Assembly (NCBI GenBank): GCA_023423795.1
Contig: JAFAEX010000098.1
Span: forward strand, 14,620-78,619
Reading direction: 5' to 3'
Length of the DNA: 64,000 nucleotides
Source: Chloroflexota bacterium
Lineage (GTDB): Bacteria; Chloroflexota; Chloroflexia; Thermomicrobiales; UBA6265
Shown here piece by piece: positions 1-64,000 of this stretch. The notes below the pieces were generated by a model, which had not been told where the DNA came from, made no database searches, and saw nothing but the letters and a program-made list of their open reading frames with translations. The translations under genes and the position numbers were made by a program. The stretch's first letter is position 1. The number at the start of each line of letters is the position of its first letter.

Positions 1-590
1 TTGAGCCGGTCGATGGCGTATTCACCAGCGGCGAACGCTTCGGCGCGGTGCGGGGAGGCGATGCAGATGACGACGCTGGCTTCCCCGACCGGGAGGAAGC
101 CGGTGCGGTGCACGATGGCAACGTGCTCGATGCCCCAGCGCTCGCGGATCTCGTCGCCGATTTTCGCCATCATCTTCTCGGCGGCTTCGGGGTAGGCCTC
201 GTAATCGAGGCCGACGACGCCCTTGCCGCGGGCGTTGTCGCGGACGCGGCCGACGAAGGTGAGCAGCGCGCCGCTGCCGGGGTCATCGACGAGGGCCTCG
301 ACGGCGCGCGGGTCGAGGGGCTCTTGCAGCACGCGGAAGCGGCCGTCGCCGCCGCTGACCGGCGGGATGAGCGCGAGTTCGTCGCCGTGCCCGAGGACGT
401 GGTCTTCGCGGGTGTATTCCTGGTTCACCATGAGCATGACGCGGCCGCGCATCGGCGCGAGCCGGGGTTCGTCGGCCTGGAGGGCGTCGAGGACCGCGCC
501 GACGGTTGCGCCGTCGGGCACGTCGCGCGCCTCTTTCGAGCGACCGAGCAGTTCGCGCACGGCGGCGAAATACCGGAGATTCACCCGCAT
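1..590 (-). CDS. Fused MoaD-MoaE molybdopterin synthase (MoaX-like); 3' end lies beyond the window
   Basis: Absent from the ORF track because there is no stop inside the window. Hand translation from ATG 590-588 gives MRVNLRYFAAVRELLG...ELALIPPVSGG, an 81-aa MoaD-type beta-grasp ending GG. It continues in frame into DGRFRVLQEPLD...GALLTFVGRVRDNARG...YEAYPEAAEKMM...RWGIEHVAIVHRTGFLPVGEASVVICIASPHRAEAF, which follows the MoaE pattern. Confidence 0.85.
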   Translation of the reverse strand, partial: MRVNLRYFAAVRELLGRSKEARDVPDGATVGAVLDALQADEPRLAPMRGRVMLMVNQEYTREDHVLGHGDELALIPPVSGGDGRFRVLQEPLDPRAVEALVDDPGSGALLTFVGRVRDNARGKGVVGLDYEAYPEAAEKMMAKIGDEIRERWGIEHVAIVHRTGFLPVGEASVVICIASPHRAEAFAAGEYAIDRL

Positions 591-729
591 CGTTGGTCCC
601 TTGTCTCACGCCTGCCATCGACCGGCCCGTTGAGCGAATCTACCATGTGCGCCATTCCGGGCATTGGGAGCCGTTCGGCGATGACGGTGATTCTGTCGCA
701 GGCCGGCGGGACGACGATGAGGTTGGGTC

Positions 730-1701
730 GTGAAGGAAGAATCACCTCCCGAGGGGTACACGGCCGCAGCGCCGACGCTGGACGATCTCGGCGAGATCGC
801 GGACCTGATGGCGGCGGCGCAGCGGGCCGATCTCGGGACGGCGGAAACGACGGCCGAAGCGTTGGCCGGCGACCTGAAAGGCGTCGATCTCGCGACGATG
901 GCGGTTCTCGTCCGCGGCGACGACGGCACGGCGGCGGCGTACGCGGACGTCATCGACCGCGCGCATTCGGTCGTGTCGGTGTACGGGCACGTCCATCCGG
1001 CTCACCGTGGGCGCGGTCTCGGGCGCTGGCTGGTGAAATGGGGCGAGCGTTACGCGGAGCGGGTGATGCCGCTGGCCGATCCTGAGGCGATGGTCGCGGT
1101 CCAGCACTTCGTGCCGAAGGAGCACGCGAAGGCGCGCGAACTGCTCGCGGGACGCGGGTACGAACCGGTCCGTGAGGTCTACGAGATGGCGATCGACCTG
1201 CGCGAAGCACCAGCCGTCCCGGATGCTCCGGACGGGTTCTCGGTGCGGGTGTTTCGGCCCGGCATCGACGACCGGGCGGCGTACGAAGCGATGGAGGATG
1301 CGTTCCGCGATCTTTGGGGCCGGCCGCAGGGATCGTGGGAGCGGTACCGGGCGATGCTCGACGTGCTGGCGGCCGATCCCGGGCTGATGCTGCTGGCGTG
1401 GGACGGAGACGATCTGGCCGGCCAGTGCTGGGCGCGGCGGCTCGGCGACGAGGCGTGGATCGACGCGCTCGGGGTGGGGCGGCGCTGGCGGGGTCGCGGA
1501 CTTGGGCGATTCCTGCTGCTGTCTGCGTTCGCTGCGCTGCGCGAACGGGGTGCGCGGACGACGATGCTGAACGTGGACGCCGGGAACACGAGCGGCGCGG
1601 CACGGCTATACCTCGGGGCCGGAATGCGGATTCTCCGGGGACACGACGTGATGCGCCGGGTGCTGCGGCCGGGCGGCGAGTTGGTGGATGAGCGGGCGTA
1701 G
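730..1701 (+). CDS. GNAT family N-acetyltransferase with two tandem GNAT domains (MshD-like architecture)
   Basis: 323-aa ORF with a GTG start. It has two acetyl-CoA binding motifs, HRGRGLGRWL and RWRGRGLGRFLL. Confidence 0.8.
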   Translation: MKEESPPEGYTAAAPTLDDLGEIADLMAAAQRADLGTAETTAEALAGDLKGVDLATMAVLVRGDDGTAAAYADVIDRAHSVVSVYGHVHPAHRGRGLGRWLVKWGERYAERVMPLADPEAMVAVQHFVPKEHAKARELLAGRGYEPVREVYEMAIDLREAPAVPDAPDGFSVRVFRPGIDDRAAYEAMEDAFRDLWGRPQGSWERYRAMLDVLAADPGLMLLAWDGDDLAGQCWARRLGDEAWIDALGVGRRWRGRGLGRFLLLSAFAALRERGARTTMLNVDAGNTSGAARLYLGAGMRILRGHDVMRRVLRPGGELVDERA

Positions 1702-1756
1702 GCGAGGTTCATTCGCGCACGGGACCGAGCCGGTTTGGCTTCGTTGGGATGAGGCG

Positions 1757-3217
1757 TTACGACGCTCCGGCGGAGTCGCCGGCGATTTCGAGCGCCATGA
1801 GGGCCAACTGGAGCGAAAGGCGGGTCGCCGGGTCGAGCGGGTCGAGACCGGTGAGGTTGGCGACCTGGCGCAACCGGTAGGCGAGGGTATTGCGGTGGAT
1901 CCCGAGCAGGCGGGCCGCTTCGACGCTCGCGCCGCCGGTTTCGAGGAAGACGGCGAGGGTCCGGCGCAATTCTCCCCGCCGGTCGCGGTCGGGGAGTTCT
2001 CGCAGGACGGCGGCGGAAAAGGCACGCAGGGCGTCGCCGCCGCGCAAGGGGTAGAGCACCTGCCATGCGCCGAGCGTGCGGGCGTCGTCGAAGGCGACGG
2101 CGCCGGGCTGGATGCGGCCGGAGCGGAGCAAGGTTCCGACGAACCGCGCCTCGGCAGCCGCCTCCGGAAGGCGCGAGAATCCGTGCGCCGGGGCAGAGAT
2201 CGCGAGCCAGCAGTCGCCGCCCGACCGAAGCGGACGGAACGATTCACCGGTGCGGTCCGTCGCGGCGCTTCGCGGCGATTGCGGTTTCCGGGTTTCGAGC
2301 AGCCAGGCAGGATCGCCATCGACCGAACCGGCATCGATCGGGGCTGACGCGCCGGCGTACCGCTGCACCTCCGAGATGGATGCGGCAGGCGCGATGGCGA
2401 CGCGGTACTCGGCGTCCGGCGAGAGGCCGAGCCGGAGCGCGGTGGCGCGCTGGGCGAGGTCGTCGGCGGGCTGCTCCCCGAACAGCAGCAGGTTCAGGCC
2501 ACGGGCGCGGGCGGGGCCGCGTGGGCGATCGGCATCGGCACGGCGGGCGGCGGCCGCAAGCGCTTCCGCCAGCCGCTCGGCGGCAATGCGCGCGAGGGCC
2601 GCGCGACGGCGGTCGGTCCAGCCGACGGCGGTCTCGAAGCCGCCGGGGATCGTCGCCCGCTCCCAGGCTGGGGAAATCGAACGGTCGGATCGTGGGTCAT
2701 GCTCGGCGAGGGTTTCCGACGCGGCGGCGAATCGGACCGGCAGGTCCAGCAACGTCGCGGCTTCGCGGACGAGGTGGACTGCGTCGGCAGAGACCGCGCC
2801 GAGTTTGCCGAGCATGCGGCCGAGGTCGGTACCGGTCCGGTACAACTCGCCGCGGAACTCGGTGAGGGCGCGGTTAAGGACGCCTTCGATTTCGCCGGGC
2901 GAACCGTCGCCGTGGAACGTGAGCACCGACAACGGAGAATCGGGCATATCGGGAGCGATGCCTGCCGGGACGATGAGCCCGATCGCGCCGAGCCGGTGGA
3001 GGTCGGTGATGAGGTCGGGCCACGGCTGCCCGGCGGCGGCGATGGCGCCCTCTCCGAAGAAGACGAGTTCGCCGCCGCGAAGCGTGGGCAGCATCGGCGG
3101 GGCGGTGCGGGCGGCAACGACCCAGCCCACCTCGGTATCGCCGGTGTCGCGGGCTTCCGACCAGAGCCGCAACCGTGGCTCCAGCGCGACCAGGTCGGCG
3201 AGCGTCACCTCCGCCAT
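1757..3217 (-). CDS. PucR/CdaR family transcriptional regulator
   Basis: C-terminal HTH GGASVEAARLLGIHRNTLAYRLRQVANLTG. N-terminal MAEVTLADLVALEPRLRL...LRGGELVFF is typical of the PucR N domain. The track ORF (to 3844) was trimmed to ATG 3217, which has AAGGA upstream. An alternative ATG lies at 3238. Confidence 0.8.
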   Translation of the reverse strand: MAEVTLADLVALEPRLRLWSEARDTGDTEVGWVVAARTAPPMLPTLRGGELVFFGEGAIAAAGQPWPDLITDLHRLGAIGLIVPAGIAPDMPDSPLSVLTFHGDGSPGEIEGVLNRALTEFRGELYRTGTDLGRMLGKLGAVSADAVHLVREAATLLDLPVRFAAASETLAEHDPRSDRSISPAWERATIPGGFETAVGWTDRRRAALARIAAERLAEALAAAARRADADRPRGPARARGLNLLLFGEQPADDLAQRATALRLGLSPDAEYRVAIAPAASISEVQRYAGASAPIDAGSVDGDPAWLLETRKPQSPRSAATDRTGESFRPLRSGGDCWLAISAPAHGFSRLPEAAAEARFVGTLLRSGRIQPGAVAFDDARTLGAWQVLYPLRGGDALRAFSAAVLRELPDRDRRGELRRTLAVFLETGGASVEAARLLGIHRNTLAYRLRQVANLTGLDPLDPATRLSLQLALMALEIAGDSAGAS

Positions 3218-3845
3218 GCGTGCGTGGCCATCCTTCATGCAACGATCGGGCGGTCTGTCGCGAATAGTACGGGACGGGGGCGAGCGTGCGAGACGCGTGC
3301 AGGGCCGGGCTTGCTCATCGGAGATGACGAATCTTGCCAGCGGACGAGCGGCGCGTGGAGCGAACGAGACTGATGGTTGCCGCCCGCCCGCAGGCGAGGG
3401 CGTTTGCCAGCCTGGCCGGAGGAACGACTGAGCGGGCGCGGTGACCGCGGTTGCCCTGCTGATCCGTTCACGGACCGTGCCCGACCAGGGTTGATGGCGC
3501 TTGCCAGGAAAGTCCGGGAATGGGCGAGGCGGGCCGGGGGCAGCATCAAACAAGCAAACGGTTCTAGCATCCGGTGCCGCCGTTGCCGGACTTTTCGTCC
3601 ATGCATTGTTCGTCGGAGCAGCACAAATGACAGCAGGTTTCACCCGGTGACCGGGGAGATCGATTCCGGCATTGCGTCCCGGCTCCGGACCTGCGACACG
3701 GTGTCCACGAAGCAGGATGTTGGGATGCGAACGGGACGCAATTCGGGGTGACCCCTTTTCGCGCGCCGGTGCGATCTGATACTGTACGTACACCCCGCAC
3801 GTTCTCTCCGGAAAGCGATCGCCGAGTTTGACCTTCGGGCACATC

Positions 3846-3873
3846 TTGTGCCTCGGGGATGATCGGCTATACT
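3846..3873 (+). promoter_or_regulatory. Putative sigma-70 type promoter of nrdJ (TTGTGC-N16-TATACT)
   Basis: TTGTGC at 3846-3851 and TATACT at 3868-3873 form the only AT-rich hexamer pair upstream of nrdJ. Palindrome CTACATGTAG (3872-3881) overlaps the -10/+1 region. Confidence 0.45.
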
Positions 3874-4109
3874 ACATGTAGCGGTGTCACCGGCCGGGTA
3901 CCCCAAATGGTGACCATCGCCCGCTTCGTGGGCCGACCGGTCGAGACCCAGCGGCCGGAGCCACGGGCGGGGTGGAACGCTTTCCCCCTCGGCAGAGAGC
4001 AGCGGCGAGCGTGGTCGGCAACGACCGCGAGCGCGGGGGTCACGGTTCTGCGTCGGACCGGGTGGGACGGTCCGCGGACGGAACGGCGCACGGGCGCGGA
4101 GAGGTCGGC

Positions 4110-7556
<3,447 letters not shown>

Positions 7557-7580
7557 CAACGAGACGGTCCTGAACGAAAA

Positions 7581-7614
7581 CGGCGGGCCGGGGAACTCCC
7601 CGGCCCGCCGTTTT
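7581..7614 (+). terminator. Rho-independent terminator after nrdJ
   Basis: Stem CGGCGGGCCGGGG (7581-7593), loop AACT, stem CCCCGGCCCGCCG (7598-7610), then TTTT (7611-7614). Confidence 0.7.
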
Positions 7615-7733
7615 CCCGTGGTCGGCCGTTCGGGTCATCGCGCCCAGCATCGGCAAACCGGCGGCAGCGAGCGGTCGGGTATCCTCGGAGCCCTAAGGAA
7701 CAATTCGGGGAGCGGGGACGGGGAGCGCCACAC

Positions 7734-8324
7734 ATGGGCAAGACGTACGAGGAGATCGACGACCGGCTGGCGCGCTGGATCGATCGACAACCGATGTTCT
7801 TCATCGCGACCGCGCCGCTCGCCGCCGACGGGCACGTGAACGTGTCGCCAAAGGGGATGCGAGGGACGTTCCGGGTGACGGGCCCGCGGTCGTTCGCCTA
7901 CCTCGACCTGGTGGGCAGCGGCGTGGAGACGATCGCCCATCTGCGCGAGAACGGCCGGATCACGGTGATGTTCTGCGCGTTCGAGGGACCGCCGAAGATC
8001 GTGCGGCTGCACGGCCGCGGCACGGTGTCCGAGCCGGGCGACGAAGGATACGAGACTCTCGTCGCCGAATTCGGGCAGTGCGGTGACGGGCCGATCGCGC
8101 GGCGGGCGGTGGTGTTGGTCGATGTCGAGCGGATTTCCGACTCCTGCGGCTACGGGGTGCCGCTCATGGAGTACACCGGGGATCGAGACCAGCACGAACG
8201 ATGGGTGGAGGCGAAGGCGGCGAAGGGCGGCAGCGGTTGGCAAGCCGACTACATCGGGGAGAAGAATGCCGCGAGCATTGACGGGCTGCCGGGCGTCGAT
8301 GCGTCACGCCATGCAGGATCGTGA
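7734..8324 (+). CDS. Pyridoxamine 5'-phosphate oxidase family (FMN/F420-binding split barrel) protein
   Basis: 196-aa ORF. The pattern MFFIATAPLAADGHVNVSPKG...ENGRITVMFCAFEGPPKIVRLHGRG is typical of PPOX-class proteins. Confidence 0.75.
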   Translation: MGKTYEEIDDRLARWIDRQPMFFIATAPLAADGHVNVSPKGMRGTFRVTGPRSFAYLDLVGSGVETIAHLRENGRITVMFCAFEGPPKIVRLHGRGTVSEPGDEGYETLVAEFGQCGDGPIARRAVVLVDVERISDSCGYGVPLMEYTGDRDQHERWVEAKAAKGGSGWQADYIGEKNAASIDGLPGVDASRHAGS

Positions 8325-8360
8325 CGGGCGCTCCGGCGGTCGGCACTTGGCGACGCGCCG

Positions 8361-9239
8361 TCATCCCGAGCCCGCCGTCAGGCCCTTGACGATGTAGCGC
8401 TCCAGGAAGATGCCGATGATCGCCAGCGGCAGGATCGCGGCGGTGGTCAGCGCGGCCATCGTCCACCACTTGATGCCTTGCGAGGAGACCTGGCCGGCGA
8501 TCAGGAACGGCAGCGTCACCGCGTTGGTCGAAGAGAGGACGAGGGCGATGAAGTACTCGTTCCAGCAAAGCACGACGGTGAGGATGTAGGCGGCGACGAG
8601 GCCGGGACCGGCGATGGGGAGAACGATCCGGCCGAAGGCGGCCCAGATCGACGCGCCGTCCACCTGCGCCGCCTGCTCCAGTTCCAGCGGGATGGAATTG
8701 AACTGGTCGCGCATGATCCAGATGACGATCGGCAGGTTCATGACGGTGTAGATCAGGATCAGTCCCGATCTGGTGTCCTTCAGGCCGAGATCGACGAACA
8801 TCAACAAAATGGGCATCGCGATCGCGGCTGGCGGCAAGATGAGTTGCGACAGGAAGAAGTTGGATATCTGCTGATTGTTCCATGGTCCGAAGCGATAGGG
8901 GAAGCGGGTCAGCCCGTAGGCTGCCAGCGCGCCGAGGACGGTGGCGCAGGCGGCGGCGACGGTGGAGACGACCAGCGTGTTCTGGAAGTGCTTGAGGAAC
9001 TGCGAGCGCTGGCCACGCTCGTAGAGCAGCGGCCGCCAGCCCATCTCGTCGGGTTGGAAATCGACGTACGGGACGTACTTGGGCCCTTGCAGGATGGCCT
9101 CGCGCGGCTTGATCGACGTCGTGACGGTCCAGTAAAGCGGAAAGATGCAGACGACGGCCCACATCAGCAGGCCGATGTAGACGAACACCTTCTTGAGCGA
9201 GCCGCCGGCATCGGGCCGGGCGGCGGCATGCGCAGACAT
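8361..9239 (-). CDS. Carbohydrate ABC transporter permease (MalG-like)
   Basis: This is the C-terminal part of the 1139-aa track ORF, trimmed to ATG 9239 (MSAHAAARP). It has multiple TM segments and the EAA loop LELEQAAQVDGASIWAAFGRIVLPIAGPG. Confidence 0.88.
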   Translation of the reverse strand: MSAHAAARPDAGGSLKKVFVYIGLLMWAVVCIFPLYWTVTTSIKPREAILQGPKYVPYVDFQPDEMGWRPLLYERGQRSQFLKHFQNTLVVSTVAAACATVLGALAAYGLTRFPYRFGPWNNQQISNFFLSQLILPPAAIAMPILLMFVDLGLKDTRSGLILIYTVMNLPIVIWIMRDQFNSIPLELEQAAQVDGASIWAAFGRIVLPIAGPGLVAAYILTVVLCWNEYFIALVLSSTNAVTLPFLIAGQVSSQGIKWWTMAALTTAAILPLAIIGIFLERYIVKGLTAGSG

Positions 9240-9265
9240 GGGCGACTCCGGCGCCGGGGCGCTGG

Positions 9266-10384
9266 CTAGTACGTGACGTCTCGCACGCGGCGGGTCACGA
9301 AGACGATGAAGATCGAGACGACGACGAGGACGATAACGAGAAAGGTCATCGCCATGGTGGTGGCGTACCCGACGTTGGTGCTCTCCACGCCCTCGCGGTA
9401 GATGTAGAGGGAGACGGTGTCGGTCGCACCGCCGGGGCCGCCGGCGGTGACGACGCGGACGATATCGACGAGTTTGAACTCGAAGATCATCCGCAGCACG
9501 ATGGCGGTCAGGCTCACCGGCAGCATCAGCGGGAAGGTCAGGTCGCGGAAGCGGCGAAGCCCGGTCGCGCCGTCGATCTGGGCGGCCTCGAAGATTTCGT
9601 GCGGGAGCGCCTGCAGGCCGGCGAGCAGCATCACCATCATGAACGGGATGTTGATCCACGAGTCCATGGCGACGATGCCGAGGAACGCCGGGACCGGCTG
9701 GTCGAAGAACGAGACGCCGTCGATCCCGATCTTTTCGAGCAGGTTGGGAAGCACGCCGCGGTTGGCGTCCATGATCGAGCGGCCGATCATCCAGCCGACG
9801 GCGACCGGGCTGATCATGAAGGGCAGGAGGAAGGCGACGCGAAAGAATTTCTGGGCGCGGATCTGCTGGTTCAGGAGCAGCGCCACCCCGAACGCGATGA
9901 CATACTGGATGGGGATGGCGATGAAGACGTACTTGAAGTTGTTGCCGAGCGCGTTCCAGAACGTCTCGTCGTTCGCGAGTTTCCGGAAGTTGTCGAACCC
10001 GTTGAAGCGCAGCCCGTGCGCCGATCCGAGATCCCACTCGGCGAAGGCGACGACGAACCCGAAGAGGGTGGGGAAGATCACCAGCGCAAGCGTGACCTGA
10101 AGACCGGGCAGCAGGAACAGCAACTGGCGTCCGCGCTCGCCGCGGGTGACGACGACCGCGATGTCCACGAGGACGAACCAGGCGACGACCGCGACGGCGA
10201 CGGGCTTCCACGAGGAGAAGCCCTGCTCGATAAAGCCGAGCGTGCGCAGCGCCTGCATCATGACGAGCGCCACCACCAGCCCGGTCGCGACCTGGACCAC
10301 GATCCGCATCGCGGCGGCCCTGGCGCCGGCAGGGCGGGTCGGGGCGGCGACCGCGATCGGCGGGGTTGAGGCTTGCTGATTCAC
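9266..10384 (-). CDS. Carbohydrate ABC transporter permease (MalF-like)
   Basis: EAA loop IFEAAQIDGATGLRRFRDLTFPLMLP. The start is uncertain: GTG 10384 is chosen, with ATG 10471 and an internal MRIVVQ as alternatives. Confidence 0.85.
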   Translation of the reverse strand: MNQQASTPPIAVAAPTRPAGARAAAMRIVVQVATGLVVALVMMQALRTLGFIEQGFSSWKPVAVAVVAWFVLVDIAVVVTRGERGRQLLFLLPGLQVTLALVIFPTLFGFVVAFAEWDLGSAHGLRFNGFDNFRKLANDETFWNALGNNFKYVFIAIPIQYVIAFGVALLLNQQIRAQKFFRVAFLLPFMISPVAVGWMIGRSIMDANRGVLPNLLEKIGIDGVSFFDQPVPAFLGIVAMDSWINIPFMMVMLLAGLQALPHEIFEAAQIDGATGLRRFRDLTFPLMLPVSLTAIVLRMIFEFKLVDIVRVVTAGGPGGATDTVSLYIYREGVESTNVGYATTMAMTFLVIVLVVVSIFIVFVTRRVRDVTY

Positions 10385-10492
10385 GCGGCGACCTCGTGCG
10401 GAAAGCGTGGGCGAATCCAACGACGCTGGCGCGCAACGAGCGCCCGGCACAGGCCGGACGCTCGTTGGCAAACGCCCGCGAACTCGCCGGCG

Positions 10493-12133
10493 CTACGAGC
10501 CTAGCGCGCCCTGGTAGAGCGCGAGCTGCTCCTCGCGGCCGAGGCGGTCGGTGATCTCCTGCCACGCTTCGGCGGCCGTGTTGAGTGCGTCCTCGGCGCT
10601 CTTCTGGCCGGCGACGGCGAGGGCGATCTCGTTCTCCGCCGCAATGTAGTAGTCGAAGATGCCCGGGATGCGCGGCTCGACCGCGCCGTTCGGGTGGTTG
10701 TAGGAATCCGACTGGGACGCGAGGTAGCTCTCGGCGAACTCCGCGGGCATCCCGGCGTCGGTCCAGTACTCGATGTTGAAGTGGGAGTCGCGGTACGGCT
10801 GGAAGCCGGAAGGGTAGATCGACGTCCAGGTCGAAAGGTCCTTGCCGCCGAGGTGGGCGGCGAGGTCCCACGCGGCTTCGCTGACGCCGCGCTCCTCGGC
10901 CTTGGCCATCACGTAGAGGCCCCAGCCGATGTAGGCCTCGTTCGGGGCGAAGTTCGGGCCGTCGCCCGGGGTCTCCCAGGCGGCTTCCTTGTTGTTGTAG
11001 ACGTCCGGCGAGCCGGGCAGGATGGAGAAGCCCATCTTGTCCTGCACGATGGACGTGTCGCTGGTGTAGACGTTGGAGCCGACGTCGCCCCACCAGGCGC
11101 ACATGGAGCCGGTGCCGCTGAGGATCTGGCCGAGGGTGACCAGCAGGTCGGCGTTGGTCTGGTCTGCGGGCTGCGAGCCGATGGTGTCGATCATGTCCTG
11201 CAGCGCGCGGACGAAGGCCGGGTTGTTGACGTACGGGTCCATGTTCTCGGGGTTGAACAGCCAGGCCGGGTCGCCGGGGTACTTCGCGTAGGCAGTGGCG
11301 CGGGAAGCGAAGAAGTACCAGGTGAAGCCGCCGCCCTGCTTGACCACGTCGAGGAACCCATAGGTGTCCTCGCCCGTGGAGGAAAGGGTCTTGCCCTTCA
11401 GGAAGTTGGTGTAGGCGTTGACCTGCTGCCAGGTGGTGGGGACGCCCCACTCGCCCTCGCCGCCTTCGGCGGCCCACTGCTCGGCCAGCTCGGCGTCGGA
11501 GAAGTAGTCGGTGCGGTAGTTGAAGTTGTGGCAGTCGCCGTCGATGGAGATGCGGTAGGTCTTGCCGTCCCAGGTGCCGACCGGCGGCTTCAGGAGCTGG
11601 ACGTAATCGTCCATCTCGACCTGGTCCATGACCCAGTCCGGCATTGCGAGGCCGAGCCCGCGGCCGAGGATGTCGCCCTCCCACGGCGCGCCGCCCTCGA
11701 GCACGTCGAACTCGATCTCGCCGGTGGCGATGCCCTGCTGGACCTTGGCGAAGACCTCGCCCTGCGGCACGTCGATCCACTGGATGGTCGCGCCGGTGTA
11801 CTCCTCCCAGGCGCGCGAGAGCGGCCGGAAGATGTTGTTGTGGAAACCGGCGTTGTTGAGCCCGAGGAACGTGACCGTCTGGCCGGCGAACGCGCCCTGC
11901 TTCGTCGAGCGCAGCGCCAGTTCGCCCACCCGCTCCATGTCGGATTCGGTCGGCTGCGCGCCGGGGCCGGGGATCGCGAGCATCTGGGCCAGGACATTGT
12001 CCTGCGCCCGCGCCCGGCGGTAGGACTTGCCGGGGATGCCGGTGGCGTAGAGACCGGCGGCGGCGCCGACCGCACCCTTGATCAGGGAGCGGCGGGACGC
12101 ATTACTGGTCAAAATCCGGCTGCGTGTGGACAT
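10493..12133 (-). CDS. ABC transporter extracellular solute-binding protein (sugar type) with Tat-like signal
   Basis: Trimmed to ATG 12133, giving MSTRSRILTSNASRRSLIKGAVGAAAGL (twin-arginine signal). It is the first gene of a three-gene ABC operon. No ATPase gene is present in the operon. Confidence 0.85.
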   Translation of the reverse strand: MSTRSRILTSNASRRSLIKGAVGAAAGLYATGIPGKSYRRARAQDNVLAQMLAIPGPGAQPTESDMERVGELALRSTKQGAFAGQTVTFLGLNNAGFHNNIFRPLSRAWEEYTGATIQWIDVPQGEVFAKVQQGIATGEIEFDVLEGGAPWEGDILGRGLGLAMPDWVMDQVEMDDYVQLLKPPVGTWDGKTYRISIDGDCHNFNYRTDYFSDAELAEQWAAEGGEGEWGVPTTWQQVNAYTNFLKGKTLSSTGEDTYGFLDVVKQGGGFTWYFFASRATAYAKYPGDPAWLFNPENMDPYVNNPAFVRALQDMIDTIGSQPADQTNADLLVTLGQILSGTGSMCAWWGDVGSNVYTSDTSIVQDKMGFSILPGSPDVYNNKEAAWETPGDGPNFAPNEAYIGWGLYVMAKAEERGVSEAAWDLAAHLGGKDLSTWTSIYPSGFQPYRDSHFNIEYWTDAGMPAEFAESYLASQSDSYNHPNGAVEPRIPGIFDYYIAAENEIALAVAGQKSAEDALNTAAEAWQEITDRLGREEQLALYQGALGS

Positions 12134-12333
12134 CGCGAATCGAACCTCCTCGTTCGATGGGTTGCGCAGGGCAACCATCTTCACCCGCTATTCGGCTTCC
12201 GGGATCGCGCGTACTATCGCGGGGGGCCGCGGCGGTGTCAACAGCCGCGGCCCTTCGCGGCGACGTCCGACACGTCGGCCCGGCGATGATTCCGGGTTGG
12301 CTCGTTCGCGTCGCGACGAGCAGCATGCAACGC

Positions 12334-12359
12334 CCGGGCGGCCGTAAACGGCCGCCCGG
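12334..12359 (-). terminator. GC-rich hairpin downstream of otsA (possible terminator)
   Basis: Perfect 11-bp stem CCGGGCGGCCG / CGGCCGCCCGG with a 4-nt loop, 32 nt after the otsA stop. No clear U-tract follows. Confidence 0.35.
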
Positions 12360-12390
12360 TGCGCTCATGGCGCGCACGTACCAGCCGGAA

Positions 12391-13992
12391 TCAGTCGCCG
12401 GCGACCTCGGCGAGCGGCTCGCCGCCGGGCTTGTCGGCGTCATCGGTCGCGACGGCGTAACGGATGATGTCGGCGATCTGCCGGGTGAACCATTCGGCGA
12501 CATCGTCGGTCTCGACAACGCGGCGCAATGCCTCGGCGCGGATGCGGCGCTCGCCGAGCGGCATCGTGATCGCCTGCCGGATCGCGTCGGCGGTGCCCTC
12601 GACGTCGGCAGGGGAGACGAGCAGCGCGGCCTCCCCGAGTTGGGCGACCGCGCCGGCGCCTTCGGACAGGATGAGGACGCCGTTGCGCTCGTTGAGCAGG
12701 ACGCCTTCCTTCGCGACGAGGTTCATGCCGTCGATGATCGAGTTGACGAGTAGCACGTCGTACCACTTCATCGCGGCGAGCGCGCGGGGGTAGTTCTCGC
12801 CCATGATGAGGTGGATCGGCTGCCAGCCGGTCTCGACGTTGGCGTACTTGGCGTTGATCCGGCCGACGACGGCGCTCACGTCGTCGAGGTAATTCTGGTA
12901 CTCGAAGACGTCGAGGCGCGACGGGACGGTGATGGCGACGAAGTTCACCCGTCCCTGGTAGTCGCGATTCGCTTCGAGGAACCGGTCGAACGCCTTGAAT
13001 CCGCGGACGATGTTCTTGCTCGGCTCGGCGCGATCGACGCGCAGGATGGTGAACTCGTTCCAGTAGTTCGGCAGGTAGCGGTCGTGGGCGCGCGCTTCCT
13101 TGCCGTAGGCAGTGCGGCGCACGGCCTCGGTGTCGATCGAGATGGGGTAGTCGCGCACCTCGATCTGGCGGCCCCGCCACAGGATGTGGGCGCCGCCGTA
13201 ATCGATGGTCGCTTCGGGGACGTACGCCTCACAGGTGTACATGAACGATCGGGCGTGCTGACGGGTCTGGAAGCCGACGATGTCGTTGGAGAGCATGCCC
13301 TCGCAGATGGCGCGGCGCATGGCGGGCGGGATCAACCGCCAGTAATCGGGGTCCGGCCACGGGATGTGGACGAAGTGCTGGAGCACGGCGTTCGGTTTGC
13401 GCTCCCGGACCATGCCGGCGACGAGGTAGAGTTGGTAATCCTGGAGCATGATGATCGGGTCGTTTTCGCAATGCTCGCAGGCGGCCAGGATCTCGTCGGC
13501 GAACAATTGGTTGACGGCGACGTAGCCCTCGTTCCACGCGTCCCACGTTTCGTGGGTGATGTCGGGATCGCGCGGGGTGTCCCACAGGTAGTGCTGGAGG
13601 AACCAGAGCAGCGGGTTGGAGATGACGTTGTAGTACTTGTGGTAGCGGTCGGGTTCGGGCACGACGAACCGGAGGCGGAATTGCGTGGGGTTGCCGAACT
13701 CGATCAGGTCCTCGCCGCGCCGGCGGGCGACTTCAGCGCGGAGCCGGTCGCCTTCGGTCATGGACGCGGCCACCCAGATCGGCTGGTGCGTGCTGGCGAT
13801 GGCGCTTACGGCGGTGACCACCCCGCCGCTGCCCTTGCGGGCGGTGAAGGTGCCGTCGTCCTGGTGCGAGAACGTCACCGGGCCGCGGTTGGACGCGATG
13901 ATAAGCGGGCGTTCCCGCAGGATGCGGTCGATCTCGGCGGTAGGGATGTCGGGCCGGTCGTCCGGGTGTAGGTTGCGCCTGCTGCTGGACAT
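12391..13992 (-). CDS. otsA: Alpha,alpha-trehalose-phosphate synthase (GT20 family)
   Basis: Trimmed to ATG 13992 (MSSSRRNLHPDD). Motifs: IIASNRGPV...NPLLWFLQHYLWD...MLQDYQLYLV...HFVHIPWP...GFQT. Confidence 0.85.
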   Translation of the reverse strand: MSSSRRNLHPDDRPDIPTAEIDRILRERPLIIASNRGPVTFSHQDDGTFTARKGSGGVVTAVSAIASTHQPIWVAASMTEGDRLRAEVARRRGEDLIEFGNPTQFRLRFVVPEPDRYHKYYNVISNPLLWFLQHYLWDTPRDPDITHETWDAWNEGYVAVNQLFADEILAACEHCENDPIIMLQDYQLYLVAGMVRERKPNAVLQHFVHIPWPDPDYWRLIPPAMRRAICEGMLSNDIVGFQTRQHARSFMYTCEAYVPEATIDYGGAHILWRGRQIEVRDYPISIDTEAVRRTAYGKEARAHDRYLPNYWNEFTILRVDRAEPSKNIVRGFKAFDRFLEANRDYQGRVNFVAITVPSRLDVFEYQNYLDDVSAVVGRINAKYANVETGWQPIHLIMGENYPRALAAMKWYDVLLVNSIIDGMNLVAKEGVLLNERNGVLILSEGAGAVAQLGEAALLVSPADVEGTADAIRQAITMPLGERRIRAEALRRVVETDDVAEWFTRQIADIIRYAVATDDADKPGGEPLAEVAGD

Positions 13993-14176
13993 CGGTCGTG
14001 CCTCCCCCTCGGCGGGCCGGGTGCGCCGGCCGCCGAGTCCGCGTCTGCTGGGGTGATTATCGGCCGCGCGCGGCGATTCTGCTTGCCGAACGACTGGGCG
14101 TTGCGCCCGAACGGGGCCGGGGTTGCTACACTTCCCGTTCACTCGGTCGAGCGATTCGTGTTGTGGTGTGCAAGGC

Positions 14177-14527
14177 ATGGACCCGGCCAAGCCGAAGCGA
14201 CAACCCGAGGCGACGGACCCCGGCGAGCGCGCTTGCCCCTGGTGCGGCGGCGGCGATCTGCGGTTCGTCTCGCGCGGGTTCGCCGGCGCGACGGACGCCA
14301 ACGACCAGTATTTCGTATGCCAGGGCTGCAACCGGACGACGTTCGAAATGGTTTCCAAGACCGGACGCGAGATGCGTCTGGGGCGCTACAAGGCCGGCGA
14401 CACCTACCAGGACCGGACGAACCGGACGCGGTACCAGATCAACCGGGTCCTGAAGGTCGGCTCGAACGAGTTCCTGCTCTACCTCAAACCGCTGACGGCG
14501 GAAAGCTCCATCAGCGGCGGGATGTGA
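14177..14527 (+). CDS. Hypothetical small zinc-ribbon protein
   Basis: Trimmed to ATG 14177 (MDPAKPKRQ). It has CPWC..(26 aa)..CQGC and GC3-rich codon usage typical of real genes in this window. Confidence 0.65.
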   Translation: MDPAKPKRQPEATDPGERACPWCGGGDLRFVSRGFAGATDANDQYFVCQGCNRTTFEMVSKTGREMRLGRYKAGDTYQDRTNRTRYQINRVLKVGSNEFLLYLKPLTAESSISGGM

Positions 14528-14682
14528 CCCGGTCGATTGGAGCAGGAACGGACTGGCGCGGTTCGACCGCGCCGACGTCCTTGCGTTGGCTGTCCGGCCG
14601 CAGAGGGCAGCCCGGCACGAAGTCCGGGCGCAGGCGCCGCGATCCCACGTCGTACCGAGAAATCAGGCTGGTCACGCTCCCC

Positions 14683-14762
14683 GTCATCCCGAGCCTGTCG
14701 AGGGATCTCGTCGTTGCCGTAAATCGGAGGAGGACGAGATCCCTCGACAGGCTCGAGGTGAC
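14683..14762. repeat. REP-type palindromic hairpin (family GTCATCCCGAGCNTGTCGAGGGATCTCGTC)
   Basis: Left arm 14683-14712 and right arm 14733-14762 (GACGAGATCCCTCGACAGGCTCGAGGTGAC) with a 20-nt loop. It sits in an intergenic gap between convergent genes. Confidence 0.9.
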
Positions 14763-14804
14763 GATTGGGGCAGTGACGATTCGCCCGGTTTGGAACGAGG
14801 CGGA

Positions 14805-17429
14805 TCACTCGATCGGCGGGCCGGCGATGCCGACGGCGACGTGGTCCGGGTCGAGGTGCGTTTGGGCGGCGCGAAGGACGTCCTCGATGGTGAGCGACCG
14901 GATGATGTCCGGGTAGCGATCGAGGTAGTCGAGGCCCAACCCGAAGTACTCGATGGCGAGCAGTGTCGAAGCGACGCCGTCGTTCGTTTCGAGTGCGAGC
15001 GGCAGGACGCCGGTCAGGTAACTCTGGGCATCCTCCAACTCGTCGGTAGCGACCGGGGAACTCGCGACCAGGCGCAGTTCGTCGAGGATCGCGTCCCGTG
15101 CCCGCTCGACGTTGGCGGGATCGACGCCGGCGCGGGCGGCCCAGACGCTGCCGGTCCGGCCGGCTTCCAGCCCGGAGAAGGCGTAGTAGGCGAGGCCCTG
15201 CTTGTCGCGGACGTTTGCGCCGAGACGGCCCATTAGCCCGAGCCGGCCGAGGATCAGGTTCGCGACGTCGAGCGCGTAGTAGTCCGGGTGGGAGCGCGGG
15301 ATGGTCGGCAGCCCGATGGCGAGGTCGGCCTGGCTCTTGCCCGGGATGCCTTCCCGGGTTGACTCGGTCCCGGAGCGAGCCGGGGCTGCCGGAGGATCGC
15401 CGAGGGGTTCGGCGCCGCCGTGCCAGTCGCCGAACGCGGCCTCGATCTGGGCGGCGGCCGATGCGACGTCGGGGATGCCGCCGACGACGGCGACGACGGC
15501 GCCCTGCGGTCCGTACGATGCAGCGTGGAACGCGGCGAGCTCGTCGCGCTCGATCGCGGGCACGGTGTCGAGGTCGCCGGACGAGCGGCGGCCGAGCGGG
15601 TGCGGCGCCGGGTAGAGCAGTTTCCGCAAGGTGCGCTCGGCGGTGGAGCGGGTGTCCTGGTTGGCCTCGCGGATGCCGGTGAGCAGTTCGTTGCGGACGC
15701 GCTCGACTTCGTCGGGTGGGAAGTCGGGCTCGCGCAGGACGTTCGCGGCGAGCGCGATCATCGCCGGCATGTCTTCGCGCAGGCAGCGAACGGCGACCTC
15801 GACGTTGATCCGGCCGGCGTCCATGCCGATGGTCGCGCCGAGGTCGTCGGTGAAGTCGTTGATGTCGGAAAAACTCTGTCCGCTCGCGCCGCGCAGAAGC
15901 GACCGCGCTGTGAGGACGGCGAGACCTTCCTTGCCCTCGGGGTCGCGCAGGGAGCCGGCCTGCACCCTGAACCGCAGGGAGACGCCGGGGTCGTCCGGCT
16001 GGGCCTGTCCGAGGACGACGATGCCGTTGCCGAGTTCGTGCCGCTCGAAGGGCGGGCGTTCGGTTGGCGGCGGGCCGCCCGGACCGCCGATGCCCCAGAG
16101 GTTCCACACGCCGGCTGGCTGGTCGGGCGCTTCGGTTTCGCCGCCGGACTCGGTGGGGACGAGCCAGCCGACTGTGCGCGCCTCCGGCTTCAGCCACATC
16201 TGAACCGCTCGCTGCACGTCGTCCGGCGTCACCCGTTCGAGTTCGGGGACGAGGGCATCGACCCGCTTCCAGGAATCGACGATCTCCATCTGGCCGAGCC
16301 AGAACGCCTGGTTGGTGACGCCCTCGGCGGAATAGACGTACTGGGCCTTGACCTGCTTGATGGCGCGCCGCAGTTCGTCGTCGGGCACGATTTCGTCGCG
16401 TAACCGGGTGATTTCGGAGTCGAGCACGGCCTCGACGCGCTCCGGTTCGACGGCCGGCAGGCAGGTCGCGCCGAAGCCGAAGAGGTACGGGTCGATGTGG
16501 AGGCCGATGTCGCTGCCGGTCGAGCGCGCGAGGCCGCCGCTGACGAGCGCGCGGAAGAGGCGGGAGGAGCGCCCCATCGGGCCGCCGCCGGCGAGACCCA
16601 TGCCCTTGCCGCCGGAGAGGACCGCGTCGGCGACCATCAGCGCCGGGATGTCCGGGTGTCGGGCGTCCGGGGCGTGGTAGGCCATCCGCACGTAGGCGGT
16701 CGCGGCGGGGTGGCGGAGCAGCACCCGGCGTTCGGCGCGCTGCGGCGGCTCCTGGGCAACGGTTTGCGAAACCGGGTCGCCCGCCGGAATCGGGCCAAAG
16801 CGGTCGGCGATCCTCGCCAGCAGGTCGTCGGCGTCGAAGCCGCCGACGGCGACGATGAAGGCGTTGTTCGGCACGTAGAAGCGGCGGTAGTGGTTGTAGA
16901 GATCGTCGCGGGTCATCGAGCGCAGGTCGGCTTCGTGGCCGATGACCATGTGCCGGTACGGGTGGGCGCGGAACGCGGAGCCGACGACCTCCTCGTAGAG
17001 CAGGTAGCCGGGGTTGTTCTCCGAACCCTGCCGTTCGGAGAGGATGACGGTCCGCTCGGACTCGGTTTCCTCCGGGTCGAACAGGGAATTGTTCATCCGG
17101 TCGGATTCGATGGCGAGCGAGAGGTCGAGCCGATCGACCGGCAGCGTTTCGAAGTATGCCGTCCAGTCGTTGGAGGTAAGCGCGTTCAGGGTGCCGCCGT
17201 TGCGGGAAACGTCGCGGAAGATCTGGCCCTTGGCGATGGTCGGTGTGCCCTTGAACTGCATGTGCTCGACCCAGTGGGACGCTCCCGTCATGCCGGGCAG
17301 TTCGTTGCGGCTGCCGACCCGGTAGAAGACCCAGAACGAGGCGAGCGGCGCGGCGTGGTCTTCGCGCAGGAGGACCTGGAGGCCGTTGTCGAGGGTGGAA
17401 TGGCGAACGGCGGTGTCGTGGCTGCCCAT
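14805..17429 (-). CDS. M16 (pitrilysin/insulinase) family zinc peptidase, fused active plus inactive halves
   Basis: Trimmed to ATG 17429, which has AGGAG upstream. The inverted zinc motif HWVEH lies in the N-terminal half. The second half (ERHELGNGIVVLGQ...) is M16-like without HxxEH. The whole is one uninterrupted 874-aa frame. Confidence 0.88.
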   Translation of the reverse strand: MGSHDTAVRHSTLDNGLQVLLREDHAAPLASFWVFYRVGSRNELPGMTGASHWVEHMQFKGTPTIAKGQIFRDVSRNGGTLNALTSNDWTAYFETLPVDRLDLSLAIESDRMNNSLFDPEETESERTVILSERQGSENNPGYLLYEEVVGSAFRAHPYRHMVIGHEADLRSMTRDDLYNHYRRFYVPNNAFIVAVGGFDADDLLARIADRFGPIPAGDPVSQTVAQEPPQRAERRVLLRHPAATAYVRMAYHAPDARHPDIPALMVADAVLSGGKGMGLAGGGPMGRSSRLFRALVSGGLARSTGSDIGLHIDPYLFGFGATCLPAVEPERVEAVLDSEITRLRDEIVPDDELRRAIKQVKAQYVYSAEGVTNQAFWLGQMEIVDSWKRVDALVPELERVTPDDVQRAVQMWLKPEARTVGWLVPTESGGETEAPDQPAGVWNLWGIGGPGGPPPTERPPFERHELGNGIVVLGQAQPDDPGVSLRFRVQAGSLRDPEGKEGLAVLTARSLLRGASGQSFSDINDFTDDLGATIGMDAGRINVEVAVRCLREDMPAMIALAANVLREPDFPPDEVERVRNELLTGIREANQDTRSTAERTLRKLLYPAPHPLGRRSSGDLDTVPAIERDELAAFHAASYGPQGAVVAVVGGIPDVASAAAQIEAAFGDWHGGAEPLGDPPAAPARSGTESTREGIPGKSQADLAIGLPTIPRSHPDYYALDVANLILGRLGLMGRLGANVRDKQGLAYYAFSGLEAGRTGSVWAARAGVDPANVERARDAILDELRLVASSPVATDELEDAQSYLTGVLPLALETNDGVASTLLAIEYFGLGLDYLDRYPDIIRSLTIEDVLRAAQTHLDPDHVAVGIAGPPIE

Positions 17430-17607
17430 CGAGGCTCCTGTCGTGTGGGAGGTTCCGCGCGAGGCGATCCGAACGTTGCGAGTATGGCGCACGACGGCGC
17501 GATCGGGTCGCCGAAAAGCCCGGGGACAGTCAGCGAAACAGCTAGAATGGGCGGCGACAGGGCGACGTGGCACCCGGCTGGTCCGGGGTGGACGAGGAGG
17601 ATGTCAG

Positions 17608-17934
17608 GTGGCGCAACTGGACCCCGAGCCGAATTACGACCAGATGCTGCAGGAGCGCACGGTCGCCTACCTGCAGACGAAGGACTGGCGGCTGTTTCCG
17701 TTCAGCAAGGGGTTCGACGCCGCCCAGCGGAAGGCGTTCATGCGCGACCTCCGGGAAGGACTGGCGGAACTGACCGACAGCGGCAGCGCGCGCAAAACCT
17801 CGGCCACCGGATTCCTGGTGAGCGACCAGCGGCTGCGCGACATCGTGCGCGAATGGGCGGCGGCCAAGGGCGGCTGGCCGGCCGGCGCGAACCCGGCGGC
17901 GCGCGTCACGGCAGTAACGGCTATCGCCGAGTAG
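17608..17934 (+). CDS. Hypothetical protein (108 aa)
   Basis: GTG 17608 lies 7 nt after GAGGAGG. A TAGAAT -10-like hexamer is about 60 nt upstream. Coding-like codon usage, but I recognise no family. Confidence 0.55.
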   Translation: MAQLDPEPNYDQMLQERTVAYLQTKDWRLFPFSKGFDAAQRKAFMRDLREGLAELTDSGSARKTSATGFLVSDQRLRDIVREWAAAKGGWPAGANPAARVTAVTAIAE

Positions 17935-17960
17935 CGGCATCTTGACCGAGAACACAGATC

Positions 17961-17997
17961 GGCCGCGCCTCGATTCCGGGCGCGGCCGTTTCGTTTT
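17961..17997 (+). terminator. Rho-independent terminator
   Basis: Stem GGCCGCGCC (17961-17969) / GGCGCGGCC (17979-17987), followed by GTTTCGTTTT. Confidence 0.65.
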
Positions 17998-18090
17998 CCT
18001 GTTGCCGCACGAATCGCGAGCGGGCGGTACAGGCGGTTCGCACGTTCCGATGCATTGCGGTGACGGGTGCACCGTCACGGCCTCGCACCC

Positions 18091-18170
18091 GTCATCCCGA
18101 GCGTGTCGAGGGATCTCGTCGTCTCAGCAATTCGGGAAAGGACGCAATCCCTCGACACGCTCGGGATGAC
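18091..18170. repeat. REP-type palindromic hairpin (same family)
   Basis: Arms GTCATCCCGAGCGTGTCGAGGGATCTCGTC (18091-18120) and GACGCAATCCCTCGACACGCTCGGGATGAC (18141-18170) with a 20-nt loop. Confidence 0.9.
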
Positions 18171-18209
18171 AGAGGTAGCGGCTCGGAGTGGCGTTAGACG
18201 CGGCTCGGC

Positions 18210-19349
18210 TCAGGCGCGGGCACCGGAGAGCAAGCGGTCGATGGCGAGGATCGGAATCGGGCGGTTAGCCGGATCGAGGGCGAGCGAGACGAGGTGTTCG
18301 CCGGCGGCGGGCGCGAACTTGAAGCCGTGACCGGAGAAACCGGCGGCGATGACGACGTTCGCGTGCTCCGGGTGGCGGTCCATCACGAAATGCTCGTCCG
18401 GCGTCAGGGTGTAGAGGCAGACGGCGCTCTGGGTGACCTGCGCGCCGACGCCGGGGAAGAGGCGAGCGACGGTCTCCTGCACGAGCGCGCCCTCGTTCGG
18501 CCGGGTGGTGCGATCCGGGTGTTCGGGATCGAACGGTTCGCCGCCGGTATGCTCGGCCGCCTTCAGGCCGTTGGCGTCGATCACCGGGAATCCGTAGATC
18601 GAGACCTCGCCTTCGTCGGCGATGAAAACCGGGAAGCGATCCGGTGCGAAGGCCGCCGGGTCGTTGGCGGTGAACCACCACAGCGTCTTGCGCAGCACGG
18701 TCAAGGGAAGACCGAGGTCGGAGAGCGCGCGGCCGGCCCAGGCCCCGGCGGAGACGATCAGTCGGTCGGCGGTGTACTCGCCCTTGTCGGTGCGAACGCG
18801 AACGCCGTCGCCGTCGGCCTCCCAGCCTAGGGCCTGTTCGCCGTCGCGCAGTTCGACGCCGCGCTTCGTCGCCCCGGCCATCATGCCGCGCAGGGCGGGC
18901 TCGGTGAGGACGAACCCGGCTTCGGGGCTGAACAGGACGTCCCAGCCGTCGGGAATTGCGATCTGCGGCCAGTGCGCACGCGCATCGGCAGGCGAGAGCC
19001 ACTCGAAGGGGATGCCGTGGTCCTCGGCGCTCTGCCGGGCCGCACGGGCGTGCTCGCCGCCGGGGGAGGAAAGTTCCAGCCCGCCGCACTGGACGTAGAT
19101 CTCCTGCCCGGTTTCGGCTTCCAGTTCGCGCCACAGGTCGCCGGCGCGGCGGACGAGCGGCACGTAGTCGGGCGACTCGGCGTACGCCTGCCGATAGATG
19201 CGGGTCTGCCCACCGTGCGCGCCCCGGTCGTGGACGTGGCCGAAGCGCTCGATGACCAGCGCCTTCGAACCATGCTTGCCGAGTTCCCAGGCAGCGGCGG
19301 AGCCCATCGTGCCGCCGCCGAGGACGATGACGTCGTAGTGCGTAGCCAA
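18210..19349 (-). CDS. FAD-dependent oxidoreductase, monomeric sarcosine oxidase / N-methyltryptophan oxidase-like
   Basis: Trimmed to TTG 19349, which has GGGAGGGAG upstream. Motifs: dinucleotide fold YDVIVLGGGTMGSAAAWEL and C-terminal AAGFSGHGFKFAPAAGE. Confidence 0.8.
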   Translation of the reverse strand: MATHYDVIVLGGGTMGSAAAWELGKHGSKALVIERFGHVHDRGAHGGQTRIYRQAYAESPDYVPLVRRAGDLWRELEAETGQEIYVQCGGLELSSPGGEHARAARQSAEDHGIPFEWLSPADARAHWPQIAIPDGWDVLFSPEAGFVLTEPALRGMMAGATKRGVELRDGEQALGWEADGDGVRVRTDKGEYTADRLIVSAGAWAGRALSDLGLPLTVLRKTLWWFTANDPAAFAPDRFPVFIADEGEVSIYGFPVIDANGLKAAEHTGGEPFDPEHPDRTTRPNEGALVQETVARLFPGVGAQVTQSAVCLYTLTPDEHFVMDRHPEHANVVIAAGFSGHGFKFAPAAGEHLVSLALDPANRPIPILAIDRLLSGARA

Positions 19350-19393
19350 CGCGGTCGCTCCCTCCCAACTGGTTCGCCGGCCGATGCAGGATG

Positions 19394-20122
19394 CTAGCGA
19401 TTCTCTCGCGGCTCCGAGCGGCCGTAAACGGGGCGCGGGCCGCCGGAAGGCGCCGCCCAGCGGGCCGCGTTGGCGATGACCCGCCGCACTTCGGCGTTGT
19501 GGTAGGTCGGGAAACTCTCGTGGCCGGGACGGAAATAGAAGATCTTGCCGGCGCCGCGGGTGTAGCAGCACCCGGAGCGGAAGACCTCGCCGCCGGTGAA
19601 CCAGGAAACGAATACCAGTTCGTCCGGCGGCGGCACATCGAAGTGTTCGCCGTACATCTCCTCGCGGTCGAGTTCGATGCACTCGCCGAGGCCCTCGGCG
19701 ATCGGGTGGCCGGGGTTGACGACCCAAAGGCGCTCAGAGTCCTCGCCGACCCGCCACTTGAGGTCGCAGGTGGTGCCCATCAGTTTCTTGAAGATCTTCG
19801 AGAAGTGGCCGGAGTGGAGGACGATCATCCCCATGCCGGCCATGACCCGCTTGTGGACGCGGTCCACGATGGCGTCATCGACCTCGCCGTGGGCCTTGTG
19901 GCCCCACCATACGAGGACATCGGTCGCGTCCAGCCGCTCGTCGGTAAGGCCGTGCTCCGGTTCGTCGAGGGTGGCGGTGGCGACCTCGAAGTGCGCGTCG
20001 CCGGCCAGACCGGCGGCGATCGCGCCGTGGATGCCCTCCGGATAGATATCCCCGTAGACCGGGTTCTCGCGCTCGTGGCGGTACTCGTTCCAGATGGTGA
20101 CGCGGATCGGGCGGTCGGTCAC
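19394..20122 (-). CDS. thuA: ThuA-like (trehalose utilisation) protein
   Basis: Motifs: [12 protein letters not shown]...LDEPEHGLT...[13 protein letters not shown]...[25 protein letters not shown]...[11 protein letters not shown]. Confidence 0.85.
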
Positions 20123-20147
20123 GGAATCCTCCGGCGTATGACGGTCG

Positions 20148-21248
20148 CTATTCGACCGGCAGTTCGCGCCCGGCTTCGGCCGAGCGGTAGATCGATTCGA
20201 TGAGGCGGACGCGATCGAGCCCCTCCTGCGCGGAAGGCGAGATCGGCCCGCCGTCGAGGATGGCGGTCACGAAGCGGCTGATGATCTCGCCGTGGCCGTG
20301 GCGCGAGAGCAGGCGCGGCTCGGTGACGGTCGGGGTGCCGTCGATGTCGCCGAAGAGTTTGAGGGTGCCGGTGTCGGCGTAATCCTTCGCGTGAATCTCC
20401 GCGCCGCCGTCGCTGCCCATGAAGGAGACGCCGAATTCGTCGGTATGGCGGGTGTAACCAGCCCACGAGGCGTCGAGTTGGAGGGTCGCGCCGTCCTCGA
20501 AGCGGATGAGCGCGGTGGCGAAGTCCTCGACCTCGTACGGCACGCCGGGGGTGACGGTGAACCGGCCGCCCTGCCACTGGCCCTTGCCGCGGGTGCCCAG
20601 TTCGTTGTAGGTCGCGGCGAAAACGGCGACCGGCTTCGGATTGCCCATGATCCAGAGCGCCATGTCGAGGACGTGGACGCCGAGATCGATCAACGGGCCG
20701 CCGCCGGCCTGCGCCTTGTTGGTGAACCACGAGCCGAGGCCGGGGATGCCGGAGCGGCGCATCCAGAACGCCTTGGCGTGGTAGATGCGCCCGAGCCGGC
20801 CGGCGGCGACCTCCTGCTGCACGATCTGGACGTCGTGCCGGCCGCGCCGGTTGAACAGGATCATGACGACCTTGCCCGAGGCTTCGGCGGCGCGGACCAT
20901 CTCGGCGCCTTCGACCGAATCCTGGGCGAGCGGTTTCTCCACCAGCACGTGCTTGCCGGCCGCCAGCGCCGCCAGCGTGACCGGCTTGTGCAGGTGGTTC
21001 GGCACGGCGATGGAAACGGCGTCGATGTCCGGTTCGGCCAGCAGTTCCTGATAGTCGCCGAAGCGGCGGGGTACGCCGAACCGGTTCTGGAGGGCGACGC
21101 AGCGGTCGGTGTCGAGCCCGGCGAGGGCGACGACCTCGGCGCGCGGTTCCTTCTCGTAGCCTTCGAGGTGGAATACCCCGATGCCGCAGCCAATGATCCC
21201 GACGCGCAGTTTGCGTTGTTCGTCCGCCACCCGCCTGGCCCTCCCCAA
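20148..21248 (-). CDS. Gfo/Idh/MocA family NAD(P)-dependent oxidoreductase (ThuB-like partner)
   Basis: Motifs: [14 protein letters not shown]...[31 protein letters not shown]. The start may instead be GTG 21230. Confidence 0.85.
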
Positions 21249-21476
21249 GGCAACCGGCCCGTCCGTTCCCGACGCGGGAGCATGGCACCGGCCGCAACGC
21301 CGCGCAAGGGACGCGATGCCGCTTCCCGCGGCGTCCCTTCCCGACGGGCGGCAGCGCGCAATCCCCGCGCCGCGGCGCCGGACTGGGTGCGGTTCGGCAC
21401 GGCGTTTGCGGCGTCGTCAGCCGGTCCGCCGGACTCGGCGGATCTGGGAAGTGGCGACGATCGAGGAGAACGCGGG

Positions 21477-21689
21477 ATGCCGTACGAGAAGCGATCCGAC
21501 TTGCCGGAAAGCGTGCGGGACAACCTGCCGGCGCACGCGCAGGACATCTACAAGGAAGCGTTCAACAGCGCGTGGGATCAGTACGACAACGACGAACCGC
21601 GGGCGCACCGCGTCGCGTGGGGCGCGGTGGAGCGCTCGTACCACAAGAACGAATCCGGAAAATGGGTGGAGGGCGCGACCAGGGATTGA
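21477..21689 (+). CDS. chaB: ChaB family protein
   Basis: This is the tail of a spurious 465-aa track ORF. ATG 21477 follows GAGGAG. Sequence: MPYEKRSDLPESVRDNLPAHAQDIYKEAFNSAWDQY...AHRVAWGAVERSYHK. Confidence 0.75.
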   Translation: MPYEKRSDLPESVRDNLPAHAQDIYKEAFNSAWDQYDNDEPRAHRVAWGAVERSYHKNESGKWVEGATRD

Positions 21690-21720
21690 CCTCGACCCGA
21701 CGTATCGATGCCAGCGCGCT

Positions 21721-21815
21721 ACCCATCGTCATCCCGAGCTTGTCGAGGGATCTCGTCGTCACCGTAGCGTGGGAGGGGGACGAGATCCCTCGACAAGCTC
21801 GGGATGACGATGGGT
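21721..21815. repeat. REP-type palindromic hairpin (same family, longest arms)
   Basis: 37-nt arms ACCCATCGTCATCCCGAGCTTGTCGAGGGATCTCGTC (21721-21757) and the exact complement at 21779-21815. Confidence 0.92.
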
Positions 21816-21871
21816 TCGGGGCGACGGTTGCGGGGTCGTGACGATGGCGAACGCAGCGCTGGATCGGCTCG

Positions 21872-23044
21872 TTATACGACGGCCAGTTTGAGCGTCGGCT
21901 TGTAGGCGTCGTGCTCGCCCTCGTCGAAGATGCCGTTGCGCCGGTCCTCGATGACGAGGTTGATCTCGGCCTTGAGGGCGTCGAGCATGTCGGCTTCGGC
22001 GACGGTCTTGACGATCTTGCCCTTGCGGAAGATGACGCCCTTGCCGTTGCCGGCGGCGAGGCCGACGTCGGCGTCGCGGGATTCGCCGGGACCGTTGACG
22101 ACGCAGCCCATGACGGCCACCCGGATCGGCTCGTCGATCTTCGACAGGAACTCGTCCACCTTGTTGGCGAGCGAGAACAGGTCCACCTCGACGCGCCCGC
22201 AGGTCGGGCAGGCGATCATCGTCGCGCCCTTGGTGCGCAGTTCGAGGCTCTTGAGGATTTCGTAGCCGACGAAGACCTCCTCGACCGGATCGGTGGTCAG
22301 GGAGACCCGGATGGTGTCGCCGATGCCGAGCGCGAGCAGGGTGCCGATGCCGGTGGCGGAACGGACGCTGCCGGCGCGCGGGGTGCCGGCCTCGGTGACG
22401 CCGAGGTGGAGCGGGTAATCGTTGGGTAGCGCGGCGAAGCGGCGGTACGCCTCGAACAGGACCGGCAACTCGAACGCCTTGAGGCTGACCTTCAGGTTCG
22501 GGTAGTCGAGGTCTTCGAGGATCTTGATGTGCCCGAGCGCCGAGCGCACCAGCCATTCGGCGCGGAGTTCGACCTGCGACGCGCCCTTCTCGGCCATCTC
22601 ATCGACGAACTCCTTCGGCATCGGCGCGACCGAACCGAAGTTGACGCCGATCCGGATCGGGACATCCCGCTCCTTGGCCTTGGCGACGACCTCGATCACG
22701 TCCTCGTGCTTGCGGATGTTGCCGGGGTTCAGGCGCAAGCCGTGGATGCCGGCGTCAAGCGCCTTCAGCGCGAGGGTGTGCTCGAAGTGAATGTCGGCGA
22801 TCAGCGGCACGGGGGAGTGGGGAACGATGTCCGGCAGCGCTGCCGCGGCGCGGCGGTCGGGCACGGCGATGCGGACGATCTCGCAACCGGCGTCGGCCAG
22901 TTCGGCGATCTGGGCGAGGGTGGCCGCCGCGTCGCGGGTGTCGGCGGTGGCCATCGACTGGACGCGGATCGGGTAGTCGCCGCCGAGCTTGACGCCGCCG
23001 ACATCGAGGACGCGGGTGCGGCGGCGTGGGGCGATCAGGGACAT
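21872..23044 (-). CDS. ispG: 4-hydroxy-3-methylbut-2-en-1-yl diphosphate synthase
   Basis: Trimmed to ATG 23044 (MSLIAPRRRTRV). Motifs: IRVQSM...CEIVRIAVP...PLIADIHF...ACPTCGR...AVMGCVVNGPGE. Confidence 0.92.
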   Translation of the reverse strand: MSLIAPRRRTRVLDVGGVKLGGDYPIRVQSMATADTRDAAATLAQIAELADAGCEIVRIAVPDRRAAAALPDIVPHSPVPLIADIHFEHTLALKALDAGIHGLRLNPGNIRKHEDVIEVVAKAKERDVPIRIGVNFGSVAPMPKEFVDEMAEKGASQVELRAEWLVRSALGHIKILEDLDYPNLKVSLKAFELPVLFEAYRRFAALPNDYPLHLGVTEAGTPRAGSVRSATGIGTLLALGIGDTIRVSLTTDPVEEVFVGYEILKSLELRTKGATMIACPTCGRVEVDLFSLANKVDEFLSKIDEPIRVAVMGCVVNGPGESRDADVGLAAGNGKGVIFRKGKIVKTVAEADMLDALKAEINLVIEDRRNGIFDEGEHDAYKPTLKLAVV

Positions 23045-23178
23045 GGCAACAGGCTCCTCGGGTGGTGCGCCGCCGGCGGAAGGCGGGCGGTCGCCGGTGC
23101 GCGGAAGCATCACGGGGCGGGACCGGGAGCCGGTCGCGCCCGGCCCCGCGGATTGCGAAACCTTCGTGAAACCGGCCG

Positions 23179-24519
23179 CTACGGCAGGATCGATTCGCCG
23201 GAGATGATCCGGCCGACGTCGAAGAAGGCGACGACGAACATCACGCCGATCAGGACGACCATGCCGGCGAGATGAACCACGCCTTCGCGCTCGGGCGGGA
23301 TGCGCTTGCCGCCGCGCAGCACTTCGACAAGGATGAAGAACAGCCGCCCGCCGTCCAGCGCAGGAAGCGGCAGCAGGTTCAGGATCGCGAGGTTCAGCGA
23401 GAGCAGGATCGACAACTGCGAGAGCGCCACCCACAGGGGAACGGTGCTTTCGGCGATGAACTCGCTAGCGATCTGCCCCATGCCGATCGGCCCGGCGATC
23501 TGGCCGAGCGGGGCGCGCCCGGTGACGAGGTCGCGCAGGCCGGAGAGCATGCCGGTCGTCTGGTCCCACGCCTGCTCCAGCCCGCGCGGGATGACCTGCG
23601 AGGCGGGCACTTTCTCGAAGCGCGGGGCGGCTTCGGCTTCGAGCCCGATGGCGCTCAGCGGATCGGTGCCTTCGGGGATCGCCGGCACGGCGAGCGTGAG
23701 GGCGACGGTTTCGGTTCCGCGCTGGACGTCCATTGGCACGTCGGAGCCGGCGGAGCGGACGAGCGCCGAGGTCAGGACGACGCCGTCGGTCACGGGCGCG
23801 CCGTCGATGCTCACCAGCCGGTCGCCGATTTGCAGGCCGGCGTTCGCGGCCGCGCTGTCGGGAACCTCACCCGAGACGAAGACGTCGGCGGTGACCCGCG
23901 AATCCATGCTGACGCCGATGCGTCCCTCGTTGGCCGGCGGGTTCTCGCGCGGGGTGACCATCGTCTCGACGCGCTCGCCGCCGCGATCCAGCACGACGGA
24001 AAGGTCACGCCCGGCGAAGGTCGTCGCCATGGCCGACAGGTCGGCGGCATCCTCGACCGGCACGCCGCCGACCTCGATGATGCGGTCGCCGGGGGTCCAT
24101 CCGGCGTTCTGGGCCGGGGAGCCCGGGCTGACCGCGCCCACGTAGACACGGTAGGTGGGCACGCCCTGGAAGCCGACGACGGCCATGATAAGGACGAGCG
24201 CCAGCAGGACGTTCATCGCCGAGCCGGCGACGAGGAAGAACGCGCGCTGGGCCGGGCTCTTGGTGTTCATCGAGCCGGGGTCGGCGTTCTTGCCGTCTTC
24301 GCCCAGCACGCGGACGAAGCCGCCGAAGGGAATCCAGTTCAGCGACCAGAGGACGCCCTTCCATTCCCACCCCTTGGCGCGGGGCGGGATGCCGATCCCG
24401 AACTCTTCCACCTTCGCCCCGACCGCGCGGGCGGCGAAGAAGTGGCCGAATTCGTGGACGAGGATAAGGACGGCGAGGATCGGGATGATGTAGAGCGCGT
24501 TCAGCAAGCCGTCGGACAC
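23179..24519 (-). CDS. rseP: RseP/site-2 protease family M50 zinc metalloprotease with PDZ domains
   Basis: Trimmed to GTG 24519. Motifs: HEFGHFFAAR (HExxH)...NLLPLPALDGG. It is membrane-embedded and followed by ispG, as in many bacteria. Confidence 0.88.
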   Translation of the reverse strand: MSDGLLNALYIIPILAVLILVHEFGHFFAARAVGAKVEEFGIGIPPRAKGWEWKGVLWSLNWIPFGGFVRVLGEDGKNADPGSMNTKSPAQRAFFLVAGSAMNVLLALVLIMAVVGFQGVPTYRVYVGAVSPGSPAQNAGWTPGDRIIEVGGVPVEDAADLSAMATTFAGRDLSVVLDRGGERVETMVTPRENPPANEGRIGVSMDSRVTADVFVSGEVPDSAAANAGLQIGDRLVSIDGAPVTDGVVLTSALVRSAGSDVPMDVQRGTETVALTLAVPAIPEGTDPLSAIGLEAEAAPRFEKVPASQVIPRGLEQAWDQTTGMLSGLRDLVTGRAPLGQIAGPIGMGQIASEFIAESTVPLWVALSQLSILLSLNLAILNLLPLPALDGGRLFFILVEVLRGGKRIPPEREGVVHLAGMVVLIGVMFVVAFFDVGRIISGESILP

Positions 24520-24613
24520 GTGGTTGCTCCGGAAAAACGGGCCGGGCCGACCGGAATCGGACGCGGTGTGCGAATCGTGGCAATGGTACACCGCCGGGGC
24601 CCCGGCGGCGCGC

Positions 24614-24642
24614 TTCACCCGGTCCGTTATGGTGAGTATGCT
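24614..24642 (+). promoter_or_regulatory. Putative promoter of ald (TTCACC-N17-TATGCT)
   Basis: Hexamers at 24614-24619 and 24637-24642, with an overlapping TAGACT. This is the only AT-rich patch in the rseP/ald divergent gap. Confidence 0.4.
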
Positions 24643-24738
24643 AGACTCGCGCGCCGCGAGAAGGCACGGGAGATCGCCCGGGCGCGTACGGCATCGTGCC
24701 CGGCGCTGGCGTGCGCCGGGTGGGGGTAAGCACCAACC

Positions 24739-25854
24739 ATGATCGTCGGCGTTCCGAAGGAAGTGAAGAACTCGGAGAACCGCGTTTCGACCACCCCGGC
24801 CGGGGTCGCCGAATACGTCGGCCGTGGGCACGAGGTCGTCGTCGAAACGCGGGCCGGCACCGGTTCCGGGTTCGCGGACGCGGAATACGAGCGGGCCGGG
24901 GCGCGGATCGCGCCGACGGCCGGCGACGTGTACGCCGCCGCCGACATGATCGTGAAGGTCAAGGAACCGGTGGCCGAGGAGTACGACCTCCTCCGGCGCG
25001 GCCAACTCCTGTTCACCTACCTCCATCTGGCCGCCGACGAACCGCTGACCCGTTCGCTGATGGCCAACGGCGTGCAGGCGGTCGCGTACGAAACCGTGCA
25101 ACTCCCCAACCGCGCGCTGCCGCTGCTGACGCCGATGAGCGAGGTGGCGGGGCGGATGTCGGTGCAGGTCGGCGCCTACTACCTGCAGGCGACCAACGGC
25201 GGCGGCGGCCGGCTGCTCGGCGGGGTGCCGGGCGTGCCGCCGAGCAACGTGGTCGTCGTCGGCGGCGGCGTGGTCGGCACCAACGCCGCCCAGATCGCGC
25301 TCGGCATGGGCGCGAACGTGACGATCGTGGACAACAACGTCGAGCGGCTGCGGCAACTCGACCTGCTGCTGCACGGGCGCCTGCACACGCTGGCGTCGAA
25401 CCGGGACAACCTCGCCGAGGCGGTGCGGGATGCGGACCTCGTGATCGGCAGCGTCCTCCTGCCCGGGGCGAAAGCGCCGAAACTCGTCACCGAAGCGATG
25501 GTCCGTTCCATGCGGCCCGGCTCGGTAGTAGTTGACGTGGCGATCGACCAGGGCGGCTGCATCGCGACCTCGAAACCGACCTCGCACACCGACCCGGTGT
25601 TCGAACTCGGCGGCGTGGTGCACTACTGCGTGACCAATATGCCGGGCGCGGTGCCGCGCACTTCGACGCTGGCGCTGGCCAACGTCACCCTGCCGTACGC
25701 GCTGGAACTGGCCGGGAAGGGGCTGGTCGAGGCGGCCAGGGCTGACGCAGCGCTGGCGAAGGGGATCAACGTGCTCGATGGCCGGGTGACCTATTCGGCG
25801 GTGGCCGAAGCGTTCGGCATCGAGTACACGCCGCTGCCGGACCTGATCGGCTAG
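24739..25854 (+). CDS. ald: Alanine dehydrogenase
   Basis: Motifs: MIVGVPKEVKNSENRVSTTPAGV...MIVKVKEP...VVVVGGGVVGTNAAQIALGMGANVTIVD...VDVAIDQGGC. Confidence 0.93.
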   Translation: MIVGVPKEVKNSENRVSTTPAGVAEYVGRGHEVVVETRAGTGSGFADAEYERAGARIAPTAGDVYAAADMIVKVKEPVAEEYDLLRRGQLLFTYLHLAADEPLTRSLMANGVQAVAYETVQLPNRALPLLTPMSEVAGRMSVQVGAYYLQATNGGGGRLLGGVPGVPPSNVVVVGGGVVGTNAAQIALGMGANVTIVDNNVERLRQLDLLLHGRLHTLASNRDNLAEAVRDADLVIGSVLLPGAKAPKLVTEAMVRSMRPGSVVVDVAIDQGGCIATSKPTSHTDPVFELGGVVHYCVTNMPGAVPRTSTLALANVTLPYALELAGKGLVEAARADAALAKGINVLDGRVTYSAVAEAFGIEYTPLPDLIG

Positions 25855-25929
25855 TCGGCGGCGCGCCCACCCGACGGGCGCACGGGGGAGGGCCGCCGGC
25901 GGCTGGGCCGGCGGGGCACGGAGCACGCA

Positions 25930-26832
25930 ATGCAGCAGGACGTCGAGCGGTTTCTCCGGGTGCTGGAGGCGGAGCGGGGGTTCTCGCTCAATACGATCTT
26001 CGCCTACCGGAACGACCTCAACCAGTTCATCACCTTCCTCGGCGGAGGTGATGCGGACGAGGGTACGGCGGTCCGCTGGGACGCCCTGACCGACCGCGAA
26101 CTCCAGACGTACCTCGTGCACTTGCGCGACCGCGACTACGCCAGTTCCACGGTGGCCCGCAAGACGGCGGCGATCAAGTCGTTCTTCCAGTTCCTGTGCG
26201 CCGAGGGGCAAATGGGCGCCGACCCGGCCGCCCGGATGGCGCCGCCGAAGGTGGACAAGTACGTTCCCCGCGCGATTTCGCCGAGCGAGGTGTCCCGGCT
26301 GCTCGAACAGCCGGCCGACGCCGGCGACGGGCCGTGCCGGCCGGAAGCGATCCGGGACCGCGCGATGCTGGAAACGCTGTACGCCACCGGCATGCGGGTA
26401 AGCGAACTGGTGGCGCTCGATTGCGGCGACGTGGACCTCGACCGCGCATGCGTCTGTTGCGCCGGGAAGACGAGCCGCGAGCGGATCGTGCCGATCTGCG
26501 AAAGCGCCGCCGTCGCAATGCACCGCTACATGCACGAAGCGCGGCCGGCGCTCGGCTCGCACGAGGAGCCGGCGCTGTTCCTCAACCACCGCGGCAGCCG
26601 GCTGACCCGGCAGGGGTTCTGGCTGATCCTCAAAGCCTACGCGCAGCGGGCGGAGATCGGGGACATCACGCCGCACACGCTTCGGCACACCTTCGCCACC
26701 CACGCCATCCGGCGCGGCGCCGACCTGCGCGAGGTCCAGCACCTGCTGGGGCACGTGAGCATCTCCACCACGCAGGTGTACCGGCGGCTGGCCAGCAGCG
26801 CGGCGGCAACTCGCTCGGACGTGGCGGACTGA
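25930..26832 (+). CDS. XerC/XerD-type tyrosine site-specific recombinase
   Basis: Motifs: N-terminal SAM-like [23 protein letters not shown] and catalytic [36 protein letters not shown]. Confidence 0.88.
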
Positions 26833-26909
26833 CTTTCGACCTGACGCGGCGGCGCGGTTTCGCGGCGCCACGACGCCCCGGCCGGGACCGGGAGGAGCAC
26901 GAGACGAGA

Positions 26910-28328
26910 ATGAGCACCACGCCGGGGACGACGCGAGCCGCCACGATGGAGAAGATCGCCGCGCTGTGCAAGCGGCGGGGGATCGTCTTCCCCGGTTCGG
27001 ACATCTACGGCGGGCTCGCCAACACGTGGGATTACGGACCGATCGGCGCCGAACTCAAGCGCAACGTCAAGAACCTGTGGTGGGAGACGTTCGTCCACCG
27101 GCGGCGCGACGTGGTCGGGCTGGACGCCGGCATCCTCATGCACCCGAAGGTGTGGGAGGCGTCCGGGCACGTCCAGAACTTCAACGACCCGCTGGTGGAC
27201 TGCAAGACCTGCAAGGCGCGGTTCCGGGCCGACCACCTGATCGAGGAGCGGCTGGGGCGACACGTCGAGGGCAAGTCCCCGGCGGAAATGTCGGCAATCA
27301 TCCGCGAGGCCGGGCTGAAGTGCCCGAACTGCGGCAACGCGACGCTGACCGAAGCCCGCCAGTTCAACATGATGTTCAACACGACCATCGGCCCGGTCGA
27401 GGAGACGGGGACCGTCGTGTACCTGCGGCCGGAGACGGCGCAGGCGATGTTCGTCCAGTACAAGAATGTGGTGGCGACGGGCCGGGTGAAGGTGCCGTTT
27501 GGCATCGCCCAGATCGGCAAGGCGTTCCGCAACGAGATCACGCCGGGCAACTTCATCTTCCGGCTGCTCGAATTCGAGCAGATGGAGATCGAGTACTTCG
27601 TCAAGCCGGACGAGAGCGCGGCGGCCTTCGACGAATGGCTGAGCGCGATGAAGGGCTGGATGCGGCTGGTCGGCATCCGCGAGGACCACGTCCGCGTCCG
27701 CGAGCACGAGCAGGACGAACTCTCGCACTACTCCTCGCGCACCGTTGATTTCGAATACGAGTTCCCCGGCGCGATGGGCTGGCGCGAACTGTACGGCCTC
27801 GCGAACCGCACCGACTTCGACCTGAGCCAGCACCAGCAGGTGTCCGGCGAGGACCTGTCGTACTTCGACCAGGCCGAGAACCGGCGCTACATCCCCTACG
27901 TGATCGAGCCGACGTTCGGGGTGGACCGCACCTGCCTCGTGCTGCTGATCGACGCCTACGACGAAGAAGAGACGGTAGACGTCAACGGCAAGCCGGACAC
28001 CCGCGTCGTCCTGCGGCTGCACCCGCGGATCGCGCCGGTGAAGGCGGCGGTGCTGCCGCTGATGAAGAAGCCCGAACTGGCCGAACCGGCGCGCCGCCTC
28101 TTCGAGCGGCTGGAGGAAGAGGCCGGCGCGCTGGTCGAGTACGACGAGACCGGCAACATCGGCAAGCGGTACCGGCGGCAGGACGAGATCGGCACCCCGT
28201 TCTGCTTCACCTTCGACTTCGATTCGCTGGAAGACCACAGCGTCACGGTGCGCCACCGCGACGACATGAGCCAGGAGCGGATCGCCATTGCCGACGTGCC
28301 GGCGTGGCTGACCGAGCGCGTCCGGTAG
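26910..28328 (+). CDS. glyQS: Glycine--tRNA ligase (homodimeric alpha2 type)
   Basis: Track ORF trimmed to ATG 26910. Motifs: [39 protein letters not shown]...[25 protein letters not shown]. Confidence 0.92.
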
Positions 28329-28357
28329 CGAAGCGCGGGACCGCGGGACAACGAGGA

Positions 28358-28385
28358 GGGCCGCCCTCGATTGGGCGGTCCTTTT
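28358..28385 (+). terminator. Rho-independent terminator after glyQS
   Basis: Stem GGGCCGCCC (28358-28366) / GGGCGGTCC (28373-28381) with one G-U pair, loop TCGATT, then TTTT (28382-28385). Confidence 0.6.
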
Positions 28386-28460
28386 CGCGCCGGCGAGAAC
28401 CGGCTGATTGATCCGGAGCCGCCGTCAACGGTGGAGGGGTCGGCGGCGAGGCCGGTCCGG

Positions 28461-28733
28461 TTTGTTCGGTATTCATTCGGTATTTATTCGCCGTTTATTC
28501 GGCGGCGGATTTCCCATAACCATGCGGAAACCGGGTTTCTTCGGCGTCCCCCGCCAGCCTCGCGGGCGCAAACGGGGCGGGAGCACCCAGGAGGGCGTTC
28601 CGGGCGTTGAGGGTGGGAGGCGAGAGCGAACAAACACCATTTCGGACAGATAGATGCGTACGTACGCAGGGTCTCACGTTTGACCACATGCCGAAAAAAT
28701 ACCGAATAAAGGCCGAATAAATACCGAACAAAT
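28461..28733 (+). repeat. Copy A of an unclassified AT-rich element bounded by inverted arrays of 11-bp tandem units (MITE-like or iteron-like)
   Basis: Left array has TTCGG/TTCGC at 28465, 28476, 28487 and 28498. Right array has CCGAA at 28691, 28702, 28713 and 28724. Internal hairpin lies at 28510-28530. GCGAACAAAC (28626) sits exactly 30 nt before palindrome GCGTACGTACGC (28656-28667). A second copy lies at 48697-49087. Confidence 0.85.
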
Positions 28734-28817
28734 GGCCATCGCGAAGCCCCGACGGGTGCTTGCCAGCGGCCGGCGGCAGCGTAGGCAACCGCCCGGATTT
28801 TGTACAAGAACCGGTTT

Positions 28818-28922
28818 CAGAACCCCGCCAACTTCGCCCCGTCGTCGTCCCGAGCCTGTCGAGGGATCTCGTTTTCCCCGGATTAGTGCGGACGACGACG
28901 GGGCGAAGTTGGCGGGGTTCTG
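28818..28922. repeat. Perfect 33-bp inverted repeat enclosing a half REP site (probable bidirectional terminator)
   Basis: CAGAACCCCGCCAACTTCGCCCCGTCGTCGTCC (28818-28850) and its exact complement (28890-28922). The 39-nt loop contains CCCGAGCCTGTCGAGGGATCTCG, one REP arm. It starts 10 nt after the stop of the FDH membrane subunit. Confidence 0.9.
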
Positions 28923-28931
28923 AAACGTGCT

Positions 28932-29948
28932 CTACCTCGGCGAGCCCTTCCGGCGGGTCATCTCGAACGTCGCCTCCGGATCGTCCGCCGAGGCGTGGCC
29001 GGCGACGATGACGAGGTATCGAAGCAGGAAGCCGCCGGCCAGCGTGAGCAGCGTGGCCAGGACCGAGATGGGCCGGGCGTGGCGAGGAAACGATGCGGCG
29101 GCCGCGTTCAGGACGAGCGGAGCGGCGAGGCCCGCGCCGGCGACGCCGTGCCGGATCGTTTTGCCATGCCGTCCCTCGTGCAGCGGTTTTCCGCTGCGGC
29201 GGAGTCCCGTCAGCCAGGCCAGCAGGAGAGCCGCTTCGGCTACCCCGGCGATCTGCTCGAAGCGGGCGAGCCGGCCGTCGTGGCGGCGACTGGTAGCGCT
29301 CCTGACGAGGGCAACGGCGGCAGTCGCCGTCGAGAGGGCGGACGCGAGGAACAGCGGACCGAGGAGGACCGACCGACGCGCCCAGAGCGGCACCGCGGTC
29401 GCGCCGAGCAGGACGCCCGTATAGCCCGCGAGCAGCAGCCCGAGGCCGCCAGCGGCAACGTCGAGCAGGCGCGACGGCAGCAACCGGGTGACAGGCCGCA
29501 CGGCGGGCGGCAGGAGGCCGTCGGCGTCGGCCTGGAGCGCGACGGTGGCGGTCGCCGCGCCGCCGAACAGCACGAGACACCAGGTGCCGATGGACATTGG
29601 CGAGCGCAGTTTGAATACCCGCAGCATGTTGAGGAACCGCTCGGGCCGTCCGAGGTCGAGGATGAGCAGGGGAGGGCAGGCGAGGAACGCCGCGAACGAG
29701 ACGTAGCGGGCGGTCCGCACGACCGGTTTCGCTTTCCGGCCGCCGACCAGCGAGGCGACCACCGCGATCGCCTGCGCGCCGCCGGAGATACCTCCCAGGA
29801 AGAAGTAGACGATGACCAGCCACTTCCAGTGGGCGCGGTGGATGACGGGCACGCCGGCGTAGGAGCGCGGCCCCGAACGCTCTCGTTTCCTCCGCCGGCC
29901 GTCTCCGGGCTGCGGATCGGGCTGACCGCGCTCGCCGGATGCGTTCAC
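28932..29948 (-). CDS. NrfD/PsrC-type polytopic membrane subunit of the FDH complex
   Basis: Trimmed to GTG 29948, which forms a GTGA overlap with the upstream stop. Sequence WKWLVIVYFFLGGISGGAQAI..., with about 8 predicted TM helices by eye. Confidence 0.8.
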   Translation of the reverse strand: MNASGERGQPDPQPGDGRRRKRERSGPRSYAGVPVIHRAHWKWLVIVYFFLGGISGGAQAIAVVASLVGGRKAKPVVRTARYVSFAAFLACPPLLILDLGRPERFLNMLRVFKLRSPMSIGTWCLVLFGGAATATVALQADADGLLPPAVRPVTRLLPSRLLDVAAGGLGLLLAGYTGVLLGATAVPLWARRSVLLGPLFLASALSTATAAVALVRSATSRRHDGRLARFEQIAGVAEAALLLAWLTGLRRSGKPLHEGRHGKTIRHGVAGAGLAAPLVLNAAAASFPRHARPISVLATLLTLAGGFLLRYLVIVAGHASADDPEATFEMTRRKGSPR

Positions 29949-30772
29949 GATCGCTCCCGGAAGGCGAGGGCGGCGGCGAGCACGAACCCGGCGGCGGCGG
30001 CGAAGGTGGCGGCAAAGGCGGGAGCAGCCCGGCGCTGCGGCAGTTCCGGCGCGGCCGGGAGGTGGAAGGTCTCGGGTTCGTCGGTGAGGACGAACAGCGC
30101 GTTCAGGCCGCCGATATCGCCCGTCCCGCCGGAGAGGTTGTCCCCATAGAGTTGGGCCTTGTCGATGCCGCGGGCGCGCAGGGTTTCTACGCGCTGGCGG
30201 CCGTCTTCGAGCAACTCGGCGACCGGGCCGAAGCGGATCGAATCGGTCGGGCAGGCCTTGGCGCAGGCGGGTTCGAGACCGCCCCGGAGCCGGTCGTAGC
30301 AAAGGGTGCACTTGTGCGCGCGGCCGTCGTCGTGGCCGAGTTGCGGTACGCCGAAGGGGCAGGCTGGCACGCAATAGCCGCAGCCGTTGCAGACATCCTG
30401 CTGGATGTAGACGGTGTCGAACTCGGTGCGGATGATCGCGCCGGTCGGGCAGGCTTCCATGCAGCCGGCGTGGACGCAGTGCTTGCAGACGTCGGAGAGC
30501 ATCAGCCAGGCGACCATCGGCGGGCCGACCGCGACCTCGGCGGAGCGTTCGACGAAGGCGACGTGCCGCCAGGTGGTCGCGCCGAGGTCGAGCGTGTTGT
30601 CGTAGGACACGCCGGACAACCCGGGCTCGGGCAACTCGTCGGCGGGCAGCCCGTTCCATTGCTTGCAGGCGACTTCGCAGGCCTTGCAGCCGATGCAGAG
30701 GCTGGAGTCGGTCAGGAAGCCGACGGCGTGCTCGCGGAACTGGGGCTGCGCGCCGTTCACCAACTCAGGCAT
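29945..30772 (-). CDS. 4Fe-4S ferredoxin-type iron-sulfur subunit (FdnH/DmsB-like) with C-terminal TM anchor
   Basis: Four Cys clusters: CIGCKACEVAC, CKHCVHAGCMEAC, CNGCGYCVPAC and CTLCYDR...C..AC. The hydrophobic tail is AAPAFAATFAAAAGFVLAAALAF. Confidence 0.88.
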   Translation of the reverse strand: MPELVNGAQPQFREHAVGFLTDSSLCIGCKACEVACKQWNGLPADELPEPGLSGVSYDNTLDLGATTWRHVAFVERSAEVAVGPPMVAWLMLSDVCKHCVHAGCMEACPTGAIIRTEFDTVYIQQDVCNGCGYCVPACPFGVPQLGHDDGRAHKCTLCYDRLRGGLEPACAKACPTDSIRFGPVAELLEDGRQRVETLRARGIDKAQLYGDNLSGGTGDIGGLNALFVLTDEPETFHLPAAPELPQRRAAPAFAATFAAAAGFVLAAALAFRERS

Positions 30773-33700
30773 CTGGCGCTCCGGGCGGCGGGTCGGCGCG
30801 GCGCACGGCGCAGGCGAACGACTTGGCCTCGTGGATCAACGAGTTGGGGTCCTCGACGAGCGCGCTCAGGTCGTTGGCGATCGCGCCGGTGGCGATGCCG
30901 CCATAGCCGAAATGCCACGGCATGCCGACTTGATGAACAGTGCGGCCGCCGACGGCGAGCGGGGAGAGGCGTTCCGTCACCAGCGCGCGGGTTTGGATCG
31001 CTCCGCGCGCCGTGGCGATCTCCACCCAGCCACCGTTCTCGACGCCGATGGACGCGGCGAGCGCGGGGTCGATCTCGGCGAACCCCTGCGGCTGCAACTC
31101 GGCGAGCCACGGCACGAAGCGGGTCATGCCGCCGGCCGTGTGGTGCTCGGTGAGGCGGTAGGTCGTCAGGACATGCGGGAAGGCCGGGTCACCGACCGGC
31201 TGATAGGGATTCTCCGGGTGATGCAGCGTGCGCGCGGCCGGGTTGCGCGGCTGCCCGGGGTAGATCGCGTTGGCGACCGGGGATTCCCACGGCTCGTAAT
31301 GGGCCGGCAGCGGGCCATCGCGGAGGGCGCTCGCGGCGTAAAGTTGGCCGCGTCCGTCGGCCAGCATCAGGAACGGGGCATCGCCGGCGTGGGCCGCCAT
31401 GCCTGCCGCGCCCGGTTCGGGGCGGTAATCCGGGTGCCTGTCGTAGGGGAAGTCGGGCACGTCCTCGCCAACCCAGCGGCCCGCGTCCTCGTCCCACCAT
31501 ACCCACGCCTTGCGTTCCGACCACGGGTTGCCGTCCGGCCGGGCGGCGGCGCGGTTGTAGAGGATGCGCCGGTTCGCCGGCCAGGCGTAGCCCCAGCCCA
31601 GGGCGGCGCGCCCGTGCGGATCGCGTTCGCGGGCGCGGTTGCGCCCCGGTTCGGGCATGATGCCGGAGTAGATCCAGCAGCCGCACGCGGTCGATCCGTC
31701 GGCGCGCAGTTCCCCGTAGCCGACCACGGGCCAACGGTCGGCAACGCGGTAGCCGTTGATCTCGGCGACCACGACCTCGAGGTCCGGTTCGCCCTGTTCG
31801 TCGGCCGGGTAGTCCCAGGCGAGCGCCCGGAACTGCCGCGCCTGCGGGGTGTCTTCGCCCTCGTAGAGCGCGGCGAGGCGGCGCCAGAGGTCGTGGATGA
31901 ACCACGCTTCGGACCGGGAAGCGCCTGGCGGCGGCACAGCGCGGTCGTGCCACTGCACGAGGCGCTGGGTGTTGGTGAAGGAGCCGTCCTTTTCGGCCGA
32001 GAGGGCGGCGGGCATCAGGAAGACTTCGGTGGCGATCGCCTCCGGGTCCAGCGAGCCGTCAGCGACTTCCGGCGAGTCCTTCCAGAACGAGGCGGATTCG
32101 ATCTCGAACGGGTCGCGAACCACGAGCCAGTCGAGGTCGGCCAGCGCCCGCCGCGCCAACCCGGCGTTCTGGCCGCCGACCGCCGGGTTCTGGCCCATGC
32201 AGAAGAGGCCGCGTAGGGTGCTGTCGCGCATCATCAGGGTCATGTTCTGGAACGAATAGTCGCCGGCGATGCGCGGCATCCAGCCGTACCCGAAGTCGTT
32301 CTCCGGCTGGGCGTTGTCGCCGTAGAACGCCTTGAGCAGGCTGACGACGTAGTCCGGCGCGTGGGACCACCAGCCGGTCGGCGTCGTTACGTCGTCGATG
32401 TAGTCGGCTAGCGTCTCGTGCGGCCGATTCGCGGAGGGCATCGGCAGGTAGCCCGGCAGCAGATTGAAGAGCGTCGGGATGTCGGTGCTGCCCTGAATCG
32501 TGGCATGGCCGCGCAGGGCCATGATGCCGCCGCCGGGCCGCCCGATGTTGCCGAGCAGCAGTTGCAGGATCGCGCAGCAGGCGATCATTTGCGTGCCGGT
32601 GGTGTGCTGGGTCCAGGCGACGGAGTAGCAGAACGAGGTCGTGCGCTCCGGCGTCGAGTTGCGGCAGATCGCGTCGGCAACGGCGAGGAACTTCTCGGCC
32701 GGGACGCCGCAGACCTCGGCCACCATCTCCGGCGTGTAGCGGGCGAAGTGGCGGCGCAGCACCTGGAATACGCAGTTTGGGTGGGTGAGGGTCCGGTCTT
32801 CGTGAGTCGTCGCCTGCCCCGCGCGCGCGTCGTAACCCTCGGCGTCGGTGGCTTCGTCGTGCTCGTGGATGCCGTCGCCGGACGTTGCGCCGGCGAACGC
32901 CCAACTCTCGGTGTCGTAGGTTCCATCCTCCGGTCGGTAGCCGGAGAAGAGGCCGCCGAGGTCTTCGGTGTCGCGGAAGGCGTCGCCGACGATGGTGCAG
33001 GCATTGGTGAAGTGGCGGACGTATTCCTCGTTGTACTTCCGTTCCTCGATAGCGTAACGGATCAGGCCGCCGAGGAATGCGATGTCGCTGCCGGCCCGCA
33101 GCGGGACGTGCTGGTCGGCCAGCGCCGAGGTCCGGGTGTAGCGCGGATCGACGTGGATCACGGTCGCGCCGCGCTCGCGGGCCTGCACGACGAAGCGGAA
33201 CCCGACCGGATGGTTCTCGGCCATGTTGGCGCCCATGATGACGACGCAGTCACTCTCGGCGAGGTTCTGCAGGAACGTCGTCGCGCCGCCCCGTCCCAGC
33301 CTGGCGCCCAGACCGGGCACCGTGGAGGAGTGTCATATCCGGGCCTGGTTCTCGATGGCGACGATGCCGAGGCCGGCGGAGAAGAGTTTCTTGATCAGGT
33401 AGTTCTCTTCGTTGTCGAGCGTCGCGCCGCCGAGGTGGCCGATCGCCAGCGTCCGGTTGGCCGGGCGGCCCTCGTCGTCGCGTTCGGTCCAGGTATCGTC
33501 GCGGGTCTGCTTGACGAGGTGGGCAATCCGGTCCATCGCCCAGTCGAGGGACCGCGTTTCCCATTGCATGGCGAAGGGAGGCCGGTAGTGAACCTCGGTG
33601 ACGCGTAGCGGGCTCGAGATCAACCCGCGGGTGGCGGCGCCCTTCGGGCAGAGCGTACCGGCGTTGATCGGGCTGTCCGGATTGCCCTCGATGTCGATGA

Positions 33701-33878
33701 TCTCGCCGTTGCGGTGGTAGACGAGCTGCGAGCACCCGACGGCGCAGTACGGGCAGACGCTGGTGGTGACTTCCACCCCGATTTCCGAAATGCGCGGCGC
33801 GATGGCAGCCGTCTTCGCGCTGGGCGGGTTGGGCAGCATCCCTACGTGGCGGCGCAGCAACTTGAGGGGAGTGGGCAT
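30765..33878 (-). CDS. fdhA: Selenocysteine-containing formate dehydrogenase alpha subunit (Mo/W-bisPGD); TGA at 33333-33335 read as Sec
   Basis: Track ORFs 33333-33878 and 30765-33320 are in the same frame and separated only by TGA. Context: IENQARI-U-HSSTVPGLGARLGRGG matches the FDH active-site pattern (ARV-U-HGP(T/S)VA). N-terminal Fe-S motif CPYCAVGCS. A SECIS-like hairpin follows the TGA. Confidence 0.88.
33304..33320 (-). promoter_or_regulatory. SECIS-like hairpin downstream of the in-frame UGA
   Basis: mRNA GUGCCC-GGUCU-GGGCGC, a 6-bp stem with one G-U pair. The GGUCU loop begins 18 nt after UGA, the same loop sequence and spacing as I recall for the E. coli fdhF SECIS (GGUUGCAGGUCUGCACC). 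Confidence 0.7.
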
Positions 33879-33916
33879 CGGGGACCTCGCGTCGAGGGTT
33901 CGCGTCCGGAGCCGTC

Positions 33917-33945
33917 ACTATCGGCCGGACGGCGATATCCGGCAA
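33917..33945 (-). promoter_or_regulatory. Putative promoter of the FDH operon (TTGCCG-N17-GATAGT)
   Basis: Minus-strand hexamers at 33945-33940 and 33922-33917, in the 71-bp gap after mutY. GAGG lies 5 nt before the ATG at 33878. Confidence 0.4.
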
Positions 33946-33949
33946 CCGG

Positions 33950-34966
33950 TCAATCCGGGAGCGCCACCCGCAGCGTGCCGGGATCGGTCGCATCGTACCC
34001 CGGCGCGTCCTCGCGGACGGCGAGCAGGCCGTCGCGGGCCAGCCCGCCGACGACGCCGCGCAGCCATTCGAGGTCCTCGTCCACGAACCCCTCGCGCACG
34101 CGCACACCGAGCGAGCGGAGGTCCAGCCCGTCGTCGGGGTTTCCGGTTTCGCGCAGGGCATCCACCACGCGGGCACGGTACCAGCGGTTGCTGCCTTCGA
34201 AAACGCCCTCGTTCTTCTTGCGGGCGCCCTTCGGCGTCGTCGCGATCGCGCCGAGGATGGCGGGGAAGGCGCGGCACTCCCGCTGGAGCGGGCAGACGAC
34301 ACAGGCCGGTTTGCGGGCGGTGCAAAGCAGCGCGCCGAACTCGATCAGCGCCTGGTTCCACGCCCATCCCTGCCCGGGCGGCACGGCCTCGTCGGCGATC
34401 GCGATGATCTCGCGGTCCGTGGCCGTGGGCGCGGGCATGTCCGGCCCGAAGAAGAGCCGGTGCAGGACGCGGCGCATGTTCGTGTCGATGAACGGCACGT
34501 CCTGCTCGAAGGCGAAGCAGGCGACCGCTCCGGCGGTGTACGGGCCAATGCCGGGCAGCGTCCGCAGCGTCGCCGGGTCGCGCGGCCACACCCCGCCGTG
34601 CTCTTCGACGACGGCGCGTGCCGTCCGCTGCAGGTTGACCGCGCGCCGGTTGTAGCCGAGGCCCTTCCAGAGGCGGATCACCTCGCCGGTCGGCGCGTCG
34701 GCGAGCGCCTCGGCGGTCGGGAACCGTTCGAGGAAGGCTTCGTAGTAGGGGATGACGCGATCGACCTGGGTCTGTTGCAGCATCACCTCGGAAACGAGGA
34801 TGCGGTACGGGTCGCGGGTGCGCCGCCACGGCAGGTCGCGGCCGTTCTGTTCGAACCAGTGCAGGAGGTGGCCCCGCACCGCGTCGATGCGTTCGGCGTC
34901 GGTGAGCGAACCGGAACCTGCCGACCGGGGCGGCTCGGGGCTTGGCTGCGCCATTGCATCTGTCAC
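33950..34966 (-). CDS. mutY: A/G-specific adenine DNA glycosylase
   Basis: Motifs: DLPWRRTRDPYRILVSEVMLQQTQV...LGYNRRA...LPGIGPYTAGAV and the Fe-S cluster C..(6)..C..C..(5)..C (CTARKPACVVCPLQREC). Confidence 0.9.
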   Translation of the reverse strand: MTDAMAQPSPEPPRSAGSGSLTDAERIDAVRGHLLHWFEQNGRDLPWRRTRDPYRILVSEVMLQQTQVDRVIPYYEAFLERFPTAEALADAPTGEVIRLWKGLGYNRRAVNLQRTARAVVEEHGGVWPRDPATLRTLPGIGPYTAGAVACFAFEQDVPFIDTNMRRVLHRLFFGPDMPAPTATDREIIAIADEAVPPGQGWAWNQALIEFGALLCTARKPACVVCPLQRECRAFPAILGAIATTPKGARKKNEGVFEGSNRWYRARVVDALRETGNPDDGLDLRSLGVRVREGFVDEDLEWLRGVVGGLARDGLLAVREDAPGYDATDPGTLRVALPD

Positions 34967-35612
34967 GACGATGGCGCCGCCGCCGCCGCTTCGGTTCCCG
35001 TCCGATGGCGGCGCTGGAAGGCGGCAAAAGCCTCGCGGACCTGCCGTTCGGTGGAAGCGATCGGGCCGCCGTTGTCGATCACGACGTTGGCGCGGGCGAT
35101 CTTGTCGGCTGGCGGCGCCTGGGCGTCGATGCGGCGCTCGGCCTCATCGCGGGGGAAGCCGTTGCGCCGCATCAGGCGCTCGACCTGGATCTCGCGCGGG
35201 CAGGCCACCACCCACGTTTCGTCGCAGGCGTCGCCGAGCCCGCTCTCGAACAACTTCACGGCGTCGATGGCGACAACCGGGGCGGACGAGCGGGCGGCGC
35301 GGCGCAGGACCTCCGGCGCGACGACCGGGCGGATGAGGTCGTCGAGTTTGGCCAGCGCCGCCGGGTCGGAGAAGACGATTGCGGCGAGGGCGCGCCGGTT
35401 CAGCCCGCCGTCCGGCAGGACCATCGCCTCGCCGAAGGTCCGGGCTATGTCCCCGAGCAGCGGCATGCCGGGCTGCACGAGGTCGCGGTAGACGAGGTCG
35501 GCGTCGATGACCTCCGCGCCCAGCGCCGCCAGCATCCCCGTCACGGTGCTCTTGCCGCAGGCGACGTTGCCGGTGATGCCGAGCAGCAACGGCCGCGCCG
35601 ATTCAGGGTCGC

Positions 35613-35616
<4 letters not shown>
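34963..35616 (-). CDS. coaE: Dephospho-CoA kinase
   Basis: P-loop [15 protein letters not shown] followed by VIDADLV. It has 4-nt overlaps with both neighbours. Confidence 0.88.
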
Positions 35617-37562
<1,946 letters not shown>

Positions 37563-37691
37563 CGGTGTCGGGTTCTCCCGGTTGGCCGCGCCGTCCCCCG
37601 CGGGAACGGACCGGACGGGGCCAGCGAAGAGTATAGACTCCCCGGGAACGCGGCATTTCCGGCCGGCGGCGGACGGTCCTCGCCGGCGTTT

Positions 37692-37720
37692 TTGTCGGGG
37701 CGGCAATGTGTACGTACACT
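37692..37720 (+). promoter_or_regulatory. Putative lysA promoter (TTGTCG-N17-TACACT) overlapped by palindrome GTGTACGTACAC
   Basis: TTGTCG at 37692-37697 and TACACT at 37715-37720. A perfect 12-bp palindrome at 37708-37719 covers the -10. Confidence 0.45.
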
Positions 37721-37767
37721 TGCGCCCTACGCGGCGGGTTCCCCGCAGGATCGCCGGAGCAGCTTCC

Positions 37768-39084
37768 ATGTCCTGGCCCATCACCACATCCCGGCTGCCC
37801 GACGGGCGGCTCGTCATCGGCGGCGTGACGGCGGACGACCTCGTCGCCGAATTCGGCACGCCGCTCTACGTCTTCGACGAGGCGACGCTGCGAGCCCGGG
37901 CGCGACTGTTCCGCGAGACGTTCGCGGCCGCGTGGCCGCGCTCGCGGGTTGTGTACGCGGCGAAGGCCTACATCGCGCCGGCGATCGGGGCGATCCTCGC
38001 CGACGAGGGAATCGGGTTGGACGTCGCCTCCGGCGGGGAGTTGTACGCCGGGCGGGTGTCGGGCATCCCGCCCGCGCACATGACCTTCCACGGCAACAAC
38101 AAGAGCGAGGCCGAACTGCGGGAAGCGCTGGAGGCCGGGATCGGGCTGATCGCGGTGGACAACGACCACGAGATCGGCCTCCTGCGCCAGATGGCCGCCG
38201 AGGGGTTGGGTCCGGTTCCGGTGATCCTGCGGCTCAACCCCGGGCTTGCGCCGCACACCCACGCCAAAATGAAGACCGGGGCGCTCGATTCGAAGTTCGG
38301 CTTCCCCATCGAGACCGGCGCGGCGATGGCTGCGGTCGCGGCGGTGGTCGAGGCCGGGTTCGACCTGCGCGGCTACCACGCCCATGTCGGTTCGCAGATC
38401 TTCGACCCGCTGCTGGTGCGGGAAACCATCGGCGAACTGCTGTCGTTCGCGGCCCAGGTGCGCGACCGGTTCGGCATCGCGACGGCGACGATCGTGCCCG
38501 GCGGCGGGTTCGGCGTGTCCGACGACGCATCCGGGGAGGACGTCTCGGTCCGCGAGTGGGCCGAAGCGGCGGCGGCGGCGCTGCGGGAGAACTGCGGCCG
38601 GTTCGGCTTGCCGGAACCGGAACTCGTGGTCGAACCGGGCCGGGCGATCGTCGGGCCGGCCGGGGTCGCGCTCTACCGGATCGGCGCGCGCAAGGAGATC
38701 CCGGGCGTCCGCACCTACGTGTCGGTGGACGGCGGCATGTCGGACAACATCCGTCCGAGCCTGTACGGGGCGCGGTACTCGGCGGCCCTGGCCAACCGCG
38801 CGGAGGACGGGCCGCGGGAGACGGTGACGATCTCCGGAAAATACTGCGAATCGGGCGACGTGTTGATCGACGGCATCGAGTTGCCGGTGCTGCGGGCCGA
38901 CGACCTGCTGGCGGTGCCGATGGCCGGCGCCTACTGCATGTCGATGGCGAGCAACTACAACCTCGCGCCGCGGCCGGCGGCGGTGATGGTGCTGGACGGA
39001 AGCGCCCGGCTCTTCCGGCGGCGGGAAACATACGCCGACATGCTCGCGTCGGAGATCGTGCCGGACATCGTGGCCCAACGCTGA
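37768..39084 (+). CDS. lysA: Diaminopimelate decarboxylase
   Basis: Trimmed to ATG 37768 ([10 protein letters not shown]). Motifs: TPLYVFDE...YAAKA (PLP Lys)...HVGSQI...EPGRAIVG...CESGD...[12 protein letters not shown]. Confidence 0.92.
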
Positions 39085-39266
39085 GTCGTGACACGCCTTG
39101 CGGCTGTGGGCGGATAGGGTGTAGCGTACCGCGACGTTGCCAAAGTCGAAAGGACAGCCGGCGGCAACGATGCTGCCCCAGCGCCCGCCCGCGACCGGTG
39201 GGCGCCGATCGCGAACCGGCGTCACCGACGCCACGGCAACCGAGAAGCCGTTTCAAGGGGTCGCCC

Positions 39267-40889
39267 ATGTCCAGGTCGGAAAAGCCGCAGCCCGGGAACG
39301 CGACCAGTAGTGTCGCGGCGGGGCCGGCGGCGAGCCGAAACGGGAACGCGGAGGTCGCCAGCGCGGCCAGGACGTCCCGTCGCGGCGACGGCGAGGCAGA
39401 CGAGTTCGACGCCGTGACGATTGGCGACGCCGTGCCGAGCGATGCCACCAGCGACGATGAGGGCGTGGACGAGCGTGCGCCGCTGGCCCTCGACGACATC
39501 GACGCCCTCGCGATCGCGGATGCGGCGCCGCTGGCGGAGCCGCTGGCCGAGGCGGCCGCGGGCGCCCTCGCTGCCCTGGAAGAAGAAGAGGAGCCGGCGT
39601 TCGACCTGCCGACGACAAACTACGACATCGGCAGCGCCAGCCTCGACGACCCGGTGCGGATGTACCTGCGCGAGATCGGGCGGGTGCCGCTGCTGACCGG
39701 CGGCAAGGAAGTGGAACTCGCCCGCCGGATGGAGCGGGGCGAGTACCTGTCGGTCAAGCAGGCGTCGCTGCGGGACGATTTTGGCGAAGCGCCGGGCGCG
39801 GACGTCCTGGGCCGGGCGATCTACCACGCGTTCCACGCCGGCTGGATCCACGTCGCCGAACTGGTGCGGGAGATCAGCCCGGAGGAAGAACTGCCGCCGA
39901 AATCCGTCTGCCTGAACCGCGCCTTGCCGCTGACGCAGGTGCCGGACGCGGCGGTGGCCTCCGTGTGCGAGCGACTGGAACTTTCGCCCGACGAACTGGA
40001 GGAGTCGCTGCGGCTGCGCCGGGTCGAGTGGGACCTGCTGCCGTCGGCGATTCAGCTCATGGTCCGCGACACCGAAGTATGGCCTGACGACGCCGAGGTC
40101 GATCGCGTGTTTCGGGAACAGGCGGACCGCTTGCGCCGCCGCTGGGACGCCGAAATCGAGCGCGGGCGGCAGGCCAAGGTGGCGTTGACCGAAGCGAACC
40201 TGCGATTGGTCGTCTCGGTCGCCAAGAAGTACGTCGGCCGCGGCATGTCGATGTTGGACCTGATCCAGGAAGGCAACCTCGGGCTGATCCGCGCGGTCGA
40301 GAAATTCCAGTATCACAAGGGCTTCAAGTTCTCGACCTACGCGACGTGGTGGATTCGGCAGGCGATCACCCGCGCCATCGCCGACCAGGCGCGGACGATC
40401 CGCATCCCCGTCCACATGGTCGAGACGATCAACCGCCTGATCCGCACGTCGCGCCGGTTACAGCAGGAACTCGGCCGCGAACCGACCTCGGAAGAGATCG
40501 GTCGCGAGATGCAGATGGAGCCGGAGCGGGTGCGCGAGATCCTCAAGATTTCGCAGGAGCCGGTCTCCATCAACATGCCGATCGGCGAGGAAGAGGACAG
40601 CAGCCTCGGGGACTTCATCGAGGACCACAAGATGCTGGCCCCGGCCGACGCTGCCTCCCGCCAGATGCTGCGCGAGCAAATGGAGGACGTGCTGGGCACG
40701 CTCTCCGACCGCGAGCGGCAAGTCCTGCTGATGCGCTTCGGGCTGGAGGACGGCCGGAGCCGGACTCTGGAAGAGGTCGGCAAGGCGTTCGGCGTCACCC
40801 GCGAACGCATCCGCCAGATCGAGGCAAAGGCGTTGCGAAAACTCCGCCACCCGAGCCGCTCCAAGAAGCTGAAGGATTACCTCGATTAG
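39267..40889 (+). CDS. rpoD: Primary RNA polymerase sigma factor (sigma-70/SigA)
   Basis: This is the tail of a chimeric 1610-aa track ORF, starting at ATG 39267. Motifs: [11 protein letters not shown] (1.2), [47 protein letters not shown] (2.x), and region 4 [31 protein letters not shown]. Confidence 0.93.
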
Positions 40890-40911
40890 GCGAGGATTCC
40901 CGGGCGCTCTC

Positions 40912-40975
40912 GTCATCCCGAGTGCGTCAGCACTGTCATCCCTCGACAAGCTCGGGATGACAGTGCTGACGCACT
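40912..40975. repeat. Rearranged REP-derived hairpin after rpoD (probable terminator)
   Basis: A 22-bp perfect stem AGTGCGTCAGCACTGTCATCCC (40921-40942) / GGGATGACAGTGCTGACGCACT (40954-40975). A truncated REP arm GTCATCCCGAG lies at 40912-40922, and a REP right arm CCCTCGACAAGCTCGGGATGAC is embedded. Confidence 0.85.
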
Positions 40976-41050
40976 TAGGACGTCGGGGGGGTCCAGGGCT
41001 GCCAATTTCCGCGGAAGGTTGAGCGGGCGGCGCTGCCTGTGGGAAAGTAG

Positions 41051-42424
<1,374 letters not shown>

Positions 42425-42566
42425 CCGGCGCCTCGTCTGCACTGAGTGGCCGGTGCGCGGTTTGGTGATTTCCGCGACCGGAACGGCTGCGATTGATGCC
42501 GTCACCCGGTGTATGTCGCGGGCACAGAACTGGAGAAGTTCGCCGACCGTTGTGCGAGCGATTCGA

Positions 42567-42701
42567 GCGTCGTCGCAGGGGAGGGACCCGTGCCCTTCCT
42601 CGTTCTCTACCCGTCCTCTTCGAAACCGGCGCGGAGTTGGCTATCCCGCATCGGCATGTTCCCGTCGAGGGAGGGCACGGGTCCCTCCCCTGCGACGACG
42701 C
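42567..42701. repeat. Long inverted repeat of a second family (36-nt arms, 63-nt spacer)
   Basis: GCGTCGTCGCAGGGGAGGGACCCGTGCCCTTCCTCG (42567-42602) against the complement of 42666-42701, with one mismatch. It lies in an intergenic gap between obg and plsC. Confidence 0.85.
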
Positions 42702-42738
42702 CACGGGCGGCGGACAATCGGCCACGTCGAGATCCGCG

Positions 42739-43374
42739 TCAGTCCCGGTACGAACCCGGCAGCAACTCGGCGATGGCGGCCATGATCCGCTCCGTCGCGT
42801 CCTGAGACGACAGGCGGGACGTGCCGGCGTCCGGCAGGATCACGCGCGGAGCCCCGAACCGGATGGTCGCGCCGGGACCGCCGGGCAGTTTGTCGGTGCC
42901 GGTGATTGCCGCCGGCAGGAGCGGCGCGCCGCTACGGAGCAGGATGAGCCCGGCGCCGGGCTGCCCGGGGCCGAGCCGCCCGGTGCGCGAGCGGGTGCCT
43001 TCCGGGAACATCGCGACCGCGTGCCCCTCGGCGAGGAGGGTCTCGGCGTAGCGGATGGCCGCGCGGTCGGCCTTGCCGCGATCGACCGGGAACGCGCCTG
43101 CCCAGCGGATGAGGCCGCCGAACGCCGCATTCCCGAACAATTCGCGCTTGGCCATGAAGTAGAGGACCCGCGGAAACGCCATCGCCAGCAGGATCGGATC
43201 GGCGTTGTGCAGGTGGTTCGCGGCGACCAGCACGGGGCCGGATGCCGGAACGTTCTCCAGCCCTTCGATGCGGAGGCGGACCAGGGGCTTGGCCAGCCCG
43301 ATCAAGCCGGCGCGAACGACGGTGCGCGGTCGGCCGCGAAGCGTCCCGTTCGTCAGGTCGCTCCGTTCGCTCAT
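42739..43374 (-). CDS. plsC: 1-acyl-sn-glycerol-3-phosphate acyltransferase
   Basis: Motifs: VAANHLHNADP (HX4D) and FPEGTRSRTG. Confidence 0.88.
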   Translation of the reverse strand: MSERSDLTNGTLRGRPRTVVRAGLIGLAKPLVRLRIEGLENVPASGPVLVAANHLHNADPILLAMAFPRVLYFMAKRELFGNAAFGGLIRWAGAFPVDRGKADRAAIRYAETLLAEGHAVAMFPEGTRSRTGRLGPGQPGAGLILLRSGAPLLPAAITGTDKLPGGPGATIRFGAPRVILPDAGTSRLSSQDATERIMAAIAELLPGSYRD

Positions 43375-44117
43375 GCCCGGTTGGTCAGCGCGCCGCGAGC
43401 ATCCGCCACCGCCGCCCAGCGCTCGCGGGCGGTGCTCTCGATGCTCGCGGCGACCTGCTCGATGGTGCGCCCGTCCGTGTTGACGCGCACGGCGTCGGCG
43501 GCCGCCCGCAGCGGGGCGGTGGCGCGCGAGGAATCCGACGCGTCACGCTTGCGGATGTCGGCGAGGACGGCGTCGAAATCCGGCTCCAGCCCGCGGCCGG
43601 CGAGTTCCTCGCAACGGCGGCGCGCCCGCTCCTCGGCCGAAGCGTCGAGGTAGATCTTGACGCCCGCGTCGGGCACGACGACGGTGCCGATGTCGCGGCC
43701 GACCATCACGACCGGGCCGCCTTCGGCGATGCGCCGCTGGTGGTCGAGCAGCGCCTCGCGCACGACCGGGTGCCCGGCGACGGGGGAGACGGCGCGATCG
43801 ACGGCGGGATCGCGGATCGCCCAGGTCACGTCTTCGCCGTCGAGGCGGACGTCGGCCAGCCTGCCGTCGGCGACCGAGGGCGGCAGCAGGTCGATGTCGA
43901 TGGACCGGGCGAGCGCGCCCAGAGCCGCCGCGTCGTCCGGCGCCACGCCGGCGCGCAGGGCGGCGAGCGTCAGCGCGCGGTACAGCGAGCCGGTATCGAA
44001 GAGCAGGGCAGGGAGGCGCTCGGCGAGCAGCCGCGCGACCGTCGATTTCCCTGCGGCGGCCGGGCCGTCGATGGCAACGACATGCAGGTGGCGGTGGGGC
44101 TGGCGGGGGTTAGTCAC
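43371..44117 (-). CDS. cmk: Cytidylate kinase
   Basis: Trimmed to GTG 44117. Motifs: VVAIDGPAAAGKSTVARLLA...FDTGSLYRA...VMVGRDIGTVV. Confidence 0.88.
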   Translation of the reverse strand: MTNPRQPHRHLHVVAIDGPAAAGKSTVARLLAERLPALLFDTGSLYRALTLAALRAGVAPDDAAALGALARSIDIDLLPPSVADGRLADVRLDGEDVTWAIRDPAVDRAVSPVAGHPVVREALLDHQRRIAEGGPVVMVGRDIGTVVVPDAGVKIYLDASAEERARRRCEELAGRGLEPDFDAVLADIRKRDASDSSRATAPLRAAADAVRVNTDGRTIEQVAASIESTARERWAAVADARGALTNRA

Positions 44118-45300
44118 GATCGTCCCGCCGGGCGCGAGTCGGCTGCCGGTCGTTCCTCGTTCGGCGTGGTCCACCACGATTCGCATCGGTTCCAGAACCC
44201 CGGTTCGGTGTCGCGTCGCCCGGTGAGTCGGGATAGGCGCGTCGCCGTCCCGATTGGTCGTCGCTGCGCTGGCCACCGGTGCGGGTCGGACTGGCGGAGT
44301 CGCCACGCGGGCCGTCGGCGCCAGTTCCGCGTCCGGGCCGTGCCGGTTTGCGGGCACCGGAATCGCGAGGCGGGCGAGCCGGCTCCGGTCGCCGCTCACC
44401 CGCCGGTCCAACAGAATCCCGCGAGGGGTCGGTCGCGGTCACCACCTCTGGGTCGTTGCTTCGTTCGGCCGAACCACGGTCGAGGCGGCGGGGCGTCGTG
44501 GTGCGCTTCGCACTTGCGCGGGCTACGGGCTTGGGGCGGCCCGATTTCGTCGCCGCGCCGACGTGGGACGCTTCGGCGGTGTCGAGGCGCACGGCCTGCA
44601 GCAGCGAGGTCAGTTCGCCGCCGGAAAGTTCGCGCCAGCCGCCCAGCGGGATCGAGCCGAGCGCCAGTGGCCCGATCCGGACGCGGCGGAGTTTGGTCAC
44701 CGGGATGCCGACTTCTTCCATCATGCGCCGCACGACACGATTGAGCCCTTCGTGCACGGTGATGGTCAGCAGCGCGCCGTCCCGCGTTTCGCGCAGGATG
44801 CGGAACTCGTCGGGCACCACCAGCCGGCGGTCGATCGAGACGCCGGCGCGAACCCGGGCCATGACCGCCTCCGGAGGGCGGGCCGGGGTGAGGATCGTGT
44901 ACTCCTTGGCGAGTTTGTAGCGAGGGTGCATCACCCGATGGGCGACGTCGCCGTCGTTGGTGAGCAGCAACAGGCCCTCGGTCTCGCGATCGAGGCGACC
45001 AACCGGGTAGACGCGCTCGCGGGCCGGAACGAGGCTCATGACCGTGTCGCGGCCCTTTTCGTCGCTGGTGGTGGTAATGAAGCCGCCCGGTTTGTTGAGC
45101 ATGATGTAGCGCGGCGCTTCGGCCCGCACCAGCCGGCCATCGACCCGGATCTGGGCCGTCGGCGCGACGCGGGTGCCGAGTTCGGTCACCGTTTCGCCGT
45201 CCACGCTGACGCGCCCGGCGCGGATGAGGTCCTCCGCCTTGCGTCGGGAGGCGACCCCGCGGGCGGCGAGGACACGTTGCAGTCGCTCGTTGGCGTCGAT
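44110..45300 (-). CDS. rluB: 23S rRNA pseudouridine synthase RluB/RsuA family with S4 domain and basic disordered tail; non-canonical start
   Basis: The track ORF starts at GTG 45204, which is inside the S4 domain. In-frame upstream sequence reads IDANERLQRVLAARGVASRRKAEDLIRAGRVSVDG. There is no ATG/GTG/TTG between it and the upstream in-frame TGA (45325-45327). ATC 45300 has GGAG 8 nt upstream, and CTG 45282 is the alternative. Catalytic motif YPVGRLDRETEGLLLLTNDG. Confidence 0.8.
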   Translation of the reverse strand: MDANERLQRVLAARGVASRRKAEDLIRAGRVSVDGETVTELGTRVAPTAQIRVDGRLVRAEAPRYIMLNKPGGFITTTSDEKGRDTVMSLVPARERVYPVGRLDRETEGLLLLTNDGDVAHRVMHPRYKLAKEYTILTPARPPEAVMARVRAGVSIDRRLVVPDEFRILRETRDGALLTITVHEGLNRVVRRMMEEVGIPVTKLRRVRIGPLALGSIPLGGWRELSGGELTSLLQAVRLDTAEASHVGAATKSGRPKPVARASAKRTTTPRRLDRGSAERSNDPEVVTATDPSRDSVGPAGERRPEPARPPRDSGARKPARPGRGTGADGPRGDSASPTRTGGQRSDDQSGRRRAYPDSPGDATPNRGSGTDANRGGPRRTRNDRQPTRARRDDRD

Positions 45301-45324
45301 GGCGCGTTCTCCGCTGGGCGGCGT

Positions 45325-46530
45325 TCAGGCCGCCGGCTGCTCGCCGGCAGCGAACCCGGCTTGCTGGACCTGCCGCTCCGCGAGCAGGTCGGGACCGACG
45401 AGCAATAGTACCGTGCCCACCGGTTCGCCGGGGTTGGCGGGCGGCCCGAGCCGCAGCCGGTAGGCGAGGTCGGCGGCGCGGTCGGCGGGCACGGGTACGC
45501 TCCCGGATGCGGGCAGCACCGCGCCCCACGCCGCCAGTTCTTCGGGCAAGCCGGGGACGACGCCAGGCGCGGCGGGATCGACCCACACGTAATCGGTCTC
45601 GATGGCCGCCAGCATCCCGCGCATGTCGGCCCAGCGGGCGGGGCTGACCGGGACGCCGTTTTCGTACGAGAGCGGGCTGCCGAGCACGACCGAGACGATC
45701 AGGTTCTCGCCTTCGCGGGTGGCGACGACGAGGCAGCCGCCGGCCTCGGGGAGCGAGCCGGTCTTGATCCCGACGGCGGTGCCGTCCACCAGCATGTCGT
45801 TGGTGGTGAAGATCTCGTACCCCTCCGGCCGGATGGCCGAAGGCAGGGTGAGGCGCGCGGTGCCGACGATCTCGGCGAAGAGCGGGTCCTCCATCGCCAC
45901 GGCGGCCAGCAGGGCGAGATCGCGGGCGCTGATCCGCTGGTCGTCGGCGAACATCCCGGTCGGGTTCGCGAAATTGGCCGTCGTGGCCCCGAGATCGGCG
46001 GACATGCGGTTCATCTCGGCGACGAACGCGGCGGCCGGGTCGCCGTCCGCGCCGCCGGGGAGCGAAGCGCCGACGTGGCGCGCCAGGGCCAGCGCGGCGT
46101 CGTTGCCGGAGGGGATCATCAACCCGTAGAGCAAGTCGCGCACGGTCAGTACGTCCCCGGCGACCAACCCGACGCGCGATTGCGACTCGTCCACGATGTC
46201 GGATTCGAGGATGGCGATCGTGTCGTCGAGGTTGCCGTGCTCCAGCACCACCAGCGCAGTGACGATCTTGGTCAGGCTGGCCGGCGGCAGCGGCTCGTCG
46301 GCATTGAGGGCCAACAGCGGCACGTCAGCCGTTGCGTCGAACGCGTAGGCGGCGCCGGCGGTCAGCGGCGGCGGCTCCAGGGCCGGCCACGGCTCCGGGG
46401 TCCACGAAGACGCGTCGGCGAGGTTCGCCGCCGCCCCGTGGCCCACGGCAGCGATGACCACGATCAGCACGAGGATCGCGCGCACGCAGAATCCCGAGCG
46501 CGACAAAGCCGCAACAATCCGTTTCGTCAC
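45325..46530 (-). CDS. D-alanyl-D-alanine carboxypeptidase (S11 penicillin-binding protein)
   Basis: Trimmed to GTG 46530, with GGAGGGG upstream. It has an N-terminal TM/signal segment. Motifs: PPASLTK (SxxK), IPSGND (SxN) and IKTGS (KTG). Confidence 0.88.
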   Translation of the reverse strand: MTKRIVAALSRSGFCVRAILVLIVVIAAVGHGAAANLADASSWTPEPWPALEPPPLTAGAAYAFDATADVPLLALNADEPLPPASLTKIVTALVVLEHGNLDDTIAILESDIVDESQSRVGLVAGDVLTVRDLLYGLMIPSGNDAALALARHVGASLPGGADGDPAAAFVAEMNRMSADLGATTANFANPTGMFADDQRISARDLALLAAVAMEDPLFAEIVGTARLTLPSAIRPEGYEIFTTNDMLVDGTAVGIKTGSLPEAGGCLVVATREGENLIVSVVLGSPLSYENGVPVSPARWADMRGMLAAIETDYVWVDPAAPGVVPGLPEELAAWGAVLPASGSVPVPADRAADLAYRLRLGPPANPGEPVGTVLLLVGPDLLAERQVQQAGFAAGEQPAA

Positions 46531-46575
46531 CGCGAACGTGCCCCTCCGGGCGGCGGTCACCGCCCCGTGCTGGGG

Positions 46576-46581
46576 TACAAT
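46576..46581 (+). promoter_or_regulatory. -10 hexamer TACAAT placed for a leaderless transcript
   Basis: TACAAT ends 6 nt before the A of ATG 46588. No Shine-Dalgarno sequence is possible in this gap. Confidence 0.4.
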
Positions 46582-46587
46582 CGACGC

Positions 46588-47418
46588 ATGCACACACGCG
46601 TCCTGACCCCGGCTCCCCCGCCGGATTGTACCCCCACGCACGCCGCGGTTCGGGTGGCGGCAATCGGCGATCTCCACCTGCGCGACGATGCTCCGGTGTC
46701 GCTGCGCTGGTCGCTGCTGGCCGCGCGGGAGCAGGCGGATCTGCTCGTGATCGCCGGCGACATCACCGAGAGCGGGCGCGTGGCCGAGGCGGAGGTCGCG
46801 GCGCGGTTGCTGGCCGACCTGGGGATGCCGGTCGTCGCGGTGCTGGGCAACCACGACCGCCGTGGGCTGCGGCGGGGCGCGTTCCGGCAGGCGCTGACGG
46901 CGGCGGGGATCTTCCTGCTGGACGGGGACGCGCTCGAACTGCCGACCGCCTGCGGGGTACGGGTGGGGATCGCCGGCACGCCGGGATGCGGCGGCGGCTT
47001 CTGGTCGGACAACCACGCCGCGATGCCGCACGGCCGGGCGTTCAAGGCGCTGGCCGTGCGCGCCCGACGCGAATGCGCCCGGCTCGACCGTGCGCTCGCC
47101 GCGCTGGAAGCGCCGGTCCGCATCGCGGTGACGCATTTCGCGCCGACGCCGAGCACGCTCGGAGACGAACCGGCCGCCAAGTGGTGGATGCTCGGCAACG
47201 CCGAACTGGGCCGGGTCATCGACACGCACGCGGTGGACCTGGTGCTTCATGGGCACGCCCACGCGGGAGCGCCGCTCGGCCGCACGAAGGGCGGGGTACC
47301 GGTGCGCAACGTCGCGCTGCCGGTGAACGGCGGGCTGGTGATGGTGCCGATCCTCGCCCGTCCGCCCGTTCCGGCGCCGGTGCTCGTGCCCGAGATCGTC
47401 GCCGGAGCGGTGCTGTGA
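46588..47418 (+). CDS. Calcineurin-like metallophosphoesterase
   Basis: Trimmed to ATG 46588. Motifs: GDLH, AGDITE, GNHD and HGHAH. Confidence 0.82.
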   Translation: MHTRVLTPAPPPDCTPTHAAVRVAAIGDLHLRDDAPVSLRWSLLAAREQADLLVIAGDITESGRVAEAEVAARLLADLGMPVVAVLGNHDRRGLRRGAFRQALTAAGIFLLDGDALELPTACGVRVGIAGTPGCGGGFWSDNHAAMPHGRAFKALAVRARRECARLDRALAALEAPVRIAVTHFAPTPSTLGDEPAAKWWMLGNAELGRVIDTHAVDLVLHGHAHAGAPLGRTKGGVPVRNVALPVNGGLVMVPILARPPVPAPVLVPEIVAGAVL

Positions 47419-48446
47419 GCGGCCGGCGGGAACGACCGCAGGTGAAGATCGCCGCACCAGCGGCGGCCAGCGCCCCGATCCGGCTGGACCGGCTCGTCAA
47501 CCCATACGGCGCGTCGCCGTTGGTGGCGGAATCGCTGGCGGCAGCCGACGACCTCCACCGCGACCCGGACCGGCTGCTGCCCGTGCTGCACCGGCGGCTC
47601 GCCGCGCAGTCGGGCGTGCCGGCCGGCTGGGTGCGGCCGGCGAACGGGATCGACGAGGTCATCAACGCGGCGATCGCCGGGGCGGGCGAAGGTCCGCTGG
47701 TGGTCTTCCCGCCGGGGAACGATCCGGCGGGGGAGCAACCATCGGCTGGCCGGGAACGGATCGATGTCTGGCGCAGTCAGGCCTTCCTGCCGGCGCTGGA
47801 CCCGGAAACGGCCGCCGAGTTGCCGCGCGACGGTATCGCGGTCCTCACGTCGCCGCACGACCCGTCCGGCGCGCTGCTGCCGGTGCAGGACGCGGTGCGG
47901 TTGGCGCGGTCGTGCAAATGGGTGTTCATCGACGAGCGCTGCGGCGGTTTCGGCCCGCGCTCGTTCTCCCGCCTCGCCCGCGAGTTCGACAACGTGGTGG
48001 TGTTCCAGACGCTGGAAACGTGGGCGGGGTTGTCGGCCTTCCCGGTTGGCTGGGCGGTTGGGTCGCCGCGCGCGCTGGACCGCATCTTTGCGGACTCCGT
48101 GCGCCCCGTTTCGGCCGGGGCAGCGGTGGCGGCGCTGGCGACGCTCGACGACATGCCCGGGGTGCTGGCGAACGTGCGCCGTGTGCGCGACGAGCGCTCC
48201 CGGTTGTTCCGCATGCTGCGAAAACTGAACATGGTCCAGCCGATGCCGTCGTGGGCCGGGTTCGTGCTCGCGCGCGCCACCCGCTCGACCGGGGACGAAT
48301 TGGCCGAGCAACTGCGACAGCGCGGCATCCTCGTCCTCCGGCCGTCCGGCCCGGCGCTCGAAGACGTGCTGCGAATCAGCGCCGGGCGGCCGTCGGACAC
48401 CGATGCCCTGCAACGAGCGCTGGTGGAGGCCGGACTCGTCATCTGA
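47415..48446 (+). CDS. Class I/II aminotransferase-fold protein (HisC-like) lacking the PLP-binding lysine
   Basis: GTG 47415 forms a GTGA overlap with the upstream stop. An alternative GTG lies at 47442. HisC-like layout: NPYG...GIDEVI...SPHDPSG...FIDE...VFQTLETWAGLSAFPVGWAVG...RISAGRPSD. T replaces the S-K lysine and P replaces the phosphate-binding R. Confidence 0.7.
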   Translation: MSGRRERPQVKIAAPAAASAPIRLDRLVNPYGASPLVAESLAAADDLHRDPDRLLPVLHRRLAAQSGVPAGWVRPANGIDEVINAAIAGAGEGPLVVFPPGNDPAGEQPSAGRERIDVWRSQAFLPALDPETAAELPRDGIAVLTSPHDPSGALLPVQDAVRLARSCKWVFIDERCGGFGPRSFSRLAREFDNVVVFQTLETWAGLSAFPVGWAVGSPRALDRIFADSVRPVSAGAAVAALATLDDMPGVLANVRRVRDERSRLFRMLRKLNMVQPMPSWAGFVLARATRSTGDELAEQLRQRGILVLRPSGPALEDVLRISAGRPSDTDALQRALVEAGLVI

Positions 48447-48525
48447 TCCCGAATCGGGGATGCCCGCCCGTCCGTCCGCGCCGGAACTGAGGCAAGATTC
48501 AGCACCCGTCCGGCATTGGCCCTTC

Positions 48526-48605
48526 GTCATCCCGAGCCTGTCGGGGGATTTCGTTTCCGCCTCGGCACATTGGACGACGAGATCCCTCGACAGGCTCGGG
48601 ATGAC
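48526..48605. repeat. REP-type palindromic hairpin (same family, slightly degenerate left arm)
   Basis: GTCATCCCGAGCCTGTCGGGGGATTTCGT (48526-48554) / ACGAGATCCCTCGACAGGCTCGGGATGAC (48577-48605). Confidence 0.88.
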
Positions 48606-48696
48606 GAGGGGCGGGCGGCCTCGGGAAAGGCGTGGCGTCATGCATGCCGCCGTTGGACCGAGCCGACGGCATGGTGCGCTCACCTTTTCCCAGAAT

Positions 48697-49087
48697 TGTT
48701 TTGGTGTTTATTCGGTATTTGTTCGGTCGCACGCAAGCGCGTACGTACGCGGCAAATAGGGCGATTTCGGGTTTATTCGCTCCCCCCTGGCCCTCTGGAA
48801 GCTCGGCACGGCGCCCGACGAACCCGAGCAGGCTTCCCCACGCCGCGCCGGAGCGCAGCCGGTAAACGCTGGTTCCGGTCGAGGTCGGTTCGACCGGATT
48901 CGGTCGCGTCCCTGGCCGGGATAGCGCGCGCATAAGCGAGAATCGGCACGACCGATGGTCGCCCCGGCGCCGCTGCCGCGACGCAGGGTGTGGGAGGCAG
49001 GCCGAACAAACCGGGTTTCCGCATGGATATGCGGAAACCCGGACCGCAAAAATACCGAATAAACGCCGAATCAATACCGAATAAACT
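48697..49087 (-). repeat. Copy B (inverted orientation) of the AT-rich element with 11-bp unit arrays
   Basis: TTTGG/TTCGG units at 48700, 48711 and 48722. Palindrome GCGTACGTACGC lies at 48739-48750. GTTTATTCGC at 48771-48780 is the reverse complement of GCGAATAAAC, again 30 nt from the palindrome. Perfect 14-bp hairpin CCGGGTTTCCGCAT/ATGCGGAAACCCGG lies at 49011-49042. CCGCA/CCGAA units at 49044, 49055, 49066 and 49077. Confidence 0.85.
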
Positions 49088-49241
49088 CGGTGCCGAGGCG
49101 GCGGGTGATTGCCCACGCTCGCGGCAACGAGGCGACCCGGCGCGCTTCGCACCCAATTCCGCTGTCATCCAGAGCCGGCGCTATTTTGAAACGGGCTCTG
49201 GTCTCGTCTCCGGTGAACGAGCCCGCGACAGGAGCGGGTCA

Positions 49242-49982
49242 CTACCCCTCGCCGAGGGCGGCGCGCTGGTGGGCGAAGAGGTCGGTGAGGCCCAGTTCGG
49301 CCAGCAGGAGCAGTGAGTCGAGCGCTTCACGATTGAACGGCGCGCCCTCGGCGGTGGTCTGGATCTCGACGAACTCGCCGGCGGAGGTCATCACGACGTT
49401 GGCATCGACGTCGGCCCCGGCGTCCTCGGCGTAGGTGAGGTCGAGGACGGGCACGCCCTTGGCGATGCCGACACTGACGGCGGCCACCTGCGAGCGTATC
49501 GGGTTGCGCTTGACCGCGCCGCTTCCCTGCAATCCGCGACAGGCGATGGCGAGAGCCACCCACGCGCCGGTGATGGCGGCGCAACGGGTGCCGGCGTCGG
49601 CTTGCAGCACGTCGCAGTCGAGGATGATCTGGCGCTCGCCGAGGGCCTTCAGGTCCACCACGGCGCGCAGGGAACGGCCGATGAGCCGCTGGATCTCCAC
49701 GGTGCGGCCGCCCTGCTTGCCGGCGACCGCCTCGCGGTTCGTTCGCGTCGGGGTGGAGCGGGGGAGCATCGCGTACTCGGCGGTCACCCAGCCCTGGCCG
49801 CGGCCCATCAGCCAGCGGGGCAGGCGGTCCTCGACGGTGGCGGTGCAGAGCACCCGCGTACTGCCCTGGGTGATGAGCGCGGACCCTTCGGCGAAGGGCG
49901 CAGCGCCGGGTAGGATCTCGACCGGGCGCAGCGCGTCCGCGGCGCGGCCGTCGGGCCGTCCGTTCGCTCGTCCACCGCTCAC
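49242..49982 (-). CDS. rph: Ribonuclease PH
   Basis: Motifs: [12 protein letters not shown]...[16 protein letters not shown]...[15 protein letters not shown]...[16 protein letters not shown]...[12 protein letters not shown]. Confidence 0.92.
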
Positions 49983-51304
49983 GCGTCCTCTCCTTCGTAG
50001 ATCGCCCGGATTCGCGCCAGCCGCTCGCGGGCCTCGCGTTCGAACCCACGGCCGGTCGGCTCGTAGTAGCGGCGCCCAGCGAGGTTGTCCGGCAGGTTCT
50101 GCTGGGCCACGACGCCGCCCTCGAAATCGTGGGCGTACTTGTAGCCCTTGCCGTAGCCGGCGTCGCGCATCAGCCCGGTAGGGGCGTTGCGGAGGTGGAG
50201 CGGTACGGGATCGTTGCGCGTGGCGGCGACGTCGGCGGCGGCGGCCTTGTAGCCGGCGTAGACGGCGTTGCTCTTCGGGGCGAGCGCGAGGTAGACGGCG
50301 AGTTCGGCCAGCGCCAGCGCGCCCTCGGGCATGCCGAGGAAGTGGACCGACTGCTGGGCCGCCATCGCGAGCGGGAGGGCCTGCGGGTCCGCCAGCCCGA
50401 CATCCTCGCTGGCGAAGCGGACGAGGCGGCGCGCGACGTAGAGCGGGTCGTCGCCGCGCTCAAGCATGCGCGCCAGCCAGTAGAGTGCGGCGTCGGGGTC
50501 GGAGCCGCGCAGGACCTTGTGCAGCGCCGAGATCGCGTCGAAGTGGTCGTCGCCGGACTTGTCGTAGGTCGCGGCCCGGCGCTGGGCCGCCTGCGCGACC
50601 ATCTCCAGAGAGATGGCGCCGCCCTTGTCGGCCGGAACGGATGCCCATTCGAGCGTGTTGAGCGCCCAGCGGGCATCGCCGTTCGCGAAGTTGACGACCA
50701 GGTCGAGGGCGTCGTCGTCGATGGACAGGTTCAACGCGCCGAGACCGCGCTCGCGGTCGCCAAGCGCCCGCAGCACGAGTTGCCGCACATCCTCGTCTTC
50801 CAGCGCCTTGAGGATGACGACGTGGGAACGGGACAGGAGCGGGGCGTTGACCTCAAACGAGGGGTTCTCGGTCGTGGCCCCGATGAGGACGACGGTGCCG
50901 TCCTCGACGTGGGGCAGCAGGGCGTCCTGCTGGGACTTGTTGAAGCGGTGGATCTCGTCGATGAACAGGACGGTGCGCTGGCCGTGCATCCCGAGGCGGT
51001 CCTGCGCTTCCTTGACGGTGGCGCGGATGTCGGCGACGCCGGAGGTCACGGCCGAAAGCGACGCGAAGTGGGATTTCGTGCTGGCGGCGACGATCCGGGC
51101 GAGCGTGGTCTTGCCCGCGCCGGGCGGTCCCCAGAGGACGATGGAGGACAGCCGGTCCTGCTCGATCGCCCGGCGCAGCAGGGTTCCCGGGCCGATCACG
51201 TCTCGATGGCCGACGATCTCGTCGAGCGTTCGCGGGCGCATGCGCGCCGCCAGCGGCGCCCGCCGCGCCACCTGCTGCTGGCGGTGCGCCTCGAACAGGT
51301 CCAT
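49979..51304 (-). CDS. rarA: Replication-associated recombination protein A (AAA+ ATPase)
   Basis: Motifs: [16 protein letters not shown]...[13 protein letters not shown]...[24 protein letters not shown]. Confidence 0.92.
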
Positions 51305-51334
51305 GCGGCGCGGTGCTCCCCGCGGCCCGGCGGC

Positions 51335-51508
51335 TTATACCCCCGAGAGCCGGTCGATTTCGTCGTTCAGTTCGGCCATCCGCCGCTCGGCGTCGGCGCG
51401 GGAAGCGACCCTGAGGTCGTCCATCTCTTCGAGCAGGTCTTCCAGCCGGTCGAGTTCGTCGAGCAGCGGGTAGAGCGCGGCATCGGTGGCTTTACCGTTG
51501 TCGGGCAT
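51335..51508 (-). CDS. Hypothetical small acidic helical protein (57 aa), below the ORF-track cutoff
   Basis: Hand translation gives MPDNGKATDAALYPLLDELDRLEDLLEEMDDLRVASRADAERRMAELNDEIDRLSGV*. GGGGA lies 6 nt upstream. Codons are GC3-rich. It fills the gap between the membrane protein and rarA on the same strand. Confidence 0.5.
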   Translation of the reverse strand: MPDNGKATDAALYPLLDELDRLEDLLEEMDDLRVASRADAERRMAELNDEIDRLSGV

Positions 51509-51526
51509 GTGGGGTCCCCGGTGGCG

Positions 51527-52558
51527 TCAGGCAGTGAAGACGAGGGCGACGAAGCAGAGCGCGCTGACGAGCCCGAACTCGACGAGGTCGCGCATCCGCA
51601 ACGCGCGCTGGGTGGCGGCCAGCAGGATGCCGGCCGCAAGGTAGAAGACAACCAGCAGGATCGCGCCCCCGGTCCAGCCGTGGGTGAGCCACCAGTTGAG
51701 CGGGATAATCGCCTGCGCCAGCACGAACCCGCCGACGATCGCGTAGAGGACACGGCGCTCACGCGGGGCGTTGCCGCGTTCCAGCGATTCCAGCGTCAGC
51801 AACCCGCCGATCAGGCCGACGAGCACGACGCCGACCGGCGTGGGCAACTTGTTGAGGTAGACGGCGCTGAGGGCGAGGAACGCGACGAAATGCACGACGA
51901 AGGCGTGCACGGTGATGGCGGCGCGGCGAGCCGAATCGCCGGAGTCGTCGAGCAGGTCGCGCGCAAGCAGGGCGCCGGCGTTGCCGAGGAACGCGACGAC
52001 CGGGCCGACCGCGATCATCACGGCGTTGTGGAACGTGGCGACGAGCAGCACGGCGGCGGCGGTCGCCACGGTGGGCACGATCCAGGCGGTCGGCAGCGCG
52101 TCTGGCGAGCGGCGGGCGACGCCGCTACCGCGTGCGGCCAACTTCTCGGCCACCTGCGCGCCGACGCCCGAGCCAATGATGACGAGGACGCCGACGATCC
52201 AGAACAGGGCGTTGGTCGTTTGCAGGATGGGGATGCGGTTCGGCCGGGGCTGGCCCGTCGCGTAGATCGCCAGCACGAGCACGACCGCCGAGGCGAAGAT
52301 CGCCACCAGCAGGCCCATGCCGGAGCCGGGCTGATCGACCGGCTGCGCGCCGGCGGCCGGTGGGCCGAGATCGGGCCGGATCGGGACGCCGGACGGGGTG
52401 GTCGCGCCATCGGCCGGCGTCGCCTCGTCGTCGGCCTCGCTGGCGAGGTCGTCGGCAGGCGCCGCCAGTTCCGAATTGCGACCGCGCCGGAACCCCGGCG
52501 AAAACCGCGAAGTGCCCACGTTGCGTCCGTCCCCCGTCGGCCGGTTCCCCGGGGCCAT
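51527..52558 (-). CDS. Hypothetical polytopic membrane protein with disordered N-terminus
   Basis: 343-aa ORF. After about 80 low-complexity residues there are 7-8 hydrophobic segments by eye. I recognise no family, and the start is uncertain. Confidence 0.65.
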   Translation of the reverse strand: MAPGNRPTGDGRNVGTSRFSPGFRRGRNSELAAPADDLASEADDEATPADGATTPSGVPIRPDLGPPAAGAQPVDQPGSGMGLLVAIFASAVVLVLAIYATGQPRPNRIPILQTTNALFWIVGVLVIIGSGVGAQVAEKLAARGSGVARRSPDALPTAWIVPTVATAAAVLLVATFHNAVMIAVGPVVAFLGNAGALLARDLLDDSGDSARRAAITVHAFVVHFVAFLALSAVYLNKLPTPVGVVLVGLIGGLLTLESLERGNAPRERRVLYAIVGGFVLAQAIIPLNWWLTHGWTGGAILLVVFYLAAGILLAATQRALRMRDLVEFGLVSALCFVALVFTA

Positions 52559-52591
52559 CCTATCCCGAATCGCGCGGCGCGGCCAAGGACA

Positions 52592-53305
52592 TCAGTCCAT
52601 TCCCGCGAGGATCTCCGCCCAGGCGGCCTCGATCGTCTCGCGGGGAACGGGGCCTTCGCGCAGGATGGAGATGCCGTTCGTGGTCACGGCGACGACGGTG
52701 GAAGCGCTGCCGCCGGGGCAGGAGCCGCCGTCGAGCAGGATGTCGAGTTCCGGGCCGATCGCGGCCGCCACCTCGGCGGCGGTGCGGGCGGGGTCTTCGC
52801 CGGACCGGTTGGCGCTGGTCGCCGCCAGCGAGCCACCGGCGCGGGAGATCACCTCGATGGCGAGGAAGTGCGACGGGACGCGGACGCCGACCGTCGCCCG
52901 CCCGCGCTCGTCGCGGCCGAGCACCTCGGGCGGCAGGCCGTCGCGGGCCGGGACGACGAGCGTGAACGGTCCCGGCCAGAACCGGCTCGCCAGCGCGGTC
53001 AGGCGCTGCCCGTCCTCGTCCGAGAGCGCGGCGACGTCGCGCAGGTTGCGGGGCGAGGCGAGGAGGACCGGCAGCGGCTTGCCGTCCGGGCGGCGCTTGA
53101 TCGACTGGATGCGCGCCACCGCCGCCGGGTGGGCGAGCGATCCGGCGAGGGCGTAGACGGTGTCGGTCGGGAAGGCGACGACGCCGCCCTCGGCCACCTG
53201 CTCGGCGGTCCATTCGATGGCCCGCGGCGCGGACGGATCGAGGATGACTTGCCGGTTGCGCGGGCGGTCCGGCGCGTCGTCGAGTCGGGAGGGGATGTCG
53301 CTCAC
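52592..53305 (-). CDS. tsaC: L-threonylcarbamoyladenylate synthase (Sua5/YciO/YrdC/YwlC family)
   Basis: Motifs: VVAFPTDTVYALAG...FWPGPFTLVV...VGVRVPSH...LAATSANRSGE...STVV. Confidence 0.85.
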   Translation of the reverse strand: MSDIPSRLDDAPDRPRNRQVILDPSAPRAIEWTAEQVAEGGVVAFPTDTVYALAGSLAHPAAVARIQSIKRRPDGKPLPVLLASPRNLRDVAALSDEDGQRLTALASRFWPGPFTLVVPARDGLPPEVLGRDERGRATVGVRVPSHFLAIEVISRAGGSLAATSANRSGEDPARTAAEVAAAIGPELDILLDGGSCPGGSASTVVAVTTNGISILREGPVPRETIEAAWAEILAGMD

Positions 53306-53366
53306 GCGGGGCTCCTCGCCGGCCGGGCAGTTCGCGCACCGGCCGATCCGATAGGGCGTTGAACGA

Positions 53367-55235
53367 TCAGAGGGCCGACTTGATCTGCGCGGCGACCGCC
53401 GCGGTGATGCCCGGCACGGCCAGCAACTCCTCGACCGACGCTTCGCGGATGGCCTTCACCGAGCCGAACTTCTTGAGCAGCGCCTGCCGCCGTTTCGGCC
53501 CGACGCCGGGCACGTCGTCGAGTTTGGAATGGAGCGCGGCTTTCGAACGCTTCTGGCGGTGGAAGGTGATGGCGAAGCGGTGGGCTTCGTCGCGGATGCG
53601 CTGGACGAGGAAGAGCGCCTGCGAATCGCGCGGCAGCAAGACCGAATCGGAGCGGCCGGGCAGGAACAGTTCCTCGTTTTCCTTCGCCAGCGCCGCGATT
53701 GGTTGCTCGGTCCAGCCGACCTCGTCGAGGGCGGCGAGGGCCGCGCCGAGTTGGCCCTTGCCGCCGTCCACGATCACGAGGTCGGGCAGGGCGGTCCACT
53801 TGCCGGCGTCGGTCGGCGTGTCCTCGCCCTCGGCCGGCTGGGTTCCCGCCTCGGCGGCCCGCTTGAAGCGGCGGCGGATGACCTCGGCCATGGAGGCGAA
53901 GTCGTTGCTGCCCTCGACCCCCTTGATCGCGAACTTGCGGTACTCCTTCTTGGCCGGGCGGCCGTCCTCGAAAACGACCATGCTGGCGACCGTGCTGGTG
54001 CCCTGCAGGTTGGAGATGTCGAAGCACTCGATGCGCCGGGGCAAGCGGGGCAATTCGAGCGCCTCGGCCAGTTCGGTCATGGCCGCGGTCATCTTCATCT
54101 CGTCGGAGAGGAACTTGAGGCGGCTCTGTTCGAGGTTTTCCTCGGCGCTCTTGGCGACCATCTCCACAAGTTTGCGCTTCTCGCCGCGGCGCGGCACCGC
54201 CAGTTCGACCTTGCCGCCGCGCTTGCTCGCCAGCCACTCGGCCAGCACCTCGGCGTCGCCGTCCGGCAGCGGGTGCTGGACGAGCACGGCCGAAGGAACG
54301 GTCGCCGCTTCGCCGTAGAACTGGCCGATGAAGCCGGAGAGGATCGCACCGGGTTCGTCGTCGATGCGGGCCTGCATCGGGAAGAACTCGGAGCCGAGGA
54401 TCTTGCCGCCGCGCAAGAAGCCGACCTGCACACCGGCATCGCCGCCCGCGCCCTGCGCAACCGCGACGAGATCGGCGTTCGCGCCGTTGGGGCTGACGAT
54501 CTTCTGCCGCTCGACGACGTGCTTGACCGCCGCGATGCGGTCGCGCAGTTCGGCGGCGCGCTCGAAGTTCCAGGCGTCGGCCGCCTGCGCCATCTCCTCT
54601 TCCAGCGGCGCGAGGATCTGCTCGGCGTGGCCGTCGAGGAACAGTGCGGTCTGCTCGATCGCCTTCATGTACTCCGGCCGCTCGACCGCCGAGATGCAGG
54701 GCGCGGTGCACTGGTGGAGGTGGTAGTAGAGGCAGACCTCGTCGTGGCCGGTGATCTTCTTGTCGCACTTGCGGTAGGTGAAGAGGCGGTTGAGCAGGTT
54801 CAGGGTGCGGTAGGCCGACCCGGCCGAGGTGTACGGCCCGAAGTAGCGCCCGCCGTCGTCAACGATCCGCCGGGTCATGATGACGCGGGGCCACTCCTCG
54901 TTCGTGATCTTGAGGTACGGGTACGTCTTGCTGTCCTTCAGCATGACGTTGTATTTGGGCTGGTAGCGCTTGATGAGTTCGTTCTCGAGGATCAGTGCTT
55001 CGGTGGCGGTGTCGGTGCGGATGACCTCGAAATCGACGATGTGCGACACCAGTTCCCGCGTCTTCGGGTCGTGGCCGCGCTGGGACTGGAAATAGGAGCG
55101 CACGCGGTCGCGCAGCCTGATGGCCTTGCCGACATAGATCACGTCCCCCCTGGCGTTCTTCATCAGGTAGACGCCGGGGGACGGGGCAAGGGCTCTGAGG
55201 CGGTCGGAAAAGTCGGGACGGGCGGGCGCGTTCAC
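53367..55235 (-). CDS. uvrC: Excinuclease ABC subunit C
   Basis: GIY-YIG domain GVYLMKNARGDVIYVGKA..LRDRVRSYF, a UVR domain, and a C-terminal (HhH)2. The start chosen is GTG 55235, 6 nt after TATACT (possibly leaderless). Track ATG 55298 would overlap the upstream gene by 38 nt. Confidence 0.9.
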   Translation of the reverse strand: MNAPARPDFSDRLRALAPSPGVYLMKNARGDVIYVGKAIRLRDRVRSYFQSQRGHDPKTRELVSHIVDFEVIRTDTATEALILENELIKRYQPKYNVMLKDSKTYPYLKITNEEWPRVIMTRRIVDDGGRYFGPYTSAGSAYRTLNLLNRLFTYRKCDKKITGHDEVCLYYHLHQCTAPCISAVERPEYMKAIEQTALFLDGHAEQILAPLEEEMAQAADAWNFERAAELRDRIAAVKHVVERQKIVSPNGANADLVAVAQGAGGDAGVQVGFLRGGKILGSEFFPMQARIDDEPGAILSGFIGQFYGEAATVPSAVLVQHPLPDGDAEVLAEWLASKRGGKVELAVPRRGEKRKLVEMVAKSAEENLEQSRLKFLSDEMKMTAAMTELAEALELPRLPRRIECFDISNLQGTSTVASMVVFEDGRPAKKEYRKFAIKGVEGSNDFASMAEVIRRRFKRAAEAGTQPAEGEDTPTDAGKWTALPDLVIVDGGKGQLGAALAALDEVGWTEQPIAALAKENEELFLPGRSDSVLLPRDSQALFLVQRIRDEAHRFAITFHRQKRSKAALHSKLDDVPGVGPKRRQALLKKFGSVKAIREASVEELLAVPGITAAVAAQIKSAL

Positions 55236-55260
55236 ATGCCAAGTATAGCGGGACGGAAGG

Positions 55261-55677
55261 TCAGGCGACCTCGATGGGCCGCTCCCGGATGGCGCCATCG
55301 ACGATCGAAAATCCCCGGATGACGGGCTGCTCCGGATCTTCGAGCGAGCAGATCAGGTAGCAGGCGTCCGGCCAAGCGGCGAGCGCCACGTCGGTCGCCG
55401 AGGGAAAGGCCACGCTGTGCGGGTGGGAGTGGTAGATCGCGACGATCTCCCAGTTCCGGCTGGGCAGCGTGCGGAACTCGAGTTCCATCAACTCGGCGGC
55501 GTCGGTTTCGTACAACTCGGTGCCCGGCGCGCGGTTCGTCAGCGGGAACGCCTCCTCGGCCGTGCCGTCCGGACCGGCGAGGACGCCGCAGCATTCCCGC
55601 GGCGCTTCGGCGCGGGCGTGGGCGACGATCGCTGACGCGAGGGTGCTGGAAAGCGCGAACGGCGGCGCGTCGCTCAC
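55261..55677 (-). CDS. mec: JAMM/MPN+ (Mov34) zinc metalloprotease, Mec+-like
   Basis: Trimmed to GTG 55677, which forms a GTGA overlap with the cysO stop. The JAMM motif is exact: E...HSHPHSVAFPSATD (HxHx7Sx2D). Confidence 0.85.
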   Translation of the reverse strand: MSDAPPFALSSTLASAIVAHARAEAPRECCGVLAGPDGTAEEAFPLTNRAPGTELYETDAAELMELEFRTLPSRNWEIVAIYHSHPHSVAFPSATDVALAAWPDACYLICSLEDPEQPVIRGFSIVDGAIRERPIEVA

Positions 55678-55970
55678 GCGCCGCCTCCGGCCATCGCCGG
55701 GATGATGCCGATCTCGTCGCCGGCCTTGACCGGGGTCGCGATACCGTCGGCATCGCGGACGTTGACGCCGTTGACGAAGACGTTGACGAAGCGGCGGATC
55801 TCGCCGCCATCGTCGCGGACCTGCGCGCCTAGGCCGGGGTGGGCCGCTTCGAGCGCGTCGAGCACCGCGCCGACGGTCGCGCCGGACGCGCCGATGCGGG
55901 CCGCGCCGCCGGTGAAGCGGCGCAGCGGGGTAGGGATCAACACCTGGACGTCGCTGGTTCCGTCGCTCAT
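55674..55970 (-). CDS. cysO: ThiS/MoaD-family sulfur carrier protein (CysO-like) ending GGGA
   Basis: Trimmed to ATG 55970. 98-aa protein with a beta-grasp pattern: VQVLIPTPLRRFTGG...VNVFVNG...VKAGDEIGIIPAMAGGGA*. Confidence 0.8.
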   Translation of the reverse strand: MSDGTSDVQVLIPTPLRRFTGGAARIGASGATVGAVLDALEAAHPGLGAQVRDDGGEIRRFVNVFVNGVNVRDADGIATPVKAGDEIGIIPAMAGGGA

Positions 55971-55992
55971 CGCGCAATCGCTCCCGATGCGT

Positions 55993-56988
55993 TCAGGACG
56001 ATGCCGGCGCTCCGGCATCCCACAATCCGGTCGAAAGGTACCGCGCCCCGCCGTCGCAGCCGATGACGACGATGTCGGCGGGTTCGCCGCGCGCGGCGAG
56101 ATCATGCCCGAGGCTGACGGCGGCCGCGAGGTTGGCGCCGGACGAACTGCCGACGAACAACCCCTCGACGCGGGCGAGGCGGCGGGCGGCGTCAAAGGCG
56201 TCCTCGGTCTCGATGCCGAGGATTTCGTCGGGCAGCGTGGGGTCCCAGATGCCGGGCACGATCGCGGTCGGCAGGTGCTTCAGACCCTCGATACCGTGGA
56301 AGGCGGAGGCCGGCTGCACGCCGATGATCCGCGCGCGGCTCCGTTCGCGCAGAAACCGGCCGACACCGGTGAGGGTGCCGGTCGTGCCGAGGGCGGCGAT
56401 GAAGTGGGTCAGGCTGCCGCCGGTTTGCCGCCAGATTTCCGGGCCGGTGGAGGAGACGTGGGCGGCGACGTTGGCCGGGTTGTTGTACTGGTCGGCGAAG
56501 AACGACCCGGTCGGATCGGCGGCGACCATCTCGCGCACGAGCCGGATCGCGCCGTCGGAGCCCTCGTAGGGGTCGCTGTAGATCACGTTCGCACCGTAGG
56601 CGACGAGGATGCGCTTGCGCTCCTCGGAGGCGGAGCCGGGAACGACGAGATTGACGGGTATGCCGAGGGCGGCGCCGAGCATGGCGTAGGCGATGCCGGT
56701 GTTGCCGGAGGTCGAATCGATCAGCGCCTGCCCCTGCCCGAGTTTCCCGGCGGCGATGGCGTGCCGCACGATGGAGAGGGCGGTGCGGTCCTTGATGGAA
56801 CCGCCGGGGTTGGCCCATTCGCCCTTGATCCGGATGCGGATGGTGTCGGGCAAGCCCGCAGCGGCGCGGAAGCGGGCGAGGTCGAGCAACGGGGTTTCGC
56901 CGATGGCGCGCACGGCGGCCACGTCGTCGAGCGACGGCAGCGGGACCGGACCGTGCTCAACATCCCGATGCTGGAGGGTGGCGGACAT
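55993..56988 (-). CDS. cysM: Cysteine synthase B-type PLP enzyme (CysM, CysO-thiocarboxylate dependent type by context)
   Basis: Trimmed to ATG 56988, with GAGGGAG upstream. Motifs: NPGGSIKDR (PLP Lys), STSGNTGIAYA and GTTGTLTGVGRFL. Confidence 0.85.
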   Translation of the reverse strand: MSATLQHRDVEHGPVPLPSLDDVAAVRAIGETPLLDLARFRAAAGLPDTIRIRIKGEWANPGGSIKDRTALSIVRHAIAAGKLGQGQALIDSTSGNTGIAYAMLGAALGIPVNLVVPGSASEERKRILVAYGANVIYSDPYEGSDGAIRLVREMVAADPTGSFFADQYNNPANVAAHVSSTGPEIWRQTGGSLTHFIAALGTTGTLTGVGRFLRERSRARIIGVQPASAFHGIEGLKHLPTAIVPGIWDPTLPDEILGIETEDAFDAARRLARVEGLFVGSSSGANLAAAVSLGHDLAARGEPADIVVIGCDGGARYLSTGLWDAGAPASS

Positions 56989-57042
56989 TGGATGCTCCCT
57001 CGCCGCGGCGCGAGGAACGCGCAGTTCCTCATCAAGAAATCC

Positions 57043-57071
57043 AGTATCAGGCGGCGCGGGAGAGGAGTCAA
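57043..57071 (-). promoter_or_regulatory. Putative promoter of cysM-cysO-mec (TTGACT-N17-GATACT)
   Basis: Minus-strand TTGACT at 57071-57066 and GATACT at 57048-57043, with exactly 17 nt spacing. The short leader contains hairpin GAGGAAC-TGCGC-GTTCCTC. Confidence 0.5.
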
Positions 57072-57089
57072 GCCGGGCGGTGGGAGAGG

Positions 57090-57848
57090 TCAGGTGACTC
57101 CCAAGCGCGGTCGGATGGGCGCGACGAACGATTCGGCGGCGTCGCATGCCGTGAGGAAGCGGATTCCACTCGGCATGCGCACGCCGAGGTCGAGGTCAGT
57201 TGCGCGCTGGACGACGGGGCGCTCCCACGGCCCCGGCTCGTCGTCGTGCGGGTCTTCGGCGAGCAGTGCCTGTGCGACCAGTTCGGCGGCGATGAAGTCG
57301 GGAGTCACGACGGCGATCCCCTGATTGCCGCTGCGCCCGGCGAGCAGCACGAGGTCGGGGCGCAGGGGAGCGACGAGTTCGGCGGTTGCGCCCGGGTCGC
57401 CGCCGAACCGCGCCGCGAGCCGCTGGCGTGGATGGGCGAACTGCGCTAGCAGCGACAGCGGCGTCAGCGAACCGCGATCGGTCGGCAATGAGAGCGCCAG
57501 CACGCGGCCGCGGTCGAGCAGGTGGGCGGGCACGCGGACGCGGTCGAAGCGTTGCGCTCCCGCCGGCACGGGCAGTTCGCGCCAGTTGACGTCGCCGGAA
57601 ACGAGGTCGCCGATTCCGCTTCGCGGCCGGGCGATAGGTGCTCGCTGGCCGGTCACGATCTGGGCGGCTTCGCGCAAGCCGCGCGGCGCGGGCGGCGGCG
57701 GCAGGAGCAGGATCGCCCCGTCAAGCGCCGGGATGCGGTCCCCGAGCAGCGCCAGTGCCGATTCGACGGCCGAGCGCGGATCGCCGGCACTCGCGACCGC
57801 GATGTGGGCGATCCCGCTTTCGCCTTCGCCGCCGCCATTCGTCGGCAC
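57090..57848 (-). CDS. Hypothetical protein, DUF362-like layout (weak)
   Basis: This is the tail of an 805-aa track ORF. GTG 57848 lies 7 nt after GAGGGAGG. Segments IAHIAVASAGDPRSAVESALALLG...ILLLP... and IAVVTPDFIAAELVAQALL resemble DUF362 by eye only. Confidence 0.5.
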   Translation of the reverse strand: MPTNGGGEGESGIAHIAVASAGDPRSAVESALALLGDRIPALDGAILLLPPPPAPRGLREAAQIVTGQRAPIARPRSGIGDLVSGDVNWRELPVPAGAQRFDRVRVPAHLLDRGRVLALSLPTDRGSLTPLSLLAQFAHPRQRLAARFGGDPGATAELVAPLRPDLVLLAGRSGNQGIAVVTPDFIAAELVAQALLAEDPHDDEPGPWERPVVQRATDLDLGVRMPSGIRFLTACDAAESFVAPIRPRLGVT

Positions 57849-58007
57849 GTCTTCGCCTCCCTCGGCTAAAAGATCGAGTGGGAAGGGTAGGATAGCCGCC
57901 GGTTCGCGATGATTGGCATCTGCGGCCGGTGACGAGATCAGCGGTATGGACTGTCCCGAGACGAACACGATGGCGAGAGCGGGCCGGGCATCGGCACGAC
58001 GGGCACG

Positions 58008-58898
58008 ATGATGACGCACTCCGGAGATGATGCGACGACCAATGTCGTCCGCCTTGCCGAGCCCGTATCGTTGCCGCTGACGTGCGCGCCGGTGGCGTGG
58101 GCGGCCGGCCGGTGGCCGTACGAGGAATGGCGCGACGGCCGATACTCGTGGGTCGGCTACGACGAGGGCAGGCTTGCCTGGCGGTCGGTCGGCCAGCACC
58201 CCGATGGGGTGGAGGTTAGGGGGACCGGGAATGCGGAAACCCATGCGCGGTGGGTGGCGCGGGTGTTCGCGCCGGCGCCGCTGGTGGATGCCTCCTCCGA
58301 TCCGGTGATAGCCGGCATCGCCGGGCGCGCGACAAGCATGGCGGCGCTCTGCAACGGATCGCTGTTCGACGGCGCGGTGATGTCGATCGTCGGGCAGTCG
58401 ATCTCCCTGGCATCCGCCGGGATCACCGCCGGGAGGCTGGCGGCGCTGTTCCACCCCGGCGTCGAACTCGCCGGACGCAGGATGTGGCCCCTGCCGAGTC
58501 CGGGCGACCTCGCCGATGCCGATGCAGCCTTCGTGCGCCGAAGCGGCGTCACCGGGAAGCGCGCCGAGGCCCTCGTGCGGCTTGGCCGGGCGTTTGCGGA
58601 AGGGGAGATCGCCGACCACCCCGGCGAGTGCGTCGGGGAGGCCGCGGCGGCGCTGCTTGCATTGCCGGGCATTGGTCCGTGGACGGTCGCCTCGGCGCTG
58701 CTCTGGGGCCTTGGCGAGCCGGATGCCTATCCGGCCGGGGATGCGGCGCTGCTTCGGGCAGCCCGGCGCGCCTACGGAAACCCGGAGATGGATCACGCGG
58801 CGCTGAACCGGTTGGCCGACGGCTGGCGTCCGGCGCGCGCGGTGGCGGCGCGGTTGCTGTGGCTCGACCTGTTCGGACCTGCGCCCGACGAGGGGTAG
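58008..58898 (+). CDS. HhH-GPD superfamily DNA glycosylase (AlkA / 3-methyladenine glycosylase II-like)
   Basis: Motifs: SIVGQSISLASAGITAGRL...LLALPGIGPWTVASALLWGLGEPDAYPAGDAAL (HhH followed by catalytic Asp). Confidence 0.78.
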   Translation: MMTHSGDDATTNVVRLAEPVSLPLTCAPVAWAAGRWPYEEWRDGRYSWVGYDEGRLAWRSVGQHPDGVEVRGTGNAETHARWVARVFAPAPLVDASSDPVIAGIAGRATSMAALCNGSLFDGAVMSIVGQSISLASAGITAGRLAALFHPGVELAGRRMWPLPSPGDLADADAAFVRRSGVTGKRAEALVRLGRAFAEGEIADHPGECVGEAAAALLALPGIGPWTVASALLWGLGEPDAYPAGDAALLRAARRAYGNPEMDHAALNRLADGWRPARAVAARLLWLDLFGPAPDEG

Positions 58899-58901
58899 AG
58901 G

Positions 58902-59591
58902 ATGGCGGCAAGAGCGGCGGCGTGGGAAGCGAACCCGGCCTACCCGGCGCGGGAGGCCATTGCGCTGGCAGCCGAGGCGGTGGGCGACAAACCGAAGGCG
59001 GCGATGTTCGACCTCGCCGACCGGGGGTACCGGTCGGTGTTCCAGCAACTGGTCTCCTGCGTCATCTCGATCCGGACGCGCGACGAGGAGTCGCTGCCGA
59101 TCAGCATCCGCTTGTTCGATGCTGCGCCGTCGCCGGAGGCGGTCGCGGCGCTCGGCGAAGATGCGATTGCCGCGCTGATTGCGCCATCCACCTACGCCGA
59201 GCAGAAAGCGCCGCGCATCCGCGAGATCGCGCGGCGCACGGTGAACGAATTCGGCGGCGAACTGCCGTGCGATCCGGCGGTGCTGCAGGGATTTGCCGGC
59301 GTCGGGCCGAAGTGCGCGAACCTCGCGGCGGGCGTGGCCTGCGGCACACCGGTGGTGTCGGTTGACGTCCATGTCCACCGGGTGACCAATCGCTGGGGTC
59401 TCGTGCGAACGAACACGCCGGAGCGCACCGGCGAGGCGCTGGCGAGCGTGCTGCCGGACGACCTGAAGGTGGAGATCAACCGGGTGCTCGTGCCGTTCGG
59501 CAAGCACGTCTGCACGGGAGCGCGGCCGTGGTGTTCGCGCTGCCCGGTGCGGCCGATCTGCGCCCGCGTCGGGATAACGGATTCGCGCTGA
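58902..59591 (+). CDS. nth: Endonuclease III family DNA glycosylase/AP lyase
   Basis: Motifs: LVSCVISIRTRDE...GFAGVGPKCANLAAGV...VDVHVHRV and the Fe-S cluster C..(6)..C..C..(5)..C (CTGARPWCSRCPVRPIC). Confidence 0.85.
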   Translation: MAARAAAWEANPAYPAREAIALAAEAVGDKPKAAMFDLADRGYRSVFQQLVSCVISIRTRDEESLPISIRLFDAAPSPEAVAALGEDAIAALIAPSTYAEQKAPRIREIARRTVNEFGGELPCDPAVLQGFAGVGPKCANLAAGVACGTPVVSVDVHVHRVTNRWGLVRTNTPERTGEALASVLPDDLKVEINRVLVPFGKHVCTGARPWCSRCPVRPICARVGITDSR

Positions 59592-59613
59592 TTCCGGCGC
59601 GGGAACGGTGGAT

Positions 59614-59829
59614 CTATGGCTCGAACCCGCGCACGACGCCCTGGAGCAACTGGCCGGATTCGGCCATGACGAAGCGGAGGCTGTCGAGGTAGACGAGGAC
59701 CTCCATCAGCTCGGCCCCGTCGAGATGTTCGACCGCTTCCGCGAGGTCGCAACATTCGCGCAGGGCGGCCACGAGGTTGGTCCGCGCCTGTCCGCCGCGC
59801 GCGGCTATGGCGTCGTAGTCGTCGGTCAT
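59614..59829 (-). CDS. Hypothetical 71-aa helical protein, translationally coupled to the amidase
   Basis: ATG 59829 overlaps the amidase TGA (ATGA). Sequence MTDDYDAIAARGGQARTNLVAALRECCDLAEAVEHLDGAELMEVLVYLDSLRFVMAESGQLLQGVVRGFEP. I recognise no family. Confidence 0.6.
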   Translation of the reverse strand: MTDDYDAIAARGGQARTNLVAALRECCDLAEAVEHLDGAELMEVLVYLDSLRFVMAESGQLLQGVVRGFEP

Positions 59830-61241
59830 CGCACTGGCGCTCCTTCCAGAACGGTTGGCAGCCGCGTGATCCATCCGGCGGCTGCTTCGTAGCACGCGCC
59901 AAGCTCGAACAACCGGTCCTCGTTGCCGGGCCGGCCGGCGAGCTGGAGGCCGATTGGCAGCCCGTCCCGGTCGAAGCCGCAAAGGACGGCGAGGACCGGT
60001 TGCCCGGTGGCGTTGAAGGGCATCGTGAGGCGGGTGAAGCCGACGCCGGCGCCTTCGGAGGTGCCGTCGAGATGACGGATCAGCGGGTCGTCGGCGGGGA
60101 CTGCGCCGGCGGGCAAGGTGGGCGCCAGCATCGCGTCGAGGCGGTGCGCGGCGAAGTGGCGGGCGACGGAATCGCGGGCCACCAGGCGAGCCCGCCGGGC
60201 GGCGTCGATCGCGGTAGCCGGGACGAGCCGGCCGGCGGCGGCGCGCACCTGCAAGTCCGGATTGAGCAGCGCGAGGCGTTCGGGATCGCCGGCAACCAGC
60301 GGCCAGACCGCATCCCCGGTTTCGGCCCGGTTGATGATGTAACCGGCCGCCCGCGCCGAAGCCGCGCCGTCCCAATCGGCATCGACGATCTCCGCGCCGA
60401 GGTCCGAGAACAGGCGGGCAGCCGCCTCGAGCGCGGCCGCGACGTCGGGATGCAGCCGGTCGAAGAAGTGGGCCTGCGGGAAACCGATCCGGGTTCCCCG
60501 GCACGCGCTGTCGTTCCTGGACCGCTGGGATGCAGCCGCGTGGTTCCCGCGCATGGCGGCCCAGCCGATCCGGGCGTCCTCGACGGTCCGGGCGAGCGGG
60601 CCGATCGTGTCGAGCGACGGCGACAGCGGGTGGACGCCCGCGACAGGCAGCGCGCCGAAGGCGGGTTTGAACCCGGCCACGCCGACGGCGGCCGCCGGGA
60701 TGCGGACGCTGCCGCCGGTGTCGGAGCCGAGCGCGAGCAGACCCGCGCCGACGGCCACGGCGACCGCCGAACCGCCGGAGCTGCCGCCCGGCACGCGGGA
60801 AGGGTCCCACGGGTTGCGCGCCGGCGGGCTGAGGACCCCGGCCGCGAACTCCTGGGTGACGGTCTTGCCGAGCACGACGGCGCCGGCGTCCCGCAGACGC
60901 TGCACGACCGGGGCGTCTTCCGTCGCGGGCGGCGCGTCGGCGAGGAGCGCGGAGCCGCAGCGGGTGGGAAGCCCGGCCACGTCGATGATGTCCTTGACGG
61001 CGACCGGGATGCCGTGCAGCGGCCCGCGATCGACGCCGCGCGCGAGATCGTCGGCGGCGGCGCGGGCGGCCGCCATCGCCCGCTCGGCATCGACGGCGAC
61101 CCAGGCGTGGAGGACGGGCTCGGTTGCCTCGATCTGGGCGAGGGCGGCGGCGACGACCTCACTCGGCCGGAGATCGCCGGACCGGTAAGCCGCGGCCGCG
61201 CTCGCGATGGTCAGGCTGGGAAGCGCGACAGCCTCGGTCAC
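59826..61241 (-). CDS. Amidase-signature family amidase (GatA/AtzE-like)
   Basis: Amidase signature GGSSGGSAVAVAVGAGLLALGSDTGGSVRIPAA, plus catalytic Lys context GIPVAVKD. Confidence 0.88.
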   Translation of the reverse strand: MTEAVALPSLTIASAAAAYRSGDLRPSEVVAAALAQIEATEPVLHAWVAVDAERAMAAARAAADDLARGVDRGPLHGIPVAVKDIIDVAGLPTRCGSALLADAPPATEDAPVVQRLRDAGAVVLGKTVTQEFAAGVLSPPARNPWDPSRVPGGSSGGSAVAVAVGAGLLALGSDTGGSVRIPAAAVGVAGFKPAFGALPVAGVHPLSPSLDTIGPLARTVEDARIGWAAMRGNHAAASQRSRNDSACRGTRIGFPQAHFFDRLHPDVAAALEAAARLFSDLGAEIVDADWDGAASARAAGYIINRAETGDAVWPLVAGDPERLALLNPDLQVRAAAGRLVPATAIDAARRARLVARDSVARHFAAHRLDAMLAPTLPAGAVPADDPLIRHLDGTSEGAGVGFTRLTMPFNATGQPVLAVLCGFDRDGLPIGLQLAGRPGNEDRLFELGACYEAAAGWITRLPTVLEGAPVR

Positions 61242-61453
61242 GACGGGCCTCCCTGCCGAGATCCTTCGTCCGGCCAGGCGGGATCGAACGGAGCGTCCGT
61301 ATCCGGGTCCGGCGGCGGGACGATGCCGAGCATGGCGACGGCTTGCGCGATGTCGCCGAAGTACGCCGCGACGGCAGGGTCGGCGAACAGGGTGGGATCG
61401 ACCCCGGCGGACGCGGCGAGGGCGACGACGGCGGGGGAGGGCTGGCCGGTCAT
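61238..61453 (-). CDS. Small 71-aa protein, AtzG/DUF4089-like (GatC-like amidase partner) by position and pattern
   Basis: ATG 61453 overlaps the M42 stop (ATGA), and its own stop overlaps the amidase start. Sequence MTGQPSPAVVALAASAGVDPTLFADPAVAAYFGDIAQAVAMLGIVPPPDPDTDAPFDPAW... The resemblance to AtzG is judged from memory of the family pattern. Confidence 0.55.
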   Translation of the reverse strand: MTGQPSPAVVALAASAGVDPTLFADPAVAAYFGDIAQAVAMLGIVPPPDPDTDAPFDPAWPDEGSRQGGPS

Positions 61454-62559
61454 GACGGCCGCTCCGGTTCCGGAGTGGTCGCGAACTCGACGAGGAGGTC
61501 GATGGTCGCTTCCACGTCGTTGAGGTCGATCGTTTCGACCGGGGTGTGGGTGTAGCGCGTCGGGTAGGTCAGCAGCGCGGCTTCCACGCCCCGCCGGATC
61601 AGCGACGCGCCATCGCTGCCGTAGAACTGGTAAACGGCGCGCTGGACGGGAACCGAGGCGCGGCCGCCCGCGGCGAGCAGTTCGTCGCACAGCCCGCGGG
61701 AGTAGTGGCAACTCGCGTCCTGGTAGACCACGGTCGGGCCTGCGCCGAGGGCGGCCGGGAAATCGCGCTTGTCCGGGCCGGGGTGGTCGCCGGTGAGGCC
61801 GACATCGAGTGCGATGGCACGGTCGAACCGGACTTCGTCGGCCAGGCTGGATGCGCCGATCAGGCCGTTTTCCTCCTGCACGGTGGAGGCGATCCAAAGT
61901 TCGTAGGCGAGGTTCGCGCCCTGCAACCGCTCGGCGGCGCAGGTGGCGATGGCCAGCGCGGCGCGGTCGTCCATCGCCTTGCCGACGGCGTTGCGCCCGA
62001 TGCGGCGGGTGGGGGAGTTCCAGATCACGCGCGCGCCCGGCCCGATGCCCATCGCCTCTACGTCGGCGCGGGAGCGCGCGCCGACATCCACGAACCAGTC
62101 GTTCCAGTCGGCCCGGTCCTTTTCACGCAGCGAACCGCCGGTGACGTGGCCGGAGGCGACCGCGAAGACCCCTTCGACCGTGCCGGTGGACGTGACGACG
62201 AGGGCGGGTTGATAGAGCGGCATGAACCACTTGGGCGGTTTGCCGTCGGGGTTGCCGGCGTAGTACCAGAGGTGGAGGAAGCCGTCGTCGGTCACGCTCT
62301 TGACGACGAGGCAGAGTTCGTCGGCGTGGCCGAAGAGCAGCAACTTCGGCCCTTCGCCGCCGACGCGGGCGAGGACGTTGCCAACGCGCGTGCGCCGGAC
62401 TTCGGGGAAGCGCGACCAGCGGTCGGCGAGCCAGTCCTGCACGGCGTCCTCGTGCCCGACCGGGCCGGGCAGGCCACACAGCGTTTCGATCAACCCGTAG
62501 AGATCCTCGGACGTTCCGGCCACGGTGCGTCGTTCCTCCGCGCGCGATTCGGCATGCAT
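61450..62559 (-). CDS. M42 family metallopeptidase (glutamyl aminopeptidase / FrvX-like)
   Basis: Motifs: LCGLPGPVGHEDAV...LLLFGHADELCLVVKSV...GKAMDDRAA...VQEENGLIGA. Confidence 0.85.
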   Translation of the reverse strand: MHAESRAEERRTVAGTSEDLYGLIETLCGLPGPVGHEDAVQDWLADRWSRFPEVRRTRVGNVLARVGGEGPKLLLFGHADELCLVVKSVTDDGFLHLWYYAGNPDGKPPKWFMPLYQPALVVTSTGTVEGVFAVASGHVTGGSLREKDRADWNDWFVDVGARSRADVEAMGIGPGARVIWNSPTRRIGRNAVGKAMDDRAALAIATCAAERLQGANLAYELWIASTVQEENGLIGASSLADEVRFDRAIALDVGLTGDHPGPDKRDFPAALGAGPTVVYQDASCHYSRGLCDELLAAGGRASVPVQRAVYQFYGSDGASLIRRGVEAALLTYPTRYTHTPVETIDLNDVEATIDLLVEFATTPEPERPS

Positions 62560-62753
62560 GGTGCGCGAGGATACGGGCGGGTGGGCCGGGCTGTAAACGA
62601 TGCCTTGCTCGTAGCGTGACCGGGAAACGGCCCCAGCGCCCTTCCTGAGCCGAAAATGCGGGGTTCGCTCCTTGGATCGATCTGCAATTTGCGGTGTATT
62701 GTCCGCAATGCCGGGATTGAACGGGTCGCGTCCGGTGCGTTCGAGGGGGGATC

Positions 62754-63581
62754 ATGCAGCGTTCGGGATTGAGGAACGTGTGCTCCGCGGTGGCGCTCGC
62801 CGCGTCAGTCGTCGTGGCTGGACTGGCGTCCGCAACGAACAGCGAGGCTCAGGCCGCCCACTGGCAGCCGACCAAGGGTCTCACGTGGGAGATCCAGATC
62901 AGTTCCACACCCAAGCGGATCAAGCCGGTGCAGGCCTACGACGTGGACCTGTTCGAGACGCCGCAGGCCAAGTTGAACGAGATCGAAGGACGCGGCATCA
63001 AGACGATCTGCTACTTCAGCGCCGGGTCCTACGAGCAGTGGCGGAGCGACGCGAAGCAACTCGCGCCGTATCGCGGCGCCAAGTTGAAGGGCTGGCCGGG
63101 CGAGTGGTGGATCGACATTCGGAAGCCTGAAGTCCGCGCGGTGATGGAAGCGCGACTCGATCTCGCGGCGCAGAAGGGCTGCGACGCGGTCGATCCGGAC
63201 AACGTCGATGGGTACCAGAACAAGAACGGCCTCGGGCTAACGGCCGCCCACCAGGCCGATTACCTCAAGTTCCTCGCCGAAGAAGCGCATGAGCGCGGGA
63301 TGGCGATCGGGCTGAAGAACTCGGTGGAACTCATTCCGCAGGTCGTCAACGACTTCGACTTCACCGTCAACGAGGAGTGCTTCGACTACCGCGAGTGCGG
63401 CACGCTCAAGCCGTTCATCGACGCCAACAAGCCGGTCCTCCAGATCCAGTACGGCGACAAGGCGAAGGACCGAAAGAAGGCAGCGAAAAAGTTCTGCAAG
63501 CAGGCCAACAACCTCGGGTTCTCGACCCTGATCAAGGGCTGGGACCTCGACGCGAAGGGCATCGACTGCACGAAGCGGTAG
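62754..63581 (+). CDS. Secreted glycoside hydrolase family 114 (endo-alpha-1,4-polygalactosaminidase-like)
   Basis: Signal peptide MQRSGLRNVCSAVALAASVVVAGLASA. Motifs: ICYFSAGSYEQWRSD...GWPGEWWIDIR...GCDAVDPDNVDGY...GLKNS...FDFTVNEECFDYREC. Confidence 0.82.
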   Translation: MQRSGLRNVCSAVALAASVVVAGLASATNSEAQAAHWQPTKGLTWEIQISSTPKRIKPVQAYDVDLFETPQAKLNEIEGRGIKTICYFSAGSYEQWRSDAKQLAPYRGAKLKGWPGEWWIDIRKPEVRAVMEARLDLAAQKGCDAVDPDNVDGYQNKNGLGLTAAHQADYLKFLAEEAHERGMAIGLKNSVELIPQVVNDFDFTVNEECFDYRECGTLKPFIDANKPVLQIQYGDKAKDRKKAAKKFCKQANNLGFSTLIKGWDLDAKGIDCTKR

Positions 63582-63612
63582 GACCGTTTCGCCAGTTGAA
63601 AGGAGCGCGGTC

Positions 63613-63969
63613 ATGGCCACCGACGCGGCTCGCCGCAAGGACCTCAAGCAGCAGTACCGGGAAAACCCGCCGCAGGCCGGGGTCTACCGGATCGTGAACG
63701 AGGCGACCGGCAAGGCGCTGCTGAAGGCGACGGCGAACCTGCCGGCGGCGGCGAACCGGCTGGCGTTCGCGCAATCGACGGGTTCGCTGTCGGCGCTCGA
63801 CCAGCGGCTGCGACGGGATTTGGGGGAGGCGGGCGTTTCGGCGCTCCGCTTCGAAATCCTCGACGTGCTGGAGGTGGAAGCGGGAACCGCGGGGGCGGAC
63901 GTTGCCGGCGATCTCGACGCGCTGGAGGGCCTCTGGCGCGAGAAACTGGATCCGGCGACGCTCTACTGA
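63613..63969 (+). CDS. GIY-YIG domain family protein (small, stand-alone)
   Basis: Motifs: KQQYRENPPQAGVYRIVNEATGKALL...NRLAFAQ...RFEILDVLE...LEGLWREKL. The layout matches the stand-alone GIY-YIG proteins I know. Confidence 0.65.
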   Translation: MATDAARRKDLKQQYRENPPQAGVYRIVNEATGKALLKATANLPAAANRLAFAQSTGSLSALDQRLRRDLGEAGVSALRFEILDVLEVEAGTAGADVAGDLDALEGLWREKLDPATLY

Positions 63970-64000
63970 GGTCCGGTTGCCAATCCTGAACGCAATGGCG

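Follow-up and report, generated by a model that had tools for sequence, protein, structure and literature searches.

Two copies of a small repeat with facing arrays of phased 11-bp units in a Thermomicrobiales chromosome: a candidate foldback-type mobile element

Two copies of one element in spacers between convergent genes

The window, that is, the whole 64-kb stretch of DNA analysed here, belongs, judging from the best named homologues of its scaffold, to a Thermomicrobiales (Chloroflexota) organism of a metagenome. Based on gene tables and Pfam scans, it is ordinary core chromosome containing housekeeping genes only. Its cumulative GC skew was monotonic, and no tRNA genes were found in it. 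Rep and Par genes were absent from the window, and transposase, AAA+ regulator, phage and plasmid genes were absent both from it and from the 10 kb on either side. As regards transposase, Rep and Par genes in the window, this agreed with an earlier sequence-only reading of the same locus.

Two spacers of the window contain a copy of the same small element. Copy A lies between the GlyRS gene (ending at 28328) and an oppositely directed NrfD-family gene (ending at 28932), and copy B between an aminotransferase gene (ending at 48446) and the RNase PH gene on the opposite strand (ending at 49242). Hence, both pairs of neighbours are convergent. Each copy lies 130-160 nt past a stop codon and turns the same arm toward the gene concerned.

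The two copies follow one plan (Table 1). A four-unit arm is succeeded by a hairpin, an inner unit (at +42 bp), a variable GC-rich core, a unit of opposite polarity, the palindrome GCGTACGTACGC (at +30 nt) and the second arm. The spacer measures 42 bp on the left and 54-65 bp on the right (copies A and B), and the distance between the arms differs by ~130 bp from one copy to the other. Between A and B, sequence identity is 80% in the left modules and 64% in the right ones. The core between the ends (180-300 bp) is non-coding: no ORF is conserved between A and B, and ORFs crossing the element gave no Pfam match. A search of the window against Rfam yielded no match at the gathering score, and with E up to 10 only chance-level matches on other features were returned; the sequence-only reading had likewise been unable to place the element in an RNA family.

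Table 1. Positions of the element copies and of their modules in the window
Copy	Feature	Position	Strand	Details
A	Whole element	28461-28733		273 bp, non-coding; GC 0.55
A	Left arm, four head-to-tail 11-bp units TTTGTTCGGTA, TTCATTCGGTA, TTTATTCGCCG, TTTATTCGGCG	28461-28504	+	TTCGG starts at 28465, 28476 and 28498; TTCGC starts at 28487
A	Imperfect hairpin TTTCCCAT (TTTCC-CAT) / ATGCGGAAA	28510-28530	+	Arms 28510-28517 and 28522-28530
A	Isolated inner left unit TTTCTTCGGCG	28536-28546	+	42 bp past the last arm unit
A	Variable GC-rich core	28547-28623	+	No conserved ORF, Pfam or Rfam match; GC 0.63
A	Isolated inner right unit GCGAACAAAC (+) / TTTGTTCGCTC (-)	28624-28635	-	GCGAACAAAC at 28626-28635; complementary to the inner left unit
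A	Perfect palindrome GCGTACGTACGC	28656-28667	.	Start 30 nt after the start of GCGAACAAAC in the inner right unit
A	Right arm, with four units complementary to those of the left arm	28690-28733	-	CCGAA starts at 28691, 28702, 28713 and 28724; better described as 2 x 22 bp
B	Whole element	~48686-49085	-	~400 bp; orientation opposite to A
B	Left arm, four units TTTATTCGGTA, TTGATTCGGCG, TTTATTCGGTA, TTTTTGCGGTC	49043-49085	-	Left end reads TTTATTCGG
B	Perfect 14-bp-stem hairpin CCGGGTTTCCGCAT-ATCC-ATGCGGAAACCCGG, then TTTGTTCGG	49011-49042	-	Terminator-like by pattern
B	Isolated inner left unit TTTGTTCGGCC	49000-49010	-	42 bp past the last arm unit, as in A
B	Isolated inner right unit TTTATTCGCTC (+ strand)	48772-48782	+	
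B	Perfect palindrome GCGTACGTACGC, identical to that of A	48739-48750	.	Same 30-nt offset as in A, start to start relative to the inner unit
B	Right arm, with two well-preserved units (48716-48737) and two in-phase decayed units	48686-48737	+	The decayed pair are the two outermost units

The arms of copy A (28461-28503 and 28690-28732) are 43 nt each and 84% complementary, with no such pair expected by chance. The sequence-only reading had seen in copy A a distinct element, present more than once, that ends in long imperfect inverted repeats of phased 11-bp units, which was borne out, and every coordinate that it had given for this copy, be it of units, hairpin, palindrome or the 30-nt offset, was verified. 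Its designation of the element as AT-rich stood for the arms (GC 0.41 and 0.36, in a window of 0.70) and fell for the core (0.63) and for the element as a whole (0.55). The core of copy B has a GC of 0.69 and is ~140 bases longer than that of copy A. The 11-bp phasing, the loss of which in further copies had been named as an argument against the element, is retained in copy B, including its decayed units.

Over 20 units the consensus was TTTRTTCGGYN, with 9 of the 11 positions strongly conserved. In three of the four arms the unit endings alternate between ...GGTA and ...GGCS, giving a 22-bp super-period. For the right arm of copy A, Tandem Repeats Finder returned 88% matches with a 22-bp period vs. 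72% with an 11-bp period. Copy A has the termini TTTGTTCGG...CCGAACAAA, with TGT/ACA located 2 nt inward.

We have searched the 64-kb window with a pattern of three consecutive units, allowing up to two mismatches. Seven matches were obtained, all of them in copy A or B, vs. 0.00 in dinucleotide-preserving shuffles (n = 100); a looser two-unit pattern gave 11 matches vs. 0.67 in shuffles. Simple 11-bp tandem repeats abound in many genomes, high-GC ones included, and permuted control cores were as frequent as TTCGG in viral contigs, which would suit a chance resemblance or the separate expansion of an 11-bp microsatellite at each of the two sites. Both are extremely improbable given those counts and given that facing arrays, a hairpin arm, inner units and a 12-bp palindrome occur at identical offsets in both copies. 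The modules other than the arrays that are common to A and B refute both.

Two palindromes are conserved between the copies, namely GCGTACGTACGC and a hairpin with 12-bp arms. The perfect hairpin of copy B reads GGGTTTCCGCAT-ATCC-ATGCGGAAACCC in the orientation common with A. That of copy A has the same 3' arm and a 5' arm that is one base short. Single strands of both copies were predicted to fold into one long snap-back structure, in which the arms pair with each other and so do the inner units (z = -5.0 and -6.1). Judging from the two copies compared, between which the hairpin displays no compensatory change, nothing would argue for selection on RNA structure.

Two other parts of the window are recorded here as separate observations. 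A long inverted repeat at 42567-42701, with 36-nt arms that are 97% complementary and 63 nt apart, occupies another spacer, whose neighbours are an Obg-like gene and, on the other strand, an acyltransferase gene. A gene-free region of ~890 bp (~3217-4110) precedes a class II ribonucleotide reductase gene (Ribonuc_red_2_N/lgC/TSCPD) and gave no Rfam match at the gathering score.

Orthologous sites in relatives and copy number

Both insertion sites were compared with relatives having the same gene order and a protein identity of 83-94%. The element was absent from five contigs with the same flanking genes. At site A, the GlyRS/NrfD spacer is 27 bp long in L305 (90% identity) and 294 bp long, without arrays, in L304 (94%), and in L307 (89%) the GlyRS and NrfD genes overlap. 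At site B, the RNase PH/aminotransferase spacer measures 121 bp in L294 and L295 (RNase PH 93% identical), and L296 (83%) carries another gene in its place. Judged against these relatives with the same gene order, the element is present by insertion. The sequence-only reading had proposed that copies confined to syntenic orthologous positions would speak against mobility. With five contigs that keep the flanking genes and lack the element, the comparison favoured mobility.

The comparison with L294 also helped to delimit copy B. The flanks in the window and in L294 are homologous as far as ...CCGAGTT, and the homology is lost where the first unit of copy B starts; this set the outer limit at 49083-49086. 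A weaker match restarts just past the last decayed unit (GGCGTTCGC vs. GGTGAGCGC), and this weak flank homology, together with the in-phase decayed units, set the limit near 48686. The empty site GAGTT/GGCG corresponds to GAGTT-element-GGTG in the window. Such an arrangement fits a clean insertion of ~400 bp, with a duplication that would not exceed 2 bases. Neither A nor B is bordered by a direct repeat of at least 3 bp, in line with the absence of a visible target-site duplication reported earlier. We have also considered an inverted repeat reaching into the flanks of copy A; it was dropped, since the similarity is weak and the comparison of copy B with the empty site contradicts it.

The ~84 kb of scaffold covered (the window plus 10 kb on each side, neither side adding a further copy) contained two copies, and ~50 kb of DNA of the relatives contained none. 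Logan is a de Bruijn assembly with k = 31, in which a contig stops on entering sequence that has more than one context. Window position 49057, which lies 30 nt (k-1) inside the end of copy B, is the end point of two Logan contigs that come from different samples. These breaks would be expected if a repeat of at least 31 nt starting from 49086 recurred elsewhere, which hints indirectly at more copies. The other contig ends at the right-hand sides of A and B were only collapsed duplicates of the same scaffold.

The location of the copies raised an RNA-level explanation, which is compatible with a mobile origin. In a termination element of the SPRITE or REP style, GC-rich hairpins followed by U-rich arrays would stop or stabilise read-through transcripts. 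The placement of both copies between convergent genes, 130-160 nt past a stop codon and with the same arm toward the gene, would suit such a role, and a bias for convergent spacers is shared by SPRITE and REP (PMC3184786). Nevertheless, relatives do without the element, and a hairpin followed by a T run, located upstream of copy A at ~28355-28395, already provides GlyRS with a terminator. The 14-bp hairpin of copy B with the subsequent TTTGTTCGG was called terminator-like, but terminator-like matches were not in excess (2 vs. 0.7-0.8 in shuffles). Copy A has GC hairpins just outside each arm, followed by T-rich first units, whereas its internal hairpin has decayed on one arm without a compensating change. 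Termination would furthermore leave unexplained the four phased units per side, the inner units and the conserved 12-bp palindrome. We regard it as an unlikely explanation.

A likeness to SPRITE and REP/BIME would lie in the convergent-gene spacers and the hairpin-plus-U-run motifs. REPs are single palindromes of 20-40 nt with a GTAG or CGTC tag, whereas the present element spans 270-400 bp and has AT-rich arms and no tag; SPRITE, unlike the element, is devoid of phased arrays.

A separate repeat family of the window does fit the REP/BIME description. It consists of near-perfect palindromes of 80-125 bp (14675-14769, 18088-18170, 21721-21815, 28807-28933, 40899-40997 and 48519-48612) and is commoner than the element with 11-bp arrays. 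The core CGTCATCCCGAGCCTGTCGAGGGATCTCGTC and the CGTC tag at the outer end make it REP-like. One such palindrome sits 70-85 bp past the "right" end of each copy of the array element, and an ENA contig terminates in the loop of the palindrome at 28807-28933.

Phased 11-bp arrays in other genomes

We have then looked for the element outside this lineage. A pattern scan of a genome collection with TTCGGNNTTNNTTCGGNNTTNNTTCG returned at least 106 loci, mostly from Bacteroidota and representing unrelated arrays; in a BLAST of the element against these 106 loci, the arrays alone matched. The same was true, among the matches listed, of a metagenome scan with a tighter TTCGGTATT... pattern. Across the scans, three phased TTCGG units were present at hundreds of loci at least, falling into several unrelated classes. 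Among the matches listed, no class shared more than the arrays with the window element, and neither a long autonomous version nor a cognate transposase appeared in the genome and metagenome scans. The conserved modules were translated in six frames and the peptides compared with 5.8 billion predicted proteins, where spurious ORFs on other copies could have been recorded, with no hit at E <= 1. BLAST against plasmid and phage collections gave no match, and element-specific motifs were not found in viral contigs.

Stretches of three 11-bp units in viral contigs numbered 63 for TTCGG, 106 for TTGCG and 62 for TTGGC, the latter two being permuted-core controls. As the control cores were equally productive, the shared 5-base core reflects the query and not homology. 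A single cross-phylum family of TTCGG arrays with a universal binding protein was accordingly rejected, the control cores being about as frequent or more so, and a 5-base core common to several phyla should not be taken as evidence of a family. Likenesses to other systems (PurBox, AWWWCCGAACWWT; tor boxes; the LexA Cheo box; the MuA site consensus) were also dropped, since orientation, spacing or host range was wrong.

Phased 11-bp arrays are a generic architecture, encountered in phage origins, promoter-proximal arrays, microsatellites and small foldback repeats. Sites for protein oligomers are commonly built from units spaced by one helical turn, frequently as two blocks that face each other, both in mobile DNA and in origins. 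Several of the classes are described here in their own right. A perfect foldback of ~95 bp, in which four TTTCTTCGGTR units face four complementary ones across a 7-bp centre, is dispersed at high copy number in more than 30 contigs of one Bacteroidota-like metagenome organism of ~56% GC (loci L116-L229, contigs JAEEG*; e.g. L138 3252-3349 and L212 2160-2255), and different flanks are joined there. In L290 (1474-5519, IMGVR_UViG_3300045988_183708), a module with a Mu-like transposase (phrog_310), a MuB-like ATPase (phrog_296, TniB/AAA_22) and a third ATPase is bracketed by facing three-unit 11-bp arrays (TTCCTTCGGAG) located 4 kb apart. The dispersed ~95-bp foldback and the arrays bracketing L290 indicate that the facing-array architecture does occur in mobile DNA.

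In Bacteroidota, DUF6266 genes (~210 aa) at 10 loci, L039, L056, L068, L073, L089 and L098 among them, are preceded at a distance of 50-200 bp by facing arrays with three to five 11-bp units (GGGTTTSTTCG); no mention of DUF6266 was found in the literature searched. The window element might likewise be a cassette for a host DNA-binding protein, with arrays that recruit a head-to-tail oligomer, e.g. of a winged-helix response regulator or a ribbon-helix-helix protein, and face each other so as to loop or wrap the core as an operator, architectural or centromere-like site. Direct repeats spaced by 11 bp, as in the element, are typical of OmpR/PhoB-type regulators and of R1 ParR-parC. The conservation of 9 of the 11 unit positions across 20 units, despite drift elsewhere in the element, would be in keeping with such a site, as would the two different conserved palindromes (the hairpin with 12-bp arms and GCGTACGTACGC). 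However, neither copy is in a promoter region, both being at the 3' ends of both neighbours, and no sigma-70-like promoter was found in either spacer. There is no adjacent par, rep or regulator gene, close relatives with the same gene order lack the element, and with between-arm distances differing by ~130 bp no fixed loop geometry is kept. Taken together, we consider the cassette quite unlikely.

In phage contigs, 11-bp arrays lie within replication-initiator genes, which encode a DUF6291 protein next to DnaB, a DnaD-like loader or phrog_2447 (loci L241/L244/L245/L264, L233/L284/L286 and L238/L260/L263/L270/L289), and in L258 (8145-8330) outward-facing arrays surround a 60-bp AT-only stretch. 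They are probably iteron-containing origins. The element could by analogy be the remnant of a plasmid or phage iteron origin, or the end of an integrated element, as arrays occur in the initiator genes of viral contigs and flank the AT-only stretch of L258. Its own arrays, by contrast, face inward around a GC-rich core (0.63-0.69) instead of an AT-rich unwinding region. Phage and plasmid genes are missing from the window and from 10 kb on either side, both copies are in core chromosome, and searches of the phage and plasmid collections gave no match, element-specific motifs being absent from viral contigs as well. An origin remnant is very improbable, and this reading is close to refuted.

The sequence-only reading had likened the arrays to iteron or centromere sites. 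The analogy did not withstand the comparison: rep and par are not adjacent, the DNA between the arrays is GC-rich, and the two copies lie 20 kb apart in core chromosome with a monotonic GC skew. The element does resemble R1 parC and iterons in having 11-bp units one helical turn apart in two blocks. The blocks of R1 parC are nonetheless direct and lie around the par promoter, beside parM and parR, a context that the element lacks. Iterons are found beside or inside a rep gene and by an AT-rich region, whereas the neighbours of the element are the GlyRS, NrfD, RNase PH and aminotransferase genes.

The element as a candidate non-autonomous mobile element

The element is a real, well-delimited and previously uncatalogued small repeat. 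From its observed anatomy, the second copy, the absence at orthologous sites and the lack of coding capacity, we propose with moderate confidence that it is a non-autonomous mobile element of the foldback type, i.e. a MITE-like relic, with multi-site ends. That both copies were inserted in gene-free spacers between convergent genes of this Thermomicrobiales lineage forms part of the proposal. A mobile origin best accounts for copies that lie at two unrelated loci in opposite orientations and follow one ordered plan, for their long inverted ends and non-coding sequence, for the empty orthologous sites and for a location in the least harmful type of spacer. The decay of copy B and the 20-36% divergence between A and B suggest that the copies are old and probably inactive.

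Several observations count against a mobile element. Only two copies were present in ~84 kb and none in ~50 kb of relatives, target-site duplications are missing from both, and TG...CA termini are not shared by all ends. The matches listed included no long version or cognate transposase, and with the copies 20-36% diverged any movement would be old. A role in termination or as a binding cassette may possibly coexist with a mobile origin, but both explain the phased units and the insertion polymorphism less economically.

As to mechanism, each end would constitute a multi-site platform, with four to five 11-bp units that are spaced by one helical turn and amount to two 22-bp sites, a short palindromic site and one more unit 4-6 turns further in. 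We infer that a transposase or recombinase would be supplied in trans from a gene outside the window. Several protomers of this putative binding protein could bind cooperatively along one face of each arm, and the bound mirror-image ends would then pair in a presumed synapsis, upon which the segment would move. Any current activity is equally conjectural.

Bacterial MITEs, including Correia, RUP and Nezha, have been reviewed (PMC3184786). The element shares with them a size below ~400 bp, a non-coding and intergenic nature, terminal inverted repeats around a core, apparently dispersed copies, a long hairpin fold and insertion polymorphism. It departs from the MITE design, with its single 15-30 bp transposase site per end, in having ends of four to five phased 11-bp units and a detached inner unit. 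Also unlike MITEs, it has no target-site duplication and no known matching insertion sequence, and two copies were seen. The BrickBuilt MITE of Porphyromonas gingivalis, in which small inverted ends enclose one internal array of 23-nt repeats, is likewise a bacterial intergenic MITE with a spacer-free tandem repeat (PMC4596501). In the present element, unlike in BrickBuilt, the 11-bp repeats are themselves the inverted ends, arranged as two facing arrays.

The ends of Mu and Tn7/Tn5053 contain several direct binding sites each, one end being compact and one site being set apart by a spacer, a design that the putative multi-site ends of the element would resemble. Sites for MuA and TnsB belong to the ~22 bp size class, to which the apparent 22-bp super-period in three of the four element arms may be compared. 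Unlike Mu and Tn7 ends, the element lacks a 5-bp duplication, consistent TG...CA termini and any sequence likeness to MuA or TnsB sites, has no transposase or ATPase genes between its ends or nearby, and totals only 270-400 bp.

Foldback (FB) transposons, such as Drosophila FB, Tetris and Tm1, are found in eukaryotes. With their long inverted ends of short tandem repeats, variable middle and snap-back hairpin, they would be the closest architectural analogue, although they are eukaryotic and kilobases long, and the resemblance carries no evidence of relationship to the element. A more far-reaching interpretation, which we deem possible but doubtful, is that A and B are end-pairs of an uncharacterised Chloroflexota transposon family, a prokaryotic counterpart of eukaryotic Foldback. 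Its recombinase would read cooperative arrays of 11-bp repeats, paired to 22 bp, plus an inner site, and would insert without target duplication. If so, its chemistry or assembly would differ from those of the catalogued IS families.

We know of no described small bacterial element whose inverted repeats are built of phased tandem units. Should the arms be true multi-site transposon ends, the element would represent a bacterial MITE of that design and would point to a Thermomicrobiales transposase not yet known. Elements of this kind break short-read assemblies and inflate the spacers between convergent genes in these MAGs.

What the first reader, a model, noticed from the sequence alone, without database searches (positions are those of the whole stretch)
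33304..33335. In-frame UGA with an fdhF-like SECIS: one selenoprotein gene shown as two ORFs
ORFs 33333-33878 and 30765-33320 share a frame across TGA 33333-33335. The read-through peptide ...IENQARI-U-HSSTVPGLGARLGRGG aligns with the FDH active site. Starting 12 nt after UGA, the mRNA can form GUGCCC-GGUCU-GGGCGC. Its GGUCU loop starts 18 nt after UGA, matching the loop sequence and spacing of the E. coli fdhF SECIS as I recall it. This implies selABCD elsewhere in the genome, and automatic annotation would likely call a pseudogene or two genes.
Basis: partly seen in the sequence, partly recalled or inferred. Interest (0 to 1): 0.55.

Follow-up and report, generated by a model that had tools for sequence, protein, structure and literature searches.

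The report
Selenocysteine formate dehydrogenase gene, split by annotation
The two adjacent reading frames are one ordinary formate dehydrogenase gene whose internal UGA most likely encodes selenocysteine with the help of a conserved RNA hairpin; this is the commonest bacterial selenoprotein, so the call is correct but not new.

Summary
On the minus strand, ORFs 33878-33333 and 33320-30765 are one 1037-codon gene interrupted only by TGA at 33335-33333. The read-through protein passes NCBIfam's curated cut-offs for formate dehydrogenase alpha. The TGA aligns exactly with the selenocysteine of solved FDH structures.

Eighteen nt after the UGA lies a GGUCU loop on a 7-bp stem. Loop and spacing match the real E. 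coli fdhF SECIS.

The same TGA occurs in 78 of 80 related genomes from many phyla and in 75 of 80 metagenome relatives. In 152 unique TGA genes, two synonymous third-codon positions covary as base pairs (151/152). The loop U is kept in 151/152, against 1/7 in Cys orthologues.

Caveats:
- The Rfam SECIS_3 hit is below threshold, and a Cys orthologue scores about as well.
- The window's own sequence has a more stable alternative fold.
- No selA/B/D or tRNA-Sec lies in about 84 kb of the scaffold, so the machinery is inferred. Twelve relatives have sel genes beside the fdh operon (ten with tRNA-Sec).

It is a known kind with low novelty, an annotation artefact of gene callers that ignore selenocysteine.

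The parts
30765..33878 (-). fdhA: a single 1037-codon formate dehydrogenase alpha (catalytic Mo/W-bis-PGD) gene, read through the internal UGA
   Evidence: One frame is open except for one TGA. NCBIfam NF041513 scores 1483 bits (cut-off 1400) and TIGR01553 scores 960 (cut-off 814). Pfam finds Molybdop_Fe4S4, Molybdopterin and Molydop_binding. GC3 is 0.89-0.90 in both halves.
33333..33335 (-). In-frame UGA, the predicted selenocysteine codon (residue 182)
   Evidence: It aligns with the Sec (X) of D. vulgaris FdhA 6sdr and with Cys in the U-to-C variant 9qm0. The same codon is TGA in 78/80 GTDB relatives and 75/80 metagenome relatives. Cys (TGC) orthologues also exist.
33303..33321 (-). SECIS upper hairpin: 5' arm 33321-33315 (GGUGCCC), loop 33314-33310 (GGUCU), 3' arm 33309-33303 (GGGCGCC)
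   Evidence: The hairpin energy is -14.5 kcal/mol. Loop and spacing equal E. coli fdhF. 94% of cells are paired across 79 species, and no shuffle in 500 reached the observed covariation. RNAalifold predicts the same hairpin independently. In 152 unique TGA genes the Val-3rd/Gly-3rd pair reads CG 70, GC 64, UA 7, AU 5, GU 3, UG 2, with 1 mismatch.
33277..33338 (-). Full extent of the sub-threshold Rfam SECIS_3 match (UGA, possible lower stem and upper hairpin)
   Evidence: 39 bits against a gathering score of 63; E = 1.2e-7 in the local search and 2.6e-5 in the whole-window search. It is not discriminating, because Cys orthologue L088 scores 33 bits.
33318..33320 (-). GTG (Val187) that gene callers misuse as the start of the 851-aa fragment; it lies in the 5' arm of the hairpin
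   Evidence: The upstream sequence is CUCCUCCACG with no Shine-Dalgarno-like GGAG, unlike fdhA, fdhB and four of the neighbouring genes checked. The same false start V/M-PGLG appears in most of the printed homologue fragments.
29945..30772 (-). fdhB: 4Fe-4S electron-transfer subunit with a C-terminal transmembrane helix; overlaps the end of fdhA
   Evidence: TIGR01582 FDH-beta, E = 3e-57, 193.8 bits, below its 334.7-bit curated cut-off. Pfam Fer4_11. Sequence.
28932..29948 (-). NrfD-family integral membrane subunit (presumed quinone-reactive anchor), third gene of the operon
   Evidence: The GC3 frame plot assigns the coding frame. Pfam NrfD/NrfD_2 on the called 338-aa gene. Cys-type orthologues show the same three-gene order.

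Best explanation
Window 33878-30765 (minus strand) is one gene for the catalytic alpha subunit of a membrane-associated formate dehydrogenase. It heads an fdhA-fdhB-nrfD-like operon.

Codon 182 is UGA. During translation it is most likely decoded as selenocysteine, the residue that ligates the Mo/W centre. Decoding is directed by a bacterial SECIS hairpin in the coding sequence just downstream: a 7-bp stem with a GGUCU loop, the loop starting 18 nt after the UGA.

By analogy with E. coli fdhF, SelB-GTP-Sec-tRNA(Sec) would bind the loop (G23, U24) and deliver Sec to the ribosomal A site in competition with release factor 2.

Shown here: the gene structure, the family membership, the position of the UGA at the catalytic residue, and evolutionary conservation of the RNA hairpin beyond what the protein sequence requires.

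Inferred: SelB binding, actual Se incorporation, and the presence of selA, selB, selC and selD elsewhere in this genome.
For: **Gene and family**
- The frame is open apart from one TGA, and the protein is full length.
- It scores above curated cut-offs for NF041513 (1483 against 1400) and TIGR01553 (960 against 814).
- The TGA aligns with the Sec of solved Sec-FDH structures, within a near-identical motif QARI-U-HS-TVP.

**Conservation of the codon**
- TGA is at the same codon in 78/80 species-representative genomes. These span Chloroflexota, Actinomycetota, Acidobacteriota, Myxococcota, Planctomycetota, Alphaproteobacteria and Dormibacterota.
- It is also there in 75/80 metagenome loci.

**The hairpin**
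- Loop sequence and spacing are identical to the real E. coli fdhF SECIS.
- It satisfies all four constraints of the published bacterial SECIS model (PMC13188914).
- In 152 unique TGA genes, pair 21-33 (third bases of the Val and Gly codons) is complementary in 151, with four Watson-Crick combinations. Pair 24-30 is complementary in 152/152. The loop U, a synonymous third base, is kept in 151/152. In Cys orthologues encoding the same VPGLG it is kept in 1/7.

**Genome context**
- TGA is the ordinary stop of 21 of 30 genes in the window, so the recoding is site-specific and not a variant genetic code.
- There is no SD-like motif before the downstream GTG.
- In 12 relatives, selD, mostly with selA and selB, lies within 10 kb of the fdh operon; tRNA-Sec was found in 10 of them.
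Against: - No selA, selB, selD or tRNA-Sec lies in the 64-kb window or in the 10 kb fetched on each side of it, about 84 kb of the 109-kb scaffold. The machinery is therefore unverified for this organism.
- The Rfam SECIS_3 match is below the gathering score (39 against 63). A Cys orthologue scores similarly (33 bits). That hit mostly reflects coding homology.
- For the window's own 66 nt, the predicted minimum-energy fold is a different, longer helix (-28.1 kcal/mol). In it the GGUCU bases are paired. The SECIS hairpin has negligible equilibrium probability in isolation. This alternative is not conserved: the SECIS hairpin dominates in 59 of 79 relatives.
- There is no experimental evidence of Se incorporation.
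Confidence: 0.92

Rival explanations
1. Relic or pseudogene. The organism has lost the Sec machinery, the UGA now terminates translation, and the gene is an inactive remnant.
For: No sel genes or tRNA-Sec lie in about 84 kb of the scaffold. The window's own sequence has a more stable alternative fold that buries the loop. fdhA pseudogenes next to a retained SECIS are reported in some mycobacteria (bioRxiv 10.64898/2026.03.03.709296).
Against: Both halves are fully open and keep the same strong GC3 coding signal of 0.89-0.90. Every SECIS consensus feature is intact. The downstream fdhB and nrfD-like genes are intact. The Chloroflexota relatives (L004-L011, L035) also lack linked sel genes yet keep TGA and the hairpin, so absence nearby is uninformative.
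Confidence: 0.05
2. A genuinely split enzyme. The UGA is a true stop, and the Fe4S4 domain (181 aa) and the Mo-binding body (851 aa) are made as two polypeptides, the second starting at GTG 33320.
For: Gene callers report two genes. A GTG lies 12 nt after the stop.
Against: The split would delete the metal-ligating residue and the following His-Ser-Ser-Thr of the active site. There is no SD-like motif before the GTG. The GTG is simply the conserved Val codon of VPGLG and is also present in unsplit Cys orthologues. Synonymous-site covariation points to an RNA structure, not a translation start.
Confidence: 0.02
3. The UGA is read through by something other than Sec-tRNA(Sec), for example near-cognate Trp or Cys insertion or a reassigned code. 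This would give a non-selenium enzyme.
For: None is direct. It cannot be excluded from sequence alone.
Against: TGA is the commonest ordinary stop codon in the window, 21 of 30 genes. A SelB-type hairpin with the fdhF loop is conserved specifically in the UGA-bearing genes. Twelve relatives carry sel genes next to the operon, ten of them with tRNA-Sec.
Confidence: 0.01

Closest known systems
E. coli FdhF (formate dehydrogenase H) UGA140 and its SECIS
   Same: In-frame UGA at the metal-ligating residue, followed by His. The hairpin lies in the coding sequence. GGUCU is at nt 22-26 from the U of UGA and GGU at nt 15-17. The presumed SelB-dependent mechanism is the same.
   Different: The protein is a distant homologue: E = 6e-28 over the N-terminal 294 aa. 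FdhF is a 715-aa soluble subunit of formate hydrogenlyase. In fdhF U17 is bulged, as I recall from the literature; here U17 pairs (U-G in the window, U-A in most relatives).
E. coli FdnG / FdoG (FDH-N/O alpha; TIGR01553; Rfam SECIS_3)
   Same: A Sec-containing alpha subunit of about 1015 aa of a membrane-bound, quinone-reducing FDH. It is followed by a 4Fe-4S beta subunit with a C-terminal TM helix. The window protein scores above the TIGR01553 cut-off. A SECIS_3-like element is present.
   Different: The third subunit here is an NrfD-family protein, not the cytochrome b FdnI. No clear twin-arginine signal is visible. The SECIS_3 score is below Rfam's threshold.
Actinobacterial-type formate dehydrogenase (NCBIfam NF041513, formate_DH_Act), such as mycobacterial FdhA and the Rhodococcus equi FDH-alpha/beta/NrfD cluster
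   Same: This is the best-scoring family, at 1483 bits against a cut-off of 1400. The operon has the same alpha-beta-NrfD order (PMC13332983). In mycobacteria fdhA is the sole selenoprotein and carries a SECIS_3-type element (bioRxiv 10.64898/2026.03.03.709296).
   Different: The window appears to come from Chloroflexota (Thermomicrobiales-like): its closest relatives are at 64-73% identity. The sel genes are not linked to the operon here.
Desulfovibrio vulgaris FdhAB and D. gigas FDH (PDB 6sdr, 1h0h)
   Same: These are the closest solved structures, E about 1e-78. The active-site motif QARI-U-HS-TVP is near-identical.
   Different: Those are soluble periplasmic W/Sec enzymes with a Tat signal and no membrane subunit.

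Membership tests
Formate dehydrogenase alpha subunit (NCBIfam NF041513 / TIGR01553) | Whole-protein HMM score above the curated cut-off | tested here: met
   NF041513 scores 1483.1 bits against a cut-off of 1400. TIGR01553 scores 960.4 against 814.2.
Formate dehydrogenase alpha subunit (NCBIfam NF041513 / TIGR01553) | N-terminal Fe4S4 Cys motif plus the molybdopterin-oxidoreductase and dinucleotide-binding domains | tested here: met
   PF04879 at residues 36-86 (CPYCAVGC...C), PF00384, and PF01568 at residues 903-1020.
Formate dehydrogenase alpha subunit (NCBIfam NF041513 / TIGR01553) | Sec or Cys metal ligand followed by His, at the position seen in solved FDH structures | tested here: met
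   The UGA aligns with X (Sec) of 6sdr and with C of the 9qm0 variant, and His follows.
Formate dehydrogenase alpha subunit (NCBIfam NF041513 / TIGR01553) | Formate-oxidising activity with bound Mo or W | not testable with these tools
   This needs biochemistry.
Bacterial SECIS element (bSECIS consensus model, PMC13188914 Fig. 2) | Apical loop of 3-9 nt on an upper stem of 4-16 bp, immediately downstream of an in-frame UGA | tested here: met
   A 5-nt loop GGUCU on a 7-bp stem at 33321-33303.
Bacterial SECIS element (bSECIS consensus model, PMC13188914 Fig. 2) | G in the first two loop positions, followed by G or U | tested here: met
   The loop is GGUCU. The second G is invariant and the U is kept in 151/152 relatives.
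Bacterial SECIS element (bSECIS consensus model, PMC13188914 Fig. 2) | 16-37 nt between the UGA and the apical loop | tested here: met
   The spacing is 18 nt, identical to E. coli fdhF.
Bacterial SECIS element (bSECIS consensus model, PMC13188914 Fig. 2) | Free energy of -7.5 kcal/mol or lower | tested here: met
   The hairpin is -14.5 kcal/mol. However, the global MFE of the 66-nt stretch is a different fold at -28.1.
Bacterial SECIS element (bSECIS consensus model, PMC13188914 Fig. 2) | Structure conserved by compensatory changes that the protein sequence does not explain | tested here: met
   Covariation exceeds all 500 shuffles and all slid registers. At synonymous sites the pair types are CG, GC, UA and AU, paired in 151/152.
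Bacterial SECIS element (bSECIS consensus model, PMC13188914 Fig. 2) | Binding by SelB and UGA read-through that depends on the hairpin | not testable with these tools
   This needs EMSA or reporter assays.
Rfam RF01989 SECIS_3 | Covariance-model score at or above the gathering threshold (63 bits) | tested here: not met
   The score is 39 bits. The model also gives 33 bits to a Cys orthologue and only 23-33 bits to three bona fide TGA relatives. It is poorly tuned to this clade.
Sec-decoding trait in the host genome (selA, selB, selC, selD) | Presence of selA, selB, selD and tRNA-Sec in the same genome | tested here: inconclusive
   None is found in the window plus 10-kb flanks. Twelve relatives carry sel genes next to fdh, ten of them with tRNA-Sec.

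The most novel reading that the evidence does not exclude
Most novel reading not excluded: this very widespread Sec-FDH clade is an uncharacterised respiratory architecture. It spans Chloroflexota, Actinomycetota, Acidobacteriota and other phyla. Its alpha subunit mostly lacks a recognisable twin-arginine signal, and it is coupled to an NrfD-type rather than a cytochrome-b membrane subunit. The topology (catalytic site facing the cytoplasm, or export by a non-canonical signal) and the energy coupling would then differ from E. coli FDH-N. The selenocysteine feature itself would remain conventional.
Probability: 0.2. Interest if true: 0.3.

Novelty: already known. Interest (0 to 1): 0.1.

Why it matters
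Practically, this is an annotation correction. The 181-aa and 851-aa gene calls on this scaffold should be merged into one Sec-containing fdhA. So should the many equivalent database fragments of about 850 aa, which mostly start at V/M-PGLG.

The merged gene also marks the host, probably a Thermomicrobiales-like Chloroflexota bacterium, as a likely selenium user able to oxidise formate through a membrane-bound enzyme.

It does not change what is known about selenocysteine decoding. FdhA is already recognised as the most widespread bacterial selenoprotein, and its SECIS as the prototype.

Tried and rejected
- **Rfam at gathering thresholds.** Nothing was found in the window. At relaxed thresholds SECIS_3 appears at 39 bits. 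I rejected it as independent evidence, because a Cys orthologue (L088) scores 33 bits and three true TGA relatives score only 23-33.
- **Single-sequence folding.** It was not informative. The z-score was -1.7, and the MFE is an alternative fold.
- **Search for sel genes.**
  - ARAGORN found no tRNA in the window or the flanks.
  - tblastn with E. coli SelA, SelB and SelD found nothing in the window or in L001, L093 and L094.
  - NCBIfam scans of 20 neighbouring or size-compatible ORFs gave only housekeeping genes.
  - The Pfam lists for the two 10-kb flanks show no SelA, SelB or AIRS domains.
  - I could not reach the remaining 25 kb of the scaffold or the rest of the bin.
- **Variant genetic code.** Rejected, because TGA ends 21 of 30 genes.
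- **Larger Cys control set.** A Cys-type query against JGI metagenomes returned mostly TGA genes again (75/80). The Cys control stayed small: 11 sequences, 7 of them with VPGLG.
- **Literature on Thermomicrobia.** The search for selenoproteins specifically in Thermomicrobia gave nothing direct.
- **Locus L018.** It showed no recognisable active-site motif and was left out.
Full report
**Observation**

On the minus strand the stretch 33460-33200 reads ...AUCGAGAACCAGGCCCGGAUA UGA CAC UCC UCC ACG GUG CCC GGU CUG GGC GCC AGG.... The ORF list shows 33333..33878 (181 aa, ATG) and 30765..33320 (851 aa, GTG) on the same strand. Translating 33878-30765 in one frame gives 1037 codons with a single internal stop, in the context IENQARI*HSSTVPGLGARLGRGG.

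The hairpin GUGCCC/GGUCU/GGGCGC starts 12 nt after the UGA, and the loop starts 18 nt after it. With one further G-C pair it is a 7-bp stem of -14.5 kcal/mol.

**What the gene is**

- With Cys in place of the stop, the read-through protein scores 1483 bits against NCBIfam NF041513 (formate_DH_Act, cut-off 1400). It scores 960 bits against TIGR01553 (FDH-N alpha, cut-off 814).
- It has the Fe4S4, molybdopterin and dinucleotide-binding Pfam domains.
- Against solved structures, the best matches are the Sec-containing FdhA of D. vulgaris (E about 1e-78), D. gigas FDH and E. coli FdnG. The window's stop codon aligns with the X (Sec) of IEHQARIXHSPTVP, and with Cys in the engineered U-to-C variant.
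- Downstream lie a 4Fe-4S beta subunit (30772-29945) and an NrfD-family membrane protein (29948-28932), overlapping head to tail.
- Upstream are unrelated housekeeping genes: mutY, coaE, an ABC-F protein, lysA, a sigma-70 factor and obg.

**Source**

The window is part of ENA scaffold LEMO22-1_SAMN17062628_METAG-scaffold_85 (109,416 bp). The public gene calls there split the gene into the same 181-aa and 851-aa pieces. The closest genome relatives are Thermomicrobiales and Sphaerobacteraceae MAGs, Thermomicrobium and Nitrolancea, at 64-73% identity. G+C is 69.6%.

**Is the UGA conserved?**

- Among the 120 best database homologues, 83 are fragments of about 820-900 aa covering about 80% of the query. 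The 28 whose N-termini were printed start at V/M-PGLGARLGRGG or slightly downstream. This is the same artefactual start just after the stop. The 37 full-length homologues (53-59% identity) carry Cys in 36 cases.
- In DNA from 80 species-representative genomes, 78 have TGA at exactly this codon, one has TGC, and one could not be placed. They span Chloroflexota, Actinomycetota, Acidobacteriota, Myxococcota, Planctomycetota, Alphaproteobacteria and Dormibacterota.
- A second set of 80 JGI metagenome loci was fetched with a Cys-type query. It was again 75/80 TGA.

**Is the hairpin a real SECIS?**

*Comparison with E. coli.* The real K-12 fdhF sequence is GUC UGA CAC GGC CCA UCG GUU GCA GGU CUG CAC. 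It shares with the window the GGUCU at nt 22-26 counted from the U of UGA, and GGU at nt 15-17. fdnG has AGUCU at the same place.

*The published consensus model.* The element meets all four constraints of the bacterial SECIS model (PMC13188914):
- loop of 3-9 nt;
- stem of 4-16 bp;
- G in the first two loop positions, followed by G or U;
- spacing of 16-37 nt, and energy of -7.5 kcal/mol or lower.

*Comparative evidence.* This is the strongest line.
- In a gap-free alignment of 79 TGA genes, 94% of cells in the 7-bp helix are paired. No shuffle in 500 reaches the observed covariation. All slid registers collapse to 30-56% paired.
- RNAalifold independently predicts the same hairpin.
- The key pair joins the third base of the Val codon to the third base of the second Gly codon. 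Both sites are synonymous. In 152 unique TGA genes it reads CG 70, GC 64, UA 7, AU 5, GU 3, UG 2, with 1 mismatch.
- The Pro-3rd/Leu-3rd pair is complementary in 152/152.
- The loop U, the third base of a Gly or Ser codon in GC-rich genomes, is kept in 151/152.
- In Cys orthologues encoding the same VPGLG, that base is U in only 1 of 7. The loops there read GGCCU, GGGCU, GGACU, GGGUU and so on. The mean hairpin energy falls from -12.7 to -7.5 kcal/mol.

**Caveats**

- That hit is not discriminating. A TGC orthologue scores 33 bits, and three genuine TGA relatives score 23-33 bits. It largely reflects coding homology to proteobacterial fdnG.
- The window's own 66-nt stretch prefers a different, longer fold in silico (-28.1 kcal/mol) that pairs the GGUCU bases. 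The alternative is not conserved: the SECIS hairpin dominates in 59 of 79 relatives. Even so, thermodynamics alone would not have identified the element here.

**Sec machinery**

- No tRNA of any kind is in the window, and there is no Rfam tRNA-Sec.
- tblastn with E. coli SelA, SelB and SelD finds nothing in the window or its immediate flanks.
- Pfam lists for 10 kb beyond each end of the window show no sel genes.
- The same tblastn queries find selD, mostly with selA and selB, within 10 kb of the fdh operon in 12 relatives. ARAGORN finds tRNA-Sec(UCA) in 10 of them. This ties the FDH clade to Sec decoding.
- None of the Chloroflexota relatives has linked sel genes either. Absence near the operon therefore says little.
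- TGA is the normal stop of 21 of 30 genes in the window, which excludes a reassigned code.
- The GTG used as the false start has no SD-like motif, whereas fdhA, fdhB and four of the neighbouring genes checked do.

**Comparison with what is known**

FdhA is the most widespread bacterial selenoprotein. It accounted for 103 of 285 selenoproteins in the 2006 survey, which already included Chloroflexi and Actinobacteria (PMC1794560; also PMC13188914). Mycobacterial fdhA with a SECIS_3-type element has been catalogued (bioRxiv 10.64898/2026.03.03.709296). The alpha-beta-NrfD gene cluster has been described in Rhodococcus equi, with an ambiguous Tat signal (PMC13332983).

The window's gene passes the curated family model. 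It is an ordinary member of a known kind.

**Verdict**

The existence of the sel genes in this genome remains inferred. Novelty is nil beyond correcting a split annotation, and interest is low.

The only mildly open question is the topology and coupling of this apparently Tat-less, NrfD-linked FDH clade.

Noticed in passing
window 14680-14765, 18088-18173, 21725-21811: There are three copies of a palindromic intergenic repeat of about 85 nt. The core is CGTCATCCCGAGCnTGTCGAGGGATCTCGTCGTC...GACGAGATCCCTCGACAnGCTCGGGATGACG. They give spurious sub-threshold hits to miRNA-precursor and sRNA models on both strands (mir-61, AaHKsRNA41, MIR8622). They look like a REP- or MITE-like hairpin family.
   Followed up: partly
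window 42570-42698: Another long hairpin-like intergenic element gives a sub-threshold mir-8791 hit. Its sequence is unrelated to the three-copy repeat.
   Followed up: no
window 33878-33744 (FdhA N-terminus); loci L004-L083: FdhA here, and in most of the 79 relatives, has no recognisable twin-arginine signal. The window reads MPTPLKLLRRHVGMLPNPPSAK... and many relatives share a W-P-V-x-R-Q motif instead. Only about four relatives (L030, L036, L056, L057) show a classical RRxFLK signal. FdhB has no N-terminal signal but does have a C-terminal TM helix. The membrane topology of this NrfD-linked FDH clade is unclear (compare PMC13332983).
   Followed up: partly
L085 about 2343-2408 (JGI Ga0435668_0018470): This Cys-type (TGC) orthologue still carries a 6-bp hairpin with a GGUCU loop at the SECIS position. 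It may be a fossil SECIS left by a recent Sec-to-Cys conversion.
   Followed up: no
L017, L038, L042, L047, L052, L059, L060, L062, L066, L072, L078, L083: In 12 relatives (Solirubrobacterales, Actinoplanes, Micromonospora, Georgenia, Pseudonocardia, Nocardioides, Sphingomonas, Dormibacterota), selD, mostly with selA and selB, lies within 10 kb of the fdh operon. tRNA-Sec was found in 10 of the 12; L078 and L083 were not scanned for tRNAs. In the Chloroflexota relatives and in the window the sel genes are unlinked.
   Followed up: yes
window 55261-56988 (-): A cysM-like PLP enzyme (55993-56988), a ThiS-like sulfur-carrier gene (55674-55970) and a Prok-JAB/Mec-like peptidase (55261-55677) sit together next to uvrC. 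The arrangement resembles the CysO-Mec-CysM cysteine biosynthesis cluster.
   Followed up: no
window 1-590 (-): A ThiS/MoaD-MoaE fusion gene (molybdopterin synthase) runs off the left end of the window. It is relevant to cofactor supply for the FDH but is not linked to it.
   Followed up: no
public protein collection (one search hits P0001-P0120): 83 of the 120 best homologues are C-terminal fragments of about 820-900 aa. The 28 with printed N-termini mostly begin at the same false V/M-PGLG start. Sec-FdhA genes of this clade are therefore systematically split in metagenome annotations.
   Followed up: yes

Follow-up and report, generated by a model that had tools for sequence, protein, structure and literature searches.

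Repeats with composite 11-bp-unit ends in a Thermomicrobiales genome: a candidate family of miniature foldback elements

The window analysed here is a 64,000-nt stretch of DNA of an uncultured bacterium, within scaffold_85 (109 kb) of the ENA metagenome assembly ERZ28598706. Among named sequences, its RNase PH and NrfD are closest to homologs from Thermomicrobiales and other Chloroflexota MAGs, and all annotatable genes in the window and its extensions are housekeeping genes. Two copies of an intergenic repeat built from 11-bp units were found in it. Copy B, our main subject, lies between the 3' ends of the convergent aminotransferase and RNase PH genes, and copy A lies where a class II aminoacyl-tRNA synthetase gene and NrfD converge, again between their 3' ends. 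The modules of copy B are listed below, with copy A as the last entry.

48695-49086, minus strand (read 49086 to 48695): copy B as a whole
49086 to 49043, minus strand: outer L-array of four head-to-tail 11-bp units pointing inward, GTTTATTCGGT ATTGATTCGGC GTTTATTCGGT ATTTTTGCGGT
49042-49011, minus strand: hairpin with a perfect 14-bp stem and the 4-nt loop ATCC
49012-49042, minus strand: 31-nt hairpin segment, stem arms CCGGGTTTCCGCAT and ATGCGGAAACCCGG
49011 to 49001, minus strand: solitary L-side inner unit GTTTGTTCGGC, with a C-rich tract next to it
49000 to 48782, minus strand: variable core, 219 nt
48771-48781, inverted (plus strand), pointing inward: R-side inner unit, GTTTATTCGCT on the plus strand
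48770-48751: 20-nt spacer between the R-side inner unit and the palindrome
48750 to 48739, no strand: perfect 12-bp palindrome GCGTACGTACGC, 20 nt from the inner unit
48738-48728: 11-nt spacer from the palindrome to the R-array
48727 to 48695, plus strand: outer R-array of three inward units, ATTGTTTTGGT (degenerate, outermost), GTTTATTCGGT and ATTTGTTCGGT
28460-28733, plus strand: copy A, 274 bp; four units, 31-nt hairpin segment, unit, 79-nt core, inverted unit, 20 nt, GCGTACGTACGC, 22 nt, four inverted units

In copies A and B alike, four RTTTRTTCGGY units precede a 31-nt hairpin segment, which leads through a single unit into the core; beyond the core come an inverted unit, 20 nt, GCGTACGTACGC, a spacer of 11 or 22 nt and finally three to four inverted units. 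An earlier sequence-only reading had proposed that minus-strand copy B repeats the module order of copy A, and all modules could be located between 49086 and 48695. The perfect 14-bp stem that it placed at 49011-49042 is present, with a 4-nt loop, and the four-unit array is real but sits one base off from the 49087-49044 then given, at 49086-49043. The L-ends of B and A align over 91 nt without gaps at 77% identity (about 125 nt with gaps), in agreement with the earlier estimate of some 87 nt at 75% with no net length change. The cores do differ in length as described; measured between the inner units, with slightly different borders, they come to 79 nt (A) and 219 nt (B) instead of about 95 and 210 bp. 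The first ~45 nt and last ~8 nt of the B core can be aligned to copy A, and the remainder is unmatched. The solitary L-side unit of copy B begins 42 bp, start to start, from the last L-array unit. On the minus strand its R-side inner unit (48781 to 48771) reads AGCGAATAAAC; the motif singled out earlier, GCGAATAAAC, corresponds to this unit and indeed lies 30 nt start to start from GCGTACGTACGC. The arms of copy A are 43 nt long and 84% complementary. Because the outer arrays are mutually inverted in each copy, the element is a foldback with composite terminal inverted repeats, which the sequence-only reading had not stated.

The units are concentrated in these two places. Allowing up to two mismatches, GTTTATTCGGT matched the window 18 times against 4.1 ± 2.1 times in shuffled sequence (0 of 100 shuffles reached 18); all matches with zero or one mismatch fall inside copies A and B, and a position-weight scan of the window placed its high-scoring units only there. 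Folding of the whole element as single-stranded DNA is predicted to be better than that of shuffled sequence (z = -5.2 for B and -3.2 for A). No ORF over copies A, B, C or G matched Pfam at E ≤ 1, and Rfam 15 gave no match in the window at gathering thresholds and none inside copies A or B at E ≤ 1. A scan of A and B found no promoter-like sites in or around them and one terminator-like site, the L-side hairpin of copy B, with a predicted stability of -22.7 kcal/mol. The sequence TTTGTT follows the 31-nt hairpin segment, and the combination faces the upstream RNase PH gene and resembles a terminator serving it. The hairpin of copy A has the same orientation as in B, yet falls below the criteria of the terminator scan.

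Further copies were sought by translating the conserved modules in all inward frames and comparing them with protein databases, in which the element appears as spurious ORFs. The six public 'hypothetical proteins' so found (93-296 aa) are gene-calling artefacts across the non-coding element. Copies A, B, E and G are available as DNA, while P0241, P0242, P0243 and P0245 are known only as spurious ORFs.

P0241: copy C, collinear with copy A from the L-array through the R-array
P0242: the B locus in a strain variant
P0243: copy D, three L-units, A-type core, palindrome in the frame and spacing of A, short R spacer
P0244: copy E
P0245: copy F, core of about 30 nt
P0246: copy G
L262:875-1160: copy E in assembly GCA_030155585.1, five plus five units, positional ortholog of copy A
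L261:10071-10519: copy G on scaffold_433, same assembly as the window, 70.6% G+C, between co-directional genes and ~195 bp upstream of one of them

The family thus comprises at least six distinct loci, and the DNA copies measure 274-449 bp. Module order and exact spacings are kept in the new, independent copies while the sequence between motifs changes; the element is not a simple duplicated segment, as had been argued earlier. All five L-modules (A-L, B-L, E-L, G-L and G-R) have 31 nt from array to inner unit, and a C-rich tract follows every inner unit. In all three of A, B and E the palindrome GCGTACGTACGC is intact and stands 20 nt from the inner unit, across a spacer of changing sequence. 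L-arrays hold three (D), four (A, B, C, G) or five units (E), R-arrays three, four or five, and the palindrome is separated from the R-array by 11 nt in B, D and E and by 22 nt in A and C, which bears out the expectation that lengths change in multiples of 11 bp. These steps must be interpreted with caution and on their own are no proof of protein phasing, because replication slippage gives the same result in any tandem array.

Core lengths are 79, 80, 219 and 277 nt, and about 30 nt in copy F, where the palindrome was not recognisable in the P0245 translation. One core type is common to A, C, D and E, and its first 30-45 nt are also alignable in B. The earlier description of conserved ends and a free interior therefore stands for the ends and only partly for the interior. 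L and R ends differ in their subterminal module. Copy G instead carries L-type modules at both ends, with the odd unit ATTGATTCGTA common to both, forming an 87-bp inverted terminal repeat; these two ends are more alike than the ends of different copies. The termini of the element are defined solely by where the arrays stop, and the flanks of A, B, E and G contained neither a target-site duplication nor a common target motif.

Co-variation of the hairpin arms, raised in the sequence-only reading, did not materialise: there are no compensatory changes and the arms merely decay on one side, from -22.7 kcal/mol in B to -6.4 kcal/mol in E. The loop behaves differently. At the B locus it is ATCC in B (49025-49028) and GGAT or GGAC in the strain variant P0242 (the third base of the Asp codon being ambiguous), and at the A locus AACC in A (28517-28520) and GGAC in E (L262:944-947). 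Two reverse-complementary states per locus suggest that the palindrome may flip in vivo, recurrently. Inversion of the whole hairpin segment was also considered and is unsupported by gapless comparison, in which only the loop occurs in two reverse-complementary states.

A separate REP-like family of CGTC-tagged paired palindromes, CGTCATCCCGAGC...GCTCGGGATGACG, distinct from the 11-bp-unit element, occurs at six sites in the 64 kb and also on L261.

14675-14770: REP-like site
18088-18170: REP-like site
21721-21815: REP-like site
28807-28933: REP-like site, enclosed by a larger hairpin whose 44-nt arms are 93% complementary
40899-40997: REP-like site
48519-48612: REP-like site

Both copies in the window had been said to lie about 90-115 bp from a REP sequence. 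This holds for A and B, at ~90-110 nt to the REP core motif and edge-to-edge distances of 74 nt (A) and 85 nt (B), but it is no feature of the family, since copies E and G have no such REP alongside; the REP was accordingly rejected as a part of the element, and its proximity to A and B is incidental. REP/BIME sequences are recognised by a palindrome of 20-40 bp, a GTAG or CGTC tag, high copy number and a RAYT gene in the genome (PMC3733652). These fit the neighbouring CGTCATCCCGAGC repeat, whereas the 11-bp-unit element has no tag and its arrays are direct repeats rather than palindromes. A second hairpin repeat, GGGAGGGACC...GGTCCCTCCC, with 36-nt arms that are 97% complementary, lies at 42567-42701 of the window and recurs at L261 ~10220-10290, L262 ~1285-1310 and L254 ~1390-1420. 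Relatives of it are found beside copy E and nested in the core of copy G.

The positional orthologs A and E allow the turnover of one site to be followed. The NrfD of GCA_030155585.1 is 94% identical to that of the window, and the flanks of the two copies are alignable at 69-83% identity. Their L-arrays differ by exactly one 11-nt unit and are 95% identical excluding that gap; the L-side inner unit and the palindrome are each 100% identical. The 20-nt spacer (45%), the R spacer (45%) and the central core (53%) have diverged, and the core of E is closer to those of copies C and D than to that of A. Motifs have thus been retained while the remainder turned over faster than the surrounding DNA. 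The orthologs are separated by indels of 1 nt and 11 nt; these frame-breaking changes and the missing Pfam matches show the element to be non-coding, in line with the sequence-only reading. Since the A site is filled in both lineages, copy A, at least, is old and stable. Contigs of relatives end 60-160 bp beyond NrfD at this site.

The B site presents a different picture. The spacer between RNase PH and the aminotransferase gene is 795 bp in the window, 121 bp in L250/L251 (RNase PH 93% identical) and ~85 bp in L256 (92%), and these shorter spacers contain neither units nor REP. Units are also lacking in L254 (RNase PH 93%) and L252 (83%), where the downstream neighbour differs (glyoxalase and acetyltransferase, respectively). 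The site is therefore without the element in relatives whose RNase PH is 83-93% identical, with spacers too diverged to place breakpoints. Where independent Logan contigs from other samples have the identical RNase PH, they include the element or break off within its L-array, as is expected at a repeat. The P0243 and P0245 ORFs likewise end inside the R-array.

No transposase, integrase, phage or plasmid genes were detected in ~95 kb of annotated DNA of the organism, nor beside any copy. An autonomous partner with the same ends was found neither in the window, L257, L258 and L261 nor in the plasmid, phage, viral and species-genome collections. Copy density is low, with two copies in ~74 kb of scaffold_85: a 9.6-kb extension of the scaffold contained no further copy, and L/R-module profiles gave none in ~150 kb of DNA from the lineage. 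The pattern TTCGGNNTTNNTTCGGN{25,55}ATGCGGAAAC returned five matches in 185,579 species-representative genomes (the species of the window not included), none of which was accepted as a copy; four of the five are in unrelated lineages of lower G+C (Bacteroidales, Melioribacter, Chitinophagales), and the one plausible match, in Sandarakinorhabdus, falls within a coding-looking stretch, which we take to be a gidA/mnmG-type gene. In metagenomes a three-unit pattern hit mostly plain 11-bp tandem repeats, with the family hairpin or palindrome at none of the matches listed (at least 120). Scans of viral sequences (IMG/VR) gave only chance matches to a loose pattern and no match to two specific ones, and the nine tandem arrays that a four-unit pattern retrieved there are all unrelated. 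As no exact-pattern copy occurs in the species-representative genomes or in IMG/VR, neither a spread nor a donor of the element can be demonstrated. Literature searches returned the unit and palindrome strings only as primers and shRNAs, with no description of the element, and found no bacterial precedent in work on MITEs and tandem repeats.

The family is dispersed, has composite inverted ends and interiors that are dispensable and can be nested, is present at the B site in the window and absent there from relatives, and coincides with contig breaks; together these features are best explained by a non-autonomous mobile element. Neutral locations, between convergent (A, B) or co-directional genes (G), also speak for it, as do the turnover at the A site and the absence of coding capacity, of a known RNA and of promoter-like sites. 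We therefore favour the reading, at about even odds (probability near 0.5), that copy B belongs to a lineage-restricted family of miniature, MITE-like, non-coding foldback repeats handled by a DNA-binding protein. A conserved 11-bp word at each helical turn, an exact palindrome and fixed spacers point to multi-site protein binding at each end. The suggestion of a protein-recognition architecture made from the sequence thus gains from the conservation of motifs and spacings, and recognition itself stays at the level of inference. The comparisons establish the family, its modules and constant spacings, the unit-wise changes of the arrays, presence or absence at the B site and the lack of coding capacity or a known RNA; since our searches yielded neither a transposase partner nor a target-site duplication, mobility, the binding protein and its cooperative phasing are conclusions that we infer.

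Each end consists of three to five inward head-to-tail RTTTRTTCGGY units, a fixed spacer containing a palindrome, and one further unit. The distance from the last array unit to this solitary unit is 42 bp (L side) and 54 or 65 bp (R side), roughly in helical phase with its array. We hypothesize that a trans-acting protein could place one monomer or domain on each unit and spread cooperatively on a single face of the helix, while the palindrome in between would be looped out or bent, perhaps aided by an accessory factor. The inverted ends might then be paired in a synaptic complex that moves or copies the segment. The interior would be dispensable cargo or a remnant, which explains its range of ~30-277 nt and its acceptance of nested REP-like hairpins. 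Ends are used in this manner by Mu, Tn7 and IS21, with their multiple sites, and by the foldback, hAT and CACTA elements of eukaryotes, with their subterminal repeats.

The end architecture is unusual for bacteria, and the element is otherwise akin to small intergenic mosaic or MITE-like repeats. With MITEs it shares small size, absence of coding capacity, dispersed copies and terminal inverted repeats (43-nt arms in A, 87-bp modules in G); the flanks of A, B, E and G gave no target-site duplication and the collections searched no autonomous transposase partner. Its low copy density, differing L and R subterminal modules and the old, stable copy A count against the assignment. Like bacterial MITEs and mosaic repeats (Correia/NEMIS, ERIC, RUP, the pneumococcal BOX element with its boxA-(boxB)n-boxC structure, E. 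coli BIMEs), it is small, non-coding, intergenic, dispersed and able to fold back, with conserved ends, a variable middle, a variable number of tandem sub-modules and apparent presence/absence between relatives. It differs from them in that, in place of a single inverted repeat, each terminus has an array of three to five 11-bp units in tandem and a solitary unit in phase with it, that the L and R subterminal modules are unlike, that no target-site duplication was found and no parent IS is known, and that copy number is low.

Several short sites in the same orientation at each end, inverted between ends, are also a property of Mu attL/attR, the TnsB sites of Tn7, IS21 and Tn552/Tn402, in which, as here, the L and R arrangements differ and a gap could take a bending factor. 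Sites in these transposons are ~19-22 bp long, their termini are TG...CA, and they are flanked by 5-bp duplications (4-8 bp in IS21). The element, compared with them by description and not by sequence, has an 11-bp unit, no conserved terminal dinucleotide, no duplication and no linked DDE transposase. Eukaryotic foldback elements (Drosophila FB, Tetris) have inverted termini made of tandem short repeats (PMC4079207). Together with hAT, CACTA and P elements they are alike in their variable repeat number, interiors ranging from near nil to long or unrelated sequence, and mostly non-autonomous copies; they are eukaryotic, however, and have much longer arrays; the likeness is an architectural analogy that does not indicate shared ancestry.

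A serious though less likely rival, kept alive by the lack of both a target duplication and a transposase, by the low density of copies and by the motif conservation in the old pair A/E, is that the copies are chromosomal landing sites of a host protein in the manner of BIMEs or RIB/RIP. The arrays would be cooperative operators of an OmpR/PhoB-type winged-helix protein, or of a nucleoid or partition protein, with a structural or insulating role; they would bend DNA, stop converging transcription or titrate the protein, and would spread rarely by recombination. The binding mode has a parallel in Streptomyces, where PhoP operators consist of 11-nt direct-repeat units, G(G/T)TCAYYYR(G/C)G, bound cooperatively in runs of up to six to eight; exactly 11 nt are needed for cooperativity, and shortening the unit to 10 nt cripples binding (PMC2275107). 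The element has the same 11-nt head-to-tail geometry, again with a unit that is conserved towards its 5' side and looser towards its 3' side, and GTTTATTCGGT matches the PhoP consensus at nine of 11 positions, a resemblance to a loose consensus from another phylum that we take as an analogy for the binding mode and not as an identification. PHO boxes, moreover, are direct arrays at promoters, whereas the element is a dispersed repeat with inverted pairs around a dispensable core and lies outside promoters, A and B being between convergent 3' ends; the unit geometry fits the operator class and the placement of A and B does not.

Retention of motifs and spacings between A and E while the spacers were scrambled resembles purifying selection on sites, and for this old pair a selected host function is at least as good a fit as a selfish element. 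The L-side hairpins and T-rich tails of A and B also face the upstream gene in a terminator-like way. Host landing sites agree less well with the ~150 kb of lineage DNA containing no other array, with the lack of the element at the B site of relatives, with cores that tolerate 30-277 nt and nested repeats, and with hairpins that have decayed in several copies, and the two near-identical L-type ends of copy G are typical of transposon termini.

Very doubtful is an origin as a relic of an integrated replicon or phage function, duplicated in the chromosome, such as an iteron-type origin, a partition centromere (plasmid R1 parC, with 11-bp iterons) or an arm-type recombinase attachment site. Iteron origins, parC and attP arm sites have short tandem repeats of about one helical turn flanking a palindrome-rich centre, a likeness that would favour such a relic, and the arrays are the only AT-rich patches in a background of 70% G+C. 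Nevertheless, rep, par, integrase and phage genes are absent near every copy, BLASTN of copy B gave no similarity to 72,556 plasmids and 50,697 phages, IMG/VR gave no match, the loci (at least six) are all in housekeeping contexts, and the arrays are inverted here while the two parC arrays are direct. Least probable of all is a structured non-coding RNA gene or 3'-UTR element whose array panhandle and internal hairpins act as RNA (a stabiliser, terminator or sRNA), for despite the strong predicted folding, the 3' intergenic placement and the terminator-like hairpin of copy B in the sense of the upstream gene, there is no Rfam match even at E ≤ 1 and no promoter-like site, the hairpin arms decay on one side with no compensatory changes, copy G lies upstream of a gene and not in a 3' region, and conservation takes the form of motifs, TTCGG at 11-nt intervals and an exact palindrome, and not of pairing.

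If the MITE-like reading is right, the family is a compact bacterial mobile element with ends made of one-helical-turn repeats and strictly kept spacers, a design known from Mu, Tn7, IS21 and eukaryotic foldback elements that is not known to have been described in Chloroflexota or among the small intergenic repeats of bacteria. With its 11-bp unit, its spacers of 31 and 20 nt and GCGTACGTACGC, the element offers a defined bait for the protein that would read it. The element accounts for assembly breaks and for the spurious 'hypothetical proteins' P0241-P0246, and the pair A/E, with internal turnover at one fixed site, bears on how intergenic repeats evolve. Should a host regulator bind the arrays instead, the family would represent unusual operator arrays away from promoters.

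Similar arrays were observed in metagenome DNA of unrelated organisms. Perfect palindromes of four plus four (A/G)TTTCTTCGGT units around a 5-nt centre occur at L224:6107-6186, L227:441-531, L234:1888-1967 and L248:482-572 (~57% G+C), dispersed among unrelated housekeeping genes (TsaD, peptidase M28, histidine kinase); their unit is nearly that of the window, and they have no interior. In low-GC DNA, converging 11-bp TTCGG arrays lie 150-250 bp upstream of DUF6266 genes (L132, L164, L166 and L204, also L201). The first four lie in Bacteroidota-like defence islands, and in the two longer loci type I restriction-modification genes (L164, L204) and STAND NTPase genes (L204) adjoin. Genes for Schlafen/AlbA_2 plus HATPase_c_4 (plus HTH) proteins were also seen to have a single 11-bp TTCGG-type array at their 3' end or shortly beyond it, in at least seven cases among the 120 loci listed (L141, L142, L196, L205, L175, L138 and L249); in L138 and L249 the array is inside the 3' part of the stop-to-stop ORF. 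A link between the family and DUF6266 or AlbA_2 genes was rejected, no such gene being near any Thermomicrobiales copy.

We regard it as a long shot that the element represents an undescribed prokaryotic foldback or landing-pad class, in which helically phased 11-bp 'TTCGG' arrays at the ends would be read by an oligomerising protein of winged-helix type; the arrays in unrelated organisms may mean that phyla have one recognition principle in common. If one protein family does read converging TTCGG arrays across phyla, the interest would be wider.

Elsewhere in the window, a 1224-aa stop-to-stop ORF (3882-7556) encodes a class II ribonucleotide reductase with a TSCPD domain, and its barrel domain is matched in two stretches, a split that could reflect an insertion such as an intein.

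Follow-up and report, generated by a model that had tools for sequence, protein, structure and literature searches.

The window, a 64,000-nucleotide stretch of DNA from a Chloroflexota bacterium, carries four co-directional open reading frames (ORFs) on its minus strand within 59614-62559, called in the order M42 peptidase, small1, amidase and small2. The M42 peptidase is the first cistron (61450-62559; 369 aa, ATG start) and is followed on the same strand by small1 (61238-61453; 71 aa, ATG start), the amidase (59826-61241; 471 aa, GTG start) and small2 (59614-59829; 71 aa, ATG start). A first-pass annotation of this DNA had proposed these four genes with an ATGA overlap at every junction. All four ORFs were recovered exactly where it had placed them, and the junctions between the M42 stop and small1 start (61450-61453) and between the amidase stop and small2 start (59826-59829) are indeed 4-nt ATGA overlaps; the junction between the small1 stop and amidase start (61238-61241) is also a 4-nt overlap but reads GTGA, a minor correction.

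Base composition is of the coding type in all four ORFs (GC3 0.85-0.89, GC2 lowest), and Shine-Dalgarno-like sequences lie 5' of small2 (GGAAGGAG) and of the amidase (GGGAGG). Because the flanking genes, encoding HhH-GPD glycosylases (58008-59591) and a GH114 protein (62754-63581), sit on the plus strand, the four genes form a self-contained unit; PALP and UvrC genes are further neighbours in the window. An 805-aa ORF at 57090-59507 overlaps the plus-strand glycosylase genes and was rejected as a GC artefact. Just 5' of the M42 ATG lies a sigma-70-like promoter match, TTTACA-18-TATCCT (62568..62597, minus strand), identified by consensus only, and it is the one such site in 59300-62900, against 0.0 expected in shuffles. 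The -10 element of this match stops 9 nt short of the M42 ATG, and the leader of the predicted operon transcript is suggested to be very short or absent.

The overlap between small1 and the amidase is found again in nearly all of some 30 related loci, that between M42 and small1 where M42 is present, and that between the amidase and small2 in 15 of 38 loci. Since the same junctions recur across related loci, the overlaps exceed chance, and their arrangement implies translational coupling of the overlapping genes, with the stoichiometric co-translation proposed at first pass as a possible consequence.

The amidase and its upstream small protein

The amidase matches the Pfam Amidase family (PF01425) at 6.6e-96, with 322.5 bits against a 27-bit cut-off. 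It carries the motifs of a Ser-cisSer-Lys enzyme, K83 (KD), GGSSGGS at 152-158 and GSDTGGSVR at 172-180, and these catalytic motifs are invariant across 27 orthologues. Within the order the amidase is 48-64% identical by tblastn. The first-pass annotation had compared the gene order with that around atzE. The AtzE family NF006631 is indeed the best NCBIfam match, yet it scores 295.9 bits against a cut-off of 461, TIGR02715 scores 288.8 against 425.75, and models for indoleacetamide hydrolase (293.5) and a generic amidase, PRK06169 (292.4), score the protein equally, leaving the amidase under both AtzE cut-offs. Among PDB sequences, the best matches are 2dc0 (2e-56), AtzE (6c62_A, 3.5e-55 over its full length) and GatA (~1e-49). 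The claim that the enzyme is not the tRNA amidotransferase fared better: the GatA equivalog (TIGR00132) reaches 224.2 bits, in two stretches, against a cut-off of 481.1, and GatB is missing from the operon and from its flanks within the window.

The protein encoded immediately upstream, small1, is far harder to place. Direct searches of Pfam, NCBIfam and the PDB with the window sequence returned no match, including none to GatC (PF02686) and none at E<=1 to the AtzG-like family (PF13318, formerly DUF4089). A family HMM was built from 31 positional equivalents, from which window small1 and sequences close to it had been left out so that the comparison was not circular. It gives window small1 36.7 bits, whereas none of 1000 shuffles exceeds 8.0. 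When the family profile was used to query 177,635 PDB sequences, GatC chains ranked 1, 4 and 6 (2df4_C, E=4.3e-4; 3h0l_C, 0.0029; 3al0_C, 0.03), aligning in register with GatC residues 2-54 (3-53 for window small1) in three species. By hhalign, the family matches the GatC N-terminus with 86% probability and the small ORFs 5' of Streptomyces and Rhodococcus amidases with 87-93%, against 0.1-0.6% for controls. AtzG-like is the top Pfam match for about 11 of 29 ORFs in the family, below threshold (E 5e-4 to 0.13); the positional equivalents score 13-20.8 bits at most and none reaches the gathering threshold of 24. PDB searches with the family profile or with the most AtzG-like relative (P0125) did not bring up the AtzG chain of 6c62, and a word-indexed search with the profile returned only Thermomicrobiales-type proteins lacking a Pfam domain, with no bridge to annotated AtzG-like proteins. 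In an AlphaFold2 (AF2) model of small1 (pLDDT 73), three helices at the N-terminus lead into an extended tail, and Foldseek found zero matches to this model. The two 71-aa proteins were also considered as paralogues and rejected as such (hhalign probability 0.6%).

By tblastn, small1 is mostly undetectable across the clade. About 30 Thermomicrobiales loci with differing flanking genes carry a small1-like ORF whose end overlaps the start of the amidase, so that the first-pass expectation of a small protein kept with the amidase in other genomes is borne out. Similar small ORFs lie 5' of amidases in Streptomyces, Azospirillum and Rhodococcus plasmids, with the same 4-nt overlap in the Streptomyces and Azospirillum plasmids, and a small ORF precedes the amidase in 10 of 71 metagenomic homologues. 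The Rhodococcus ORF sits in a nitrile-hydratase cluster and is absent from the partial gene table of PLSDB.

The window thus holds a small protein directly 5' of, and by its overlap translationally coupled to, an amidase-signature enzyme, not a full-length GatC accompanied by GatB, given that small1 is 71 aa long and lacks the C-terminal half of GatC. Sequence comparison points to a remote similarity of small1 to GatC/AtzG, shows its conserved pairing with the amidase, and partly supports the view that small1 is a fast-evolving, divergent partner of this type. The proposal that the upstream protein is AtzG- or GatC-like is therefore supported for the family, through its profile and hhalign matches to GatC and the sub-threshold AtzG-like scores of its relatives, and fails for the window protein taken alone; as for the suggested HMM check against PF13318 and GatC, neither window small protein matched.

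Optional neighbours: the M42 peptidase and small2

The product of the first cistron is a full-profile match (1-292) to Peptidase_M42 (PF05343) at 2.5e-63, with 214.3 bits against a 23.2-bit cut-off. It carries GHADE at 77, DDR at 197, QEE at 228, LDVG at 251 and HTP at 338, which we take to be the M42 metal-ligand motifs. Against the NCBIfam equivalogs for glutamyl or lysyl aminopeptidases and the NAGGN-system M42 protein, no cut-off was reached. Among 33 informative related loci, M42 is directly 5' of small1 in 19 and missing from 13, and this distribution identifies it, as judged from gene neighbourhoods, as an accessory, optional neighbour of the amidase pair. Related loci keep small1, the amidase and small2 together while the flanks vary. 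In L082-L084, genes for Dpp/Opp transporters, an alpha/beta-hydrolase and M42 adjoin this trio, and in some relatives a gene of the Ldh_2 family, which includes ureidoglycolate dehydrogenase, lies 3' of it.

In contrast to small1, small2 is strongly conserved. It has 696 homologues, with at least 75% identity among the 120 matches listed, and 31 invariant columns in 30 sequences. Direct searches of Pfam, NCBIfam and the PDB gave no match, and its profile found a single insignificant match in the PDB (E=0.4). The AF2 model is an all-alpha hairpin of two helices (2-35 and 38-68; pLDDT 89.8) for which Foldseek returned generic helical hairpins only, none at E<=0.001. With no Pfam domain and a predicted two-helix fold, small2 is, as the first-pass annotation had judged by eye, unrelated to AtzH. 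An exhaustive search with the small2 family yielded only 39 clusters, seven of which are C-termini of cytochrome b. In a search of 1.84 billion proteins, residues 495-552 of one such protein (P0209, 564 aa; Cytochrom_B_N_2, 1.6e-45) matched the small2 profile at E=2.7e-12, and by tblastn the same tail shows 48% identity to the window over 77 aa (E=2.4e-10). By this measure small2 is a homologue of the C-terminal tail of Rieske-linked cytochrome b. For the small2 loci from GTDB, a fusion to cytochrome b was rejected, as each of the seven loci checked has in-frame stops upstream. Other small2 homologues sit upstream of parAB.

How closely small2 follows the amidase depends on where one looks. 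It is directly 3' of the amidase in 38 of 54 loci selected by small2, in all five loci found through small1 that had usable gene calls, and in both close orthologues selected by the amidase; in the other 16 of the 54 genomes no amidase accompanies it, and small1-amidase pairs of other phyla do not have it. On these distributions small2 is separable from the amidase and is most likely no dedicated partner of it, given that it also stands alone, fused to cytochrome b or next to parAB; the frequent 4-nt overlap and the persistence of the trio as flanks change leave it a possible role in the complex. Identity across the clade is 65-89% for small2 and 48-64% for the amidase, with small1 mostly undetectable, which suggests that a slower-evolving partner other than the amidase constrains small2. 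The neighbourhood survey called for at first pass thus cuts both ways, retaining the small1-amidase pair and loosening the hold of M42 and small2 on it.

Interpretation and comparison with known systems

We favor, with a probability of roughly 60%, a single-promoter, four-cistron Thermomicrobiales operon with a two-subunit amidase of the GatCA/AtzEG type at its core, in which M42 is optional and small2 is most likely not a dedicated subunit. By analogy with GatC and AtzG, small1 would be wrapped around the amidase-signature enzyme and keep it stable, and it would be made by translational coupling to it, because the small1 stop codon overlaps the amidase start. With no GatB in the operon, the amidase would split ammonia off an amide substrate, and the M42, Dpp/Opp transporter and alpha/beta-hydrolase genes of relatives suggest that peptide-like or amino-acid amides are scavenged. 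Physical association of small1 with the amidase, hydrolysis as its role and a substrate among peptides or amides are what we infer for this core. In the Thermomicrobiales lineage small2 would be co-transcribed with the pair and yet be conserved in its own right, as a helical hairpin with relatives that make up the presumed cytoplasmic tail of Rieske-linked cytochrome b. Of the heteromeric amidase or peptidase module envisaged at first pass, the two-protein amidase is what remains, with M42 and small2 as optional neighbours. A stoichiometric complex of all four proteins is not supported, because M42 and small2 are separable from the amidase (13 of 33 loci lack M42, and in 16 of 54 genomes small2 has no amidase beside it).

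Several other readings were weighed against this one. In one of them, small1, the amidase and small2 assemble into a single stoichiometric heteromeric machine, which may or may not include M42 and in which small2 is a new third subunit in the position of AtzH. This reading is encouraged by the three consecutive 4-nt overlaps, by the persistence of the trio as flanking genes change, by the recurrence of the amidase/small2 overlap in 15 of 38 loci and by the presence of small2 downstream in both close amidase-selected orthologues. We nevertheless consider it unlikely: small2 can be found without the amidase, is conserved far above the amidase and small1 in a way that suggests another partner, has homologues that are cytochrome b tails or neighbours of parAB, and is absent from the small1-amidase pairs of other phyla, and M42 is missing from 13 of 33 loci. 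More doubtful still is the proposal that small2, whose translation is coupled to that of a GatCA-like amidase in most Thermomicrobiales, is a detached C-terminal domain of cytochrome b that docks on the Rieske/cytochrome b complex or tethers small1 and the amidase, perhaps with M42, to it. If tethering were true, it would constitute a physical link between respiration and the scavenging of amide or peptide nitrogen, for which we know of no described precedent.

A pathway enzyme of the AtzEG(H) type, with 1-carboxybiuret, an allophanate-like compound or another ureide as its substrate, would account for the best NCBIfam match of the amidase (296 bits), its full-length alignment with AtzE 6c62_A (3.5e-55), a small-amidase-small gene order that resembles atzG-atzE-atzH, and the Ldh_2-family gene after the trio in some relatives; ggt-atzG-atzE-atzH clusters also begin with a peptidase-like gene (PMC6219798). 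This reading is very unlikely in view of AtzE scores well under both cut-offs (461 and 425.75) and equalled by indoleacetamide hydrolase and generic amidase models, the lack of atzD or atzF in the flanks within the window, and the absence of an AtzH/NTF2 protein, small2 being modelled as an all-alpha hairpin. We regard as highly improbable a paralogous GatC-GatA pair that uses a GatB encoded elsewhere for tRNA-dependent transamidation. GatC chains are the best PDB matches of the small1 family profile and GatA chains match the amidase at ~1e-49, but the GatA equivalog is reached at 224 of 481 bits and in two pieces, the 71 residues of small1 cover only residues 3-53 of a GatC of ~95-100 aa, neither operon nor flanks encode GatB, and the amidase evolves fast, being 48-64% identical within one order. 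Finally, high-GC DNA yields many spurious ORFs, and neither 71-aa ORF has a Pfam match, so that one or both could be chance open frames; this is already effectively refuted by the coding-type GC3 in the correct frame, by the 696 homologues and 31 invariant columns of small2, by the score of small1 on the non-circular HMM (36.7 bits against 8.0 for shuffles) and by the calling of both ORFs as genes in independent assemblies.

If the favored two-subunit reading holds, a clamp subunit of the GatC/AtzG type would partner amidases beyond Proteobacteria, in Chloroflexota and Actinomycetota (Streptomyces, Rhodococcus), as well as in Alphaproteobacteria (Azospirillum), and the Pfam AtzG-like model would miss these subunits because they evolve so fast. 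Amidases of this group may then prove insoluble if produced by themselves, in the way AtzE does in the absence of AtzG, which bears on enzyme discovery, including nitrile and amide biocatalysis. In modest terms, the amidase pair looks like an ordinary kind of two-subunit amidase, and the curious part of the locus is the cytochrome b link of small2. As a conserved, lineage-restricted and unannotated 71-aa protein that is fused to cytochrome b elsewhere, small2 offers a testable partner hypothesis.

AtzG is non-catalytic and needed for the solubility of AtzE, AtzEG derives from GatCA, and ggt-atzG-atzE-atzH clusters are known in Enterobacteriaceae (PMC6219798). As in AtzG-AtzE, the 1-carboxybiuret hydrolase, a protein of ~70 aa is encoded in the window immediately 5' of an amidase-signature enzyme, its family appears remotely similar to GatC/AtzG, GatB is missing and AtzE is among the best matches of the amidase; as in the atzG-atzE-atzH clusters, a further small gene lies 3', and some of those clusters likewise have a peptidase-type gene 5'. 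Unlike that system, the window amidase falls under both AtzE cut-offs and small1 and its relatives score under the Pfam threshold for AtzG-like proteins. Downstream of the amidase, a predicted all-alpha hairpin takes the place of the NTF2-fold AtzH (DUF3225), and upstream of the pair an M42 aminopeptidase takes that of GGT. The known clusters are proteobacterial, whereas this operon belongs to Chloroflexota and has no cyanuric-acid or ureide genes nearby. A literature search on DUF4089 returned nothing relevant. The GatC-GatA part of GatCAB shares with the operon a small subunit encoded before its amidase, a small1 family whose profile lines up in register with the first 50 residues of GatC, and an amidase that is homologous to GatA and has its catalytic motifs. 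It differs in that the operon has no GatB, the GatA model scores below half its cut-off and small1 is without the GatC C-terminal half, and in that the operon sequences diverge fast within one order whereas GatCAB is a housekeeping translation enzyme.

The M42 product resembles aminopeptidases of the TET/PepA/FrvX type in its full-length Pfam match and metal-ligand-type motifs and departs from them in matching no NCBIfam equivalog. To our knowledge, no M42 gene translationally coupled to a GatC-like ORF and an amidase has been described, from a literature search not aimed at M42 operons. For small2, a search for C-terminal extensions of cytochrome b in Chloroflexi returned nothing relevant, and we know of no described function for a cytochrome b tail domain resembling it. 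Unlike the Rieske-associated cytochrome b of uncultured bacteria, small2 is free-standing, 71 aa long and without a membrane segment, and in its predicted operon it is co-transcribed with an amidase and not with respiratory genes; it is nonetheless 42-65% identical to the last ~55 residues of that protein, the fused form of which appears in 7 of the 39 small2-family clusters.

Layout and predicted transcription of the operon

The four-gene operon proposed by the first-pass annotation was recovered exactly in position, all on the minus strand: an M42 peptidase (61450-62559, 369 aa), a 71-aa protein termed small1 (61238-61453), an amidase (59826-61241, 471 aa, GTG start) and a second 71-aa protein, small2 (59614-59829). 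An ATGA overlap had been claimed for every junction; this holds for M42/small1 and amidase/small2, but the small1/amidase junction is GTGA. Each ORF has a coding-type composition in its own frame (GC3 of 0.85-0.89; the window is 70% G+C), and Shine-Dalgarno-like sequences lie ahead of the amidase and small2. The unit is self-contained, since the genes on both flanks (two HhH-GPD glycosylases downstream, a GH114 hydrolase upstream) run on the plus strand. The single sigma-70-like site in 3.6 kb, where shuffles expect 0.0, lies directly upstream of the M42 ATG (62568-62597, minus strand) and fits one transcript for the operon. Its -10 element ends 9 nt before that ATG, and the leader of the first cistron may be very short or missing altogether.

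Two other minus-strand regions of the window deserve mention. An 805-aa ORF (57090-59507) overlaps two plus-strand HhH-GPD glycosylase genes and is most likely a GC-rich artefact; its last ~280 codons (57090-57950), which have no Pfam match, may be a real gene. At ~55260-57147, a short ORF comes after a PALP (CysM-like) gene and encodes a protein without a Pfam match at E<=0.001 that has a glycine-rich C-terminus (…AMAGGGA). PALP-ThiS-JAB occurs at the same relative position in related loci, and the arrangement resembles that of a CysO/CysM/Mec-type sulfur-carrier cysteine pathway.

The amidase and its putative small subunit

Pfam places the amidase in the amidase-signature family (E=6.6e-96), and its motifs (K83, GGSSGGS at 152-158 and GSDTGGSVR at 172-180) are unchanged across 27 orthologues. 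Its top NCBIfam model is AtzE, the amidase of 1-carboxybiuret hydrolase, at 296 bits and below the 461 cut-off; indoleacetamide hydrolase and generic amidase models score it the same. In the PDB, 2dc0, AtzE (6c62_A, full length) and GatA chains match about equally. The NCBIfam model for GatA, of the tRNA-dependent amidotransferase GatCAB, gave 224 bits, with the cut-off at 481, in agreement with the earlier view that the enzyme is not this subunit. From its sequence, we class it as an amidase-signature enzyme outside the named families, neither an AtzE orthologue nor GatA.

Similarity of small1 to PF13318/DUF4089 or GatC had been anticipated, and the window protein itself did not show it: alone, it matched nothing in Pfam, NCBIfam or the PDB, and a sequence search found four close homologues only. 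We collected 61 species-level genomes via small2, all Thermomicrobiales, Sphaerobacteraceae or Chloroflexia MAGs, and nearly every locus with the amidase N-terminus available contains a 60-80-aa ORF that overlaps the amidase start by 4 nt. The N-terminus of these ORFs is highly variable, and the C-terminus carries the motif lDL.gvePa..FDP.WPe. Against a family HMM of 31 ORFs, window small1 scored 36.7 bits (1000 shuffles, at most 8.0); its membership is not circular, because the HMM was built without the window protein and without three close relatives of it. Searched against 177,635 PDB sequences, the family profile ranked GatC of S. aureus first (E=4.3e-4), Aquifex GatC fourth (0.0029) and T. 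maritima GatC sixth (0.03), with designed helical proteins in the intervening ranks; all three GatC chains aligned in register over GatC residues 2-54. The hhalign probability against the GatC N-terminus was 86%, compared with 0.6% for the small2 family and 0.1% for reversed GatC. Pfam AtzG-like (PF13318) was the top match in ~11 of 29 small1-position ORFs (E 5e-4 to 0.13), none of which reached its gathering score of 24 bits, and GatC and GatF appeared in two others. These profile comparisons identify small1 as a probable divergent GatC/AtzG-type partner of the amidase. AtzG has no catalytic role but keeps AtzE soluble, and AtzEG is considered a descendant of GatCA (PMC6219798); by inference, small1 would form an AtzEG-type complex with the amidase.

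Similar arrangements occur outside Chloroflexota. On plasmids of Streptomyces sp. KN37 (L069:3278-3502) and Azospirillum argentinense (L071:3280-3489), a "hypothetical protein" of 74 and 69 aa, respectively, overlaps the start of an amidase with 39-45% identity to the window enzyme. The Streptomyces ORF matches the small1 family by hhalign (87%); the Azospirillum ORF has no Pfam match. On the Rhodococcus pyridinivorans plasmid NZ_CP086071.1, an ORF missing from PLSDB's partial gene table (L070:3149-3499) stops 2 nt short of the amidase gene in a nitrile hydratase (nthBA) cluster. Matches to the small1 family (hhalign 93%) and to Pfam AtzG-like (E=0.0011) cover its last 61 residues. Nitrile hydratase-linked amidases may thus have an overlooked small subunit. 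The expectation that small1 is kept with the amidase elsewhere is borne out in nearly all informative Thermomicrobiales-type loci, and in 10 of 71 amidase-selected metagenomic homologues (34-56% identity) a small1-like ORF ends where the amidase starts. Together, these cases point to a widespread GatC-like amidase partner missed by current models and gene tables.

Linkage of M42 and small2 to the pair

The M42 protein is a full-length M42 peptidase (Pfam, E=2.5e-63) with motifs consistent with metal ligands, and reached no NCBIfam equivalog cut-off. Among 33 informative related loci, its gene is directly upstream of small1 in 19, usually with the M42/small1 overlap, nearby in 1 and absent from 13, where the upstream neighbour of the small1-amidase-small2 trio is often divergent or unrelated. 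M42 is accessory to the small1-amidase pair. In one subgroup (L082-L086, about 5000-9200), Ldh_2 and HpcH/HpaI genes follow the trio; L082-L084 also have, facing the trio, a peptide-type ABC transporter in divergent orientation (SBP_bac_5 and Opp-like permeases) and an alpha/beta-hydrolase, beyond which L083 and L084 carry an M42 gene. Such neighbours are a weak hint that peptide-like or amino-acid amides are catabolised. One Thermomicrobiales MAG (L035:1782-6180) has the order M42, second amidase paralogue (461 aa, no small ORF ahead), small1, amidase, small2, a tandem amidase duplication within the operon.

Small2 is the more conserved small protein. Identity to the window copy at the same loci is 65-89% for small2, 55-75% for M42 and 48-64% for the amidase, and small1 is usually undetectable by tblastn. 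Small2 has 696 homologues, with at least 75% identity among the 120 listed, and 31 invariant columns in an alignment of 30 sequences. Its AlphaFold model is a two-helix hairpin (pLDDT 89.8), and neither fold nor sequence comparison gave a specific relative in the PDB, which upholds the claim that the downstream protein is unrelated to AtzH, an NTF2-fold protein.

Whether small2 stays with the amidase has a mixed answer. The amidase is directly upstream in 38 of 54 informative genomes (a 4-nt overlap at 15 of the 38 junctions), but small2 occurs without amidase or M42 nearby in the other 16, and small1-amidase pairs of other phyla lack it. Several of the stand-alone copies come after the aspartate kinase and asd genes; a minus-strand M81 (MlrC-like) peptidase gene converges on others (L051:6189-7724, L055:6272-7756 and L066:6304-7800 by Pfam; L054:4981-6588 inferred from shared N-terminal sequence). 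Peptidase genes thus adjoin small2 in two unrelated contexts, possibly by coincidence. Searched exhaustively with the small2 profile, 1.84 billion representatives yielded only 39 clusters, 7 of which are cytochrome b C-termini (P0209, P0195, P0197, P0199, P0202, P0219, P0223). P0209 (L073:2267-3961, 564 aa; Cytochrom_B_N_2, Cytochrome_B and Cytochrom_B_C domains), encoded after NDH-2, a 145-aa ORF and Rieske, carries the small2-like domain at residues 495-552, following a Pro/Ala-rich linker; this tail is 42-65% identical to all small2 loci and 48% to the window copy over 77 aa (E=2.4e-10). Distant free-standing members (63-73 aa) lie directly upstream of parA-parB in two independent metagenomic contig groups (L074:1095-1316, L075:3628-3849, L076, L079:1370-1561, L080). 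Given these settings and the pairs without small2, the small2-amidase adjacency is confined to this lineage, and each of the two occurs without the other. Because the trio stays together when its flanks are shuffled, and small2 is downstream in 5 of 5 small1-found loci with usable gene calls and in both close amidase-selected orthologues, we rate small2 a possible, if unlikely, member of the amidase complex. The cytochrome b fusion offers a testable lead on this unannotated conserved small protein.

Comparison with known amidase systems

The operon and overlaps of the four-protein module first proposed are real, but M42 is missing from 13 of 33 loci and small2 is separable from the amidase. 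The best-supported reading of the core, drawn by analogy, is a GatCA/AtzEG-style two-subunit hydrolytic amidase; gene order indicates that the M42 aminopeptidase is often co-expressed with the pair, as, in this lineage, is the predicted small2 hairpin. The operon proteins belong to none of the AtzE, AtzG-like (by Pfam threshold), GatA, GatC or AtzH families, and the likeness to AtzEG lies at the level of architecture.
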